From contig NC_073391.1 of assembly GCF_028641065.1 (NCBI RefSeq), positions 32,550,001 through 32,614,000 of the forward strand: 64,000 bases of DNA. The letters are read 5' to 3'. Source of the stretch: Leucoraja erinacea (lineage: Eukaryota). Shown one piece after another: positions 1-64,000 of this stretch. The notes beneath the pieces were generated by a model. It was not told the DNA's origin, made no database searches, and worked only from the letters and a program-made list of their open reading frames with translations. Positions within the stretch are counted from its first letter, which is position 1. Each line of letters opens with the position of its first letter. A program made the translations under genes and the position numbers.

Positions 1-832
1 TGACTGGAAACAGTGGAGCGGCATCTAATACAAGAGAGGAGAGAGGGTTACAATCTGCCTAGTGCATAGAAACCGGACCCTTGGCCCAAATGGTCTGGTG
101 TTGATTGATTCGAAAGATGCAGCACACAAACAGGCCCTTTGCCCCACCGAGTCCGTACCGTCCATCAATCACCCATTCACACTAGTGCTGTTATCCCACT
201 TCCTCATCTACTCCCTACGCGCTAAGGACAATTTACAGGGGCCAATTAACCTACAATCCTGCATGTCTTTGGGATGGGGGAGAAAACCGGAGCACCCAGA
301 GATACAGGGTGGAAACATGCCCTTCGACCCACCAAGCCCGCCCACCCACACTGATCATCGATCACACATACACTAGTTCTATGTCCTACACACTAGGGTC
401 AGTTTACAGCAACCAATTAACCTACAAACCCACATGTGTTTCAGATGTGGGATGGAACCCATGCCCAGCAGTCACAGGAGAACGTAAGAAAATGCAAACT
501 CCACACAGACCGCAACCGAGGTCACTTTATGTGACACTGCTACATCTGACACTGAATCTCCTATTCTATTGAGAAGGAAGCACTGAATATAAGACGTAGC
601 AGCAGAATTAGGCCATTCGGCCCATCGAGTCTGCTCCGCCATTTGACCATGGCTGAATCTATTTTTCCGTCTCAACCCCATTCTCCTGCCTTCTCCCTCA
701 GAACTGGTGCGCTGCCCTGTGTGGCTCTGGAAAGGGATTGAAGGAAGCTTGCAGCGCATCTCCGTGACTTTGCTTTTCCCTGCCCTTGTCGATTAGAGAA
801 ATAAGACCAAAAATAAGCCACTTGCTGCTCAC

Positions 833-892
833 CAATACTGGGGGTGATGCCACCTTCTATGAGACTGGAACACAGTTCAATTCGACTTGCTC
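833..892 (-). CDS. CUTC: CUTC copper homeostasis protein, internal coding exon
   Basis: Minus strand ttttgcag|GA GCA AGT CGA ATT GAA CTG...ATT G|gtgagc encodes (G)ASRIELCSSLIEGGITPSI(G), matching the CutC motif GADRIELCS.L.EGGTTPS. The exon is 60 nt, phase 1-1. Confidence 0.93.
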
Positions 893-948
893 CTGCAAAA
901 CAAGAACAGGTATTAATAATTTCTCAACAGAAACATCAGTAACAGATT

Positions 949-1243
949 GGGCGGCAAGGTGGTGCAGTGGTAGAGTTGCGCCTCACAGCGCCAGAGACCT
1001 GGGTTCAATCCTGACTACGGTGCTGTCTGTACAGAGTTTGTCCGTTCTCCCTGTGATGTTGTGGGTTTTCTCCGGGTGCTCCGGTTTCCTCCCACACTCC
1101 AAAGACATGCAGGTTTGTAGGTTTGTAGGTTAATTGGCTTCTGTAAATTTCCCCGAGTGTGTAGAATAGTCCTACTGTACGTGTGTTCGTTGGTTGGTGT
1201 GGACTCGGTGGGCCGAAGGGCCTGTTTCCGCGCTGTATTTCGC
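949..1243 (+). mobile_element. tRNA-derived V-SINE (HE1/MER6-like), representative copy
   Basis: tRNA-like head with A box (TGGTGCAGTGG) and B box (GGTTCAATCC), central GTGGGTTTTCTCCGGGTGCTCCGGTTTCCTCCCAC domain, and CR1-like tail GGGCCGAAGGGCCTGTTTCC. More than 20 copies or fragments occur in the window. Confidence 0.85.
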
Positions 1244-1415
1244 TACACTATTTTAAATCTGTTTCCTCCGGGTGCTCCGGTTTCCTCCCACTTCCCAAAG
1301 ATATGCGGGTTTGTAGGTTAATTACCTACAATATCTCTGGCAAATGTGATGCCGAGGTAAACTATTCTCTGCCTGCACGTGATCCATATCGCCCCATTCC
1401 CCGCGTAATACGTAC

Positions 1416-1490
1416 CTCCCAGTTCAGCATTGATTGCAGATTCCACTGAATCCACACACACCTCCATTTGAATGCCTGGTGCCATCGAAC
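1416..1490 (-). CDS. CUTC: CUTC exon with N-terminal MEVCVDSVESA motif (candidate start ATG at 1485)
   Basis: ttcatag|GT TCG ATG GCA...CTG GGA G|gtacgt encodes SMAPGIQMEVCVDSVESAINAELG. It joins the 833-892 exon in frame. The gene is head-to-head with COX15, as in human. Confidence 0.92.
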
Positions 1491-1814
1491 CTATGAATCA
1501 GATTGTCAGTGCTGTCAACAATAAACCTTCAACGTCTTGGTCCGCAGAACCATCGATACTTCCCTAAGTAGTGGGTCACAGATGTGGTCAGTTTTTCTAG
1601 GGACCATTGTGCCTAGCCTTTCTCCTGAAATGGTAAAACAGTAGGCCAAGTGGCTACAAGAGGCAAACCTGGCTGTAGGGATGGAAGAGGAGTTGAGGAG
1701 TACGACTGGGATGAGATCGATGAAGTTCTTCTCTCCACAGATGCTGCCTGGCCCGCTGAATTACCCCAGCATTTTGTGTCTATCTAAGATGGGTTACTGT
1801 AGGAAATGGAGACC

Positions 1815-2220
1815 CAGAGGCTGCCTCGGCAACAACGCCAGCATAATCAAGGACCACTCTCTCTTCTCCCCTCCCCCACCAGGCATGAGGTACAGAATTG
1901 TGAAATCGCACACCTCCAGATTCAGGGAGAGGTTCTTCCCCGCTGTTATCAGGCAACTGAACGTCCTCTCACTAGTTAGAGAGCAGTCCTGACCTACCAT
2001 CTATCCACCTCATTGGAGACCCTCAAACTATCATTAATCAGACATTATTGGACTTTATCTTGCACTAAATGCTATACCCTTGATCCTGCATCTGTACACT
2101 GTGGACGGCTTGATTGTAATCATGCATAGTCTTTTTGCGGACTGGATACCACGCAGCAAAAATCCTTTCACTGTACCGATGTACAATGTTCACATGTGAC
2201 AATAATAAACTAAACTAAAA
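1815..2220 (+). mobile_element. Rex1/Babar-type LINE 3' fragment
   Basis: Degenerate RT C-terminus (ASIIKD..HSLFSP.P.G.RYR..K.HTSRFR..FFPAVIRQLN) followed by a 3' UTR ending TGTGACAATAATAAACTAAACTAAA. Related copies lie near 20265-20812(-), 43460-44200, 52965-53400 and 57670-58040(-). Confidence 0.7.
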
Positions 2221-3170
2221 TAAAGGAAACAATAATAACTGCAGTTATTGCACTATAAAAATGATGGTTAAAAATAATGTAAGACATTGGATATTGGGCA
2301 ATTAAATATGTCATATTCCAACCTCAGTAACAGAACACTACAGACCACCTCGTGCACTGTCATGTACTTGTTTTCTGTCGCCAGGACAACAGACCTTTAT
2401 GGTCCAGTAAAGACTATTTTACAAACTCTGAGCTTGAAGGGTACAAAATGGCCCTGGATATGTGGCGACGTGTATTGCCTTAGTGTAATCTACTATCTTT
2501 ACACTCTTGTGCCTAAGTCTGAATGTGCTTATTTTTGTGCCTATGTTAGTAAGATTTTTACTGAATTTAGATTAAAACAAAAAGAAACACCGTACCTAGC
2601 TACATGTGACAATAAAGTACCATTGAACCATTAATTGTAGATGTTTGCAATAACACACTTTCATTGTCTTTTTTACACTGTCTTGTACTTGAGGTGTACT
2701 GCTTGCTTTTGTGGGCTTGTCTGGTGTTGCTGCAAGCAAGGTTTCATTGTACCTCTCCCCCACCATCAACCCTCTCAGAATTTTCTAGACAGACGTCTAT
2801 CAGGTCTCCCCTCAATCTACAGATTGCGGTGTATTGGCAGAACCAAATTTTGTTCTGCTTTTTTTTCAGTTCTTTGTGTCTTAAACTTGTGACTTTGTTA
2901 ATTCGAAGGAAAATAATTTAGCAAGCTTTTTCCCAAAAAATCCTTAAGCCATAACATGACGATCGCAATCATTTCGTTTGGGAGAATTTATTGCAAATAA
3001 ATAAATGTGGAAAGGCTCAGCCAGGCGAGGTTACCTGTCACTCTGGGGGTCTTCCAGGGTAATGCACTTTTTGTTTGATCCAGTAAGACAGGCAGTGAGT
3101 GGCCGGGAGAGTGGAGAGGAGGAGCTGAGATGAAGTCTGTGTGCTTGCAGACATGCTGAGCTTGTGATGG

Positions 3171-3592
3171 GGGTTATATACTGTTGCAACAAGTTGCATA
3201 TGCCCGCGTGTTGCGGGTTATATACTGTTGCAACATGTTGCATATGCCCGCGTGTTGCGGGTTATATGTTGTTGCAACGCCAGCGTGTTGCGGATTATAT
3301 ACTGTTGCAACGCCAGCGTGTTGCGGGTTATATACTGTTGCAACGCCAGCGTGTTGCTGATTATATACTGTTGCAACGCCAGCGTGTTGCGGGTTATATA
3401 CTGTTGCAACCAAAGATCTTAGTTGGTTGCAACGCCAGCGTGGTATCAATTGTAGCAACGCCAGCGTGTTGCGGGTTATATACTGTTGCAACGCCAGCGT
3501 GTTGCGGATTATATACTGTTGCAACGCCAGCGTGTTGCGGGTTATATATTGTTGCAACGCCAGCGTGGTATCAATTGTAGCAACGCCAGCGT
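3171..3592. repeat. 33-bp minisatellite
   Basis: Unit GTTATATACTGTTGCAACGCCAGCGTGTTGCGG, about 12 imperfect copies, each with the palindrome GTTGCAAC. Confidence 0.93.
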
Positions 3593-3646
3593 GATGTGCA
3601 GTGAAGGGACAACATGGAAAAATATTCATGGCATACTCGTTCATAT

Positions 3647-5157
3647 ATTAAGGGAGCGCACTGTCTGGGGGAGGGGGTATTGAGGGAGCGCACTTTGGTA
3701 TTAAGGGAGCGCACTGTCTGGGGGAGGGGGTATTGAGGGAGCGCACTGTCTGGGGGAGGGGGTATTGAGGGAGCGCACTGTCTGGGGGAGGGGGTATTGA
3801 GGGAGCGCACTGTCTGGGGGAGGGGGTATTGAGGGAGCGCACTGTCTGGGGGAGGGGGTATTGAGGGAGCGCACTGTCTGGGGGAGGGGGGGTATTGAGG
3901 GAGCGCACTGTCTGGGGGAGGGGGTATTGAGGGAGCGCACTGTCTGGGGGAGGGAATATTGAGGGAGCGCACTGTCTGGGGGAGGGGGGTATTGAGGGAG
4001 CGCACTGTCTGGGGGAGGGGGTATTGAGGGGAGCGCACTGTCTGGGGGAGGGGGTATTGTATTGAGGGAGCGCACTGTCTGGGGGAGGGGGTATTGAGGG
4101 AGCGCACTGTCTGGGGGAGGGGGTATTGAGGGAGCGCACTGTCTGGGGGAGGGGGTATTGAGGGAGCGCACTGTCTGGGGGAGGGAGTATTGAGGGAGCG
4201 CACTGTCTGGGGGAGGGGGTATTGAGGGAGCGCACTGTCTGGGGGAGGGGGGTATTGAGGGAGCGCACTGTCTGGGGGAGGGGGCATTGAGGGAGCGCAC
4301 TGTCTGGGGGAGGGAGTATTGAGGGAGCGCACTGTCTGGGGGAGGGGGCATTGAGGGAGCGCACTGTCTGGGGGAGGGGGGTATTGAGGGAGCGCACTGT
4401 CTGGGGGAGGGGGCATTGAGGGAGCGCACTGTCTGGGGGAGGGGGTATTGAGGGGGAGCGCACTGTCTGGGGGAGGGAGTATTGAGGGAGCGCACACTGT
4501 CTGGGGGAGGGGGTATTGAGGGAGCGCACTGTCTGGGGGAGGGGGGTATTGAGGGAGCGCACTGTCTGGGGGAGGGGGCATTGAGGGAGCGCACTGTCTG
4601 GGGGAGGGGGTATTGAGGGAGCGCACTGTCTGGGGGAGGGGGCATTGAGGGAGCGCACTGTCTGGGGGAGGGGGTATTGAGGGAGCGCACTGTCTGGGGG
4701 AGGGGGGTATTGAGGGAGCGCACTGTCTGGGGGAGGGGGTATTGAGGGAGCGCACTGTCTGGGGGAGGGGGGGGTATTGAGGGAGCGCACTGTCTGGGGG
4801 AGGGGGTATTGAGGGAGCGCACTGTCTGGGGGGAGGGGGTATTGAGGGGGAGCGCACTGTCTGGGGGAGGGGGCATTGAGGGAGCGCACTGTCTGGGGGA
4901 GGGGTATATGAGGGAGCGCACTGTCTGGGGGAGGGAGTATTGAGGGAGCGCACTGTCTGGGGGAGGGAACATTAAGGGAGCGCACTGTCTGGGGGAGGGA
5001 GTATTGAGGGAGCGCACTGTCTGGGGGAGGGAGTATTGAGGGAGCGCACACTGTCTGGGGGAGGGAGTATTGAGGGAGCGCACTGTCTGGGGGAGGGAGT
5101 ATTGAGGGAGCGCACTGTCTGGGGGAGGGGGGTATTGAGGGAGCGCACTGTCTGGGG
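3647..5157. repeat. ~32-bp G-rich minisatellite between CUTC and COX15
   Basis: Unit TATTGAGGGAGCGCACTGTCTGGGGGAGGGGG, roughly 47 copies. Variation is mostly in G-run length. Confidence 0.97.
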
Positions 5158-5351
5158 GTGTGACGCTTCATAATGCCGCTAATAATGTAGCGCTCCTTCA
5201 AATCTCCCCCTCCCCCCGTCACGTGTCCCGGACCGTCGCCCCCGTCACGTGCCCGTGGGACTGGGCACCGGGCAGTATGACGGGCTGTGATTGGCCGTCT
5301 AAGCGTCCGCGTCGCGGAGTTCACCCTTGACCCGAGGCGCCGGCGGAGGTG
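5158..5351. promoter_or_regulatory. CpG-rich proximal promoter/5' UTR of COX15 (possibly bidirectional with CUTC)
   Basis: CpG-dense. Contains two GTCACGTG E-boxes (~5218, ~5244), a TGACG half-CRE and a reverse CCAAT (ATTGG ~5290), directly upstream of the ATG. Confidence 0.6.
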
Positions 5352-5417
5352 ATGCTGCTGTTGCTGGGGCTGCGGAGACTGAGCGGCGGCGGCGGTGGCG
5401 GTGGTAGCGGTAGCGCG
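5352..5417 (+). CDS. COX15: COX15 heme A synthase exon 1 (mitochondrial targeting peptide)
   Basis: ATG CTG CTG TTG...GCG|gtgagt encodes MLLLLGLRRLSGGGGGGGSGSA. It is 66 nt, phase 0, and in frame with exon 2. Confidence 0.8.
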
Positions 5418-5809
5418 GTGAGTGGGGAGAGAACAGGTGGGGATATATGGGGTGGATAGGGAAGAGGTATTTGGGGGTACATGGGGTTGGGGTGGTGGGG
5501 GCGAGAGGACAGGGAAACCAGAGGGTATATGTGGTGGTGGAGGGGATGTATGGGGTAGCCGGGGATGGAGAGGGAGTAGGGATGGGATGGGAGGAGAGGG
5601 GGTAGACGTGAGCTAGACTTCAACTCATTGCAACGTGGAGGCTGTGGGCCTGGAACTCAGTTTTCCTTTCCCCTGGCTCAGTCTGAAGAAGGATCTCGAC
5701 CTGAATTATCACCTATCCAACAGGTTGTGCTGGAGGGGGGTTTCTTCCAACACCTAAAGTTTTCATCAGGGTACAGTCCCGGACCCCTAGCATGATCTGC
5801 CTTCAAAAG

Positions 5810-8140
5810 TCCACTCAAAGATTAGACTCTTTGCAGATTATTGTATTCTCTATAATAAAATACCATCCATGGAGGATTCGGAGAGACTCCAACCAGACCT
5901 TGATGCTTTCGTCATATGGGAAGGAGATTGGCAGATGTCTTTCAATTCTTCTAAGTGCTTCAGTATGAGAGTCACCCACAGCAGGAATCCGGTTACAATG
6001 ACGTACAAGATGGGGCACTCCACCCTGGAAGAGGTGAAACATCATCCCTACCTGGGAGTAGAACTGTGTGGCTAGGTTCAGCTCCAATTCAATAATTAAG
6101 TTTGCTGATGACACTGTGGTGGTGGGCCTGATCTCAGACAATGATGAGAAGGCCTACCAGGAGGGAGCTGGCTGGGATCTAGTCCGGGGAGGGGGTGCCG
6201 GGAGCGCATCTAGTATGAGGGAGCGCACAGGTCTGAACAGCCTGGGGGAGAATGGGTCCTGGGGGGTGAGGGGGTATTGAAGGAGCGCACTGTCTGGGGG
6301 GAGGAGGGACGTACTTAGGAGGGCACTGTATCAGGGAGGCACTGTCTGTACACTCCATTGAGGGAAATGTCTGGGGGAGGGGGTATTGAGGGAGCGCACT
6401 GTCTGGGGGAGGGAGTATTGAGGGAGCGCACTGTCTGGGGGAAAGGGGAACATTAAGGGAGTGTCTGGGGGAGGGGGTCTTGAGGGAGCGCACTGTCTGG
6501 GGGAGGGAGTATTGAGGGAGCGCACTGTCTGGGGGAGGGGGAAGTATTAAGGGAGCGCACTGTCTGGGGGAGGGGGTATTAAGGGAGCGCACTGTCTGGG
6601 GGAGGGGGTATTGAGGGAGCGCACTGTCTGGGGGTAAGGACGCTTCATAATGCCGCGCCTTGTACCAGCTCCTTCAAGCGCATTGAGGAAATTCAGGGAG
6701 TGTCGCCCCGAGGATCCGTCGCAGTCACGTGTCTGGGACTGGGCACAGCAGCTGTGTGGCCGTCTAAGCGTCCGCGTCGCGGAGTTCACCCTGTCCGAGG
6801 CGCCGGCGGAGGAGTGATGCTGCTGTTGCTGGGGCTGCGGAGACTGAGCGGCGGCGGCGGTCAGGCGGCGCGGTGAGTGCCAAGGGATATATGGGGTGGA
6901 CAAGAGGTATTTGGGGGTACTGTGAATGGGGTTGGGGTGGTGGGGGCGAGAGGACAGGGAAACCAGAGGTTATATGTGGTGGTGGAGGGAGGATGTATGG
7001 AGAGTAGGCGTTCGGGATGGAGAGGGAGTAGGGAACTGGGGGAGGAGACCCCATTGCAACGTGGAGGCTGTGGGCCTGGAACTCAGTTTTACCTGCTCAG
7101 TCAGAAGGTGAACTCGAGAGAAATCCAAAGGTTCATGGGGGACCTTCTTCCAACACCTGCAAGTTTCATGTTGAGGTTCCACTACGGTACAGTCCTGGAA
7201 CCCCTCCGTTGCCACGCAAAAGAACGGAGAGGTTTGAGAAGGAGTTTCTTTGCAGAGGCAATTCGGACTGTAACCGCCTTTCTTACTAGGGACTAACTCT
7301 ACAGAATGTTTTTCTTTTTATTATTTATTATGTAAAATAATATGTGTGTTATGATTGTGTTTATAATTTGTTTGGTTGTTTTGTTGTTCCGCGAGCATTG
7401 CCACTTTCATTTCACTGCACATCTCGTATGTGTATGTGACAAATAAACTTGACTTGACTTGACTTAACTTAGCAGTGATTTGAAATGGTCTACTCACATC
7501 AACCAAACAACCGCCAAGGCTAACAGAATTCTGCGATTGCTGAAGAGATATATTTATTATTGAAACAACAGAACCAAGTCTAGCCTACAAGACTCTGATA
7601 AGACCCAAACTTGTGTATTGCTCTGCGGCCTCGGATCGACAACACAAAACACATGGGGACAAGTTAGAAAGAATTCAAAATAGAGTTGCAACGTTTACCA
7701 TTGGTGATTACAGCAAGGAGTCCAGTATCACTAAAATACTTGCTGATCTAGAGTGGGGAAACTCTTCAAGACCGTAGGACCAAATTACGCCTGATGACCA
7801 TCTATAAAGAAACGCACGGGTTTATTCCAAACAACCTCATGAGTCATCTTCAATCTACAAATTCATCCAGACAACCAAAGACCAGGCAATCGGTGGTTTT
7901 CATTCCAGCAAGTCAAGACTGTTATAGGTGTTCACTGTACCCAAAGACAATTCGCTAATGGAATCATCTCCACCATGACATTCACAATGTACCTGACGTC
8001 CAGACCTTCAAGACCAAGTTGGAAACAATCGATATTAAGACGCTGACTTCTAAGGCCCACTTTAATATTTAATTGTGACTTTGCACATGACCCTCGACAA
8101 CCAGTGATGGTGATTATACGTCAAGATACAGATACAGATA
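5810..8140 (+). mobile_element. Old CR1/L2-group LINE RT fragment interrupted at ~6066-7469 by a Rex1/Babar insertion and duplicated COX15 sequence
   Basis: ...LQPDLDAFVIWEGDWQMSFNSSKC...HPYLGVEL stops at 6065 and resumes as SSDLKWSTHINQTTAKANRILRLL at ~7470, ending in a (GATACA)n tail. The insert starts with Rex1-like IIKFADDTVVVGLI and ends with AATAAA(CTTGA)n. Confidence 0.7.
6817..6872 (+). pseudogene. COX15: Second, out-of-phase copy of COX15 exon 1
   Basis: ATGCTGCTGTTGCTGGGGCTGCGGAGACTGAGCGGC...CG|gtgagt is 56 nt (phase 2), which is incompatible with the phase-0 exon 2. The flanks duplicate ~4900-5790. Confidence 0.6.
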
Positions 8141-8661
8141 TTCCTTTTCTCTAGAGATGCTGCCTGACCCACTGAGTTACTCCAGCACTTTGTGTTCATC
8201 TTTTGTGTAAACCAATGTCTGCAGTTCCTTTGTGCACAGAAATGTGCAGCACAGCAATAGATCCTTCGGCCCACAATATCATTGCTGAACATGATGCCAA
8301 GTTGAACTGATCTCCTCTCTGCCTGCATGTGACCCATATACCACCATTTCTAGCATACCCATGTGCCTGCCTAAAAACCACTATATTATCTCCTGTTGAC
8401 TCCTGCCTCTCCATCTCTGGAAACCATAGATGGGTGATGGTTTGGGTCAGGACCTTTCATGAAATTGCAGGCAGGAGTGGGAAAGAAAGCCTGCAGGAAG
8501 AAGGGGCAGAACAATTTTATTCCTTTCTTGATCTATCTTTATTACAGTATAAAGGGCACAAACTCTCCATGCCAATCTTGTGAGAAAAGAGAGCACCCGT
8601 ACCTCCGGCTCTCGGGGAGGGCGATGGTGGTAATGCTCTTTTGTTCACGTTTTCTTCTCAG

Positions 8662-8843
8662 CTCCGCCCGCTGTGGAAGCGCTATGTGGTGCGAAGGGGG
8701 AAGAGCTCTGTTGTCGCCGATGCCACCGCGGGGTCTGCAGCTGCCTTGGTGCCCAACGCTGCCACCAACCGCGTGCTGGGGAAATGGATGATTGCCTGCA
8801 GCGGAATGGTCGTTGGGGCCGTGGTCCTTGGCGGAGTGACCAG
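8662..8843 (+). CDS. COX15: COX15 exon 2
   Basis: ttctcag|CTC...ACC AG|gtgaga encodes ...RVLGKWMIACSGMVVGAVVLGGVTR. 182 nt. Confidence 0.96.
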
Positions 8844-9917
8844 GTGAGAGAACGAGCTCCTTGTCAAATATAACAAATCTGCCTTCCCAGGGCATTCTTT
8901 AATTATTTAAGTGTTTTATTGTCATATGTCCCGAAATGAAACCATGAAACTCTTACTTGCAGCAGCATAACAGATATATTAGCATGCCGCTCTGTAAAAG
9001 CCATAAAAAACAGCAAAAGAAAGCAAAAAGACAAAACAATGACCCCATCTATGTAGTTTAAAGCTTACTTAGAGGTTGTACATGGTTCTTGGTCCTCCAA
9101 AAATATTCCAAATGGAATTTAAACCGGACGTGGCGGAGGGTGGATTTAAGTACTGCTTAACGGCCCAATGATTGTAGGGATGAATCTGGACTTTACAGTT
9201 TTTAGGTTCCAATACCTTCTTCCAGATAGCAGGAGTGAAATGAAAATATGGCCAGGATGGTTTGGGTAATGTGAGGGGAGGTCAGTACCCGTGATAGACG
9301 TTGTTCACCACTTATTACAATTTTTTCGTTCCTGGGCGTTTGAGTTGCCGAACTAGGCCGTGATGCGACCAGTCAATATACTCCCTATTATACACCTGTA
9401 GAGGTTCAAGAGACTATTCATTGACATACAGCTTTCAGGATGTGGAGTCACTGGAAGGATCGGCATGTTCTTCTCTGCCTGTCGCGCCGAGTTAACCGAC
9501 AGCCCTGGACTGAAGTTCCGCGCTTGTTGTGAGCCCAGGGTCGCTACTGCTCCGGGCCGGTGTCCTGTCAGTCCAGGGCTGTTGCTTAACTCGGCGGGAT
9601 AGGCAGAGTTGAGCTGGAGTTAGCGCTTCTCCTCCGCGCTGGCTGTAAGCCTGGGGCCACCACTGCTCCGGGCCGGTGTCCTGTCAGTCCACGGCTGACT
9701 GGATAGCACGCAATATAAAAGCTTTTACTGTGACAATAATAAACAAGTATCAAATAATAAACTAAACTACTGGAAACACTCTCCACATCCACTTGATCAA
9801 GACCTTGCGTTATTACATTTTGCCTCTTTCACCTTAAAGCTCTGCATGCTACTGACAATGTATCGCAGATTATGGGCTTCCCATGGTGGTAGTAAAGGTT
9901 TTCCTTCTCTTTCACAG

Positions 9918-10040
9918 GCTGACCGAATCTGGCTTGTCAATGGTCGACTGGCACCTGATCAAGGAAATGAAGCCCCCCAGTACCCTGCCTGAGTGGGAGG
10001 CAGAGTTTCAGAAGTACCAGCAGTTCCCCGAGTTTAAGAT
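9918..10040 (+). CDS. COX15: COX15 exon 3
   Basis: [40 protein letters not shown], with AG/GT boundaries. 123 nt. Confidence 0.97.
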
Positions 10041-10524
10041 GTGAGTCTATCGTGCCAGAGTCCAGCGTTCGATCCTGACTCTGGGTACTGTCTGTACGGA
10101 GTTTGTACGTTCTCCCTGTGACCACGTGGGTTTTTTCTGGGTGCTTCGGTTTCCTCCCACACTCCAAAGACATACAGGTTTGAGGGTTAATTGGCTTTGG
10201 TAAAATTGTAAGTTGTCCCTAGTGTGTAGGATGGAACTAGTGTACGTGGATTGCTGGTCGGCGCAGACTCGGTGGGCTGGAGGGATTGTTTCCACACTGT
10301 ATCTCTAAAAGCTAGGGATTAAGTATTGACGGAGCGCTGCACTGCCAGAGAGAGTATTGACGGAGCGCCGCACTGTCAGAGATGGAACAAATTGTGCGGC
10401 AGTGGGGGGAAGCTTTTCTGTGTAGATTCTTGCTGGTAGAATGACCATTTCTACTCTCCTTCCATCTGCAAACTGTGTGTGTTGGCCTGTGCCTACTTCA
10501 CTGGCTTGGTATTTTTTTTTGCAG

Positions 10525-10712
10525 ATTAAACCATGACATGACTCTGAATGAGTTCAAGTTCATCTGGTACATGGAGTATTCCCACCGGATGTGGGGCCGG
10601 GCGGTGGGACTGGCCTACAATCCTCCCCGCCGTCTACTTCTGGAGGAAGGGCTGGATGTCGAGGAGCTTGAAGCTGCAGGTGGTGGGCCTGTGTGGCTTT
10701 GTGTGCTTCCAG
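10525..10712 (+). CDS. COX15: COX15 exon 4 (apparent +1 insertion at 10619-10620)
   Basis: [31 protein letters not shown], then [31 protein letters not shown] in a shifted frame. It is 188 nt, but 187 is needed to join exon 5 in phase. Confidence 0.93.
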
Positions 10713-12049
10713 GTGAGTTGCCAGCTCCTCATCGGGCAACCTGGCTGCAAGGGACTGGCCGGAGTGGGCATCTGATGTTAGAGTGCCGGTAAACGGCCAG
10801 CAGGTCAGGCAGCATCTATGGAGAGAGGACCAGAGCTGACATCAGAGGTTGGAGGTTCAATGGTGCATTCTTTGTCACATATGTAACTGCACAGTGAAAT
10901 GCAGTCTGAAGAGGGCTGGACCCGAAACGTCGCCCATTCCTGCTCTCCATAGATACTGCCTCACCCGCTGAGTTACTCCAGTATTTTCATTCTGTTGCAG
11001 TTCCCGCCAACCAACGTTCCTGTCCTCTCCTCGCCCGGCCATCTTTGTGTCACTGGGGTGCTTCCTGCAGCTGACTTTGAAGGCTCTAGAGACCTTACGC
11101 CGTTCAAGCCATCGGGCTATATGTACACCATATGGACACGAGCAGCTATATGGACACCAAATTATTTACATTTATACACTAATCAAATATTTACAGCCAT
11201 ACAAAAAAGAGAGAGAAAAAGAAAAAATCCTTATATACTATACAGTATCTCTTAGTCATATATACAACCCATCACCCTATAATCACCCTTCCCAATACAA
11301 TCAGTATAACAAATATGCCACTCACAATCACCTATCCTCATCCCAATATCCTTTTAAAACTTTCCCTGCACATCTCTGTTATCTCCAGCCCATTCCTCCT
11401 GGAAAAAGAGGGTTGGAGAGGCAGAACCTTTTTCCTAGGATTAAATATTAGAGGGCATGACTTTGTGACACGGGAGATAGCTTAACAGAGATGTGTGGGG
11501 CAAGTTTTTTTTTTAAAGAGTGGTGAGTACCTGGAACATGATGCTTTGGTTGGTGGTGGCGGCTGATGGGGAAGTGGTGTTTAAGGGGCTTTTGGAAAGG
11601 CACATAGAAGTGCAGGTAATAGAGGGACATGGATCATACACAGTCAGAGAAGATCTGTTCAACGACATCATGTTCGGCACAGATGTTGTGGGCCGAATGG
11701 CTGTTCCTGAACTGTACTTTTTTTAGTTTAGTATAAAGATGCGGAAACGGGCCCTTTTGCCCACCAATTGCATACCGGCCAGTGATTTCTGAACACTAAC
11801 ACTAACTTACCCACTAGGGACAATTTACAATCTTTACCAAAGCCAATTAACCTGCAAACCTGAAAGTATTTGGAGTGTGGGAGGAAACCGGAGCACCCAG
11901 TAAAAAACACACACGGTCACAGGGAGAAAGCACAAACTCCGCACAGACAGCACCCCCAGTCAGGATTGAACCCGGGTCTCTGGCGCTGTGAGGCAGCAAC
12001 TCTACCGCTACGTACTGTTTAAAGTTCTAGATGTGTTTTGTTTTCTCAG

Positions 12050-12217
12050 GGTTTGCTCGGCTGGTTCATGGTGAAGAGTGGTTTGGAGGAGAAGCAAGAC
12101 TCCCACGATATCCCCCGCGTCAGTCAGTACCGCCTGGCCGCACATCTGGGCTCCGCATTGCTGCTGTACTGCGCTAGTCTGTGGACAGGCCTGTCCCTCC
12201 TCCTGCCCCCCAACAAG
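12050..12217 (+). CDS. COX15: COX15 exon 5
   Basis: [56 protein letters not shown]. 168 nt. Confidence 0.97.
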
Positions 12218-12926
12218 GTACCGTACAGTGGCACTTCGTACATTAGAGGGTTTAGCCTGTAGTTTAGTTCAGAGATACAGCGTGGAATCAGTCCATTCGG
12301 CCCTCCAATTCCATTCCGACCAGCAATCACCCGTACACTAGTTCTATCCTACACCCTGAAATGTTACCCATCCATGTTCTTCAGAAATGCTGCCTGACTC
12401 GCTGAGTTACTCCAGCACTTTGTTTGCTAACCAGAATCTACAGTTCCTTGTTACTAGCGAATAAAAGAGCGGGGGGGGGGGGGGGGGGGGGGGGGGAGAC
12501 AGCAGTCAACAGGAGATACAATATTAGTTTGGTTTAGAGATACAGCGTGGAAACATACCCCTTCAGCCCAGCACCAAGTTCATGCTGATCAGCTAACCAG
12601 CCAGCACCTGAATAGTTTTATGCTGCACAAGCTGGGGATAATTTATGCACGTCAATTAACCTATAAACCTCTACGTCTTTGGAGTATGGGAGGAAACTGG
12701 CACCCGGAGAAAACCCATGCAGGTCACAGGGAGAACGTACAAATCCGTACATATAGCATTCGAAGTCCGGATTGAACCCGGGTCTCTGACGCTGTGAGGA
12801 AGCAACTCTACCGCCTGTGTCAGCTGTTGTGATTTAATGATAAATTGTTTCCCACTGCTGTGCAATACTTTCGATCAGTCGATCAAGTAAACTTGCGCCT
12901 TTAATGAGGTTCCTGTCTTATCACAG

Positions 12927-13008
12927 ATGCCGAATACTCGCCAGATGATGCTGTTTCGGCAATTCGCCCGAGGGACCGGTGGCCTCGTTTTTATAACCGC
13001 ACTTTCAG
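12927..13008 (+). CDS. COX15: COX15 exon 6
   Basis: MPNTRQMMLFRQFARGTGGLVFITALS(G), with cag|...|gtaaaa boundaries. 82 nt. Confidence 0.94.
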
Positions 13009-14146
13009 GTAAAACTCTGTCTGATTCAGTGCTGGTAAGAGTCTCGGGCCCTTACGATGGGTTGGTGTTGTATTATATGATATTAGAATGATTCAAAACA
13101 TCAACTGAAATTAATGAAAACCAGATAGAAATTTATAAAATTATGAGAGACAGGTTGATGGATGGGACAGGTTTGTGGGCCAAACGCTGGTGGGTTTAGC
13201 GTGGGTGGGACATATTAGCTGGTGTGGGCAAGTTTGGCCGAAGGGCCTGTTTCCACTGTAAGACTCTGATTCTATGACACAGTAGGGTAGACAGCGCCAA
13301 TCTTTATAGGACCTTGGTTAGGCCCCTTTAGAAAATCACATGCAGTTCTGGTCACCCCATTGCAGGAAAGATGTGGAGGCTTTGGAGAGGGTGGAAATGT
13401 CAAATACTAGAGGGCTTAGCTTTAAGGTGAGAGGGGCAAAGTTCAAAGGAGATGTGCGGACATGCTTTTCCTACGCAGAGGGTGTGGGTTCATGGAAAGC
13501 CTTGCCAGGGGTAGTGGTGGAGACAATTATTATAGCAGGGTGTAAGATGCTAACAGGCATGTGGATATGGAGGGATATAGACGAGATTTTATCTTGGCCT
13601 CGTGTTCGATGTGGTCATTGTGGAATGAAGGGCCTGTTCCTGTGCCTTGTATATAAATCTATAACCGTATACATGCAGGCTTTTTAGTTTTTTCAATTTA
13701 AAATTTCCAACATGTACCAATATATACATTTTGCCACGGTAATTAAATCCTGAATATTTTGGGGCAGCACAGTGCGCAGCGGCAGAGTTGCTGCCTCACA
13801 GTGCCAGAGAGCCAGGTTCGATCCTGTCTACGATCCGGGTGCTGTATTATAGAGTTTGTATGTTCTTGTGAACACCTGACTTTTCTCCGAGTGTTCCGGT
13901 TTCACCCCACATTCCAAAGACTTGCGGGTTTGTAGGTTAGTGGCTTCGGTAAAATTGTAAATTGTCTCTAGTGTGTAGGATAGTGCTAGTGTACAGGGTG
14001 ATCGCTGGCCGGCATGGATTTGGTGGGCCGAAGGACCTGTTTCCACTCTGGCTCTAAACGAAACAAGTTGATGTTTTGTGAGTCGTGCCTGTTGAAGCCC
14101 ATTTGTGGTCACGATTGATGGTTTTTTCTCTTTGGTCTGTCTGCAG

Positions 14147-14301
14147 GAGCTTTCGTTGCTGGCTTGGATGCTGGTCTCGTTTACAACTCTTTCCCCAAAA
14201 TGGGTGCCCGCTGGGTACCTGATGACCTTTTGGCCTTCTCCCCGGCTCTCCGAAACTTCTTTGAGAACCCAACCACCGTGCAGTTCGATCACCGGATCCT
14301 G
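14147..14301 (+). CDS. COX15: COX15 exon 7
   Basis: [51 protein letters not shown]. 155 nt. Confidence 0.97.
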
Positions 14302-14369
14302 GTAACTATTTCTCAATTCTGTCGGCGTGAACTATTTTCTATTTCTGCTTTGCTCCAGAGAGGTTAGAG

Positions 14370-14949
14370 CAGGGGTCGGCAACCGTGTTCTGGATAAGGG
14401 CCAGGACGCTTGTCTGAGCGGATGGTGGGCCACATCTATCACGTGTACACATGATCCCGCCCCCATCCTGCGCCGGATGGCAGGCATCAAATCACATGTT
14501 CACATGGATCCCGCTCCTTCGAGGACGCCACCCGGAGCACTGGCCCCCAGTTACAGGCGCTCACCAGCATGGCGCACCTACGGACCATCGCCTTGCGAGC
14601 TCTTGTCCTGAAGGTGGTGGTTCAAATACTCACACGTCCCCGGCCTATTGACAACCCTGACGCTGACAGTGAAGCCCAGACATAGAAGGTGCGCGGCCAT
14701 GCCGGCGGCTTTGCGCAGGACGCGGCACAGCCAGATCTCGGCGCTCGCCGCTGCTTGGCGACTCTGCCATTGCGGCCGCATGCACAGGCCTTCTTGTGTC
14801 ACCATGCCACGGCCTCGGGCCCAGGAGGTAGCAGAGATGATGGATGTCTGCGGGCCGGATAATTACTGGAAAAAAAGTACGCTTGCGGTCCGGATGATTT
14901 TGGGTTACGGGCCGCATTCGGCCCGGGGGCCAAAGGTTGCCGACTCCTT
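14370..14949. mobile_element. Non-autonomous hAT (Charlie-like) DNA transposon
   Basis: TIRs CAGGGGTCGGCAACC / GGTTGCCGACTCCTT (13/15 complementary). 8-bp TSD GGTTAGAG / GTTTAGAG. CpG-rich interior. Confidence 0.85.
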
Positions 14950-15110
14950 GTTTAGAGGCATAACGCCTGAAAACAGGCCCTTCGGTCCAACTTGCTCAAA
15001 CCAACCAACAAGTCCTGTCAACACTAGTCCCGTCTGCTTGCATTTGGCACATATCCCTATAAACCTTTCCTGTCCATGTACCTGTCTAAATGTTTCTTAA
15101 ATGTTGCGAA

Positions 15111-15465
15111 ATAGAAACATAGAAATTAGGTGCAGGAGTAGGCCATTCGGCCCTTCGAGCCTGCACCGCCATTCAATATGATCATGGCTGATCATCCAAC
15201 TCAGTATCCCGTACCTGCCTTCTCTCCATACCCTCTGATCCCCTTGGCCACAAGGGCCACAGCTAACTCCCTCTTAAATATAGCCAATGAACTGGCCCCA
15301 ACTACCCTCTGTGGCAGAGAGTTCCAGAGATTCACCACTCTCTGTGTGAAAAAAGTTCTCCTCATCTCGGTTTTAAAGGATTTCCCCCTTATCCTTACCC
15401 TTATCCTTAAGCTGTGACCCCTTGTCCTGGACTTCCCCAACATCGGGAACAATCTTCCTGCATCT
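15111..15465 (-). mobile_element. CR1 LINE 3' end (young copy)
   Basis: RT C-terminus SRTRGHSLRI..FKTEMRRTFFTQRVVNLWNSLP plus a (TTTCTATG)n tail. Nearly identical to 23212-23596. Confidence 0.9.
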
Positions 15466-16262
15466 GTGCCTCAACTATCTCCTCCGGCAGCTCATTCCAT
15501 ATATCCGCCATCCTTTGCTTATATTTTTTTTTAGTTGCCCCTCCGGTTCATATTAAATCTTTTCCCCCCCCCCCCCCCCACCTTAAACCTATATCCACTG
15601 GTTCCTGATTCCTCTACCCTAGGTAGAAGACTCTGTCTTTACCTGATCTAGTTGGGTATTGGAGTTATTGCACAGGAAACTGGGCATCACAAGATGACTG
15701 CTTGTGTAAATGTCTGACCTTGAAGCCTGCAGATCAAAGGCCTCATCATAGAGTCTTGGGACATGGAAACAGGCCCTTCAGCCCACCTTATCCATGCCGG
15801 CCACATTGGTATCTTGCCTGAATTTGGCTCGTATTCCTCTCGACCCTATTTGTATATCTGTCCATTTATCTTGTATGTACACCACTAAACCCTTGCTATT
15901 CATATATCTGCGCAACTTGTCTTGTATGTACACTACTTTTCACTGCTCCCCATGTGGCAAAGCAGTCGACGCCATTGAAGTAAGTTTTAAAAATCAGTTA
16001 ACTGCGGATGCTGGGAATATCAATATAATCCGGGCGGCATGCTGTGGTGCAGCGGTGGAGTTACTGCCTTTCAGCGCCAGAGACCCGGATTCAATAATGA
16101 CCTCGGGTGCTGTCTAAATCATCCATTCCATTCGGTAATTTTCAATGAGGTCTCCCCTCGTCCTTCCAAACTCCAGCAAGTGCAGGCCCAGAGCCGTCAA
16201 ATGATCATCGTATGTTACCATGGTGTGGTTCTAGTTCTGTAATCTGTGCTCTCTGTTCCCAG

Positions 16263-16376
16263 GGCATTGCCTCAGTGACAGCAGTGACCGTCCTCTACGC
16301 ATTATCCCGCAGGATGGCCTTAACCAGAAGAACACGGGTGGCTGTTTCCTCGCTTCTGGCCATGGTTTACATGCAG
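16263..16376 (+). CDS. COX15: COX15 exon 8
   Basis: GIASVTAVTVLYALSRRMALTRRTRVAVSSLLAMVYMQ. 114 nt. Confidence 0.95.
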
Positions 16377-17399
16377 GTACTAGCACAGATCAGCGTGGCA
16401 TTACTGGCACTAATGCAGCGAGGCTTACACACTCAACCACACTCCAACCTGTGCCAGAAACTCTTGGGAATCAGCTGCACAGTGTGGGGCTATCCACTAG
16501 CGTTTGAGGCTGCACAGTGGCGCAGCAGTAGAGTTGTTGCCTCACAGCGCCAGAGACCTGGGTTTGATCCTCACTACGGGTGCTGTCTGTATGGAGTTTG
16601 TACGTTCTCCCTGTGACCGCATGGGTTTCCCCCAGGTGCTCCAACTTCCTCCCACATTCCAAAAACGTGCAGATTTTTTAGGTTAAACGAATGTGCCTTA
16701 AGGTTACCATTATTACACCTGTGTCGGAAGGAACTGCAGATGCTGGTTTCCACCGAAGATAGATACAAAATGCTGGCTGGTAAAAAGGAATAGGTGATGT
16801 TTGGGGTCAAAACCCTATCCCTTCATTATCACCTCTTCTAATGGACCATTATGGGCTCCTCCTTTTCTTGGTGATTGGTGCCGGCTCTGATTTATGCTGC
16901 ACCTTTTCATATCTCTAGTTTCCCTCTCCCCTAACTCTGAAGACTGGTTTTGACCAGAGTCTAGGAGCAGACAGCACAGCCTCTGAATAAAAGGACGTAC
17001 CTCTACAAAGGAGATGAGGAGGAATTACTTTAGTCAGAGGGTGGAATTCTGTGCAAAATTCACTGCCACAGAATGCTGTGGACCTTTAAAAGGCGGAGAT
17101 TGATAGGTTCGTGATTAGTAAAGGTGTCGGGGGTTATGGGGAGAAGGCAGGAGAATGGGGCTGAGGAGGAAAGATAGATCAACCATGATTGAATGGCAGA
17201 GCTGACTCGATGGGCGGAATGGCCTAATGCTGCTCCTATATGAAACGTCATCCACCCATGTTCTCCAGAGATGCTGCCTGACCCGCAGAGTTAGTGCAGC
17301 ATTTTGTCTGTATTATTATGCCTGTGTTTTCCGTGATCTCAAAGTCTGCGAATCACTGCTGTAAAATAAACTGAAAACAAGACCTGCACCTTGTTTCAG

Positions 17400-17531
17400 G
17401 CGGCGCTGGGAATCGGCACGCTGCTGCTCTACGTCCCCACCCCGGTGGCGGCCACGCACCAGTCGGGGTCCCTGGTGCTCCTCAGCATGTCCGTCTGGTT
17501 GATTCACGAGCTCCGCAGACTCCCCAAGTAA
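17400..17531 (+). CDS. COX15: COX15 exon 9 (last coding)
   Basis: AALGIGTLLLYVPTPVAATHQSGSLVLLSMSVWLIHELRRLPK*. Confidence 0.97.
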   Translation, partial: AALGIGTLLLYVPTPVAATHQSGSLVLLSMSVWLIHELRRLPK

Positions 17532-17770
17532 AGCATTACACACACGGAGCGAGCTGCAGGCCGCGATCGCTGATCAACGTCCTCGCCTTGAACAGCGGGG
17601 AGAGGAGTCGCAAATTCATGTGCACATCGCAGGTCGTGAGTGTCCAGTGCTGTGGTTTCTCTTGGATGTTACTGCCTTCTTTTTCCAGGTTTCCTACTAA
17701 TCAATCGTTCAATACTGCTTTATTTGTCACGTATGCAGCTGCACAGTGAAATTCATTTTGCCCGCATAAA

Positions 17771-17789
17771 ACACACACACACACACACA

Positions 17790-17857
<68 letters not shown>
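17771..17857. repeat. (AC)n microsatellite just downstream of the COX15 stop
   Basis: About 43 AC units with one interruption. Confidence 0.97.
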
Positions 17858-17861
<4 letters not shown>

Positions 17862-20800
17862 ATGCCAAAACTGCGCCCTTTCCAAAGTCCGGTCGGCCCG
17901 AGTGCTCGATGTACTGGAGCAGTTCCCTCTCCTCGCCCGGTCACGCCTGTGTCCCAGGGGCGCCTCTTGCAGCCGATCTTGAAGGCACTGAAGGCAATAC
18001 CCCAGTTCACCCTCCTGCGAACCCCAGCTCCTCACGTCTCCAGCTCCCTTCAGCACATGATGTGACTGAAGGGGAGAGAGAGTGAGAGAGACACATAAGC
18101 ACACAAAATCTTTAAGTGTAATCTATTTTCTTTGCAGTTTTGACTACATATATAAACAGATCTACCCTGCTATACCAAGTTCTATTGAATTGCCTTATTA
18201 TCACGTGCAAAACTCAGTGAAATCCTTTTGCGAGTCACCACACTTGGTGCCATTTCCAAAGTTCGGTTTCCGGGCTATGCCTGATGGAGCGGCGCCCGAT
18301 CTAGGCGAGCTCCAGGCCTCCAGCCATTGCCTTTGTCAGGATCGTTCAGCGAGCCCAAGTCCCTCTCCTCGCCCAGCCGACCTCGAGGGTACGGAAGGCA
18401 CGACTCTGATTCACACTCCTAGTGGCCTTGCTCCTCGCGTCTGTTGGCAGCGGCTCCCTCCTCTCTGGTCTGTGGTAATGTTACAATGATGTTGATCTGT
18501 CGCTGGGCTAGCTTCACTACATCGTTCTGCACTCAGAAGCTAACGTGCTTTAACTTCTATGCTCCTGTCCACCTCTCAAAGTTGTTCCCACTGCCCTCTG
18601 CTGGTGAAGGTCTTCCTCTGCAACCACAAACCATTCCCTCAATGCCCACGTCTCGCATTTCAAGAGAAGGTTATGCAATCAGTGTTGTTCCAAACATGTA
18701 ATCATTTAATCAAGATGTTCAGAAATCAGTAATACTAATTCTACATTTAAATATTCTTTGTAAATTGTGATGAATTAAAAAGCAATATTTTACAATATCT
18801 TAAATATTGTGCTATGTTTGACGTTTATTCTGGCCCTGGTATCTTTTCAGAAGAACAAGAAGGGTCTTGACCCAAAATGTCATCTATCCATGTTCTCCAA
18901 TAATGCTGCCTGACCAGCTGAGTTACTTCAGCAATTATTTTGCAGACCATCATCTGTAGTTCTTCGTATCACTTGCCTGCCCTAACCTCTATTCTAGCCA
19001 CCTTCCGTCTACTGCGTTCAGTCTGAAGATGGGTCCCGACCCGAAACGTCACCTTTCCATGTTCTCCAGAGATGCTATCTCCAGCACTTTGTGTCCTGTG
19101 TATTAACCAGCCTCTGCAGTTCCTTGTTTCTGCACTCTGAAATGGAGAACTGCTGGAAATGCTTGTCTGATTGAAGAAAGAAACCGATTTAGATTTTGAT
19201 GGGGAAAAATAGATGGTTGAGTGATGGAGTCTTTTCCCCAGAGGAGGGGAAATCAAGAACCAGAGGACATACATTTAAGATGAGGAGAAATATTTAATAG
19301 GAACCCAAGGGGCACATAAAGAGTGGCGGGTATATGGAATGAGCTGCCAGGGAAGGTAGTTGAGGCTGGTACTATAACCGCATTAAGAGACATTGGACAG
19401 CTACATGGATAGGAAAGGTTTAGTGGGATATGGGGCAAACATGGGTAAATGGGTCACCGTTGACAAGTTGGGCCGAAGGGTCTGTTTCCATGCTGTATGA
19501 TTGACTCCTGAACAGTACTTGCTGAGATTGCTGTTTGTTCTTGACTGAAATTTCCTCTTTTTCCCTTAATCTTTTCCCTGAAAAGTTCACTTTAACATCT
19601 GCCCTTCCTTGAAAACTCGCCTTTCAGCTCTGTGTATTTTGTTCTTGTTATTATGCCCTTCTCAAAAAAACTCAATCTAGATTGTTTTCCTTTTCAAGAC
19701 ATTATAAACCACAGGGACGGAATTAGGCCATTCGTCCCATCAAGTGTACTCCACCATTTAATCATGGTTGATCTATTTTTTTCCCTCAACCTCATTCTCC
19801 TGCCTTCTCCCTATAACATTTGATGGCATTATTCAAGAACTGGTCAATCTCCACGTTAAAAACACCCAATGACTTGACCTCCACTGCCGTCTGTAGCAAT
19901 GAATTCCACACTCTGCTAAAGAAGTTATTTCTCATCTCCATTCTAAAGGTCCGTCTTTTTATTCTGAGGCTGTGCCCTCTGGTCCTAGACTCCCTGACTA
20001 CTGGAAACATCATCTCCAGGTCTCTATCGAGGCCTTTCATTACCTCTTTCATTACAGATTCTAGCAATTGCCATATCATTAATGTTATGCTACGTTAGTT
20101 GAGTTTCCCCTTTTTGGCGCACTGGTATTACATTAACCACCCTTCTAGTCCTCAATTATAGAACCCTCGAAGATTACCCATCATGTTTAAAGCCACTACA
20201 TCAAAACGTTTGGATGTCAGTGATCAAGACTGGTGATGCCTGTTTTCTAGCTCACTGACTAAGCTAAGTTTAGTTTATTGACACGCGTACGAGGTGCGGT
20301 GAAAAGCTTTTGTTGCATGCTAACCAGTCAGCGGAAAGACTGTCCATATTCCAATCGAGCCGTCCACAGTGTATAGATACATGATAAAGGAATGACGTTT
20401 AGTGCAAGGTAAAGTCCAATTAAAGATAGTCTGAGGGTCTCCAATTAGGTAAATAGTAGTGTGTGGGAAGGTATTGCAGACGCTGGTTTAAACCGAAGAT
20501 AGACACAAAAAGCTGGAGTAACTCAGCGGAACAGGCTCAGGATAGTAGCTCAGGTCTGCTCTCTAGTTGCCGATAGGACGGTTCAGTTACCTGATAACAG
20601 CTGGGAAGTGTCCCTGAATCTGGAGGTGTGCGTTTTCACACTTCTGTCCCTCTTGCCCGATGAGAGAGAGGAGAAAAGTGAGTGACTGGGGTGCGACTGG
20701 TCCTTGATTATGCTGCTGGCCTTGCCGAAGCAGTGTGAGGTGTAGATGGAGTTAATGGAAGGGAGGTTGGTTTGTGTGATGGTCTGGGCTGCGTCCACAA

Positions 20801-22579
20801 CTATTCGCAATTCCTCGTTGGACTACTATGTTTGTCTCACACCTCCAGTGTGTCTTCTTTCAGCCTTAGACTCGTTGTTTCATTCCTGTGGCATTTCCTT
20901 GTTACCCTCCATCAAGACATCTTAATGTAAGGAGATGTGTGAAAATGCATACATCCATATTCAGGGACTGTTTATTTTATTTTACTCAATTCTCAGTGTC
21001 ACGGAGGCTCGGCGATTACAGGCTTCACTCCATTTCTGAAACATGGGACTCGTGTAGCTCTCCCTGATAGCACTTGCTGCAAACATCCTCATTGCCTTGG
21101 TTCCAAGGTTTACTGACAGCTCTTTGGATTATTAAGCAACTTCATGGTTGGTCTCGTCAAAGGTGGCAATTCACCCTCTGAACAAACAAGATAAGCAGTA
21201 CCGTCCTGCCCAGAGAGAGAGAGAGGACGGCAAGTTGCTCTTGAACACAACCACGGACACTAGGAGAATGTAGGAATTAAGTGCGAAGCTGTACATAGCC
21301 TCACCTTTTGTTTAATTTAGGGATACCGCGTGGAAACAGGCCCTTCAGCCTACCGAGTCTGCTCCGACCAGCGATCACTCGTTCTATGTTATTGCAGTTT
21401 CACATCCTACACACCCCGGGACAATTAACCTACAAACCTCCACGTCTTTGGGATGCGGTAGGAAACCAGAGCACCTGGAGAAAAGCCACACGGTCAGAAG
21501 GAAAATGTGCAAACTCCACACAGACAGCACCCGAGGTCAGGATCAAACCCGGGTCTCTAACGTTGTAAGACAAGCAACTCTACCGCCGCGCCACTGTGCC
21601 GCCCCTTTTACAGACACATTAGGGGCAATAACAATAAAAAATAAACATGCACTCAATAATCGTTTATTCTAAGTAAACCAGACCACGATAGTCCAAACAT
21701 CAAAGTACGCGGAGCAACTTCAGTACAAAGTCTAGTGGCTCGGTGCTGCGGTGCGGATGTGCAGAGTGGTTCACGGGTCTGATGGTTAATGGGCAAGAAG
21801 CTGTTCTTGAGCCTGGGCGACACACAAACCTCTGGAGGAACTCGGCACAATGTTCTCGATCCGAAACGTCACCCGTTCCTTCTCTCCAAAGATGCTGCCT
21901 GTCCCGCTGAATTACTCCGGCATTTTGTGTCTGCGGTTTAAACCAGCAATCTGCAGTTCCTTCCTACACTCTTGAGCCTGGTTGCCAGATTGAAGCCACA
22001 CGCAAACTGGTGGAACAGCACATCATATGCCGAAAATAGACACAGAATGCTGGAGTAACTCAGCTGGTCAGGCTGTATCTCTGTAGAAAAACCATGGCTA
22101 TCTCCAGTTCCCTCTTATTTATTTTCACTCTGAAGAAGGGTTCCAACCAAAACATTCACCTGTCCTTTATCTTATATTATATCTCAACCAGTTTTCGTGC
22201 AAAGACAACCAATGATGCCCCTACATACTATATAGACCACACACAGTCTGTGTCGTCCAGAACTTATTTGGTGGTTGTGGTGTTTAATAGCCTGATGGTT
22301 GTAGGGAGGTACTGCATAGATTAATATTTGACAGGTGATTTAGTGGAAAACCCTGTCAATTATTGACTGAAGGGACAGCAGGTTGTGGCGCGGGAAACCT
22401 CACAGTCCGCGTTGATCGGAAGCCTGGACTCGGAGACAGGACGTGGGCTCGGCAGGCAGGGGCTGAATCCCCGGCACAGAGCGCACCCTGACTAACACCA
22501 GCGCATAACGCACAGCGCGCTGTTTGCTATTCACTTGGTATGAACGGAGGGCTGAACCTCCCGCCGAAGACTCCCGCTG

Positions 22580-22670
22580 ATGACTTTATGGCAAATTCAT
22601 TCAGAAGGGGGTTCGGGAAAGCGATTTTGTCGGGAAAGAGAGGATCCACAAACTGACTATCGCAGGCTGG
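22580..22670 (+). CDS. Putative first coding exon of the ST3GAL gene
   Basis: ATG in a CpG-rich patch (22380-22690). Encodes MTLWQIHSEGGSGKRFCREREDPQTDYRRL G|gtgaga, and phase 1 fits the 24590 acceptor. No homology support. Confidence 0.45.
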
Positions 22671-23211
22671 GTGAGATCGTGCCTCTGTGTAGATTAGATT
22701 CCCACGTTGGTTGGTTCATGTTACTTGCACTTAACGTTGTTCCCTTCTCATGTATCTGTTATGTACACTGTAAATGGCTCGATTGTAAATCATGTACAAG
22801 CTTTTCACTGTCCCTCGGTTCATCTGACAACAAACTAAACTAAACCAAGCATGACGGGTCTAAATACACATGATATGGTATTCATCAAGCTAGAATGGTA
22901 GATAAGTAATGCTTTTCTGACGTGTACTTATGAATCTTGTGTATAATTTACACTGGGTAATGAAGTGACTGATCTCTGGTACAGAGTACAAAGTGCTGGA
23001 GTAACTCAGCGGCTCAGGCATCATCTCTGGGGAACATGAATAGGAGACGGTTTGGGTCAGGACTCTTCTTCAGACCCATCCGAAAATATCACCTATCTAT
23101 GTTTTCCAGATATACTGCCTGACCAGCTGAGTTACTCCAGCGCTTTGCAGATGCCGGTTTACAAAGAAATCGCTGGGTCGACTCAGCAGTTCAGGCAGCA
23201 ACTCCGGAGAC

Positions 23212-23596
23212 ATAGAAACATAGAAATTAGGTGCAGGAGTAGGCCATTCGGCCCTTCGAGCCTGCACCGCCATTCAATATGATCATGGCTGATCATCCAA
23301 CTCAGTATCCCGTACCTGCCTTCTCTCCATACCCCCTGATCCCCTTAGCCACAAGGGCCACATCTAACTCCCTCTTAAATATAGTCAATGAACTGGCCTC
23401 AACTACCCTCTGTGGCAGAGAGTTCCAGAGATTCACCACTCTCTGTGTGAAAAAAGTTCTTCTCATCTCGGTTTTAAAGGATTTCCCCCTTATCCTTAAG
23501 CTGTGACCCCTTGTCCTGGACTTGCCTAACATCGGGAACAATCTTCCTGCATCTAGCCTGTCCAACCCCTTAAGAATTTTGTAACTTTCTATAAGA
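23212..23596 (-). mobile_element. CR1 LINE 3' end (young copy)
   Basis: DRLDAGRLFPMLGKSRTRGHSLRIRGKSFKTEMRRTFFTQRVVNLWNSLPQ plus a (TTTCTATG)n tail. Confidence 0.9.
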
Positions 23597-24589
23597 CGGA
23601 ACGTTTTAGGTCGGGTCTGAAGAAGGGTCCTGACTCAAAACGTCACCTATCCATGTTCCCCAGTGATCGTCTTTGGAGTGTGGGATGAAACTGGAGCACC
23701 CGGAGAAAACCCACGCGGTCACAAGGAAAACGTACATAATCGGCATAGACAGCATCTGTAGCCAGAATCAAACCCGAGTCTCTGGCGCTGTGAGGCAGCA
23801 ACTACACCGCTGCACCACCGTGCCAACACCCCCAGGTTGGACCATGGACTGAACCGTTACGTGGCCATCGTGGGAAGGACAAATAGTCTGAAGTTCGTGT
23901 CTCTTTTCTAAACGTTTATTCCAGATTCCCACCGGGCTGAACAGATGTAATTCCGGTAAAGATGAATTCTCCTAGAAGGTACTTCAGTGAGAGGTAGGCA
24001 CGTTCGTTGGGAAAGAGTCAAACAGCTGCGCCTCACCTACACTCGTCCACTGGTTTCTTGTAGCATGTTCACTATCCTCTTGCCCGTCTCCTCTCACCTC
24101 CCCACCCCTCATCTTGTCTTATCTCCCCATCTCCACCTGGCCCCATTTCGTCATCTCTCCCACTTCTGGCCCCAAGTTTGAATCATCCACCCCCCCCCCC
24201 CCCCCCTCCTTCTAGCTCAATCTCCACATTATCTCTCCCACGTCCATCTTCATATCCCATCATCTCTCCCATTTCTGCCTCCATCTCCCATCATCTCTCC
24301 CACATCTGCCCCCATCATCCACACCTGTCCCCATCATCCCTCCCACATCTGTCCTCTTCCCTATCATCCCTCCCACATCTGTCCCCATCATCCCACAAAT
24401 ATCTGCCCCCTTCATCCACATCTGTCCCCATCTCCCACATCTGTCCCCATCATCTCTCCCACATCTGTCCCCCATCATCCACATATGTCCCTATCATCTC
24501 CCACATCTGTCCTCTCCCCACCATCTCTCCCACATCTGGCTTAATCCCCCCCATCATCTCCACCACATCTCCATCACATCGTGTTCCAG

Positions 24590-24677
24590 CAGCTGCGCCA
24601 CTGTGCCTCCCTCTTGGCTATATCTTGTCCGCCTTCTTGAGGCAGCACCTCCTGTGGATCCCATGGGCGGAGGGGAG
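24590..24677 (+). CDS. Putative second coding exon of the ST3GAL gene
   Basis: ttccag|CA GCT GCG...GGG AG|gtcagt. Phase 1-2 bridges the upstream exon and the TM exon. Confidence 0.4.
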
Positions 24678-24749
24678 GTCAGTGCCCGCGACGGGCCCGT
24701 TACCCTTCACCGTGATTCGGATGTGCATCTTCTTCCCCCCCACACACAG

Positions 24750-24873
24750 ACTCCGATCCAGACTGGGGTCTCTGCTGCTGCTCTCCCTGTGTTACCTGTT
24801 GCTGCTGCTCCCAGCCTACCAGAAGAGTCAGGACATCTGGCAGCTCTACAGCATGGCGGCCGATCGCATGGCG
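24750..24873 (+). CDS. st3gal7: alpha-2,3-sialyltransferase signal-anchor exon
   Basis: cacacag|A CTC CGA...GCG|gtacgt encodes LRSRLGSLLLLSLCYLLLLLPAYQK..., a type II membrane anchor. Confidence 0.75.
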
Positions 24874-26054
24874 GTACGTGGTGGTGGTGGTGGGGGGGAG
24901 GTGGGGGAGAGGGGGGGCAGGCACGGCATTGATGGAGATAGAGAACGGGAGGGCTCCGAGGCATTGATCGGGCAATGGGCACAAGTGTTTGGACCACCAA
25001 ATGCACTCATCCAGGGCAGGACCTACACATTGAATGACAGGGCTCTGGGGATCCAGGGATGCAGGTATATCGTTCTCTGAAATTGGTGTCGCAGGTGGAC
25101 AAGGAGTGTTGTGGAGCAGTGGGATGTAAGGGCGCAGGTACACAGTTCCCTGAAAGTGGCGTCACATGGAGTTAGGGAGAGTTCAGAGCAGAGGGATCCA
25201 AGAGTCCAGGTACACGGTTCCCTAAAAGTGAAGTCACAAGTAAGTCACAAGATGGTCAAGAAGGCTTTCAGCACTTTAGACTTTAGAGACGGGTCAGTCT
25301 GTAGAAAGGTCCCGACCCGAAATGTCACCTATCCATGTTATCCAGTGATGCTGCCTGATCTGCTGAGTTACTCCAGCAGTTTGCGTTATTTTTTTGTAAA
25401 CTAGCATCTGCAGTTTCTCGTTTTTTACATTCTAAACAAAAAATCTGGTGGCATGTTGACCCAGCGGTAAAGTTGCTGTCTTACAGCGCCAGTGACCCGG
25501 GTTCGATCCTGACTGCAGGTGCTGCCTGTACGGAATCTGTACGTTCTCCCCGTGACCTGCGTGGGTTTTCACAGTGTGCTTCGGTTTCCTTCCACAGTCC
25601 AAAGACGTACAAGGTTTGAGGGTTAATTGGCTTCTGTAAATTGTCCCTAAAGTGCAGGATAGTGCTAGTGCACGGTGTGGTCGCTGGGCGGTGCGGACCC
25701 GAAGGGCCGAAGGACCTGTTTGTGCGCTTTATCTCTAAAGTCTAAAGTCCTTTAGAAATCTGAGGGGTGACTTTTACACACAAAGTGTGGTGGGTGTATG
25801 GAACAAGCTACCAGTATAGGCATTTAACAAACAGTTAGACGAGTACATGGATAGGACGGGTTTGGAGGGATATGGATCAAATGCGGGCAGGTGGGACTGT
25901 GTGGGAGGGATGATGGGGAGATGGAGGCAGACGAGGGAGAGATGATGGGATATGGAGATGGATATGGGAGAGATAATGTGGAGATTGAGCTAGATGGAGG
26001 GGGGAGGGGTGGGTGGATGATTCAAACTTGGGGCTAGAAGTGGGAGAGATGATG

Positions 26055-26055
<1 letters not shown>

Positions 26056-26086
<31 letters not shown>

Positions 26087-26371
26087 TTTATTTAATAATA
26101 ATAATAATTTTATTTATAGAGCACTTTAAAAACAAACATAGCTGCAACAAAGTGCTGTACATCATTAATCATTGACAAAAAAGTTAATACACACCAAAAA
26201 TAACAATCAAAAGAAATAGTAGGAAAAGACATGTAAAATAAAGAAACATCAAAACACCACAAACAGAAGCAAAGCCTCAGGCATGGTCAAAAGCCAGGGA
26301 GTACAAATGTGTTTTAACACTGGATTTGAAGATGGACAGAGAGGGGGGCTGTCTGATGTGCAACGGCAGGG
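26056..26371 (-). mobile_element. L2 LINE 3' end with (TTA)n tail
   Basis: Minus strand reads TLPLHIRQPPSLSIFKSSVKTHLYSLAF, then a 3' UTR and tail. The same 3' end occurs at ~34083-34180(+), nested in a SINE. Confidence 0.75.
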
Positions 26372-26614
26372 TGATGAAACGAGGCCAGGTGGAGATGGGG
26401 AGATATGGCGAGATGAGGGGCAGATGACGGGGAGGTTAGACCAGACGGAGAAGAGGCTAGTGAAGATGGTACAAGAAACCAGTGGGTGAGTGTAGGTGAG
26501 GCGCAGCTGGTATATGTTGCCAGTGTGGGCAAGTTGGGCCGAAGGACCTGTTTCCACACAATATCATTCTATGACAAAATGGCTCAATGGTTCCACTCAT
26601 CTCTCTCTCTGCAG

Positions 26615-26967
26615 CACCTTCACAACAAGTCTCAGAGGGTCGTTTCAAGCCGCTGCGAGGTGAACTTCAGCCGCACCAGACTCACCGAGCTGTATCCAAG
26701 GAAAGCTCTTGGCAGCGTCCCGGTCTTTGTGGGACGGGGCTCGACCTCACTCCCGGGCGGCGGGAGGTACGAGCCACCCTTTGGGTTCAGAGGATGCGAG
26801 GAACAGCTTCGGGAAACCCTGGAGATGCTGCCGGAAGCTTCTGGAGGGATTCCCGGCGAGGAGCTGGCGCTGTCTGGCTGCAGGAGATGCGTGGTGGTGG
26901 GGAATGGAGGCATCCTGGGCGGAAGCCGGCTCGGACCGTACATTGACCAGCACAGCGTCGTTATCAG
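26615..26967 (+). CDS. st3gal7: ST3GAL5-related sialyltransferase (GT29), stem and start of sialylmotif L
   Basis: YEPPFGFRG...CRRCVVVGNGGILGGSRLGPYIDQHSVVIR. The family call is firm, while the paralogue name is inferred from divergence from ST3GAL5 and from synteny. Confidence 0.85.
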
Positions 26968-27642
26968 GTGACCGCACCACCAGCAGTCTCAGCTCTTGGG
27001 CAGCGTCAGTGATGCAGCCCTTGAGTCTGTAGAGGCATGGAGTACATGGAGCCCCTTGAGTCATGGAGTCCATGGTTGGAGACCATGGTGTCCATGCAGT
27101 TATATGCCATGACTCAACTCATTCGGCCCAACTCATTCATACTGACCACGATATCCTGTCTAAGCTTCTCTCTCCCACTTGCCCACTTCCCTTTAAACCT
27201 TTCCTATCTGTGTGCCTGTTCAAATATCTTTTAAATGCTGTTAGTCTACCTGTCTCAACTACCTCTTCTGGTAGCTCATTCCATTTACCGACCACCCTCT
27301 GTGTAAACAGGTTGCCCCTCTGGTTCCTATTAAGTCTTCCCCCCCTCTCACCCTAATCCTGTGGTCTCGAGTTCTTGATTCTCCTACTCTGGGTAAAAGA
27401 CTCTGTACATTCACCCCATCTATTCCCCTCAAGATTTTATACACCTCTTTCAGATCCCTCATCCTCCACATTCACTCTATCCAGGCCTTTCACTATTATA
27501 CATTCAACTTTATCAAGGCTTTTCACAATTCGTAAATTAGATTGATTTATATTAATATAAAGGTTTATTAAAAGAAGTGCAAGCTTGTGAAATGTTCTTG
27601 GTGACGGAGATTTTCTCTCTCACCCTCCTCCCGCATCATCAG

Positions 27643-27829
27643 ACTGAATAACGGGCCGGTGTCGGATCACGCACGGGACGTGGGTACAAAGACTACGCTG
27701 CGGATTGCGTACCCAGAGGGTGCTCTCAAGTCTCCCCGGGATTACGACCCAGCCTCGCTGCTGGTGGTGGCAACGTTCAAGTGCACGGACCTGTCTTGGG
27801 TAAAGGCCATGGTCAGGAAGGAGCCACTG
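27643..27829 (+). CDS. st3gal7: Sialyltransferase exon, end of sialylmotif L
   Basis: LNNGPVSDHARDVGTKTTLRIAYPEGA...FKCTDLSWVKAMVRKEPL. 187 nt. Confidence 0.87.
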
Positions 27830-28308
27830 GTGACTACTCATTTCTAGTTTAGTTTATTATTGTCGCTTGTATCGAGGTACGGTGAAAAGCTTTTGTTGGC
27901 ATGCGTGCTTTCCGGTCAAAGATGAGACTATGCAAGATTACAATGAAGCCGCCCACGGTGTTGTGGCCCCAGTAACATGATAAATTGTCCCTAGTGTGTA
28001 GGATAGTGTTAGTGTACGGGTTATCGCTGGTTGGCTGTTCACTGTATCTCTAAAGTCTAAAGAGATCCTGACTGTGGGTGCTGTCCGTATGGAGTTTGCA
28101 TGTTCTCCGTGACCGTGTGGGTTTTCTTCGGGTGGTCCGGTTTTCTCCCACACCCCCACGATGTGCAGGTTTGTAGCCTTCTGTAAATTGTCCCTAGTGT
28201 GTAGGATAGAACTAGTGTAAGGGGTGATCATTGGGCGGTGCGGACTCCGGGTCCCGAAGGGCCTGTTTCCATGCTGTGTCTCTAAACTATTCTGTTTTCC
28301 CTCTCCAG

Positions 28309-28467
28309 AGCCTTTGGCAGAAGATGTGGTTTTGGCAATCGGTGCCCGATCTGATTCCTTTGGAACCACACAATTACCGGATATTAAATCTGGACATTAT
28401 TCGGGAAACAGCGATGAACTACCTGGGCTTTCTGGAGCCAACCTCCAAGCGGTGGAGATGGAAACAG
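28309..28467 (+). CDS. st3gal7: Sialyltransferase exon
   Basis: SLWQKMWFWQSVPDLIPLEPHNYRILNLDIIRETAMNYLGFLEPTSKRWRWKQ. 159 nt. Confidence 0.87.
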
Positions 28468-29165
28468 GTACAGCTTTCACTCCCCAGAGATTCACCACAC
28501 TCTGGCTAAAGACATTCCTCATCTCCTTTCTAAAGGTACATCCTTTCCATATCTACTTTCTAAAGGTACGTCCTTTATCTACGTACCTGTCCTAATACCT
28601 GTGCTCTAGAGCACTCCCTGGCCCCCAATCTGGTGGCGAATCTGTGGAATTCATTGCCACAGACGGCAGTACAGGCCAAGTCATTGGGTATTTTGAAGGC
28701 AGACGTTGACAGGTTCTTGGTTTGTAATGGTGTTAAGGGTTGGGGGGGGGGGGCAGTAGACTCGATAGACAGAATGGCCTAATTCTGCCCCTTTGAGTTA
28801 TGAACTGCTGCTCACTGTAAATGCCCTGCCCTGCTCTGCCCAGCAAGATCTCATCTTACTCCTATAGTCCTAGATCCCTCTGGTCGACAGAACTCCCCAG
28901 GGCCATCCCATTCACTGTGAAGGTTATGGCCTGTTAGACCACAGAGCTTGACAGATTCTTGATTAGTACGGGTGTCAGATGTTATGGGTGATTAGTACAG
29001 GTGTCTGGGGTTATGCGGAGAAGGCAGAATGGGGTAGAGTGGTGGTGTAGATCAGCCATGATTGAATGGCAGAGTAGACATGGTGGGCCGAATGACCTTA
29101 TTCTGCTCATATAACCTATGAACTGCCCAGCACTGATCTAGCTCTCGTTGGTGTTTTTTGCTCAG

Positions 29166-29408
29166 ATGGTTCCAACACTGGGAGTGACCTCGGTCGTCAC
29201 TGCCTTACACCTCTGTGATGAGGTGAACCTGGCTGGCTTTGGCTACGACATGCACCACCTCGATCTACCTCTACACTACTACGAGGCTATCCGCATGGAT
29301 GCCATGAACGCTCAGGCTGTGCACAACGTCAACCAAGAGAAGCTCTTCCTGGCCGCTTTAGTGAAGGGGAATGTCGTCAATGACCTTACGGAGGGGGTCA
29401 ACTGGTAG
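29166..29408 (+). CDS. st3gal7: Sialyltransferase last exon (sialylmotifs S, III, VS)
   Basis: PTLGVTSVVTALHLCDEVNLAGFGY (motif S), HYYE (motif III), HNVNQE (motif VS), then a TAG stop. Confidence 0.9.
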   Translation: MVPTLGVTSVVTALHLCDEVNLAGFGYDMHHLDLPLHYYEAIRMDAMNAQAVHNVNQEKLFLAALVKGNVVNDLTEGVNW

Positions 29409-30571
29409 GACATCTACTCAAAATCTTGCCAAATGCGGGCAACTGTGTAGAAGGAAGGAAATGCAGATGCTGGTTTACCAAGGAACAAGGCAAAGTGGAT
29501 GTGGAGAGGATGTTTCCATTAGTGGGAGAGTCCAGGACCTGGAGAGGAGCTCTGACCGCCGGCTCTGCAGTCTGTGGTGCTTCTGGCTGTGGCGAGGCGG
29601 GGACTTTAAATCTTCGACCGCCGGCCTGCGGCCTACACCATCTTGAAGCTGCGGTCTCCGGTGGGGAGGCACCGATTCAGGACTTACCTGGACTTATCTT
29701 GTCCGTACATCTGGATGTTCGCAGCGGTAACTGCGGAGGGTTGAGGTCCCGACCACGGGGGGAAATGGAGGAGGACTGGCCAAATTTTGTGCCTCCCACC
29801 GCAGTGATGAATGCTGTGGTGGATGTTTGTGTACATTTTTAAAATTGTGTATTGTGTGTTATTTTTTTATTGTACCGCTGCTGGCAAATTCATTTCAATT
29901 GCACTTATGTGCAAGTGACGAATAAAACTTGATTGATTGATGAAGGGGGGGGGGGTGGGGAGGGGATTGGTAGATAGGGAGAGAAGGGGAAGTGAAATGT
30001 AAAGCTGGAGGGCGGGAGGGGGGATATGGGTGGGAGATATGGTTGGGAGGAGAGGAAAGAGGATGGATAAAAGGGAAATGTGGGTCTCGGGGATGGGGGA
30101 TGAGTGTATATAGAGGAGGGGCAAGGAATGTGACCTTCAATGATGCAGATAAGAGAGGATTCATGTGCAGCTTTACAAACATTACTAAGATATGAAAAAG
30201 ACACAAAGTGGTGGAATAACCCAGCAGGTCAGGCAGCATCTCTGGAGAATATGGATAGGTGCCATTTTGGGTCAGGTCTGAAGAAGTGTCCCAACTCAAA
30301 ACATCACCTATCCATGTTCTCAAGAGATGTTGCCAGACCTGCCGAGTTACTCCAGCACTTTGTCTTTTTTTTGTAAACCAACATCTGCAGTTCCTTGTAT
30401 GACATTTTACTAAGGTCTGTCAGTTAACTGGTCTTTATGGATGAACATAGAAATGTTTGTGCAACTCGGGGCAAGTCTAAGGTTGTCAAAAGGCTCAATG
30501 ACTGGTCTTAACATCCGTATTGTTTGTTCACATGCTGGATTAAAAGTACTGTTTATAAATTCTCTGTACAA

Positions 30572-30577
30572 AATAAA
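30572..30577 (+). terminator. Candidate polyadenylation signal of the sialyltransferase gene
   Basis: AATAAA in non-repetitive AT-rich sequence ~1.2 kb after the stop. An earlier AATAAA at ~29921 lies in a repeat tail. Confidence 0.35.
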
Positions 30578-33413
30578 ATATTACAATTGTTGCAACTGTT
30601 CTGTGAAACCAATTAACTATAAGATTCTAATGAATGCTAGAATTGGACAAAGCATTATACTGCAGATCAAGTAGTCCACAGTAATGGATAGGAAATGTTT
30701 AGAGGGATATGGGGGCAAACACGGTTAGATGAAGCACCTTGGTCAGCATGGACCAGTTGGGCTGAAGGGCCTGTTTCTGTACTATATGACTAGTTCTTTG
30801 CTGCAAGGTATTGTGGAGCTATTTACATCCATTCAACTTTGTGTTTAGAATTAAAAAAAAACATTGGACAGATACATGGATAGGAAGGGGAAAGAGGGCT
30901 CTGGCCCAAATGCAGGCAAATGGACTCGTCCAATATGCCAACCTAATCGGCGTGGACAAGTTGGGCTGAACGGCCGGTTTCTGTGCTATACAGCTCTGAC
31001 ACTAATTATTAACACAGCATTTAGAAAGGATATACAGCAAAATTAGGAAGCTTGTGCAGTAACTAACTGTCATTGTGGTGCAGCTGGTAGAGCTGCTGCT
31101 TCACAGCACCAGAGACCCAGGTTCGATCCAGACCTTGGGTACAGTCTGATGGTAGAGTTTGCACATTCTCCCAGAGACTGCGTGGGTTTTCTCTGGGTGT
31201 TCAGGTTCCCTCCCACATCCCAAAGATCTGCAGGTTTGTAGGCTAACTGGCTTGTTCTGTAAATTGTCTCTAGTGCGTAGGATAGAACTAGTGTATGGAG
31301 ATCGCTGGTCGTGTACAAGTTAATTGGCCTCTGTAAAATTATCTCAAGTGTGCAGGGAGTGGATGCGGAACTGAGATAGCATTGTACTAGAGTGAACGGG
31401 GGATCGATGATTAGCCTTCCACAGCTTCTACTTGAAAGTCCATCGACTTGTTTACATGCTGCATCACAAAACTATCACCAAGTAAGAGCGAACCTGACCT
31501 CTCATCTGCCCCGTTGGTAACCCTCGGACTATCTTTAATCGGACTGTACCTTGCACTAAATGTTATTCTGTAACAGTACACTGTGGACGGCTTCATTGTG
31601 ATCATGTAGAGTCTTTCTGCTGACTAGATAGCACACAAATAAAGGTTTTCACTGCACCTTGGTACATGTGACAATAATAATAAACTACATTTAAATTTGT
31701 GAACTTTTGATAATACACAATTTCTCAACATCAAAATATTGTCAATGATCAAGGTGAGAGGAAGCGGTGTTTATTTTATTTTATTGATCATGTCTATTGA
31801 CATGCAAAAACTCACTTCATTTCATAAAAATAACTAATCCCGGTATCTATCTTGGATGCAGCAGCAGCTCCGAGCTCACCAGCTGTCATGCTTGGTCCAA
31901 AGGTCTCTTGACATAACAAATATTTAATGAGTATATAACTTCATATTACAACTTCCTCAGTCGAGTTGCTGTGAAATATTCAAAATAGTTCCTGCGTTAC
32001 TGATTAACTGGGCAAAGGTCATCTTCACAAAGGGGGGGGGGGAGAGAGAGAGACAGAGAGACAGAGGGGTCTACCACCCCCAGGTACAGAGTACACATCA
32101 GACACCTAGAGTTAGTTCCTGTATCTTGCACCAAATGATATTGCCTTTATCCTGTATCTGTACACTGTGGACGGTTCAATTGTAATCATGTATAGTCTTT
32201 CCGCTGACAAAAGCTTTTCACTGTATCTCGGTACACGTGACAATAAACTAAACTCAGCCTGAATGTTGACAATTCCCCACCAGTTCCACTCTGCATCTGC
32301 AACTCTCTTGATCCACAATCCATCCAGGATTGAATCCCACCCTCCACATTGCCCTCAAAACAGACTCAGTAGGTAGAGCATGAGGGGGAAGGAAGAATAG
32401 AGTGAAGGAGTCAAACTAAGATCCATCCACTGATTCCCCGCTCGTCATTCACCTTCGCTTGCAGTAACCCACAAACTAAAGATTGAGTGTGTATGCTGAG
32501 CAATAACTAGAGCCAAGCCATTTGATCATTTTCCAGATGGGGCATGTTGGATATCATGGGTAAATTGGGCCGTATGACCTGTTTCCACGCTGTATGACTA
32601 TCTCTACACACACTTCCAGTTTTGGTTAGTTCTGCACTGCTAGCCATTTAAACAACCTTCCATCTCACTCCTACCAGCTCTGTTGATTGTGTGATCCTGG
32701 GAGAAATCAGTTCAATTTGTTCTGGTTTCCATCAATCCTATGCTCTAAAGATGCAAGGAAACAAAGTTTTGAAACACCATTACCAGAGAGGAACTCCAAC
32801 GGACATTATTGTTCATAACCATCTCGTGACAGAGGCAGGGCAGCCAAATGTATCTTTATCTTTAAGTTTGACAGACCAAGGACAAGATTTATATGCAACG
32901 TGGATTTTTATCAAAATCATCTGTTCATTATGGTTCAGTTTTAGCTCACAATTCAAATATCCAGCCATTTCAAACAAAGACAATTTTTTAGCTGCACAGT
33001 GGTGCAGCAGTAGAGCTGCTCCCTTTCTCCGCCAGAGATCTCGGTACGATCCTGACTTCGGGTGCTGTCTGTGGGGAGTTTGCACGTTCTCCCTGTGACT
33101 GCATGGATTTTCTCCACATGCTCCAGTTTCCTCCCGCATTCAAAAGATTTGTAGGTTAATCGGCTTCTGTAAAGTGTGTAGGATAGTGCTAGTATAGGGA
33201 TCGCTGGTTTGGAGTCGACAGTGGATGAGAAAGTGGAATAACATAGAACTAGCGTAAATGGGTGAGGGATGGTCGGCTCGGACTCGGTGGGTTGAAGGAC
33301 CTGCTTCCATGCTGTATCGCTAAAAGCAAAACTTCAGCAGGCTAGTCCTCACCACTAACATCCATTGTCCACAAAGAAAAACCATTCTCTGGACTTCCAA
33401 TGTTGGTCTTGTT

Positions 33414-33576
33414 TCAGAAGAGGGGGATGCGAGAGGGCTCCCACAACCTGCGTGCCAGATCACAGCATTGCTGAACGATAAAATCCGCGGGTATGACCCC
33501 AAAGTGGATGGTGAACAGCTCGAAGCACTTTATCATTTCCAAGCTGTGGTTCTTGCCGTAGTATCGCAATAGTTTC
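33414..33576 (-). CDS. HPS1: HPS1 (BLOC-3 subunit) last coding exon
   Basis: [53 protein letters not shown], matching the human C-terminus LARRLWEASRIPLL. Confidence 0.96.
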
Positions 33577-35348
33577 CTGGGGAGAAGAGAGATCACTGGG
33601 TTCAAAAACTCCTACATAGTAAAATAATATTTACTATCGCCATTTTACAAGGTCACACTAACATAGAAGCCAGTGTCTATGTGGACAAAATATAGTGAAG
33701 CAGTGTATTTTTTAACTGAGGTAATAAAACATGTCAAAAACTATCCCACAAATAAATTGTATTAACTAGCCGTTTGAATATTTGATCTGTGACCTTTACT
33801 TGATCATTTACTTTATTCAATCTACAAATTTCTTTGTCAGTTCAAAAATTAAAGCTACTATTCTTGGACAAATTTGGCAGCACGGTGGCACAGCGGTAAA
33901 ACTGCAGCTTTACTTAGCCTTGCAGAGACCCCGGTTCAATCCTGTCTGAGGGTTCTGTCTGTACGGAGTTTGTCCATTCAAACTTTGACCATGAGGGTTT
34001 TCTCCTGATGCTCCTGGTATCTCCCATATTTCAAAGACATGCAGGTTTGTAAGTTAATTGACTTCAGTAAAAATTGTAATGATTTTTTTTTGTCAATGAT
34101 TAGTGATGTACAGCACTTTGTTGCAACTATGTTTGTTTTTAAAGTGCTCTATAAATAAAATTATTATTATTATTATTATAGTGTGTAGGAGAGTGCTAGT
34201 GTACGGGGATCGCTGGTCAGTGTGGACTTGGTGGGCCAAAGGGCCTTTTTCCACATTGTATCTTTAAACTAAACTGAACACATCAGAAGCCCAACATGAA
34301 AAGATGTTGTTACAGAATTGAAACCAAAGAGCAATCCACTGTTATGCACTAAATTTGCAGTGCCATGCCACTGTGATTGACTATCGACTGAAGATTGAAT
34401 CAGTCAAGCACGACCTTCACTGTAGCTGTAATTAGAGATGGGCATAAATCCTCACCCCCGTAGAGCTGCTGATCTCTGGGAATTAATTTTTTTTTTAAAT
34501 AACGTCTACAAATTACCTTTTCATTTTTTGGGGCAGCACCTTGGTGCAACAGTAAAGTTGCCGCCTTATAGCGCCATAGTCCCAAGTTTGATTCTGTCTA
34601 CGGCCGCTGTCTGTATGGAGTTTGTGCATTGTCCCTGTGACTGTGTGGGTTTCCTCTGGTGTTCCAGTTTCCTCTCACATCCCAAAGACATGCAGGTATA
34701 GGGGTTAATTGGCTTCTGTAAATTGTCCCTAGTGTGTAGAACTAGTGATGGACACAAAGGTGCTGGAGTAACTCAGCAGGTCAGGCAGCATCTCTGGCGA
34801 AAATTCATGATATTTTGGGTTGGATTCCTTCTTCACGAGGGTTCAATGGTATGGAACTAGCGTATGGGTGATCACTGGTCGGTGTAGACTCAGTGGGCCA
34901 AAGGGCCTGTTTCCACACTGTATCTCTAAACTAAACTCCAAATTCTTGAGCCCCAAACCCCAGGAACTGAATATAATGTGACAATTTACATTTATCCCTT
35001 AATACTCGTAGATACTTAAACATGACCATTTCTCTTGACTAAAGAGTCCCAGGCTTTCAGCCTCAGCCTGCAGCTCAGAAGCACAATTTAAATAACACTG
35101 TTAAACGTTTTCATGTACTGGTCTGGAACGCTGCACTTTTGTCACTACACATGTACATTAGGTTGATGTTTACTAGCATGGCACTTTACATCTAAATATA
35201 AATGATGGTCCATTAATACTTAGATAGACACAAACTGCTGGAGGAACTTTGAGGGTAAGGCAGCATCTCTGGAGAAAATAGGTACCGCTAAGTGTCGTTT
35301 AAGGTTAGGACCGTTCTTCAGACTGAAAGTCTTGCATGAAACATCTGC

Positions 35349-35526
35349 CACTTTCAGTTTGATGAAGGGTGCCCACCCAAAATGTTACCTATCACTTTCA
35401 TTCTCAAGAAGGGTCCCGACATGAAACGTCATCTATCACTTTCAGTGTGAAGGAGAATCCCAACCTGAAATGTCACCAATCACTTTAAGTCTGAAGAAGG
35501 GTCCCAACCCAAAACGTCACCTATCA
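35349..35526 (+). repeat. Four tandem 44-bp units of the Penelope-type hammerhead motif
   Basis: Units start at 35349, 35393, 35437 and 35481. Consensus CACTTTCAGTCTGAAGAAGGGTCCCRACCYGAAAYGTCACCTAT. Confidence 0.8.
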
Positions 35527-35693
35527 TTTTGTTCCAGGGATGCTGCCTGACCCGCTGAGTTACTCCAGCACTTTGTGTCTATCTTCGCTATAAACCAACG
35601 TCTGCAGTTCTTTGTTTCTACATTAATGCAAGACTGCTTCAGATTTTCCACCCTGCCCCAACACCCCAACTTTAGAACTAAACAAGGTTTTAC

Positions 35694-35776
35694 CTGTAAT
35701 AATCTCCGGTCAACATCCCAATGGGAGCAGAGTCATCGGACAGCACTGGCAGCTCTATGACCGGTAACTTGTATCC
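35694..35776 (-). CDS. HPS1: HPS1 exon
   Basis: GYKLPVIELPVLSDDSAPIGMLTGDYY(R). 83 nt. Confidence 0.95.
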
Positions 35777-37161
35777 CTAATAAACAAGAGTGCAAGAATT
35801 TGTATGATAGGTTTACAGTGGACACACAAACAAACCGAACATGGTGGGAGAATTGCTGGTGCAACTATCTGTTGGGAAGGGCAAGGATATGTCACGAGGG
35901 GAGCGAGCTTGTGGTGTGAACGTGAGTGGGTACGTGGCGAGAGGAGGAGCAAACGGGTATTCTTAAGTTGCGAGGTTGCACTAAACAGGGACGACATTGG
36001 GGATCTCCTGGGCAAATGCAAATTGCGTAATGAAAAATGGCAGTGATTTGTTGAAGGCAAATCAGGCTTCACTCACGAGATAAAGTTTTTTTGACGATGT
36101 TGCGGATGATTGATAAGGAAATGTGTATATGGATGTTCAAATTACATTTGATCGCGTGTTAAGCAATAAACCTTGTCATGTAGTTCGAGGGGTAGAAGCG
36201 GCAAGGATAGGAATGTGTTTAAATGGCAGGAAAGGAAACAGTAATGAATAGTTTTTGCTCAGATGGTGGGAAGTTTACCGCGGCATTTCTCCGGGATCTG
36301 CACTAGCACTAACCCTTTCTATTATATATTAATGACGATGAACAGGAAGGAACACTAGAAGGGCTGGTGGAAGCAACATTGTGACCTTTCTGTGAGTAGA
36401 TCATTACAAATTAGGGCTCTCTCATATAAACACCATGCAATATAAATTCCACACACAAGGAGGAATGCTTAGATATTTGTTCAAAGTCAAATAAGTTCCT
36501 TCTTGAAAATGCGATAGTCATAGTCAGTCATACAGAATGGAAACATGCTCATTGACCAACATCCCCACCAAGAAGCCCCATCTACACTAGTCCCACTTGA
36601 CCTATATCCCTCTAAACCTTTCCTATCCATGTGCCTATTCAAGTATCTTTTAAATGCTGCTCTAGTCCCTGCCTCAACTATAGTCCCTGCTACTCATATA
36701 CATACACTACATTCTGAGTGAAAAGGTTTCCCCTCAGCTTCCTATTAAGTATTTTCCCTCTCACTTTTAATCTATGTCACCTGGTTCTTGATTCCCTTCC
36801 CCTGGATAACAGACTGTGCATTTACCCTCTCTATTCCCCTCAAGACTTTGTACATCTCAATAATATCACCCCTCAGTCTCCTGTGTTCCAAGGAATAAAG
36901 TCCGAGCCTGCCCCGCTACTCCCTATTGCTCGAGTCCTCAAGTCCTGGCAACATCCTTGTAAATCATCTCTGCATCTTTTCCAGCTCAAAAATATATTAC
37001 TTTCGCTGAGGAACAATGCCAGTCGAAAGTGTTTCCTTCCTCCATGAAAAGTAGAATTAGACAGCTCGGAAAGAACTGTATGCTTGCTTATTATATATTG
37101 CATTTTTCATGGGTTATTCCCTCGTTCTTTGAAACACTAATTGAAAATAAAACATACTCAC

Positions 37162-37275
37162 AACTTCATTCTCAAACCAGAGAAAATAGCAGCAGTAGTA
37201 ATCCCCATCACGGAATGTCAGGGTGGTATACCCCTTCTGCAAGTATCTCTGGCCCATACCAACAAGAGACCACAC
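37162..37275 (-). CDS. HPS1: HPS1 exon
   Basis: [38 protein letters not shown]. 114 nt. Confidence 0.96.
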
Positions 37276-38635
37276 CTAGCAGTAGTAGAAAATCTACAGT
37301 TAAAAATATGCCTGTATAACCCTACGTACAGCAATGAAAAAACTAGTAAACCACATTTAGATTTGATATGTATTGGTCGGAGGAATATATTCACCCAGAC
37401 TATTATTATGTAAAAGGGGAGCAATTTGTATCACAACTGTAATGAAGTAATGGCCTCAATATGGGGCAAAAATACTCAGGACCAGTGCTTTATTGTAGTC
37501 AAAAAGGTGCTGGTACGCCTATCGTTCCTTGCTGTTGGTGTCTGTGGCAAATTGTTTCCTATAAACTGCTTATGTTGTCTAATGGCCAGACTGCCTAATT
37601 TAGTTATTAAATTATATCTATATATTTAACAATTTGAAAATCGAGTGCCCAGAATTATCTTCGGAAAATTGGGCGAGGCAGCGAGTTAAGACATCAGCCC
37701 CTCAATGCTGGAGACTTGTGTCCACGTCCAACCCTGAATAAGGATAGGTATCCAGTCAAGCGACGAGTGTCCAATTCCTTGGAGCAGAGTGGTGAAAAAG
37801 CAGGGAAATAACCTCAAAAACACTGGTTTGCCCACAACAGGATTTTTGCATTCAATTCTGTCTGACGCACTTTGGAAAACGTAGATGTACAGAAAAGATG
37901 GACTAGAACTTTGAGAGGCATAAAGGATTTCAGCTTGAAGGCAAGAATGGAGAGGCCGGGTGTTTTCTTCCCCTTGGAGCAATGTAGGTTGAAAGATATA
38001 CAGGATCATAATTTTTTCCTATGCGAGATGCATTATCAGGCTCTGTGCCTCGCTGACAAGGACAGCATTTTAGTTTTGTTTCTTTTTTGTTGCATGCTAT
38101 CCAATCAATGAATAGACTACATGATGGCAATCAAGCTGTCCACAGTGTACAGATACAGCACAAAGGGAATAATGTTTAGTGCAAGATAAAGCCCAATTGA
38201 AGAGAGTTTAAAGGTCCCCAATGAGGTAGATGGGAGGTCAGGACCACACTAACTGGCGAGAGAGCGGTTCAGTCAGCTGCAGCATTTATTGCTCATCTCT
38301 AATTGTCTGTGAGAGCTTGGTGATGAGCTGTCTTCTTTAGTTGCTACAACACTTCTGGTGAAGATACTTTCAGAGATTGTGAGACTCTGGGGCACCCAGA
38401 GAAAACCCACATGGTCAAGTGGAGAACGTACAAACTCTGTATAGTAAAGATCGCACCCGGATCTCTGGCGCTGTAAGGCAGCAACTCTACCGCTGCACCA
38501 CTGTGCCGGCCATAAAAAGCTAAAACTAATTTAACAATGTGTACTGATAGAAATAGTATCCGATAGGTCGGAAAATCTGCCAGTCCCATGCCAGCAAAGT
38601 GCTGAAGGTGCCTGATTATCGGAGTTTTACTTTAC

Positions 38636-38777
38636 CTTGTTTTTTATGAATGCAGCTAGTGGCCCTTTCCCCAGCTCTGTAGATTTTTTGGATGTGCTTA
38701 AAGAAGGTGCAATCATGTGGCCCACTGTCCTATCCACATAAATGAAATGGATCAGTCCAGGGAAGTCTTGGAGATAG
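38636..38777 (-). CDS. HPS1: HPS1 exon downstream of the AT-AC intron
   Basis: [47 protein letters not shown], with acceptor ...TTATAC|. Confidence 0.95.
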
Positions 38778-39014
38778 GTATAATCAAAGTCAAGGACAAA
38801 TAATAGGAATCACAATGCAGGACTTATGGAACATTGGATATAAAGATTACATCAATCAAGCAATAACACTGAATGTTAAATCTATTTCTCCCTCTGTCCG
38901 CACAGTGCTGCCCGACAAGCGGAATAAAAACAGCATTTTGTTTTTATTTTAGACTTCCAGCATCTGAAGAATTTTGATTGTCAACAATTCATCTCTAATA
39001 GATAATAAGGATAT
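38778..39014 (-). other. HPS1: U12-type (minor spliceosome) AT-AC intron
   Basis: 5' end ATATCCTT, branch site TCCTTGAC (38796-38789), 3' end AC. The flanking exons join in frame. Confidence 0.95.
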
Positions 39015-39080
39015 GAGATCATGGTAGTGTTCCGCTTGCTTTTTACCAAAAGGAAATCCTTCCAGTCCATCAGCTTCTCC
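39015..39080 (-). CDS. HPS1: HPS1 exon upstream of the AT-AC intron
   Basis: [21 protein letters not shown](S). 66 nt. Confidence 0.96.
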
Positions 39081-40649
39081 CTACAAAAGAAAAAAATACC
39101 ACTGCAACATTGATATACATTTGGCTTAGAACGGTGTCTCACTGTATCTAGTCTACATATACACACACATTAGTTAATATGCAAGGTCTGTCAAACTGTG
39201 ACCCAAGTAGAGTGATAGAGTCAGACAAAATGGAAACAGTCCCTTCAGCACAGCCCGTCCATGCCGACCAACATGCCCCATCCTCACTGGTCCCACCTGC
39301 CCTCGTTTGGCCAATATCCTTCTAAACCTTTCCTATCCATGTACCTGTCCAAATGTCTTTTCAATGTTGTTATAGTACCCGTCTCAAATAGCTCCTCTAG
39401 CAGCTCGTTCCATATACCCACCACCCTTTGTGTGAAAAAATTGTCCCTCAGGTTCCTATTGCATCTTTCCCCTTTCATCGTAAACCTATGTCCTCTGATT
39501 TTTGATTCCCCTACTCTGGGTAAAAGACTATGCATTTATCCTATCTATTCCCCTCATCTTGTACATACCTATAAAATCACCCCTCATCCTCCTGCGCTCC
39601 AAAGAATAATGTCCTGGCCTGCCCAACCTCTTCCTATAACTCAGACCCTCAAGTCCTGGCAAGCTTCTTGTACTCTTCTCTGCACTCTTTCCAGTTTAAC
39701 AATATCTTTCCTATAGCTGGGTGATAACTCAATACCCTGACCAATACCCTGAAGGTTAATGTGTGGAAATAGTTTTTTTGTCAGTCATTGATCTGTACTT
39801 AAAGCAGAAGAATCTATAAATATTCAGCAATTCAGCTCCGTCTAAAAAGAGTGAATTAGCAAACGCATCAACCTGAAAAGTATTTACAGCAATTTCAGAT
39901 TTGCTGCAACCACAGCTATGTTGCTTTTATATTCATCTGTTCTGCACTGCCAACATCTCTGAATTATTGTTTTATGCTGATTTCTGCTGATTTTTCAGTA
40001 TTATCTGCAAGATGATTGCATTACAAGCTTTTATTGAACATGCTTAAAGACACTTGGACAGGTATATGGATAGCAACGGTCCAGAGGGAAATGGCCCAAA
40101 TGCAGGCAAATGAAGCCAGCTTAAATGGGGCATCTTGGGGATCAGCATGGAAGATTTGAACCGAAGGGCCTTTTTCCATGCGCTTGCAATTACAAAGAAG
40201 TACAGAAGTATAGTAAACCCTTGTTATAACAGAGGGGGAGCGGGGAGGGGGTGGTAGCGGTATCTGTAATAACCCAGTAAGGAATTCGCTCCAACCACGT
40301 AGTGGTCTCTCTGTGAGACAAGTTATTTCCACATACCAAGTATTTTTTATACAGCTAAAAATCTAATTTTATTTCTGCAATTTAAAAATACTAAAGGCTG
40401 AAGCATTGATTAATAGATTTAAATGTTAATCTAATAAATTTCTTGTCACTCTCCATGCCTTGTCACTCTCAATAGCCTCAGCAATGTAACTAGCAGCCTG
40501 TTTTCTTAAAGAGAGTCCACTATAACGGAAATAGGTTATAAAGAGGTCTGTTATAATGAGGGTGGAATGTCATTACAATGTGATCTGAGTGATCCATATA
40601 CAAAATATGGCAAATCCACTACATATATCTGCCTAACAATAATACATAC

Positions 40650-40781
40650 TGGACATTTTTTTGCGTCTTGGTCTGCAAGTCGATAGTCAAGTGTTGAGAA
40701 TGCCCTGCAGGTTTTAACAGGAAGTAATGTTGATAAACCAAACACAGCCGGCTCTTCACATTCCGACAGGCCTGCAACAGA
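40650..40781 (-). CDS. HPS1: HPS1 exon
   Basis: LLQACRNVKSRLCLVYQHYFLLKPAGHSQHLTIDLQTKTQKNV. 132 nt, phase 2-2. Confidence 0.92.
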
Positions 40782-41296
40782 CTGGAACAAAATAAATCAA
40801 GACAGAATGTTACACTGTAGCTCATAAACTAGTCACAGTACCTCAATGCATGTGACAATAATAAACTCAACTTTTGTTGGAATACATAGATTAAAACTAA
40901 TTTTTGCATTCCAAAGTTTCAGTAATATAATTTTCACGGCACTTAGTATTTTTATACACGGCGGAGGAATTCAATTAAAAAAGATCTTGATGAGCTCGGC
41001 ACGCGAGCACAGCGTAACAGTTACTTCCTCACAGCGCCAGAGGTTCGATCCTGACTACGGGTGCTGTCTGTACAGAGTTTGCATGTTCTCCATGTCACTA
41101 CGTGGGTTTTCTCCGGGTGCTCCAGTTTCTTCCCACATTCCAAAGACGTACAGGTTTGTCGGCTAATTGGCCACTGTAAATTGTTCCTAGTGTGTAGGAT
41201 AGAACTAGTGCGCCGGGATCGCTGGTCAGCATGAACTCAGTGGGCTGAAGGGCCTATTTCCGCGCTTTGTCTCAAAACTAAAGAAAGTTTTCTTAC

Positions 41297-41364
41297 TCTG
41301 GAGGATTTCCAGCGTTGACTTTAGAAAATGCTTTGCTCTTGAAGTCCACCCAGGCAGATTGCAA
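41297..41364 (-). CDS. HPS1: HPS1 exon
   Basis: LQSAWVDFKSKAFSKVNAGNPP. 68 nt. Confidence 0.9.
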
Positions 41365-41633
41365 CTGCAGTAACCAAAAAAACATATTTTGTTTATTATT
41401 TATTACTTCGGATAGTATAGCAAAAACCCCAGCTTGAATCGAACAGCGTTGGCTCACTGCCTATGACCCACAGCTGCTTACTAGTCTATAGGACAAGGGA
41501 GACTCAATCTTTGTTTCGAATGGGGGAGAGGGGAAGCAAGAGCGGAGCTGCGGGATATCGAGGAAACCCTAGTGAGAGCCTCATCTGTAATGGAAGTGGG
41601 GAACCCGTTTCATAAAGAATGACAACATCTCCA

Positions 41634-41880
41634 ATATTCATACTGCTGGCTTGTAAGCTGCCCAAATGAAATATGAGGTGCTGTTGATGATGATGATGAC
41701 AATGGAGGAGGCCCAGGCTAGAAAGGACAGTGAAGGTGTTCAGGTAAACAATCGCCCAGTCTACGTTTGGTCTCGCCGATATATAAGAGTCCACAGCTTG
41801 AACAACGGATACAGTAGATGAGGTTGGAGGAGGTCCAAGTGAACCTCTGCCGAACCTGAAAGGACTGTTGGGGTCCCTGA
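41634..41880 (-). mobile_element. Penelope-like element GIY-YIG endonuclease fragment
   Basis: QGPQQSFQVRQRFTWTSSNLIYCIRCSSCGLLYIGETKRRLGDCLPEHL followed by LGLLHC..QHLIFHLGSLQASSMNI. Confidence 0.85.
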
Positions 41881-42554
41881 GTCAAGGTAGGAGGAACTTG
41901 GTTGAACTTGTACAGTCACAGAGGCGACACAGTAGAGCAGCAATAGAGTTGCTCCCTTACAGCATCAGAGACCCGTGTTCGATCCTGACTACAGGTGCAG
42001 TCTGTACAGAGTTTGCACGTTCTCCCTGTAACCACGTGGGATTTCTCCAGGTGCTCCGGTTTCCTCCCACACTCCAAAGACGTGCAGGTTTGTAGGTTTA
42101 TTGGCTTCTGTAGAATTGTAAATTGTCCCTAGTGTGTAGGATAATGCCAGTGTATGGGGTAGTCTCTGATCGGCACACTCAGTGGGCTGAAGAGCCTGTT
42201 TCTCTAAAGTCCTAACTGCAGATGCTGGGTAATCTGCACCCCCACAATCAGTCTGAAGAAGGGTCCCGTGACGTAAAGTCAACTATCCATGTTCTCCAGA
42301 GAAGCTGCCTGACCTGCTGAGTTACCCAAGCACTTTGTGTCCTTCAATGATTTAATCTGTTGGATCTGAACATTATAGAAACCCTCATTTAAACACTTTT
42401 CTCTACTTTGTAGACTTTTAAAACTTCTATTTGGAGTTTTTTTACCTCTACTTGTGATTTAGTTGTACTATCTTCCTACATTCTAAGCAAGATCTGCACT
42501 TTGATTCAAGATTCAGCATCAGGTTTTATCAATAACAAGTCATCACCTTATTAC

Positions 42555-42734
42555 CTGCTGCTTTAGGACTCCAATAGCTTTTATGAATTTATCCATCTTT
42601 TGCTTTAGGTCTGACATGTTGGGATGGGTATGGGAAGAGTGTCCAAGCTCCTGTCCTTCACTCAGTCTGGCCTCAATCACAGTTAATGCATCCAGGAGGT
42701 GATATAAAGACACTGCAACTTGACTGTTAGGAAC
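42555..42734 (-). CDS. HPS1: HPS1 exon
   Basis: VPNSQVAVSLYHLLDALTVIEARLSEGQELGHSSHTHPNMSDLKQKMDKFIKAIGVLKQQ. 180 nt. Confidence 0.93.
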
Positions 42735-43773
42735 CTGCCAGTAAAGAAATCAAATGCACTTCTTAGTAGTCACAACAACATGAGGTTAAAGTTGTGAAAG
42801 GCTCCAAGTACAGCCTTCTGCAAGGGGTTGGATACAATCTCGGAACACATTCACCCTACTTTAGACTTTACTTTAAACTTTAGAGATACAGCATGGAAAC
42901 AGGTCCTACAACCCACCGAGTTCGTGCCAACACCATCTTACACACCTGCCGCAGTATGCAAATTATTGAAAGGCTGGAAATAAGGTGAATAAGTTCTGAG
43001 ATTTTATCCAACCCTTGCAGAATGCTCTGCTTTGACCCTGGCAGCACCGTGGCGCAGCGGTAGCAATGCTGCCTTACAGCGTCATTGAGCCGGGTTCGAT
43101 CCAGACTATGGATGTTGTCTGTACAGAGTTTGTACGTTCTGAAACCATGTGTGTGTTTTCTGTGGGTGCTCCGGTTTCTTCCCACACTCCAAGGAAGTGC
43201 AGGTTTGTAGGTTAATTGGCTTCAGTAAAAATTGTAAATTGTCCCTCATGTGTAGGATAGTGCTCATGTACGGGGTGATCACTGGTTGACCCCGTACACT
43301 CTACCGCTGTACCTTACGCACTGTACCTCTAAAGTAAAATAGTAGCAGGATTCTGCCACCATGTTTGAGTTTCAGAAGCTGCAATTGTTGTGCTTTAGAT
43401 CAAGACAGGGTCTATCAAACCTGCACTAACATTCAACAGCTATGTTCCCTGTCCATCAAACAAGACAAATCCCCCTTGCATCGACTCCATCTACACCTCA
43501 CTCTGTCTTGGCAAGGCCACCTGCATAATCAAGGGCCAGTCTCACCCTGGTCACACCTGCTGCTCCCACCAGGCAAGAGGTACAAAAGTGGAAAGCACAC
43601 CTCCAGATTCAAGGACAGTTTCGTCCCAGCTGTTATCAGGCAACTGAACCATCCTATCATCAACTAGTGAGGAATCCTGACCTACCATCTACCTCATTGG
43701 AGACCCTTGGACTATCTTAAATCGGACTTTACTTTGCAGTAAACATTATACCCTCTATCTGTATCTATACACT

Positions 43774-43901
43774 CCTTCTTCTTGCGTATGGCGTACACAG
43801 CCTAAAGTTGTAGGACAACTTGTTCTATTAATTGTGCACGCCGGGTTGATTTCATTCATCGAAACAGGGCGGACCACGTGAAGGTTGCAATCTCCCACCC
43901 C
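43774..43901 (-). mobile_element. 128-bp retroposon with 5' HDV-like ribozyme fold and (GAA)n tail
   Basis: 11-bp TSD ATCTATACACT at 43763-43773 and 43902-43912. The 3' end is GCCATACGCAAGAAGAAG. Confidence 0.85.
43848..43901 (-). ncRNA. HDV-like ribozyme fold (catalytic C apparently mutated to U)
   Basis: P1 GGGGUGG/CCGCCCU, P2 GAUUGCA/UGAAAUC (1 mismatch), P3 ACC/GGU, L3 UUCACGU, minimal P4, J4/2 UGAA. Confidence 0.75.
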
Positions 43902-44003
43902 ATCTATACACTGAGGGTGGCTTGATTGTAATCATGTATAGTCTTTCTGCTGACTGCATAGCACGCAACAAAAAACATTTCACTGTACCTCGGTACATGT
44001 GAC

Positions 44004-44055
44004 GGGGTCAAGGAGAGAGCGTTCACGTCGTGGCCCTGTTTTCACCAATCTTTCC
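44004..44055 (+). ncRNA. HDV/CPEB3-like ribozyme fold
   Basis: P1 GGGGUC/GGCCCU, P2 GGAGAGA/UCUUUCC, P3 GCG/CGU, L3 UUCACGU, J4/2 CCAA with the catalytic C retained. Confidence 0.75.
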
Positions 44056-44172
44056 ACCACCACGCACAAGAAGCGCAAGACAGACACCATTGTATAAAGA
44101 TGCCGAGAAGTGTGTTCAGCTGTCAGACTGAACATCTTCTAATCTTGTGTGTGGACTCGACAAGAAGAAGGG
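44004..44172 (+). mobile_element. ~169-bp retroposon with 5' HDV-like ribozyme fold and (GAA)n tail
   Basis: 9-bp TSD ACATGTGAC at 43995-44003 and 44173-44181. The element ends GACTCGACAAGAAGAAG. Confidence 0.85.
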
Positions 44173-44413
44173 ACATGTGACAATAATGAACCAAACTAAA
44201 TTTAAATTAGTGAACCTGTGACAAGTAATACACAAAATCGCAACATCTAAATATAGTTAACTGTCATGATCAGGAGGTAAATTAAACTATTTGCAGCTTC
44301 AGTAACTCAAACATGATGGAAGAATTTATGGCCGAAGTCATGGTTTCGAAGAGGAATTGCCCAAAAGTGCACAAGATATGTACTAAAGGTAATTATCGTT
44401 AAGTTATTCTTAC

Positions 44414-44581
44414 CTTGGTGAGCAGCACCAGAGAGATCCCGGGCCAAAGGGGCATGCAATACATGTTGTGAGGCATCATGGGGCAGTAATTATCCTTTAC
44501 ACTGGCATCCAGAAAAACTCTTAGTGGGACAGTATCCCTGGAAGGACACGATTCGAGACTCTGCTCTGTGTCTTTTGCAAC
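44414..44581 (-). CDS. HPS1: HPS1 exon
   Basis: [56 protein letters not shown]. 168 nt. Confidence 0.96.
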
Positions 44582-46057
44582 CTAAACACAAAACATAGCA
44601 CTAGCATTATCGTGACCATTTTGTGCCCAAAGTACAAAGTAACATGCAACAAAAATGAAAAGGCAAGTTTGAAGATAAAAAGACAGCATGCAAATGTTAG
44701 CAATGTCATAAAGAACTTCATAAGTTCCTATGTATAAGAAGGAACTGCAGATGCTGGTTTAAACCCAAAGGTTGACACAAAAAACTGGAGTAACTCAGCA
44801 GGACAGGTAGCACCTCTGGATTGAAGGAAAGATTAATTTTTCAGGTCGAGACATTGAAGAAGGGCATCGACCCGAATCGTCGCTTCTCTCTACAGATGCC
44901 GCCTGTCCCGCTGAGTTACTCCAGCTTTTTGTGTCTATCTTTATGTTCCTAAACAGCCATTCAGCCCATTAATAATAATACTCCGGTATTCAATAGCACT
45001 TTTATCTTTCCAATCTCACCCAAAGTTCTCCTGCCTTCTCCCCATAACAGATCAATGACACCCATTACAAATCGAAAAAAAGATTCTGAAAAAAATCCCC
45101 TTTAAAACTTAGAAATCAACATGAAAAATACCCCCACAGCAGAATTGGGGAAGGCACCAAAAATATCCAGTAATGAATAGTCCACCCGAGATATCTGGCA
45201 CGTCACCCTCCCGGTGTTCTAAGAAATTCCTGCCGTCATTTCGGCGTCGGTGAACATCCATCAGGCCCACAAGTGGCCGCTTCCCCCCCGAACATAGTCA
45301 ACGAGAAAGTCCAGGCCGCGCCGGCCGGACCTGATGTTACCAGACTCCAACTTGCTGTCCGGTCACAGTGCCCCGGAGGATGCTGGAAGGTAAAATTATC
45401 ACCCGCTCCATGTAGGTGTACCTTTACACGCCGGCGAAGCTGCAGTCCCGGCAGGAAACGCCGCTCCAGCGCTGCTCCAGTTCGACTGTAGGCCGCACAG
45501 AGAGGACCAAGATGTGGTTCGGAGAAAAAACGCATCTCCGACCAGGTAACTGGGGTTAAAAGTTTCCCCCTCACCTCCCCCACCCACCACATAAAAGAAG
45601 ACCTCCAAGAAACATTTACGAAAGGACTAAAAACCAAAATAGGCAATGTATGAAAGAAAGACTCTAGGAGGAGCACATACACAAATTTCACCCCCGCAGT
45701 CCGCCACAACAAGCAGTCCCTCCACATCATGGCTGATCTATCTTTCCCTCTCACCCCCATTACATTCCCCATAACCTTTGACAACCTTAGCAATTCTGTC
45801 AAAAATAACCCTTTAAAATTTAAAAAATACCCAATGAATTGGCTTCCACTGCTGCATGTAGTAATGAATTCCACAGATTCACCACCCTCTGACTAAAGAA
45901 ATTCCTTCTCATTTCCAAGACTCCAAGGCCCACAGTAGCGAAATGTTGCTCAACATAGTCCGTAGTAGAATCCAGCCCTTTGATGTTACCAGACAAGAAA
46001 CTTGCTGCCTCAAAGGGCCGGAAGGATGCTGGAAGGTCTTAAATTATTACTGCCTAC

Positions 46058-46107
46058 CTTTATCGCTGGCTGTGTGACCTGGTGCAAATTACATCCCTGT
46101 GAGCCTC
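46058..46107 (-). CDS. HPS1: HPS1 small exon in the variable linker
   Basis: Strong pyrimidine tract ctctctag|GA GGC...AAG|gtaggc. It is 50 nt, and phase 1-0 restores the frame. Confidence 0.75.
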
Positions 46108-46923
46108 CTAGAGAGGGCAAAGAGAAAAAGGTCAAACTCACGTTAAACAATTATTCAGTCGTAACCCAGTGTACATATTTAAAGATTTAACAAAGACCAT
46201 GCAGGCAATGTATGAGAAAGATCTATTAAACACACAATATAATTTATCGCACAACAAGCAGTCCCTCCACAACATGCTGAGGTGGAGTATTGCATTCCAT
46301 GCAACAGCAAGTCAAACATAACTTGTCCCACTGATGGCCTTGTGAGATGAGCAGGAAAAGAAAGTAGCACAATGGAAGACTTTATGATGATTTTACCAGG
46401 ACTCGTTTTGGTTAACCTGTTATATGAAAGATGTTGTCAAGCTGGAAAGGGTGTAGAGAACATTTACTTTGGATGTTGCCAAGACTCGAGGCCCAGAGCT
46501 ATCGGGAGAGGTTGACCAAATCTTATGGCTTTATTCCTCGGAGCACTGGAGGATGATCTTATAAAGGTGTAGAAAATTATGAGAGGGATAGATAGGGTAA
46601 ACACACAGTCTCTTGCCCAGAGTGGGGAATCAAATGGTAGAGGGCATAGCTTTAAGGTGAGGGGGGGAATGTTTAAAGGGAGATGTGCTGGGCCGTGCTT
46701 TTTATTTTACACAGTGGGTGGTGGGTGCCCAGGACATGCTGCTTGGAGAGGCAGATATAATAGTGGCATTTAAGAGGTTTTTAGATGAACATATGGGCAT
46801 ATGTGGAATAGGGAGAGATGGAATATAAAAGGCATTTGGACAGGTTTGAACAGATATAAAAGGTTTAGAGGGACAAAGCGGGGCTGCTGATGCTGGAGTT
46901 GTTCTGAGCTGGTCTAAACATAC

Positions 46924-46993
46924 CTTCTTCTTGTGCGGCAGCTGACAGCTTGAGTGTATTAAATTCTCCAGTCTCTAGGGATTTCTCCAGGTC
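46924..46993 (-). CDS. HPS1: HPS1 small exon in the variable linker
   Basis: cccacag|DLEKSLETGEFNTLKLSAAAQEE G|gtatgt. 70 nt, phase 0-1. Confidence 0.75.
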
Positions 46994-48692
46994 CTGTGGG
47001 AACAATGCATCAGATGTGTAAATTAAGGTGCTATCATTTAGAGAGGAATTCTTCAATATGAAGAAGGATCTCAACTCGAAATGTTACCTAACCATGTTCT
47101 CCATGGAAGTTGCCTGACCCGCTGAGTTACTCTAGCACTTTGTGTCTTTCCGTTAAAATGAACTTCCCCAATTTCTGATGAAAGGTCTTTGACCCGAATC
47201 ATTCATTCTAGTTATTTCTCTTCACTAGTTTATGATAAAGCATGGAATTGTGAACCCTAAATGACAATATAATTGAGTAGTAGAAATAAGGAGCTACAAA
47301 TGCTGGTTAAGACACAAAAGTAGACAAAGTAGCTCAGCAAGTCATGCAGCAACTCTGGAAACATGGATATGTGACATTTCGGGTCAGGACTATTCTTGAC
47401 GCGAAACATCATCTATTCATGTCCTCCAGAGATGCATGAACTGCTGAGTTACTTCAGCACTTTGTGTTAAAACAATCGGGCAATTTGGCTACTGGAGTGC
47501 ATAACAGTGACTTGGTTGAAATTCTATTGAATGACAAAGTTGACTTGAAATGCAGTATGGCTTTCTCTTGCTCCTCTTTCTTACGTTATATATTTTGCTC
47601 ATTAAGTGTCAGTATTAAACACACCCAAAAGCTCATGAAATCAGTTGCTCCCACATCCCCCATCACAGTATAATTTCCCATACCAATGACCTTGCTGTTT
47701 TAGAAAAAGAGAGTACCAGTTGAAAGCCAAATTAGTGCTGTTCAGAGCCCTAATCTGCCAAAAACTGGGCCATGTAATCAAAAATATAAATATCTGGCTC
47801 CAACAGTTAACAACAGTCAGTAGCAACTTTAATTCCATTCCGCTAAATTGAGTTTGAACTCAAGACCCCCAAACCAAAAGTTTATGCATTGTATCATTTG
47901 TTTTCACAAGACTTCAGGTCAATGATCTTTCTGAATACATGCTGCCTGACCTGCTGAATATATCCTTAAAAATAAAATCTGAATATGCAATAGTCATGGC
48001 ACCATAGAGTCATACAGCATGGAAACAGGCCCTTTGGCCAACGTCCACATCGTCCCATCTACACTAGTCCCATCTGCCTGCGTTTGACCCATATCCCCCT
48101 AAACCCATCCTATTTTTCGTAAATGTTGCAATAATACCTGCCTCAACTACCTTCTCTGGTACCTCGTTCCATGCACCCACCACCCTTTATATGAAAAAGC
48201 TACCCCTCAGTTAAAGTTAAATCTATCCCCCCTCACCTTACACCCATATCCTCTGGTTCTAGATATCCCCACTCTGGACAAGAGACACTGTGCATTTACC
48301 CGATCTATTCCTCTCATGATTTATTTCTCATGAAATAGGTTGCTATTTTTCCCTTTTGATTTTTCTGCCCTTTCCTTTCCACACTTGCATCTATAAAAGT
48401 TGGCATCCATCCACCTGCTGGAGATGATAGTGCGGCTTTAGTAGTCCTGCTGGGAGAGGAGAATGTTTACTCTGTGGTTGCGTTTCCTGCTGTAGCCGAC
48501 TAGTCCTATCTGTGACAGGTAGACCCTCCCACAGATTCTATGGGTGAAGTTTGTCTCTGGCCGTTTGATTGGAGAGTGTGTTACCATTGACCATTTTGTG
48601 GTGCTGACGCCGATCCTCCAGGGTCCTGAACCACATGCTGTTGTGGTGCTTCATACTCGCCTGGAGGTCCAACTGGTTAACAATAGTCCTAC

Positions 48693-48795
48693 CTTGTCAG
48701 TTTGCACTTCCAGATTATCATCACTTGGGTACATATCTTGAGCGATCAAAATCAGTGACAGCAAGTCTGAAGGTCTCAGGGAACTGGCATTACGA
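48693..48795 (-). CDS. HPS1: HPS1 exon
   Basis: RNASSLRPSDLLSLILIAQDMYPSDDNLEVQTDK. 103 nt. Confidence 0.93.
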
Positions 48796-50814
48796 CTGTG
48801 GAGGCAAAACAAGAGAGTCAATAGCAAGCCAATAAATTATAATATGTATGTATTCTTACTGAATCTGAATTACTAAACATGCATTGATAGCCAGGTATAC
48901 CTTTTGAAAGTAAGATCCAAACAGCAAACAGCACTTGTCACATTCATGCAGACTATAACAATGTTCAAACCAGAAGATGCAATGTCTAGTATGGAATATT
49001 TGGCACTTGTCATCTCCCATTGTCACAGAACATACAACAGGCCCTTCAACCCACAATGTCTATGCCAAATATAATGCCAAGACCAATTCTTATGTGCCTC
49101 CACATAATCCATATCCCTGCATATCCACGTGCCGATCTAATAATCTCTTAAAGGCCACTATTGTATTTGCCTCCACCACCCCCGACAGCATGTTCCAGGC
49201 ACTCACCAGAAAACTTGTGTCGCACATCTCCTTTACACTTTACCCCTCTCATCTTAAAGCTACCCTCTATTTAGACAGAAAATTCCTAGTTTAATTGAGT
49301 TAACATTTCAGCAGGACAACAAATGGGACACAACATTTATTGGTGAAGTGTGGAAGGAGATAGAGAGGGGTAAAGAGTATAAAGCGTATACAGTGAACAC
49401 ACAGTGAATATTAAACTGCATGACTTGAATCTGGGCATCTGTGGACCTCAAATCATTGAGCAATTGATCAGTAGAAACAAGTAATTGCAGATGCTGGTTA
49501 ATACACAAAAGACAGAAAAAGACACAATGTGCTGGAGTACATCAGCAGGTCATGCAACAGCTCTGGAGAACATGGATATAGGACATTTCGGGTCCAGACC
49601 CTTCTTCACTTCTTCCCCCCACTACAATCAGTTTGAAGAATGGTCCCAATCTGAAATATCTCCTATCCATGTTCTCTGGAGATGGTGCCTGACCCGCTGA
49701 GTTACTTCCGCAACTTTGTGATTACCCCGAGATTACAACACTGACTTCCTTTTGATATTGAATTGCTAACATTCTCTTTCTTTCTCCTTTACTGCCCCAC
49801 AAGTTCAGGTTACTGATCCTTGCTTGTGTGGTTGTTTAAGCATGCACACTGAGCTTCTCAGATTGCCTCGAGAACAAAAGACAAAGGAACAGGAATGACC
49901 TTTGAGCCTGCAATGCCATCCTATATGATCGTTCTCATCTGCAGGGTATCTCTCCCACTGCACTATGCATACAAATGGTTCATCTTCAAGGTGACAGAGG
50001 GAATGGCAGCAATGGATTAGATTGTCTCATGAAGATAGAGACAAAAAACTAGAGTAACTCAGCAGGTCAGGCAGCATCTCTGGAGAAGGGGAACAGGTGA
50101 CGTTTCGGGTCGAAACGTTTCTTCAGACACAGCCACATAGGTGCACTTAGATCACGAGTTAGTGGATGGTAACAAGGAGAAGGAACCCTTGAAAGTAATC
50201 CTATCCTAAAGCAGGCAAACAGAGCTAAAAGATGAATAAAGTTAGTCAATTCAGCAACGATCAGAGGTATAAATGGAGGCTCTGCAAGACTACATGGGTA
50301 ATTGACTGCAATCAGGTAAGTACATATTGGTGCAGTTGTAGATTTGCTGCAACACAGCATCAGAGACCCAAGTTCGATCCTGACTACGGGTGCTGTCTCT
50401 ATGGAGTTTATACGTCCTTCCTGTGACCGTGTGGGTTTTCACCGGGTGTTCCGGTTTCCTCCCACACTCCAAAGATGTACAGGTTTGTAGGTTAATTGGC
50501 GTCTGTAAATTGTAAATTGCCCCCAGTGTGTAGAATAGTGCTAGTGTACAGGGCAATCGCTGGTGAATGCGGATTTGGTGGGCGAAGGGCCCGTTTCCAC
50601 GCTGTATCTCTAACCAAAAGTACAAGGAACCCTTGAAACTAATTCATTCCTAAAGCAGGCAGGCAGAGCTAAAAGGTAAATAAAATTAGTTATTTCAGCA
50701 ATGGTTAGAGCAATAAATGGAGGCTCTGCAAGGCTACATGGTGCGGCTATTGACTGCAATCGGGTAACAACAAGCGCAAAAAAAAAGAAAATGTACATTT
50801 GTCACAAACGTCAC

Positions 50815-50975
50815 CTTGAAAGGAAAGACAGGAGCTTGGTGTGCACTAGGATGAAGGTGTGCACCACCTCTTCATTGGCCCTCTCCACACTGCCATTAAT
50901 CTGTTGGACAACATATCGGTCTAGGAACTCGATGCATTGTTGGCACAGCTGGGGATGGATCAGACGCTCCACTGC
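50815..50975 (-). CDS. HPS1: HPS1 exon
   Basis: [53 protein letters not shown]. 161 nt. Confidence 0.96.
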
Positions 50976-51406
50976 CTAACAACAAAAGCACCAAATTAAA
51001 TTCAACGTCGGCCTCCTTTGCTCCCACGCAACCAAGCGCATGAACATTGAATTCTCTAATTTAGGGTAACATGCTTCCCCTTGGTGACTTCCAAGATGGC
51101 GCCCTACACAGCTGACTATTTGTGTGCTAGCCACAGAATCAGATCTACAAACACATATTACAATCGCTCCACACTCTTAAATCTCTATTCCTTCAGCAAT
51201 ATTTTTTACTTTAACTATGATCTTCTTAAACTCCTCTCGGGTATGTCATTACTGCGACTCCTGGCACCCGAAGTCCAACTATATTGAACTACTATCTACC
51301 TCTTTGGTGACTCGCGGACTTACCTTGATCGAACTTTGCAGGCTTTATCTTGCACTAAACGTTATTCCCTTATCATGTATCCATACATCAATGGCATGAT
51401 TATAAT

Positions 51407-51639
51407 TATGGCAGACGATTAAGCAAGCCTCGCGTGGTGAATCAGAGAGATCTTTATTGTCAAAGCAAAGAGAACACACGTACGCGTGGGGAAAGGTTGA
51501 CCCGGGATTCTTTATATATACTAGGGCACACCCCTAAACCTCTTGACGACTCCTTCCCGCCATTACCCAGTCACGTGACCCTACCCCCGACTGCCGAGGG
51601 TTCGCATAGAGAGTGGTCTAACCACCGGGTGGCACCACA
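51407..51639 (-). mobile_element. Solo LTR (Gypsy-like)
   Basis: 4-bp TSD TAAT. Minus-strand termini are TGTGG...CCATA, with TATATATAAA (~51520) upstream of AATAAA (~51458). It interrupts a Rex1-type tail. Confidence 0.75.
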
Positions 51640-53840
51640 TAATCATGTATTGTCTTTCTGCTGACTGGAGAGCATGCAACAATAGCTTTTCACTTTACCT
51701 CGGTGCACGTGTCAATAAACTAAACTGAACTCAGACACCTGCTTCCACCCAGATCCTTTTTCCCTGCAATAATCCCCTCACCCAGCTTGTTCCCCACTCG
51801 CTTCACCCACCCATTACCCAAACATACCTTCTATCTGTCCATCTCACATACCTTACGCTGTCCCAAATGCCATCTCCCTTTCCCATCAGAGTCCATCATC
51901 GGCAGCCACGGGTTATCTCATCCAATCACCTCCCAACCTCTGATGTTATCTCCAGTCTTTAGAGATACAGCGTGGAAGCAGGCCTTTTGGCCCACTACTT
52001 CCGTGCCGATCAGCAATCGCCTCGTACACTAGTTCTATCCTATACACTGGGGACAACTTACAGAAGCTAATTTATGTAAAAATCTGCCCGTATTTGAAGT
52101 GTAGATGGAAACCGGAACACCTGGAGAAAACCCACGAGGTCTCACGGTGAACGTACAAACTGCGTAGATAGCCCCCATAGTTATGATCAAACCCAGATTT
52201 CTGGCACTGTTATATTGGAGCTCTAACGCTGTGCCATAGTCATTTGTCTCCATCTTATCCATCCACCCTCCACCCACCTCATCTGGATCCATCACGTGCC
52301 ATCTCTTGCTCAATCCTTCCCCACTGACACTCCCCCCCCCCCCCACCCCCCGCCCATATACTGGCTATCTCCCCTCCACTCTTTCAGTCCAGAGAAAGGG
52401 TGCCAATCAGAAACAACGTCAATCCATTTCCCTCCACAGACATTGTCAGAACCGCTGAGTTCCTCCAGCGGGTTGTCATTCTGCATTGTCATGTCGCTAT
52501 TTGTAGAAGCCAACTATGCACTTACTGACTGCGGTAGGACTACGTTGCAAGTCTTTCAACCTTCAGGATATTAATTGGCTATAAAGATATTCAGACTTCA
52601 AAAGATATTCAATGGCTATAAAGCGCCTTGGGACAGCATAAGGATTTGAAGTTGTATGAATGGGAAGATAGTTGTTGCTATCTGCTATATTGTTGCTATA
52701 AAAAGCTGGAGTAACTCAGCGGGAAAGGCAGCAACTCTGGAAAGAAGGAATGGGTGATGTTTCGGGTCAAGACAGTTCTTCAGAGTATGAATGGGAAGCA
52801 TTGTTTTCTAACTGTACCAAAGTTCAGTTACCGTCACGGGAGTAAGATTGCATACGTACTGAAATGGGTCAGTAAATGCACACTAATAATTGCTTCAGGC
52901 AATCAGAGAAGAAACCTCAGATTCTTCTATGTCTCACAAGTAGAAACGCTACATGCTTGTAGCCATCACACAAACCAACCTCCTTCCATTGACTTCATCT
53001 ACAATTCACGATGCCTCGGCAAGGCCACCCACATAATCAAGGATTAGTCTCACCCTCTTCACCCCTCTTCCATCGGGCAAGAAGTACAGAAGTGCAAAAA
53101 CACTCACCTCTAGGGACAGTGTCTTCAGAACTATTATCAGGCAACTGAACCATCCTCCCATCCACTAGATAGTGGTCCTGATCTACCATCTACCTCATTG
53201 GAGACCCTCGGAATATATTTAATCTGAATTTACTGGACTTTCTCTTGTACGATATCATTATTCCTTTTATCCGGTATCTGTACACTGTGGAAGGCTTGAT
53301 TGTAATCATGTATAGTCGTTTTGCTGACTGGGTAGCACGAAAGAAGAAAAAAAAAAAAAAGATTTTCACTGTACCTCTGTACACGTGACAATAAACTAAA
53401 TATCACTGGTCCACACTGCAGCAGATTAGAGACAAGCTTCAGGAACGGAAGTTGAGTGCACACGCCAATCAGCATCAATGGTGCGGAGATGGATATGGTC
53501 GAGAGCTTCAAGTTCCTATGCGTAAATATCACTAAGAAATTGTCCTGAACCAGCCAGGTTGAAGCTATGGCCAAGAACAAACATCAACGTCTCAGTTTAG
53601 AAGATGAAGGAAATTCAGTTCATTTCCAACAACTCTTACCAATTGTTGTAGATAAGCTATAGAAAACATATGATTTGGATGCATAACAGCTTGCTTTGTG
53701 AACAGCTCTGGCCCAGAAAACAGCAGAAAGACGTGGATTTAGCCCAGTGCATCACACAGACTAGACTTCCCACCATCGACATTTCAAAGTGACCCCGAAA
53801 AAGCAGGCAGCATAATCAAGCACAAGTAACATAGCTTCAC

Positions 53841-53949
53841 CTCGACAAGGAAACTCTGGTCATCCTCTCTCAGGTGGCTGTAAGTGACCAGCAGGCCCTG
53901 GAGCATCTTCCATACCTTGCACCGTTGCTCAGTGTCTTGGGGCCGCAAC
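53841..53949 (-). CDS. HPS1: HPS1 exon
   Basis: LRPQDTEQRCKVWKMLQGLLVTYSHLREDDQSFLVE. 109 nt. Confidence 0.95.
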
Positions 53950-54664
53950 CTGAGAAAGTAGGAGGAGGTATTGGTAAGAGCTCATTTGAAAGGGATGTAG
54001 GAAACATTATGGAAGGAATCAATGCAAGGATTACAGGATCAAATATAGTCTTTATGGCAGACCAAGCCAACCAAGCACACAGAGCAGCCTTAGTAAAATG
54101 GAAGCACCTCTGCCAATGTGGACAGATGTGACTAGAGTCGACGTGGGCAAGTTGGGCCGAAGACCCTATTTCCATCCTGTGTGCATCTATATGCAATCCT
54201 TCAGGAAGAAATATCCCATTGCCAATTCTTAAGTGATTCACCTATGCTACGACCATGCCCCTTACCTGTTGACATCCCCATCGGGGGAACCCGCTGCCAA
54301 GGGTGGCGGTGGTATTTAAGAGGCTCTTAGATAGGCACGTGGAAGTGCAGAGAAGACATATGGATCATGTACAGACACAAGATCAGTTTAACTTGGTATC
54401 ATGTTTGACACAAACATTATGGGCCGTGGGACTTGTTCCTGTGTTGTGCTGTTTAATGTTTGATGTTCTAATTAGTGTAGGTTTCATGTAAATGGGTGGT
54501 TTGTGGTCAGCATGGACCATTGGGTTTGATTCCATGCTACATCTGTCTTTCTAGCTAAACTTATGCATGTCACCTACCTGAACCAGAGCAACAAATGAAC
54601 ATCTGCAAGTTGAAGGAAAATATACTGAACCAGTAGAAATAATCTCAAAACCAGTACTACGTAC

Positions 54665-54807
54665 GTTTTCTTTAGGATGCCAGCATCTAGAGTCACCAAT
54701 CCAAACCGCAAATCAATAATCTTCTTCAGCACAAATATCTTTCGGCGCAAATCGTCCTCATTCTCTGAACCATCTCCATTCACTGCGATATAAGTGCACT
54801 CACCAAA
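54665..54807 (-). CDS. HPS1: HPS1 exon
   Basis: FGECTYIAVNGDGSENEDDLRRKIFVLKKIIDLRFGLVTLDAGILKK. 143 nt. Confidence 0.96.
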
Positions 54808-55408
54808 CTAAAATCCAAAGAAACCAAACTCGGGTTAAAGATGGAGCTTCATTCTTAAAGATTCTTTCAATCTTTTAAACGGGTAACGATTCATCTTTAA
54901 ATAACATTGATAAACACAAAATCCTGGAGTAACTCAGCGGGTCAGGAAGCATATCTGGAGAAAATAGAGAGGTGATATGGGGTCAGGACCCTTTAGTCTG
55001 AAGAAGGCTCCCACCCCGAAATGTCACCTTCACATTTTCTCAAGAGATGCTACCTGAACCGCTGAGATGCTGCCTGACCCACAAATTCAGCATTTTTTGT
55101 CTATCTTTGGTATAAACCAGAATCTGCTGTTCCTTTTTATTACGTTAAAGTAATGCTTTGGTTAGCTGGAGATTCACTAACTTTTCAATTGCACCGTTGA
55201 TTGTTAAGGCCAAGAAAATCAAATGTGGGTTTGGTGTGAAATAATTTTATTGGAACTGAGGGAAGATGCAAAGTGTAGCAGACTATAAGTGCAAGGAAGT
55301 GTGGAGTAACGGATACATAATATGGGTAAGGAGGAAGGTGGTTACAAGATGGTAAAATACAAAGCCAGAGAGATAGATGTCGGAGGAGGGGGGGAGGGTT
55401 AGTGAGGT

Positions 55409-55442
<34 letters not shown>

Positions 55443-56052
55443 AGAGGGGGGGGGGGGGGGGGGGGGGGACCAAATAACCTGAGAGCAGAGATAGATGTAG
55501 GGGAGGAGGGGGGTGTACACCCAGGTGGGGGCGCATGGAAGTTTAGTATTTGGTTTATGAATGCACAACCATTTAGTAAACATATTTGACAATATGTCTG
55601 CTTTGGTTAGCTCTAGAATATCGTAGCATAAATGGGCTTCACAAATGGATTATGTTTAAATGTTATAAGATCTCTGAAGAAGATTAACCATAGATGCATG
55701 TTTTTGCTACTTCTCAAACCCGCTCCACCGTTCAGTATTGTGCCTGATCTGATCTTCACCTTTCACTCCACTTTCTCACCCAATCCCCAAATCCCCTATA
55801 GTCCGCAAATCTATCTCAGCCTTCTGCAACTTCACACCCACGATTCTCTTAGATAGAACGTTCCAAAGATATGGATCCAATGTTATGAATAGGTAAGGTT
55901 TAGAACGATATGTGCCAAATGCAGGAAGGTGTGACTAGAGTCGGCATGGGCAAGTTGAATAATATTTTACTTGTAAAATCCAACAGATCCCAAATCCACA
56001 GCATTCTGCCCAAGCAAAGTGTACAGACAATTGGAAGTTGTGAACTGCTTAC

Positions 56053-56193
56053 CTGGTGGACTGTGAAGATGTAATTGTTCTCACTGATAAATGAGGTGTA
56101 CGTATCAGAGATCTTCTCATTCAGGGTGATGCAGGAAATGAGAAGTGGTGCAAATAGAGTGTTGATGCTGTCCTCGAAGGCCGGGATATGAGC
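56053..56193 (-). CDS. HPS1: HPS1 second coding exon
   Basis: AHIPAFEDSINTLFAPLLISCITLNEKISDTYTSFISENNYIFTVHQ. 141 nt. Confidence 0.95.
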
Positions 56194-58171
56194 CTGCAAA
56201 CACAGAGCACGCTTATCCACATTATACATACTTGTACATCTGAGCCCCCAATTCCAACAATTACCCACGTACATTCAAAAAAACGTGATTGGCTCACAGT
56301 TAATGTGGTGCTTTCCTTTTTGTTCAAGATTGTTCATTAATTTCCCATTTCTAACATTTCTCACACTCCAAAATAAAATGTTGGCAAAATCATCTCTTAA
56401 ATTGTTTTTGAAAAAAAAAAAATACCTAAAGCAAGAGCAATGGCTCTGTGGGAAACTAATCCATTGAAGCGACCAAGAAGATAAGTCATTGCCGAGCTGC
56501 CTGAGTTTAGACGGTTCATTGGTCGAATTCTAGAGTTGGCCATCTCATCACCTGAGGCTTTATAAGGAACTGGCCACTCCATATGTCAAGTATTGTAAGC
56601 AGTTTTGGGCCCCATATCTGAGGAAAGATGCGCTGACGGTGGAGAGGGTCCAGAGGAGGTTTACGAGAATGATTCCAGGAATGATTGGGTTAACATATGA
56701 TGAACGTTTGACGGCACTGGGCCAGAATATAGATGAGGGGAGACCTCATTGAAACTTACCGAATAGTGAAAGGCCAGGATAGAGTGGATGCGGAAAGGAT
56801 GTTTCCATTAGTAGGAGAATCTAGGACCAGAGGCCATAGCCTCAGAATAAAAAGACGTACCTTTAGAATGATGATGAGGAATTTCTTTAGTCAGAGGGTC
56901 GTGAATCTGTGGAATTTATTGACACAGAAGGCTGTGGAGGCTGTTAATGGAAAATTTTAAGGCTGAGATTGACATATTCTTGATTAGTACAGGAGTCAGG
57001 GATTATGAAAATGGGGTTGAGAGGGAAAGATAGATCAGCCATGATTGAATGGCAGACTGGACTTGATGGGCCAAATGGCCTATTTCTGCTCCTATAACTC
57101 ATCATCAGAAATAGAACATCAGTGCATGCATGTGTTTAAGAAGAAACTGCAGATGCTGAAAAATCGATGGTAGACAAAAGTGCTGGAGAAACTCAGTGGG
57201 TGCAGCAGCATCTATGGAGCGAAGGAAATAGGCAACGTTTCGGGCCGATACCCTTCTTCAGACTGAAGTAGGGTGGGGTGGGAGGGGCAAAGAAAGGAGA
57301 AAGGAAGAGGAGGAGCCTGAGGGCTTAGGGAGAGCTGAGATGGGGAGGAGACAGCAAGGGCTGCCAGAGTGCATACATCACTGACGTAGCAAGAGACAAC
57401 TGGAAGAGCCAGTGGGAGGAACAGAAGACCACTCAGCCCCTTGATACCGTCACAGATAGCGCATGCTTTCTTCATCCCTTAAATGCCATCTACCTGGTTT
57501 AGAGGGATATGGGTCAAATACAAGCAAATGGGTATTTTGGTCAGCATGGATGAGTTGGGCCAAAGGGCTGTTTCTCTGCTGTATGACACAGATTTTTTTG
57601 CCAGTCTGGCAATCTTGTAGCGAAGTTGGTCCAATTAACCAGGCAAGCTTAGGTGACAAGATTGAGGTTTAGGATTATTGTTGTCATGTGTATTGAGGTA
57701 CAGTGAACAACTTTGTTTTGCATGCTACCGAAACAGATAGGATATCTCCAGAGAGATGCTGCCTGTCCAGCCGAGTTACTCCAGCTTTCTTCAGATAATC
57801 CATATGCAGATACAATCAAACCAAATTCAAGTACAATAGGCAGAGCACTGGAGAAGATAGAGTGCAGAATACAGTTCTCAATATTGTAGCGCATCAGTTC
57901 AAATTATAAAGTCCAATGTCCGCAATGGGGGTAAAGGTGACTCGGGCAGTACCCTAGCTTATGGAAGGACTGTTTAGAAGCCTGATAACAGAGGGGAAGA
58001 AGCTGTTCCCAAGTCTGGTGGTGCGCGCTGTCAAGCCTATGTCGGACTGGAACGGGGAGAAGGAGGTTGAGAATACTACAGATAGACATAGGAATAATGG
58101 ACATGTGTGTAATTAAAGTGTAAATACACCCCCATCAAATTGTCAACACCCACTGACGGTCTCCTTTTTAC

Positions 58172-58288
58172 CTCTCCGTGTTGCTCCGGCAAATCTTCGA
58201 ACTGTTGTCTCAGTCTTGCTTCAAAGTCTTGGTCCGCCCAGTAAAAGAGGACCTGAGCACTCTCACTGGCAATCAGGAGACATTTCAT
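58172..58288 (-). CDS. HPS1: HPS1 first coding exon
   Basis: GCAGCC ATG context. Encodes MKCLLIASESAQVLFYWADQDFEARLRQQFEDLPEQHGE|gtaaaa, compared with human [22 protein letters not shown]. Confidence 0.96.
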
Positions 58289-59068
58289 GGCTGCAGTGTC
58301 CTCCAGGACAACCCTCACAGGGCGTCTCCAGCACTAATGGCCCAGTTATACCTTTTGTAACTGTCCACTATACCCTCTGACTACAGAGGCCCCAACAGAG
58401 CTCAGGGCCACCCCAGAACTAAGCACAGCAACCCCAATACAAATTACACAGCAGCAGCAAGATCCCAAATAACCCAAGGTCCCAGTTATCAGCGTGCCGA
58501 ACAAATATCCACAAATGGCACCAGCCCAACACCGGTCAAAATACTAATTGACCCTGAGACCCCTACTGCTCACAAGCGCCAACAAGCCTAGCTGTCCCAC
58601 AAGATCCTGCATCACCTGCATCACCTGGATGCCAACTGACTCACAAAACAGGACTCCAAGGACCACACAATGCCAAGTGCCCACCGGACCCCACCACAGC
58701 GACTGCTCCACAACCCTCGACACCCACTGCCCCAGAGGACCTCAGGACTTCAAATGCCCCTCAATAAAAAACTATCCCACACAACCCCTACTCTCCCTCA
58801 GGCCCAAGTGCCCCACAGGACCTTGATTGAAATTGCTCCACACAGGGCACCACGACCCCAACTGCCCCAGAGGACCTCAGATGCCCCTCAATACAAACTG
58901 CCCCACAGCACAGGACCCCAATTATACCTCGGGACCTTAAGATTGAAACCGCTCCACGACCACAACTGCCCCCCACACCCTGAACAACTAGACTACCCCC
59001 ACATCCCCGCCTCAGCTGTCAGATCTGGTGACATGGCTGAGGGAACGTGCCCGCGCACGGTGACAATG

Positions 59069-59260
59069 CCCGCGGCCGCGCTCGCGGACACTGCTCCCCC
59101 TCCTCCCCGCGGCCGCGCGCTCGCGGACACTGCTCCCCCTCCTCCCCGCGGCCGCGCGCTCGCGGACACTGCTCCCCCTCCTCCCCGCGGCCGCGCGCTC
59201 ACGGACACTGTTCCCCCTCCTCCCCGCGGCCGCGCTCGCGGACACTGTTCCTCCTCCTCG
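59069..59260. repeat. 39-bp GC-rich tandem repeat in the HPS1 5' CpG island
   Basis: Unit GCGGCCGCGCGCTCGCGGACACTGCTCCCCCTCCTCCCC, about 5 copies. Confidence 0.92.
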
Positions 59261-59279
59261 GGGCAAGTTTGAAAAGTAA

Positions 59280-59780
59280 GCGAACTCCGCTCGTGCCCCG
59301 CCGGCAGCTTCACGTGACTCTATCGCCTCCTCCAATCAGCTGCGTCTGAATGCCCAACGCCGTCCTCCAATCAACGACGAATCAACGACGCCTGCCTCTC
59401 CTGCCTCCTCCAATTAGCTGCTTGCAATTCTCCGCCCAAATGCTACTCCTATTCCTTAGGGACACTATCCTGCAGAAGGGATAATTTACACTTATACCCA
59501 AAGATCTTATAGCAGAGCTTTGCTATAAGTTCTTTGCTTATACCCAAAGATAGGATCTTTGCTTATACCAATCAACTGCGTCTGTCTCTCCCCGCCCCCC
59601 CCCAATCAGGTCCGCCTGGTTTACCAGCCTCCTCCAATCAGCTTCGTCGGACTCTCCCCGACTCCTCCAGCCTCGTCCAATTAACAGGCAGACTGTGTAT
59701 GCGTCGTCCAATCAGATGCGTGCTGACGCCCACACGTGCCCAATAGGCTTCGGGAAGGTTGTAGGTTCCACCAATCACGT
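59280..59780 (-). promoter_or_regulatory. Putative HPS1 promoter: CLEAR/E-box plus CCAAT cluster
   Basis: TCACGTGAC at 59310-59318. CCAAT at about 59332, 59367, 59410, 59568, 59602, 59634, 59677, 59708, 59740 and 59771, all on one strand. Confidence 0.65.
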
Positions 59781-62735
59781 CTGAAGAAGGGTCTCGACCC
59801 GAGACGTTGCCTATTCCTTCTCTCCAGAGATGCTGCCTGTCCCGCTGAGTTACTCCAGTATTTTGTGTCTATCTTCACCCCAATGTGTTAATTGTTTCAT
59901 TTAGAGATACAACGCGGAAACGGGCCCTTCGGCACCGAGTCAGCGCCGACCAGTGGATATTTTTAAGGCAGAGATAGATAGATTCTTGATTAGTACGGGT
60001 GTCAGAGGTTATGGGGCAAAAGTACGAGAATGGGGTTAGGAGGGAGAGATAAATCAGCCACGAAGGAATGGCGGTGTAGACTTGATGGGCCGAATGGCCA
60101 AATGCTACTCCTATTCCTTAGGGACACTATCCTGCAGAAGGGATAATTTACACTTATACCAAGCCAATTAACCTACATATCTGTACATCTTTGGAGTGCG
60201 GGAGGAAACCGAAGATCTTGGAGGAAATGCACGCGGTCACGGTGAAGAACATGTAACTCCATACAGACAGCACCCGTAGTCAGGATTGAACCCGGGTCTC
60301 TGGCGCTATAAGGCAGCAACTCTACTGCTGCGCCACCATGCCGCTCAGACACCTTTGATTTCGGAACCAGGGGACACAGTTTAAGAATAAGGGGTAGGCC
60401 ATTTAGAACTGAGATGAAGAAAAACTTTTTCACCCAGAGGGTTGTGAATTTGTGGAATTCCTTGGTACCACCAGCAAAATCTCTGTAAACTTCACCCAAC
60501 ACATTTGCAGTGTCATATGGAGACACGAGGAACTGCAGATGCTGGTTTACAAAAAAGACACAAAGCGCTGGAGTAACTCAGCAGGTCAGGGAGTTTTTCT
60601 TGAGAACATGGAAAGGTGACGTTTTGGTTCGGGACCCTTCTTCAGACTGACTGCGGCGGGGGGAGGGAAGGCAGGAAGAAAGCTGGAAGAGAGGAGGGGC
60701 AGGACAAAACGTGGCAGGTGATAGGTGGTGCCGCGTGGCAGACTGGTGCCGTGCTTATCCCCCGATAGCAGGTCCTGCTCGCCCGCCGCGGAGCCAGGTA
60801 ACCTGTCCACAATGGTTCTTTATTATCACGTGAACAGGTACAGTGAAATTATTTTTTGCATATAGTTCAGTGAAGTATTGCTGTACACAAGCAAAAATCC
60901 CAGATTTGTTTTAATTTTTTTTAGAGATACAGTGTGGAAATAGGCCCTTCGGCCCACCGAGTCCTCGCTGACCAACAGTCACTACACTCGTTCTATTCTA
61001 CACACTAGGAACAATTTGCAGAAGGTAATTAACCTACAAACCTGCACGTCTTTGGGATGTGGAAGGAAAACAGAGCATGAGGAGGAAATCCACGCGGTCA
61101 CAGATAGAGCATGCAAATTCCGTACATGAGGCCAGGCGCCGACGCCACAAAATGGTCAACCCCAACAGCAACTCACTCCCCAATCCAATGGCCAGAGACA
61201 ACTTCACCTTTGACTTTGACTTTGAGGGACTGACTGTCACAGATAGGCCTAGTCAGCTACAGCAGGAGATGCAACCAGACTTTAGAGATGCAGCACAGAA
61301 ACATGCCATTCGGCCCAACGAGTTTGTGCCGACCAGCAATCACCCCAAACGCTAGCATTATCCTACACACTAGAGACAATTTTTACCTAAGCCAATTAAC
61401 CAACAAATCAGCACATCTTTGGAGTGTGGGAGGAAACTGGAAAACCTGGACAAAACCCACAGGGAAAACGTACAAACTCTGTACACGCAGCGCCTGTAGT
61501 CCAGATCAAACCTGGGTATCTGTGCTGCAAGGCAGCAACTCTACTGCTGCGCCACTGTGCCGCCCCAAGAAGCACAGATGAACATTCCCCACCTCATGCA
61601 GGACAATGTCAAAGCCCCAGCACCATCTCTCGCCGATGCACGGGTGCCAACTCTACTCTTCCCTTGTCAAGGTGAACGGGACTAATGATCTCGTTGGCGA
61701 TCTTGATGCATCATCTTGATCCAAAGTGTTCTTATGCCCCAACAATTAACATGGCCAAGCCTGTACATACTAATGGCGGTGCAGGCTCGAAGGGCCGAAT
61801 GGCTTACTTCTGCACCTATTTTCTATGTTTCTATGTTTCTAAGTTCAGTGCAGCTTGTGATCATTTTTTGTACGTATAAAACTTCTTAAACACCATTACC
61901 GTATCTGCCTTCATGACCACCCCTGGCAGTGCGTTCCAAGCACCTATCTCCCTCTGCCCCACGCATCTCCTTAAAATTTTGCCCCTCTCACCTTAAAGCT
62001 GTGCCCTCTAATATTTGATTTGTTTCCATGTTGGGAAAAAGGTTTAGACAGTCTACCCTATCTATGCCTCTCATAATTTTATATACCTGTCAGGTCACAT
62101 GCTCCAACAGACAAAGGAGAAGGGAGGACAAAGAGGAGAAGACAAAATTAGAGAGAGAAGACATGGAAAAGGGCATAGAGGACACATCAAGCCAGCTCAC
62201 CAAACACTGGATATGGTGATTCGACAATACAACTGTGAACTAGGCACAAGAAACTGCAGATGCTGGAGTCTTGCATAAAACACAAAATACTGGGATAATG
62301 AAGCGGGTCAGGCAACATCTTTGGAGTATACGATCCATTACCATAAGACCATTGGAGCAAAATTAGGCAATTCAGCCCATCGAGTCTGCTCTGCCATTCG
62401 ATCATGGCTGATCCATTTTCCTGCCCTCCCCATAACCTTTGACGCCTTTCCTAATCAATAACCTGCCAACATCTGCTTTAGAAATACCCAATGACTTGGC
62501 CTCCACTATCATCTGTGTACTTCAGACTCTGAAGATAGGTCCTGACCCAAAACATTGCCTATGCATGTCCTCCAGAGGTGCTGCCTGACCCGCCAAATTA
62601 CTCCAGCACTTTGTGTTCTAAAACAAAGGAGCTATGTGGTCTCATGGTTTTGCAGAACCATTTATGGAATATTTTTGAGAAGCTATACGGTGGGTTTCTA
62701 CTGATCTTTCTACACAGCTCTCTCTGTGCCGAGCT

Positions 62736-62905
62736 TCATTTCTTAGCTTTGCCCTGGGCTGCTACGGCAGCCATGGCTGCCTGCACTGTCTCCTCATCTC
62801 CCAGGAACTGCATGGGCTTGACTGGCTTCAGGTTCTTGTCGAGCTCGTACATGATGGGGATTCCCGTCGGAAGGTTCAGCTCCATGATGGCTTCCTCGGA
62901 CATGC
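62736..62905 (-). CDS. PGAM1: Phosphoglycerate mutase 1, last coding exon
   Basis: ctgcag|GC ATG TCC... encodes [55 protein letters not shown]. 170 nt. PGAM1 is preferred over PGAM2 from sequence and 10q24 synteny. Confidence 0.92.
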
Positions 62906-64000
62906 CTGCAGATCAAAGGGAAAGACCACGGCATCAGGAACAACCCTCCATTCACCTTCCCAAACCTGCCATAGAGCCTTACAGCATGGAAACAGTCCAT
63001 TCGGCCCCACGCATTCAAAATGTCCCATAGGTGGCGCAGCGGTAGAGCAGCGGTTGCTGCATCACAGTGCCAGAAACCCGGGTTCGACCCTGACTATGGA
63101 TGCTGTCTATACGGATAGAGTGTGGAAACAGTCCTTCGGCCAACTGAGTCCACGCCAACCAGCGATCACCCCGTATATTAGCACTATCATACACACTAGA
63201 AACAATTTATAATTTTACCGTAGCCAATTAACTTATAAATCCTGTACATATTTGGAGTGCTCGAGGAAACTGGAGCATCCAGAGAAAACACACGTGGTCA
63301 CAGGGAGAACGTACAAACTCCGTACGGACAGCACTTTTAGACAGGATCCAACCTGGATCGACCGCTGCGCCACTACGCTACCTGAGTTACTCCAGCATTT
63401 TGTGTCCCCAGCACAGTGGCCTTGAATAAGGGTTGAAAAGAATGCGGCAACTCGCAAACTACAAAGAGCTTTAAGAACTTTTCACATGGAGAAAGTTATA
63501 GATTTTCAATGTTATTTTTTGCACCGGGAATTGCTCCTGACATCAGGCTGATGCAGTCTTGCCCTAGAAGAAACTCCACAGAGGAAATAATTTGTCTATG
63601 TCTTTTGAATCATTCAGTTACCTCAAAGGACCTCAGGTGGATCACTGCTTAATCTTCTAGACTTAAGGCAATTTATATCCTCATTAAATAATTCTTTAAT
63701 CTAATCGTGCATTCCTCCAAGGAGAATATGTCCTTGTTGTAATCCAACACCCATACACTCAATGCACTATAAATGGTCTTAGTTTAGTTTAGAGATACAG
63801 CACAGACGTAGTATGTCCTCGCCAACCATCGATCACCCATCAACGCTAGTTAATTGTAAGCAAAAATGTGTCAATGTGCAGAACCGCACCAGGACCAGTG
63901 TGAAGCCCTGCATTTTTGGGAAGTCAAACTAGGGCCCTGAAAGTGTTGTCGAGCAGGTACACTGTTCCCTGTAAGTGGCGTCACAGGTAGATAGGATGAT

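Follow-up and report, generated by a model that had tools for sequence, protein, structure and literature searches.

Bipartite LINE derivatives with an HDV-like ribozyme at the 5' end are known, and include NARTc (from L1Tc), RIME (from Ingi), the R2 SIDEs and internal deletions of Vingi-1_EE (PMC5786205, PMC4035085). The ribozymes free elements from co-transcripts, among them intronic RTE and Baggins elements (PMC6765202). For the heads of SIDER and NARTc both active and inactive forms have been reported (PMC4035085), and a change of C to U at the first base of J4/2 inactivates HDV-like ribozymes (10.1101/2023.06.13.544163).

The family described here, F1, resembles NARTc, RIME and the R2 SIDEs in consisting only of the 5' and 3' ends of a LINE, in having no ORF, in its target-site duplications (TSDs) and 5' HDV-like fold, and in sharing a genome with its parent. 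It is unlike them in residing in a vertebrate, in counting at least 5,454 copies of 127–138 nt, and in a ribozyme that is almost without P4. The CPEB3 ribozyme is conserved, single-copy and retains its catalytic C, whereas the F1 insert at the present locus is decayed and belongs to a mobile family with many copies. Both have an HDV-like fold in sense orientation within a vertebrate intron (PMC6765202). The drz-Mtgn-1 and theta ribozymes share with the F1 head a nested double pseudoknot, a C as first base of J4/2 and an absent or vestigial P4; they were found in metagenomes and gut phages, beside tRNAs, whereas the predicted F1 ribozymes head a vertebrate retrotransposon (10.1101/2023.06.13.544163).

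The insert lies in a window of 64 kb (the window being the whole stretch of DNA that was analysed). It is a real, decayed member of F1, which is itself a new instance of the known internal-deletion LINE derivatives. We are confident that it is a likely inactive, non-coding derivative of a LINE of likely Vingi type, with a predicted minimal HDV-like ribozyme as its 5' end, in which the C-to-U change at the catalytic position probably reflects neutral CpG decay. The single window copy is ordinary; the interest lies in the family and in the inverted heads found among copies of its parent. The locus has the following features.

42735–44413, minus strand: HPS1-like intron enclosing both elements, phase 0 (..LLTK / VPNS..), from exon fragments and splice sites
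43763–43773, no strand: TSD on the 3' side of the insert, read directly
43775–43901, minus strand: non-autonomous retroposon of family F1, short (127–128 nt) form, from its sequence and the comparison of copies
43775–43813, minus strand: 3' end of the parent LINE, comprising the final codons (..LQL*), a short 3' UTR and the (GAA)n tail; nt 89–127 of the insert align 92% to the LINE 3' end in L316, at the end of the LINE ORF
43824–43847, minus strand: start of the parent LINE 5' UTR, retained behind the ribozyme; nt 1–78 of the insert align 86% to the LINE 5' end in L317
43848–43901, minus strand: predicted minimal HDV-like ribozyme, 54 nt, from a descriptor scan and shuffles
43852, minus strand: second lesion, C to A on the 3' side of P2, which creates a G-A mismatch; the C is kept in 29 of 29 other copies
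43858, minus strand: first base of J4/2 (equivalent of HDV C75); T in the window copy, C in the family
43902–43912, no strand: TSD abutting G1, read directly
44004–44170, plus strand: element of a second family, F2, antisense to the gene, with a 9-bp TSD ACATGTGAC and a 3' end matching a different LINE family

An earlier note on this DNA had described a 128-bp minus-strand insert with an 11-bp TSD and a tail, and both repeats and the tail are present as claimed. On the minus strand the insert runs over 127 bases from G1 at 43901 to the end of its (GAA)n tail AAGAAGAAG at 43775, with one additional base beyond the tail at 43774, and is flanked by the TSD ATCTATACACT at 43763–43773 and 43902–43912. 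The two ribozyme elements lie head to head, 102 bp apart, inside the 3' end of an older, abundant plus-strand repeat (window 43700–44003) that is presumably Rex1-like. Judging by its repeats, the host is presumably a cartilaginous fish.

Minus-strand exon fragments around the insert weakly match Fuz_longin_1, 2 and 3 in that order (E 0.0004–0.047), and all of these matches fall short of the curated cut-offs. The intron has its GT donor at 44413 and an AG acceptor that was read by eye. From what is known of the human protein, we take the gene to be HPS1 instead of MON1 or FUZ. Since intron and insert are both on the minus strand, the insert is sense to this HPS1-like gene, in agreement with the note as far as the longin matches identify it. 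Elsewhere in the window we observed a last exon at 62539–63212 (minus strand) and an exon at 26417–26971 (plus strand), which look PGAM-like and sialyltransferase-like, respectively, and a long tandem repeat array at 3571–6969 that produces repetitive ORFs.

The 5' segments that the note had quoted for P1, P2, P3, L3 and J4/2 were all found in the insert. The predicted ribozyme has a P1 of 7 bp beginning with G1-U (43901–43895/43872–43866), a P2 of 7 bp (43892–43886/43854–43848) and a P3 of 3 bp (43885–43883/43875–43873). L3 is the 7-nt UUCACGU (43882–43876), with a G available for P1.1; P4 has shrunk to U-UUCG-A, that is about 1 bp and a tetraloop, and J4/2 reads UGAA (43858–43855). A double-pseudoknot descriptor with at most 1 mismatch, scanned over the 64-kb window and 60 dinucleotide shuffles of it, gave exactly two sites in the window, at 43901 (minus) and 44004 (plus), and 0 in each shuffle, which rules out a chance fold. 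The window copy fits with 1 mismatch, an intact copy (L063) with 0. An Rfam scan gave 0 matches at the gathering score, so no curated ribozyme family was hit. Minimum free energy folding, which ignores pseudoknots, replaced P1 of an intact F1 copy by an alternative hairpin.

A pattern leaving the four ribozyme CpGs open matched at least 5,454 F1 copies in the genome, and a stricter 34-mer pattern 1,392. They are dispersed, have TSDs and contain no ORF. The commoner form is 138 nt long and carries a 10-nt internal duplication; 108 of 130 sampled copies were scored as this long form. When copies were picked by an internal pattern, 119 of 130 began within 1 mismatch of the G1 head. TSDs, detected in 21 of 30 copies, ended within 1 nt of G1 in 16 of the 21. 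The note's reading of the insert as a retroposon headed by a predicted ribozyme is borne out. Directly before G1 the commonest base is T (41 of 95), and two before it A (35 of 95; loci L061–L090 and L341–L440). This T or A sometimes falls outside the TSD, and could be an untemplated addition or a target preference. F1 copies or heads can also lie close together, with two or three of them within 1–2 kb of each other at several loci (L003:2363–2491, L010:2046–2172 and L281). An origin from a tRNA-, 7SL- or 5S-headed SINE was rejected; the head matches the 5' end of the LINE itself and has no Rfam match.

A query with the last 60 nt of the insert found no LINE in 30 loci, returning the window copy, 28 other full SINE copies and one 5'-truncated copy. 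A pattern excluding the middle of the SINE gave 551 matches, and 16 of the 30 loci fetched from these are 5'-truncated LINE copies whose ORF ends ..CDCGHPDQTIPHIVNDCP..WMSTLDLQL* and is followed by the F1 tail. The C-terminus carries a CxC-x7-H-x4-C motif before WMSTLDLQL*. A LINE-start probe taken from the longest copy led to 27 loci, of which 10 have the F1 head upstream of the endonuclease, about 180 nt from its start. Read by eye, these parental heads have the J4/2 C in 10 of 10 cases and CUAA in 9 of 10. The alignment of nt 1–78 with L317 (86%) identifies the 5' part of F1 as the extreme 5' end of an autonomous-type LINE; its 3' part of about 40 bases is the parental 3' end with the tail. 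An intermediate SINE form fuses the LINE 5' UTR directly to the LINE 3' end (L257, L259, L263 and L269). Sharing both the 5' head and the 3' end with the LINE, F1 is an internal-deletion derivative of it. Among the parent copies recovered none has an intact ORF.

A route by which F1 might spread can be sketched from the fold, the 5' ends and the parent. A copy would be transcribed within host or read-through RNA, and the ribozyme would cut right before G1, freeing the RNA of the unit, as the exact 5' ends and the fold suggest. The APE/RT protein of the LINE would then recognise the shared 3' end of about 40 nt and insert the RNA by target-primed reverse transcription. TSDs of 8–14 bp and a 3' end common to F1 and the parent LINE were observed. 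In a SINE subfamily the parental J4/2 would have changed from CUAA to CGAA, placing the catalytic C in a CpG, and about one in ten copies has lost the C since that change.

Position 43858 is C in 92 of the first 100 listed of the 5,454 F1 matches (a hand count, all from contig C1), and in DNA contigs of related organisms C makes up about 91–92% of the depth. The family therefore reads ...GTTTCGACGAATGCAATC with C where the window copy has T, as the note had expected, and T as the family consensus is rejected. Among the same first 100 listed matches, the first two bases of J4/2 are CG in 42, CT in 31, CA in 15, TG in 7, CC in 4 and GA in 1. The C-to-T change occurs in 105 of the 1,392 copies found with the stricter pattern. 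For copies of CpG type among the first 100 listed, counted by hand, it was seen in 7 of 64 at the catalytic CpG and in 33 of about 290 at the three other ribozyme CpGs (9, 14 and 10; Fisher p = 1.0). This equal rate supports neutral CpG decay, one of the two readings that the note had offered.

The TG copies are about as diverged as the CG copies (median 6.0% vs 6.5%, p = 0.52, the CG sample coming from one contig), and show borderline linkage at two of 13 columns tested (p = 0.03–0.04). The G-to-A change at the same CpG is more frequent (CA 294 vs TG 105). Lower divergence (4.3%, p = 0.001) marks the CA copies as younger, and they share the diagnostic base G8 (40 of 45 vs 18 of 39, p = 1.4e-4); they were therefore propagated. 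Variants of the neighbouring base have spread and variants of the C have not, which suggests that the predicted catalysis is needed for spreading. The C was retained across subfamilies while the next base changed between U, G and A, and this sequence comparison is indirect evidence for a role of cleavage in spreading.

About 6% of a poly(A) RNA run (X24) from a related organism was inspected. Position 43858 is C in 310 of 354 of its reads, and 120 reads cross G1 into upstream flanks. No pile-up of read starts at G1 was seen in this run. In vivo cleavage is hence at most partial, or invisible to a poly(A) library. The RNA reads neither show cleavage nor favour selection against it.

This read-through is in line with a second view of the head, in which the HDV-like fold is kept chiefly for binding a protein, for protection or as an internal promoter, and the minimal form cleaves little. 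Pr77 of L1Tc also serves as a promoter, and little of P4 is left in the F1 head beyond about 1 bp and the tetraloop. Some well-folded SIDER heads of trypanosomatids were inactive (PMC4035085). The retention of the C across subfamilies while its neighbour drifts, the start of F1 insertions at G1, and the activity in vitro of ribozymes without P4 (10.1101/2023.06.13.544163) speak against it, and we regard this view as unlikely.

Slightly less likely still is that the C-to-U change and the P2 mismatch were fixed in this sense copy by selection against cutting of the HPS1 pre-mRNA, as the note had considered. Compared with 29 close copies, the window copy is changed at 43858, 43852 and 43795 and around 43830. 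Of these four to five departures from the family majority, two lie within the 54-nt ribozyme of a copy that is sense to the HPS1-like gene; however, the ribozyme makes up 43% of the element, so that two would be expected there, and the baseline C-to-T frequency of 7.5–11% is equal to that of other CpGs. Reads taken as element-sense in run X24 are fewer than antisense reads at 43858 (151 vs 203), a strand call that assumes first mates to be opposite to the RNA and rests on about one HPS1 read pair. This asymmetry recurs at the end of the neighbouring host repeat (318 vs 472 at 43957), and F2 sense reads are also fewer. Under the same strand assumption, reads taken as sense retain the C more, not less (139 of 151 vs 171 of 203, p = 0.03). 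That one pair covering HPS1 exons is also too little to show a splice.

In the antisense neighbour the C lies in CCAA, without a CpG, and would decay slowly whatever its orientation. The contrast between a dead sense copy and an intact antisense copy is thus accounted for by sequence context and needs no selection. We therefore favour neutral CpG decay after insertion as the probable origin of the change in the window copy. Weak selection against intronic cleavage in sense orientation may still act, and is compatible with the data. Once annotation is available, F1 makes such selection directly testable, with its thousands of natural variants of a predicted 54-nt ribozyme whose catalytic base lies in a CpG.

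The parent is a single-ORF APE+RT LINE, likely of Vingi type, a label resting on domain layout. Its CxC-x7-H-x4-C motif and its RT motifs resemble those of Vingi and not those of RTE. Two protein relatives, P0007 and P0036, have a single ORF near 990 aa in a compact element of about 3 kb, with APE and RT and no RNase H match, and decayed parent copies align in pieces to residues 104–968 of P0007. Relatives in the PDB are only the RTs of L1, R2 and group II introns, and among the relatives retrieved there is no named Vingi, Ingi or RTE reference.

The parent and its relatives agree in these features, and in dispersed insertion, with Vingi elements such as Vingi-1_Acar as described in PMC13708176; the distribution of Vingi is covered in PMC5753468 and PMC3391268. 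The excerpts of PMC13708176 mention neither a 5' ribozyme nor head-inverted insertion for Vingi, unlike the parent, whose clade is read from its domain layout. Membership in the RTE clade, whose single-ORF APE+RT elements have predicted HDV-like ribozymes and bipartite derivatives (PMC5786205), or in Ingi, which carries an RNase H that the parent's relatives do not match (PMC13708176), is improbable given the Vingi-like motifs. With F1 and its parent, the range of predicted HDV-like ribozymes at the 5' end would come to include vertebrate LINEs of likely Vingi type; the Vingi clade is now used for gene insertion (PMC13708176).

The note had proposed at least two ribozyme-headed families, and this holds: F2 is distinct from F1, and several more LINE families have predicted ribozyme heads. 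The predicted F2 ribozyme (44004–44055) has an intact C at 44045 (CCAA) and, by the descriptor, a P1 of 6 bp, not the 7 bp of the insert that had been assumed for it. The note's further claim, that the stems of the two elements differ in sequence and keep their pairing, stands between families and fails in one detail, since the insert itself has the P2 G-A mismatch at 43852. Compared side by side, the heads of F1, F2 and LINE families B and D differ in the sequences of P1, P2 and P3, yet each stem pairs and J4/2 begins with C in all of them; the changes between families look compensatory.

In a search for the F2 parent, a first exclusion pattern gave SINE variants only and a second gave LINE fragments in 2 of 23 loci. 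The 3' end of F2 is common to another LINE of the same type (L152 at 530–1574, L177, L178, L221 and L222), whose ORF ends ..YNKDVEKCVQLWLDNI*. Its 5' end was not found in the loci of this genome that were examined; in the relative P0036 the reading frame continues through an F2-like head at the N terminus. The F2-parent fragment also served for an RT search, and among the 70 loci examined from it none was the F1 parent. Teleost fish have relatives of this LINE that are 70–75% identical over 112 aa, high enough to raise the question of horizontal transfer.

At least four further LINE families have HDV-like heads with a long P4 (L205:327(-), L208:368(-), L239:374(+), L220, L240, L206 and L210–L212). 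In families B and D, full-length members have complete heads in which P4 is long and the stems differ in sequence but pair. Family B is young and has open frames of up to about 790 aa; in family D, L3 is UCCUCGU and the tail (CGAA)n. Of 20 LINE loci tested, the descriptor picked out heads in 4, with one more doubtful match (L214); it did not recover those of families C and E, which were read by eye only.

Second-strand synthesis is very poorly understood, according to the abstract of PMC6895275, and copies of the F1 parent may preserve in the genome what happens to the 5' end during this step. Among 53 truncated copies (13 from the fetched parent loci and 40 LINE-type rows chosen among the first 100 of the 551 listed matches), 16 have the ribozyme head inverted at the 5' junction (L248, L250, L252, L265, L266, L274, L280–L282, L284, L288, L290, L293, L297, L309 and L312), and one has an ordinary internal inversion. 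The inverted pieces cover about nt 1–110 of the parent. Of the 16, 15 could be placed on L317; their outer edge is at nt 71–109 in 14 and at 193 in one, and a bounding TSD was found in 10 of the 15, one of them weak. In the other families inverted heads were seen in 0 of 20 (B), 0 of 4 (C), 1 of 12 (D; L229) and 0 of 6 (E), with some junctions lying outside the fetched DNA.

In the 5' inversions that L1 forms by twin priming, the inverted 5' piece usually abuts the truncation point. The parent copies are alike in combining, within a single TSD, an inverted 5' piece with a 3' piece in forward orientation. They are unlike L1 in that the inverted piece is the first 70–110 nt of the RNA, 100 to 2,700 nt away from the start of the forward piece. 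Several inverted heads include 5' UTR found only in the LINE, so that the template was likely LINE RNA. We infer that the inverted heads arise by a second priming event just behind the ribozyme.

A wider model can be offered tentatively, although we think it has a somewhat better chance of being wrong than right. The LINE protein would hold the 5' ribozyme head at the target, and the upstream DNA end would prime just 3' of the ribozyme and copy it backwards, giving the inverted heads (16 of 53) and the derivatives that keep both ends. The head itself would be an active minimal HDV ribozyme of 54 nt at thousands of vertebrate loci, its catalytic C under selection during spread. A literature search found no paper on the F1 and F2 families, on Vingi ribozymes or on head-inverted insertions, a result that does not establish their absence from print. 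At seven LINE-start loci the F1-type tail is inverted upstream of the LINE start, which suggests that longer inverted 5' pieces also occur.
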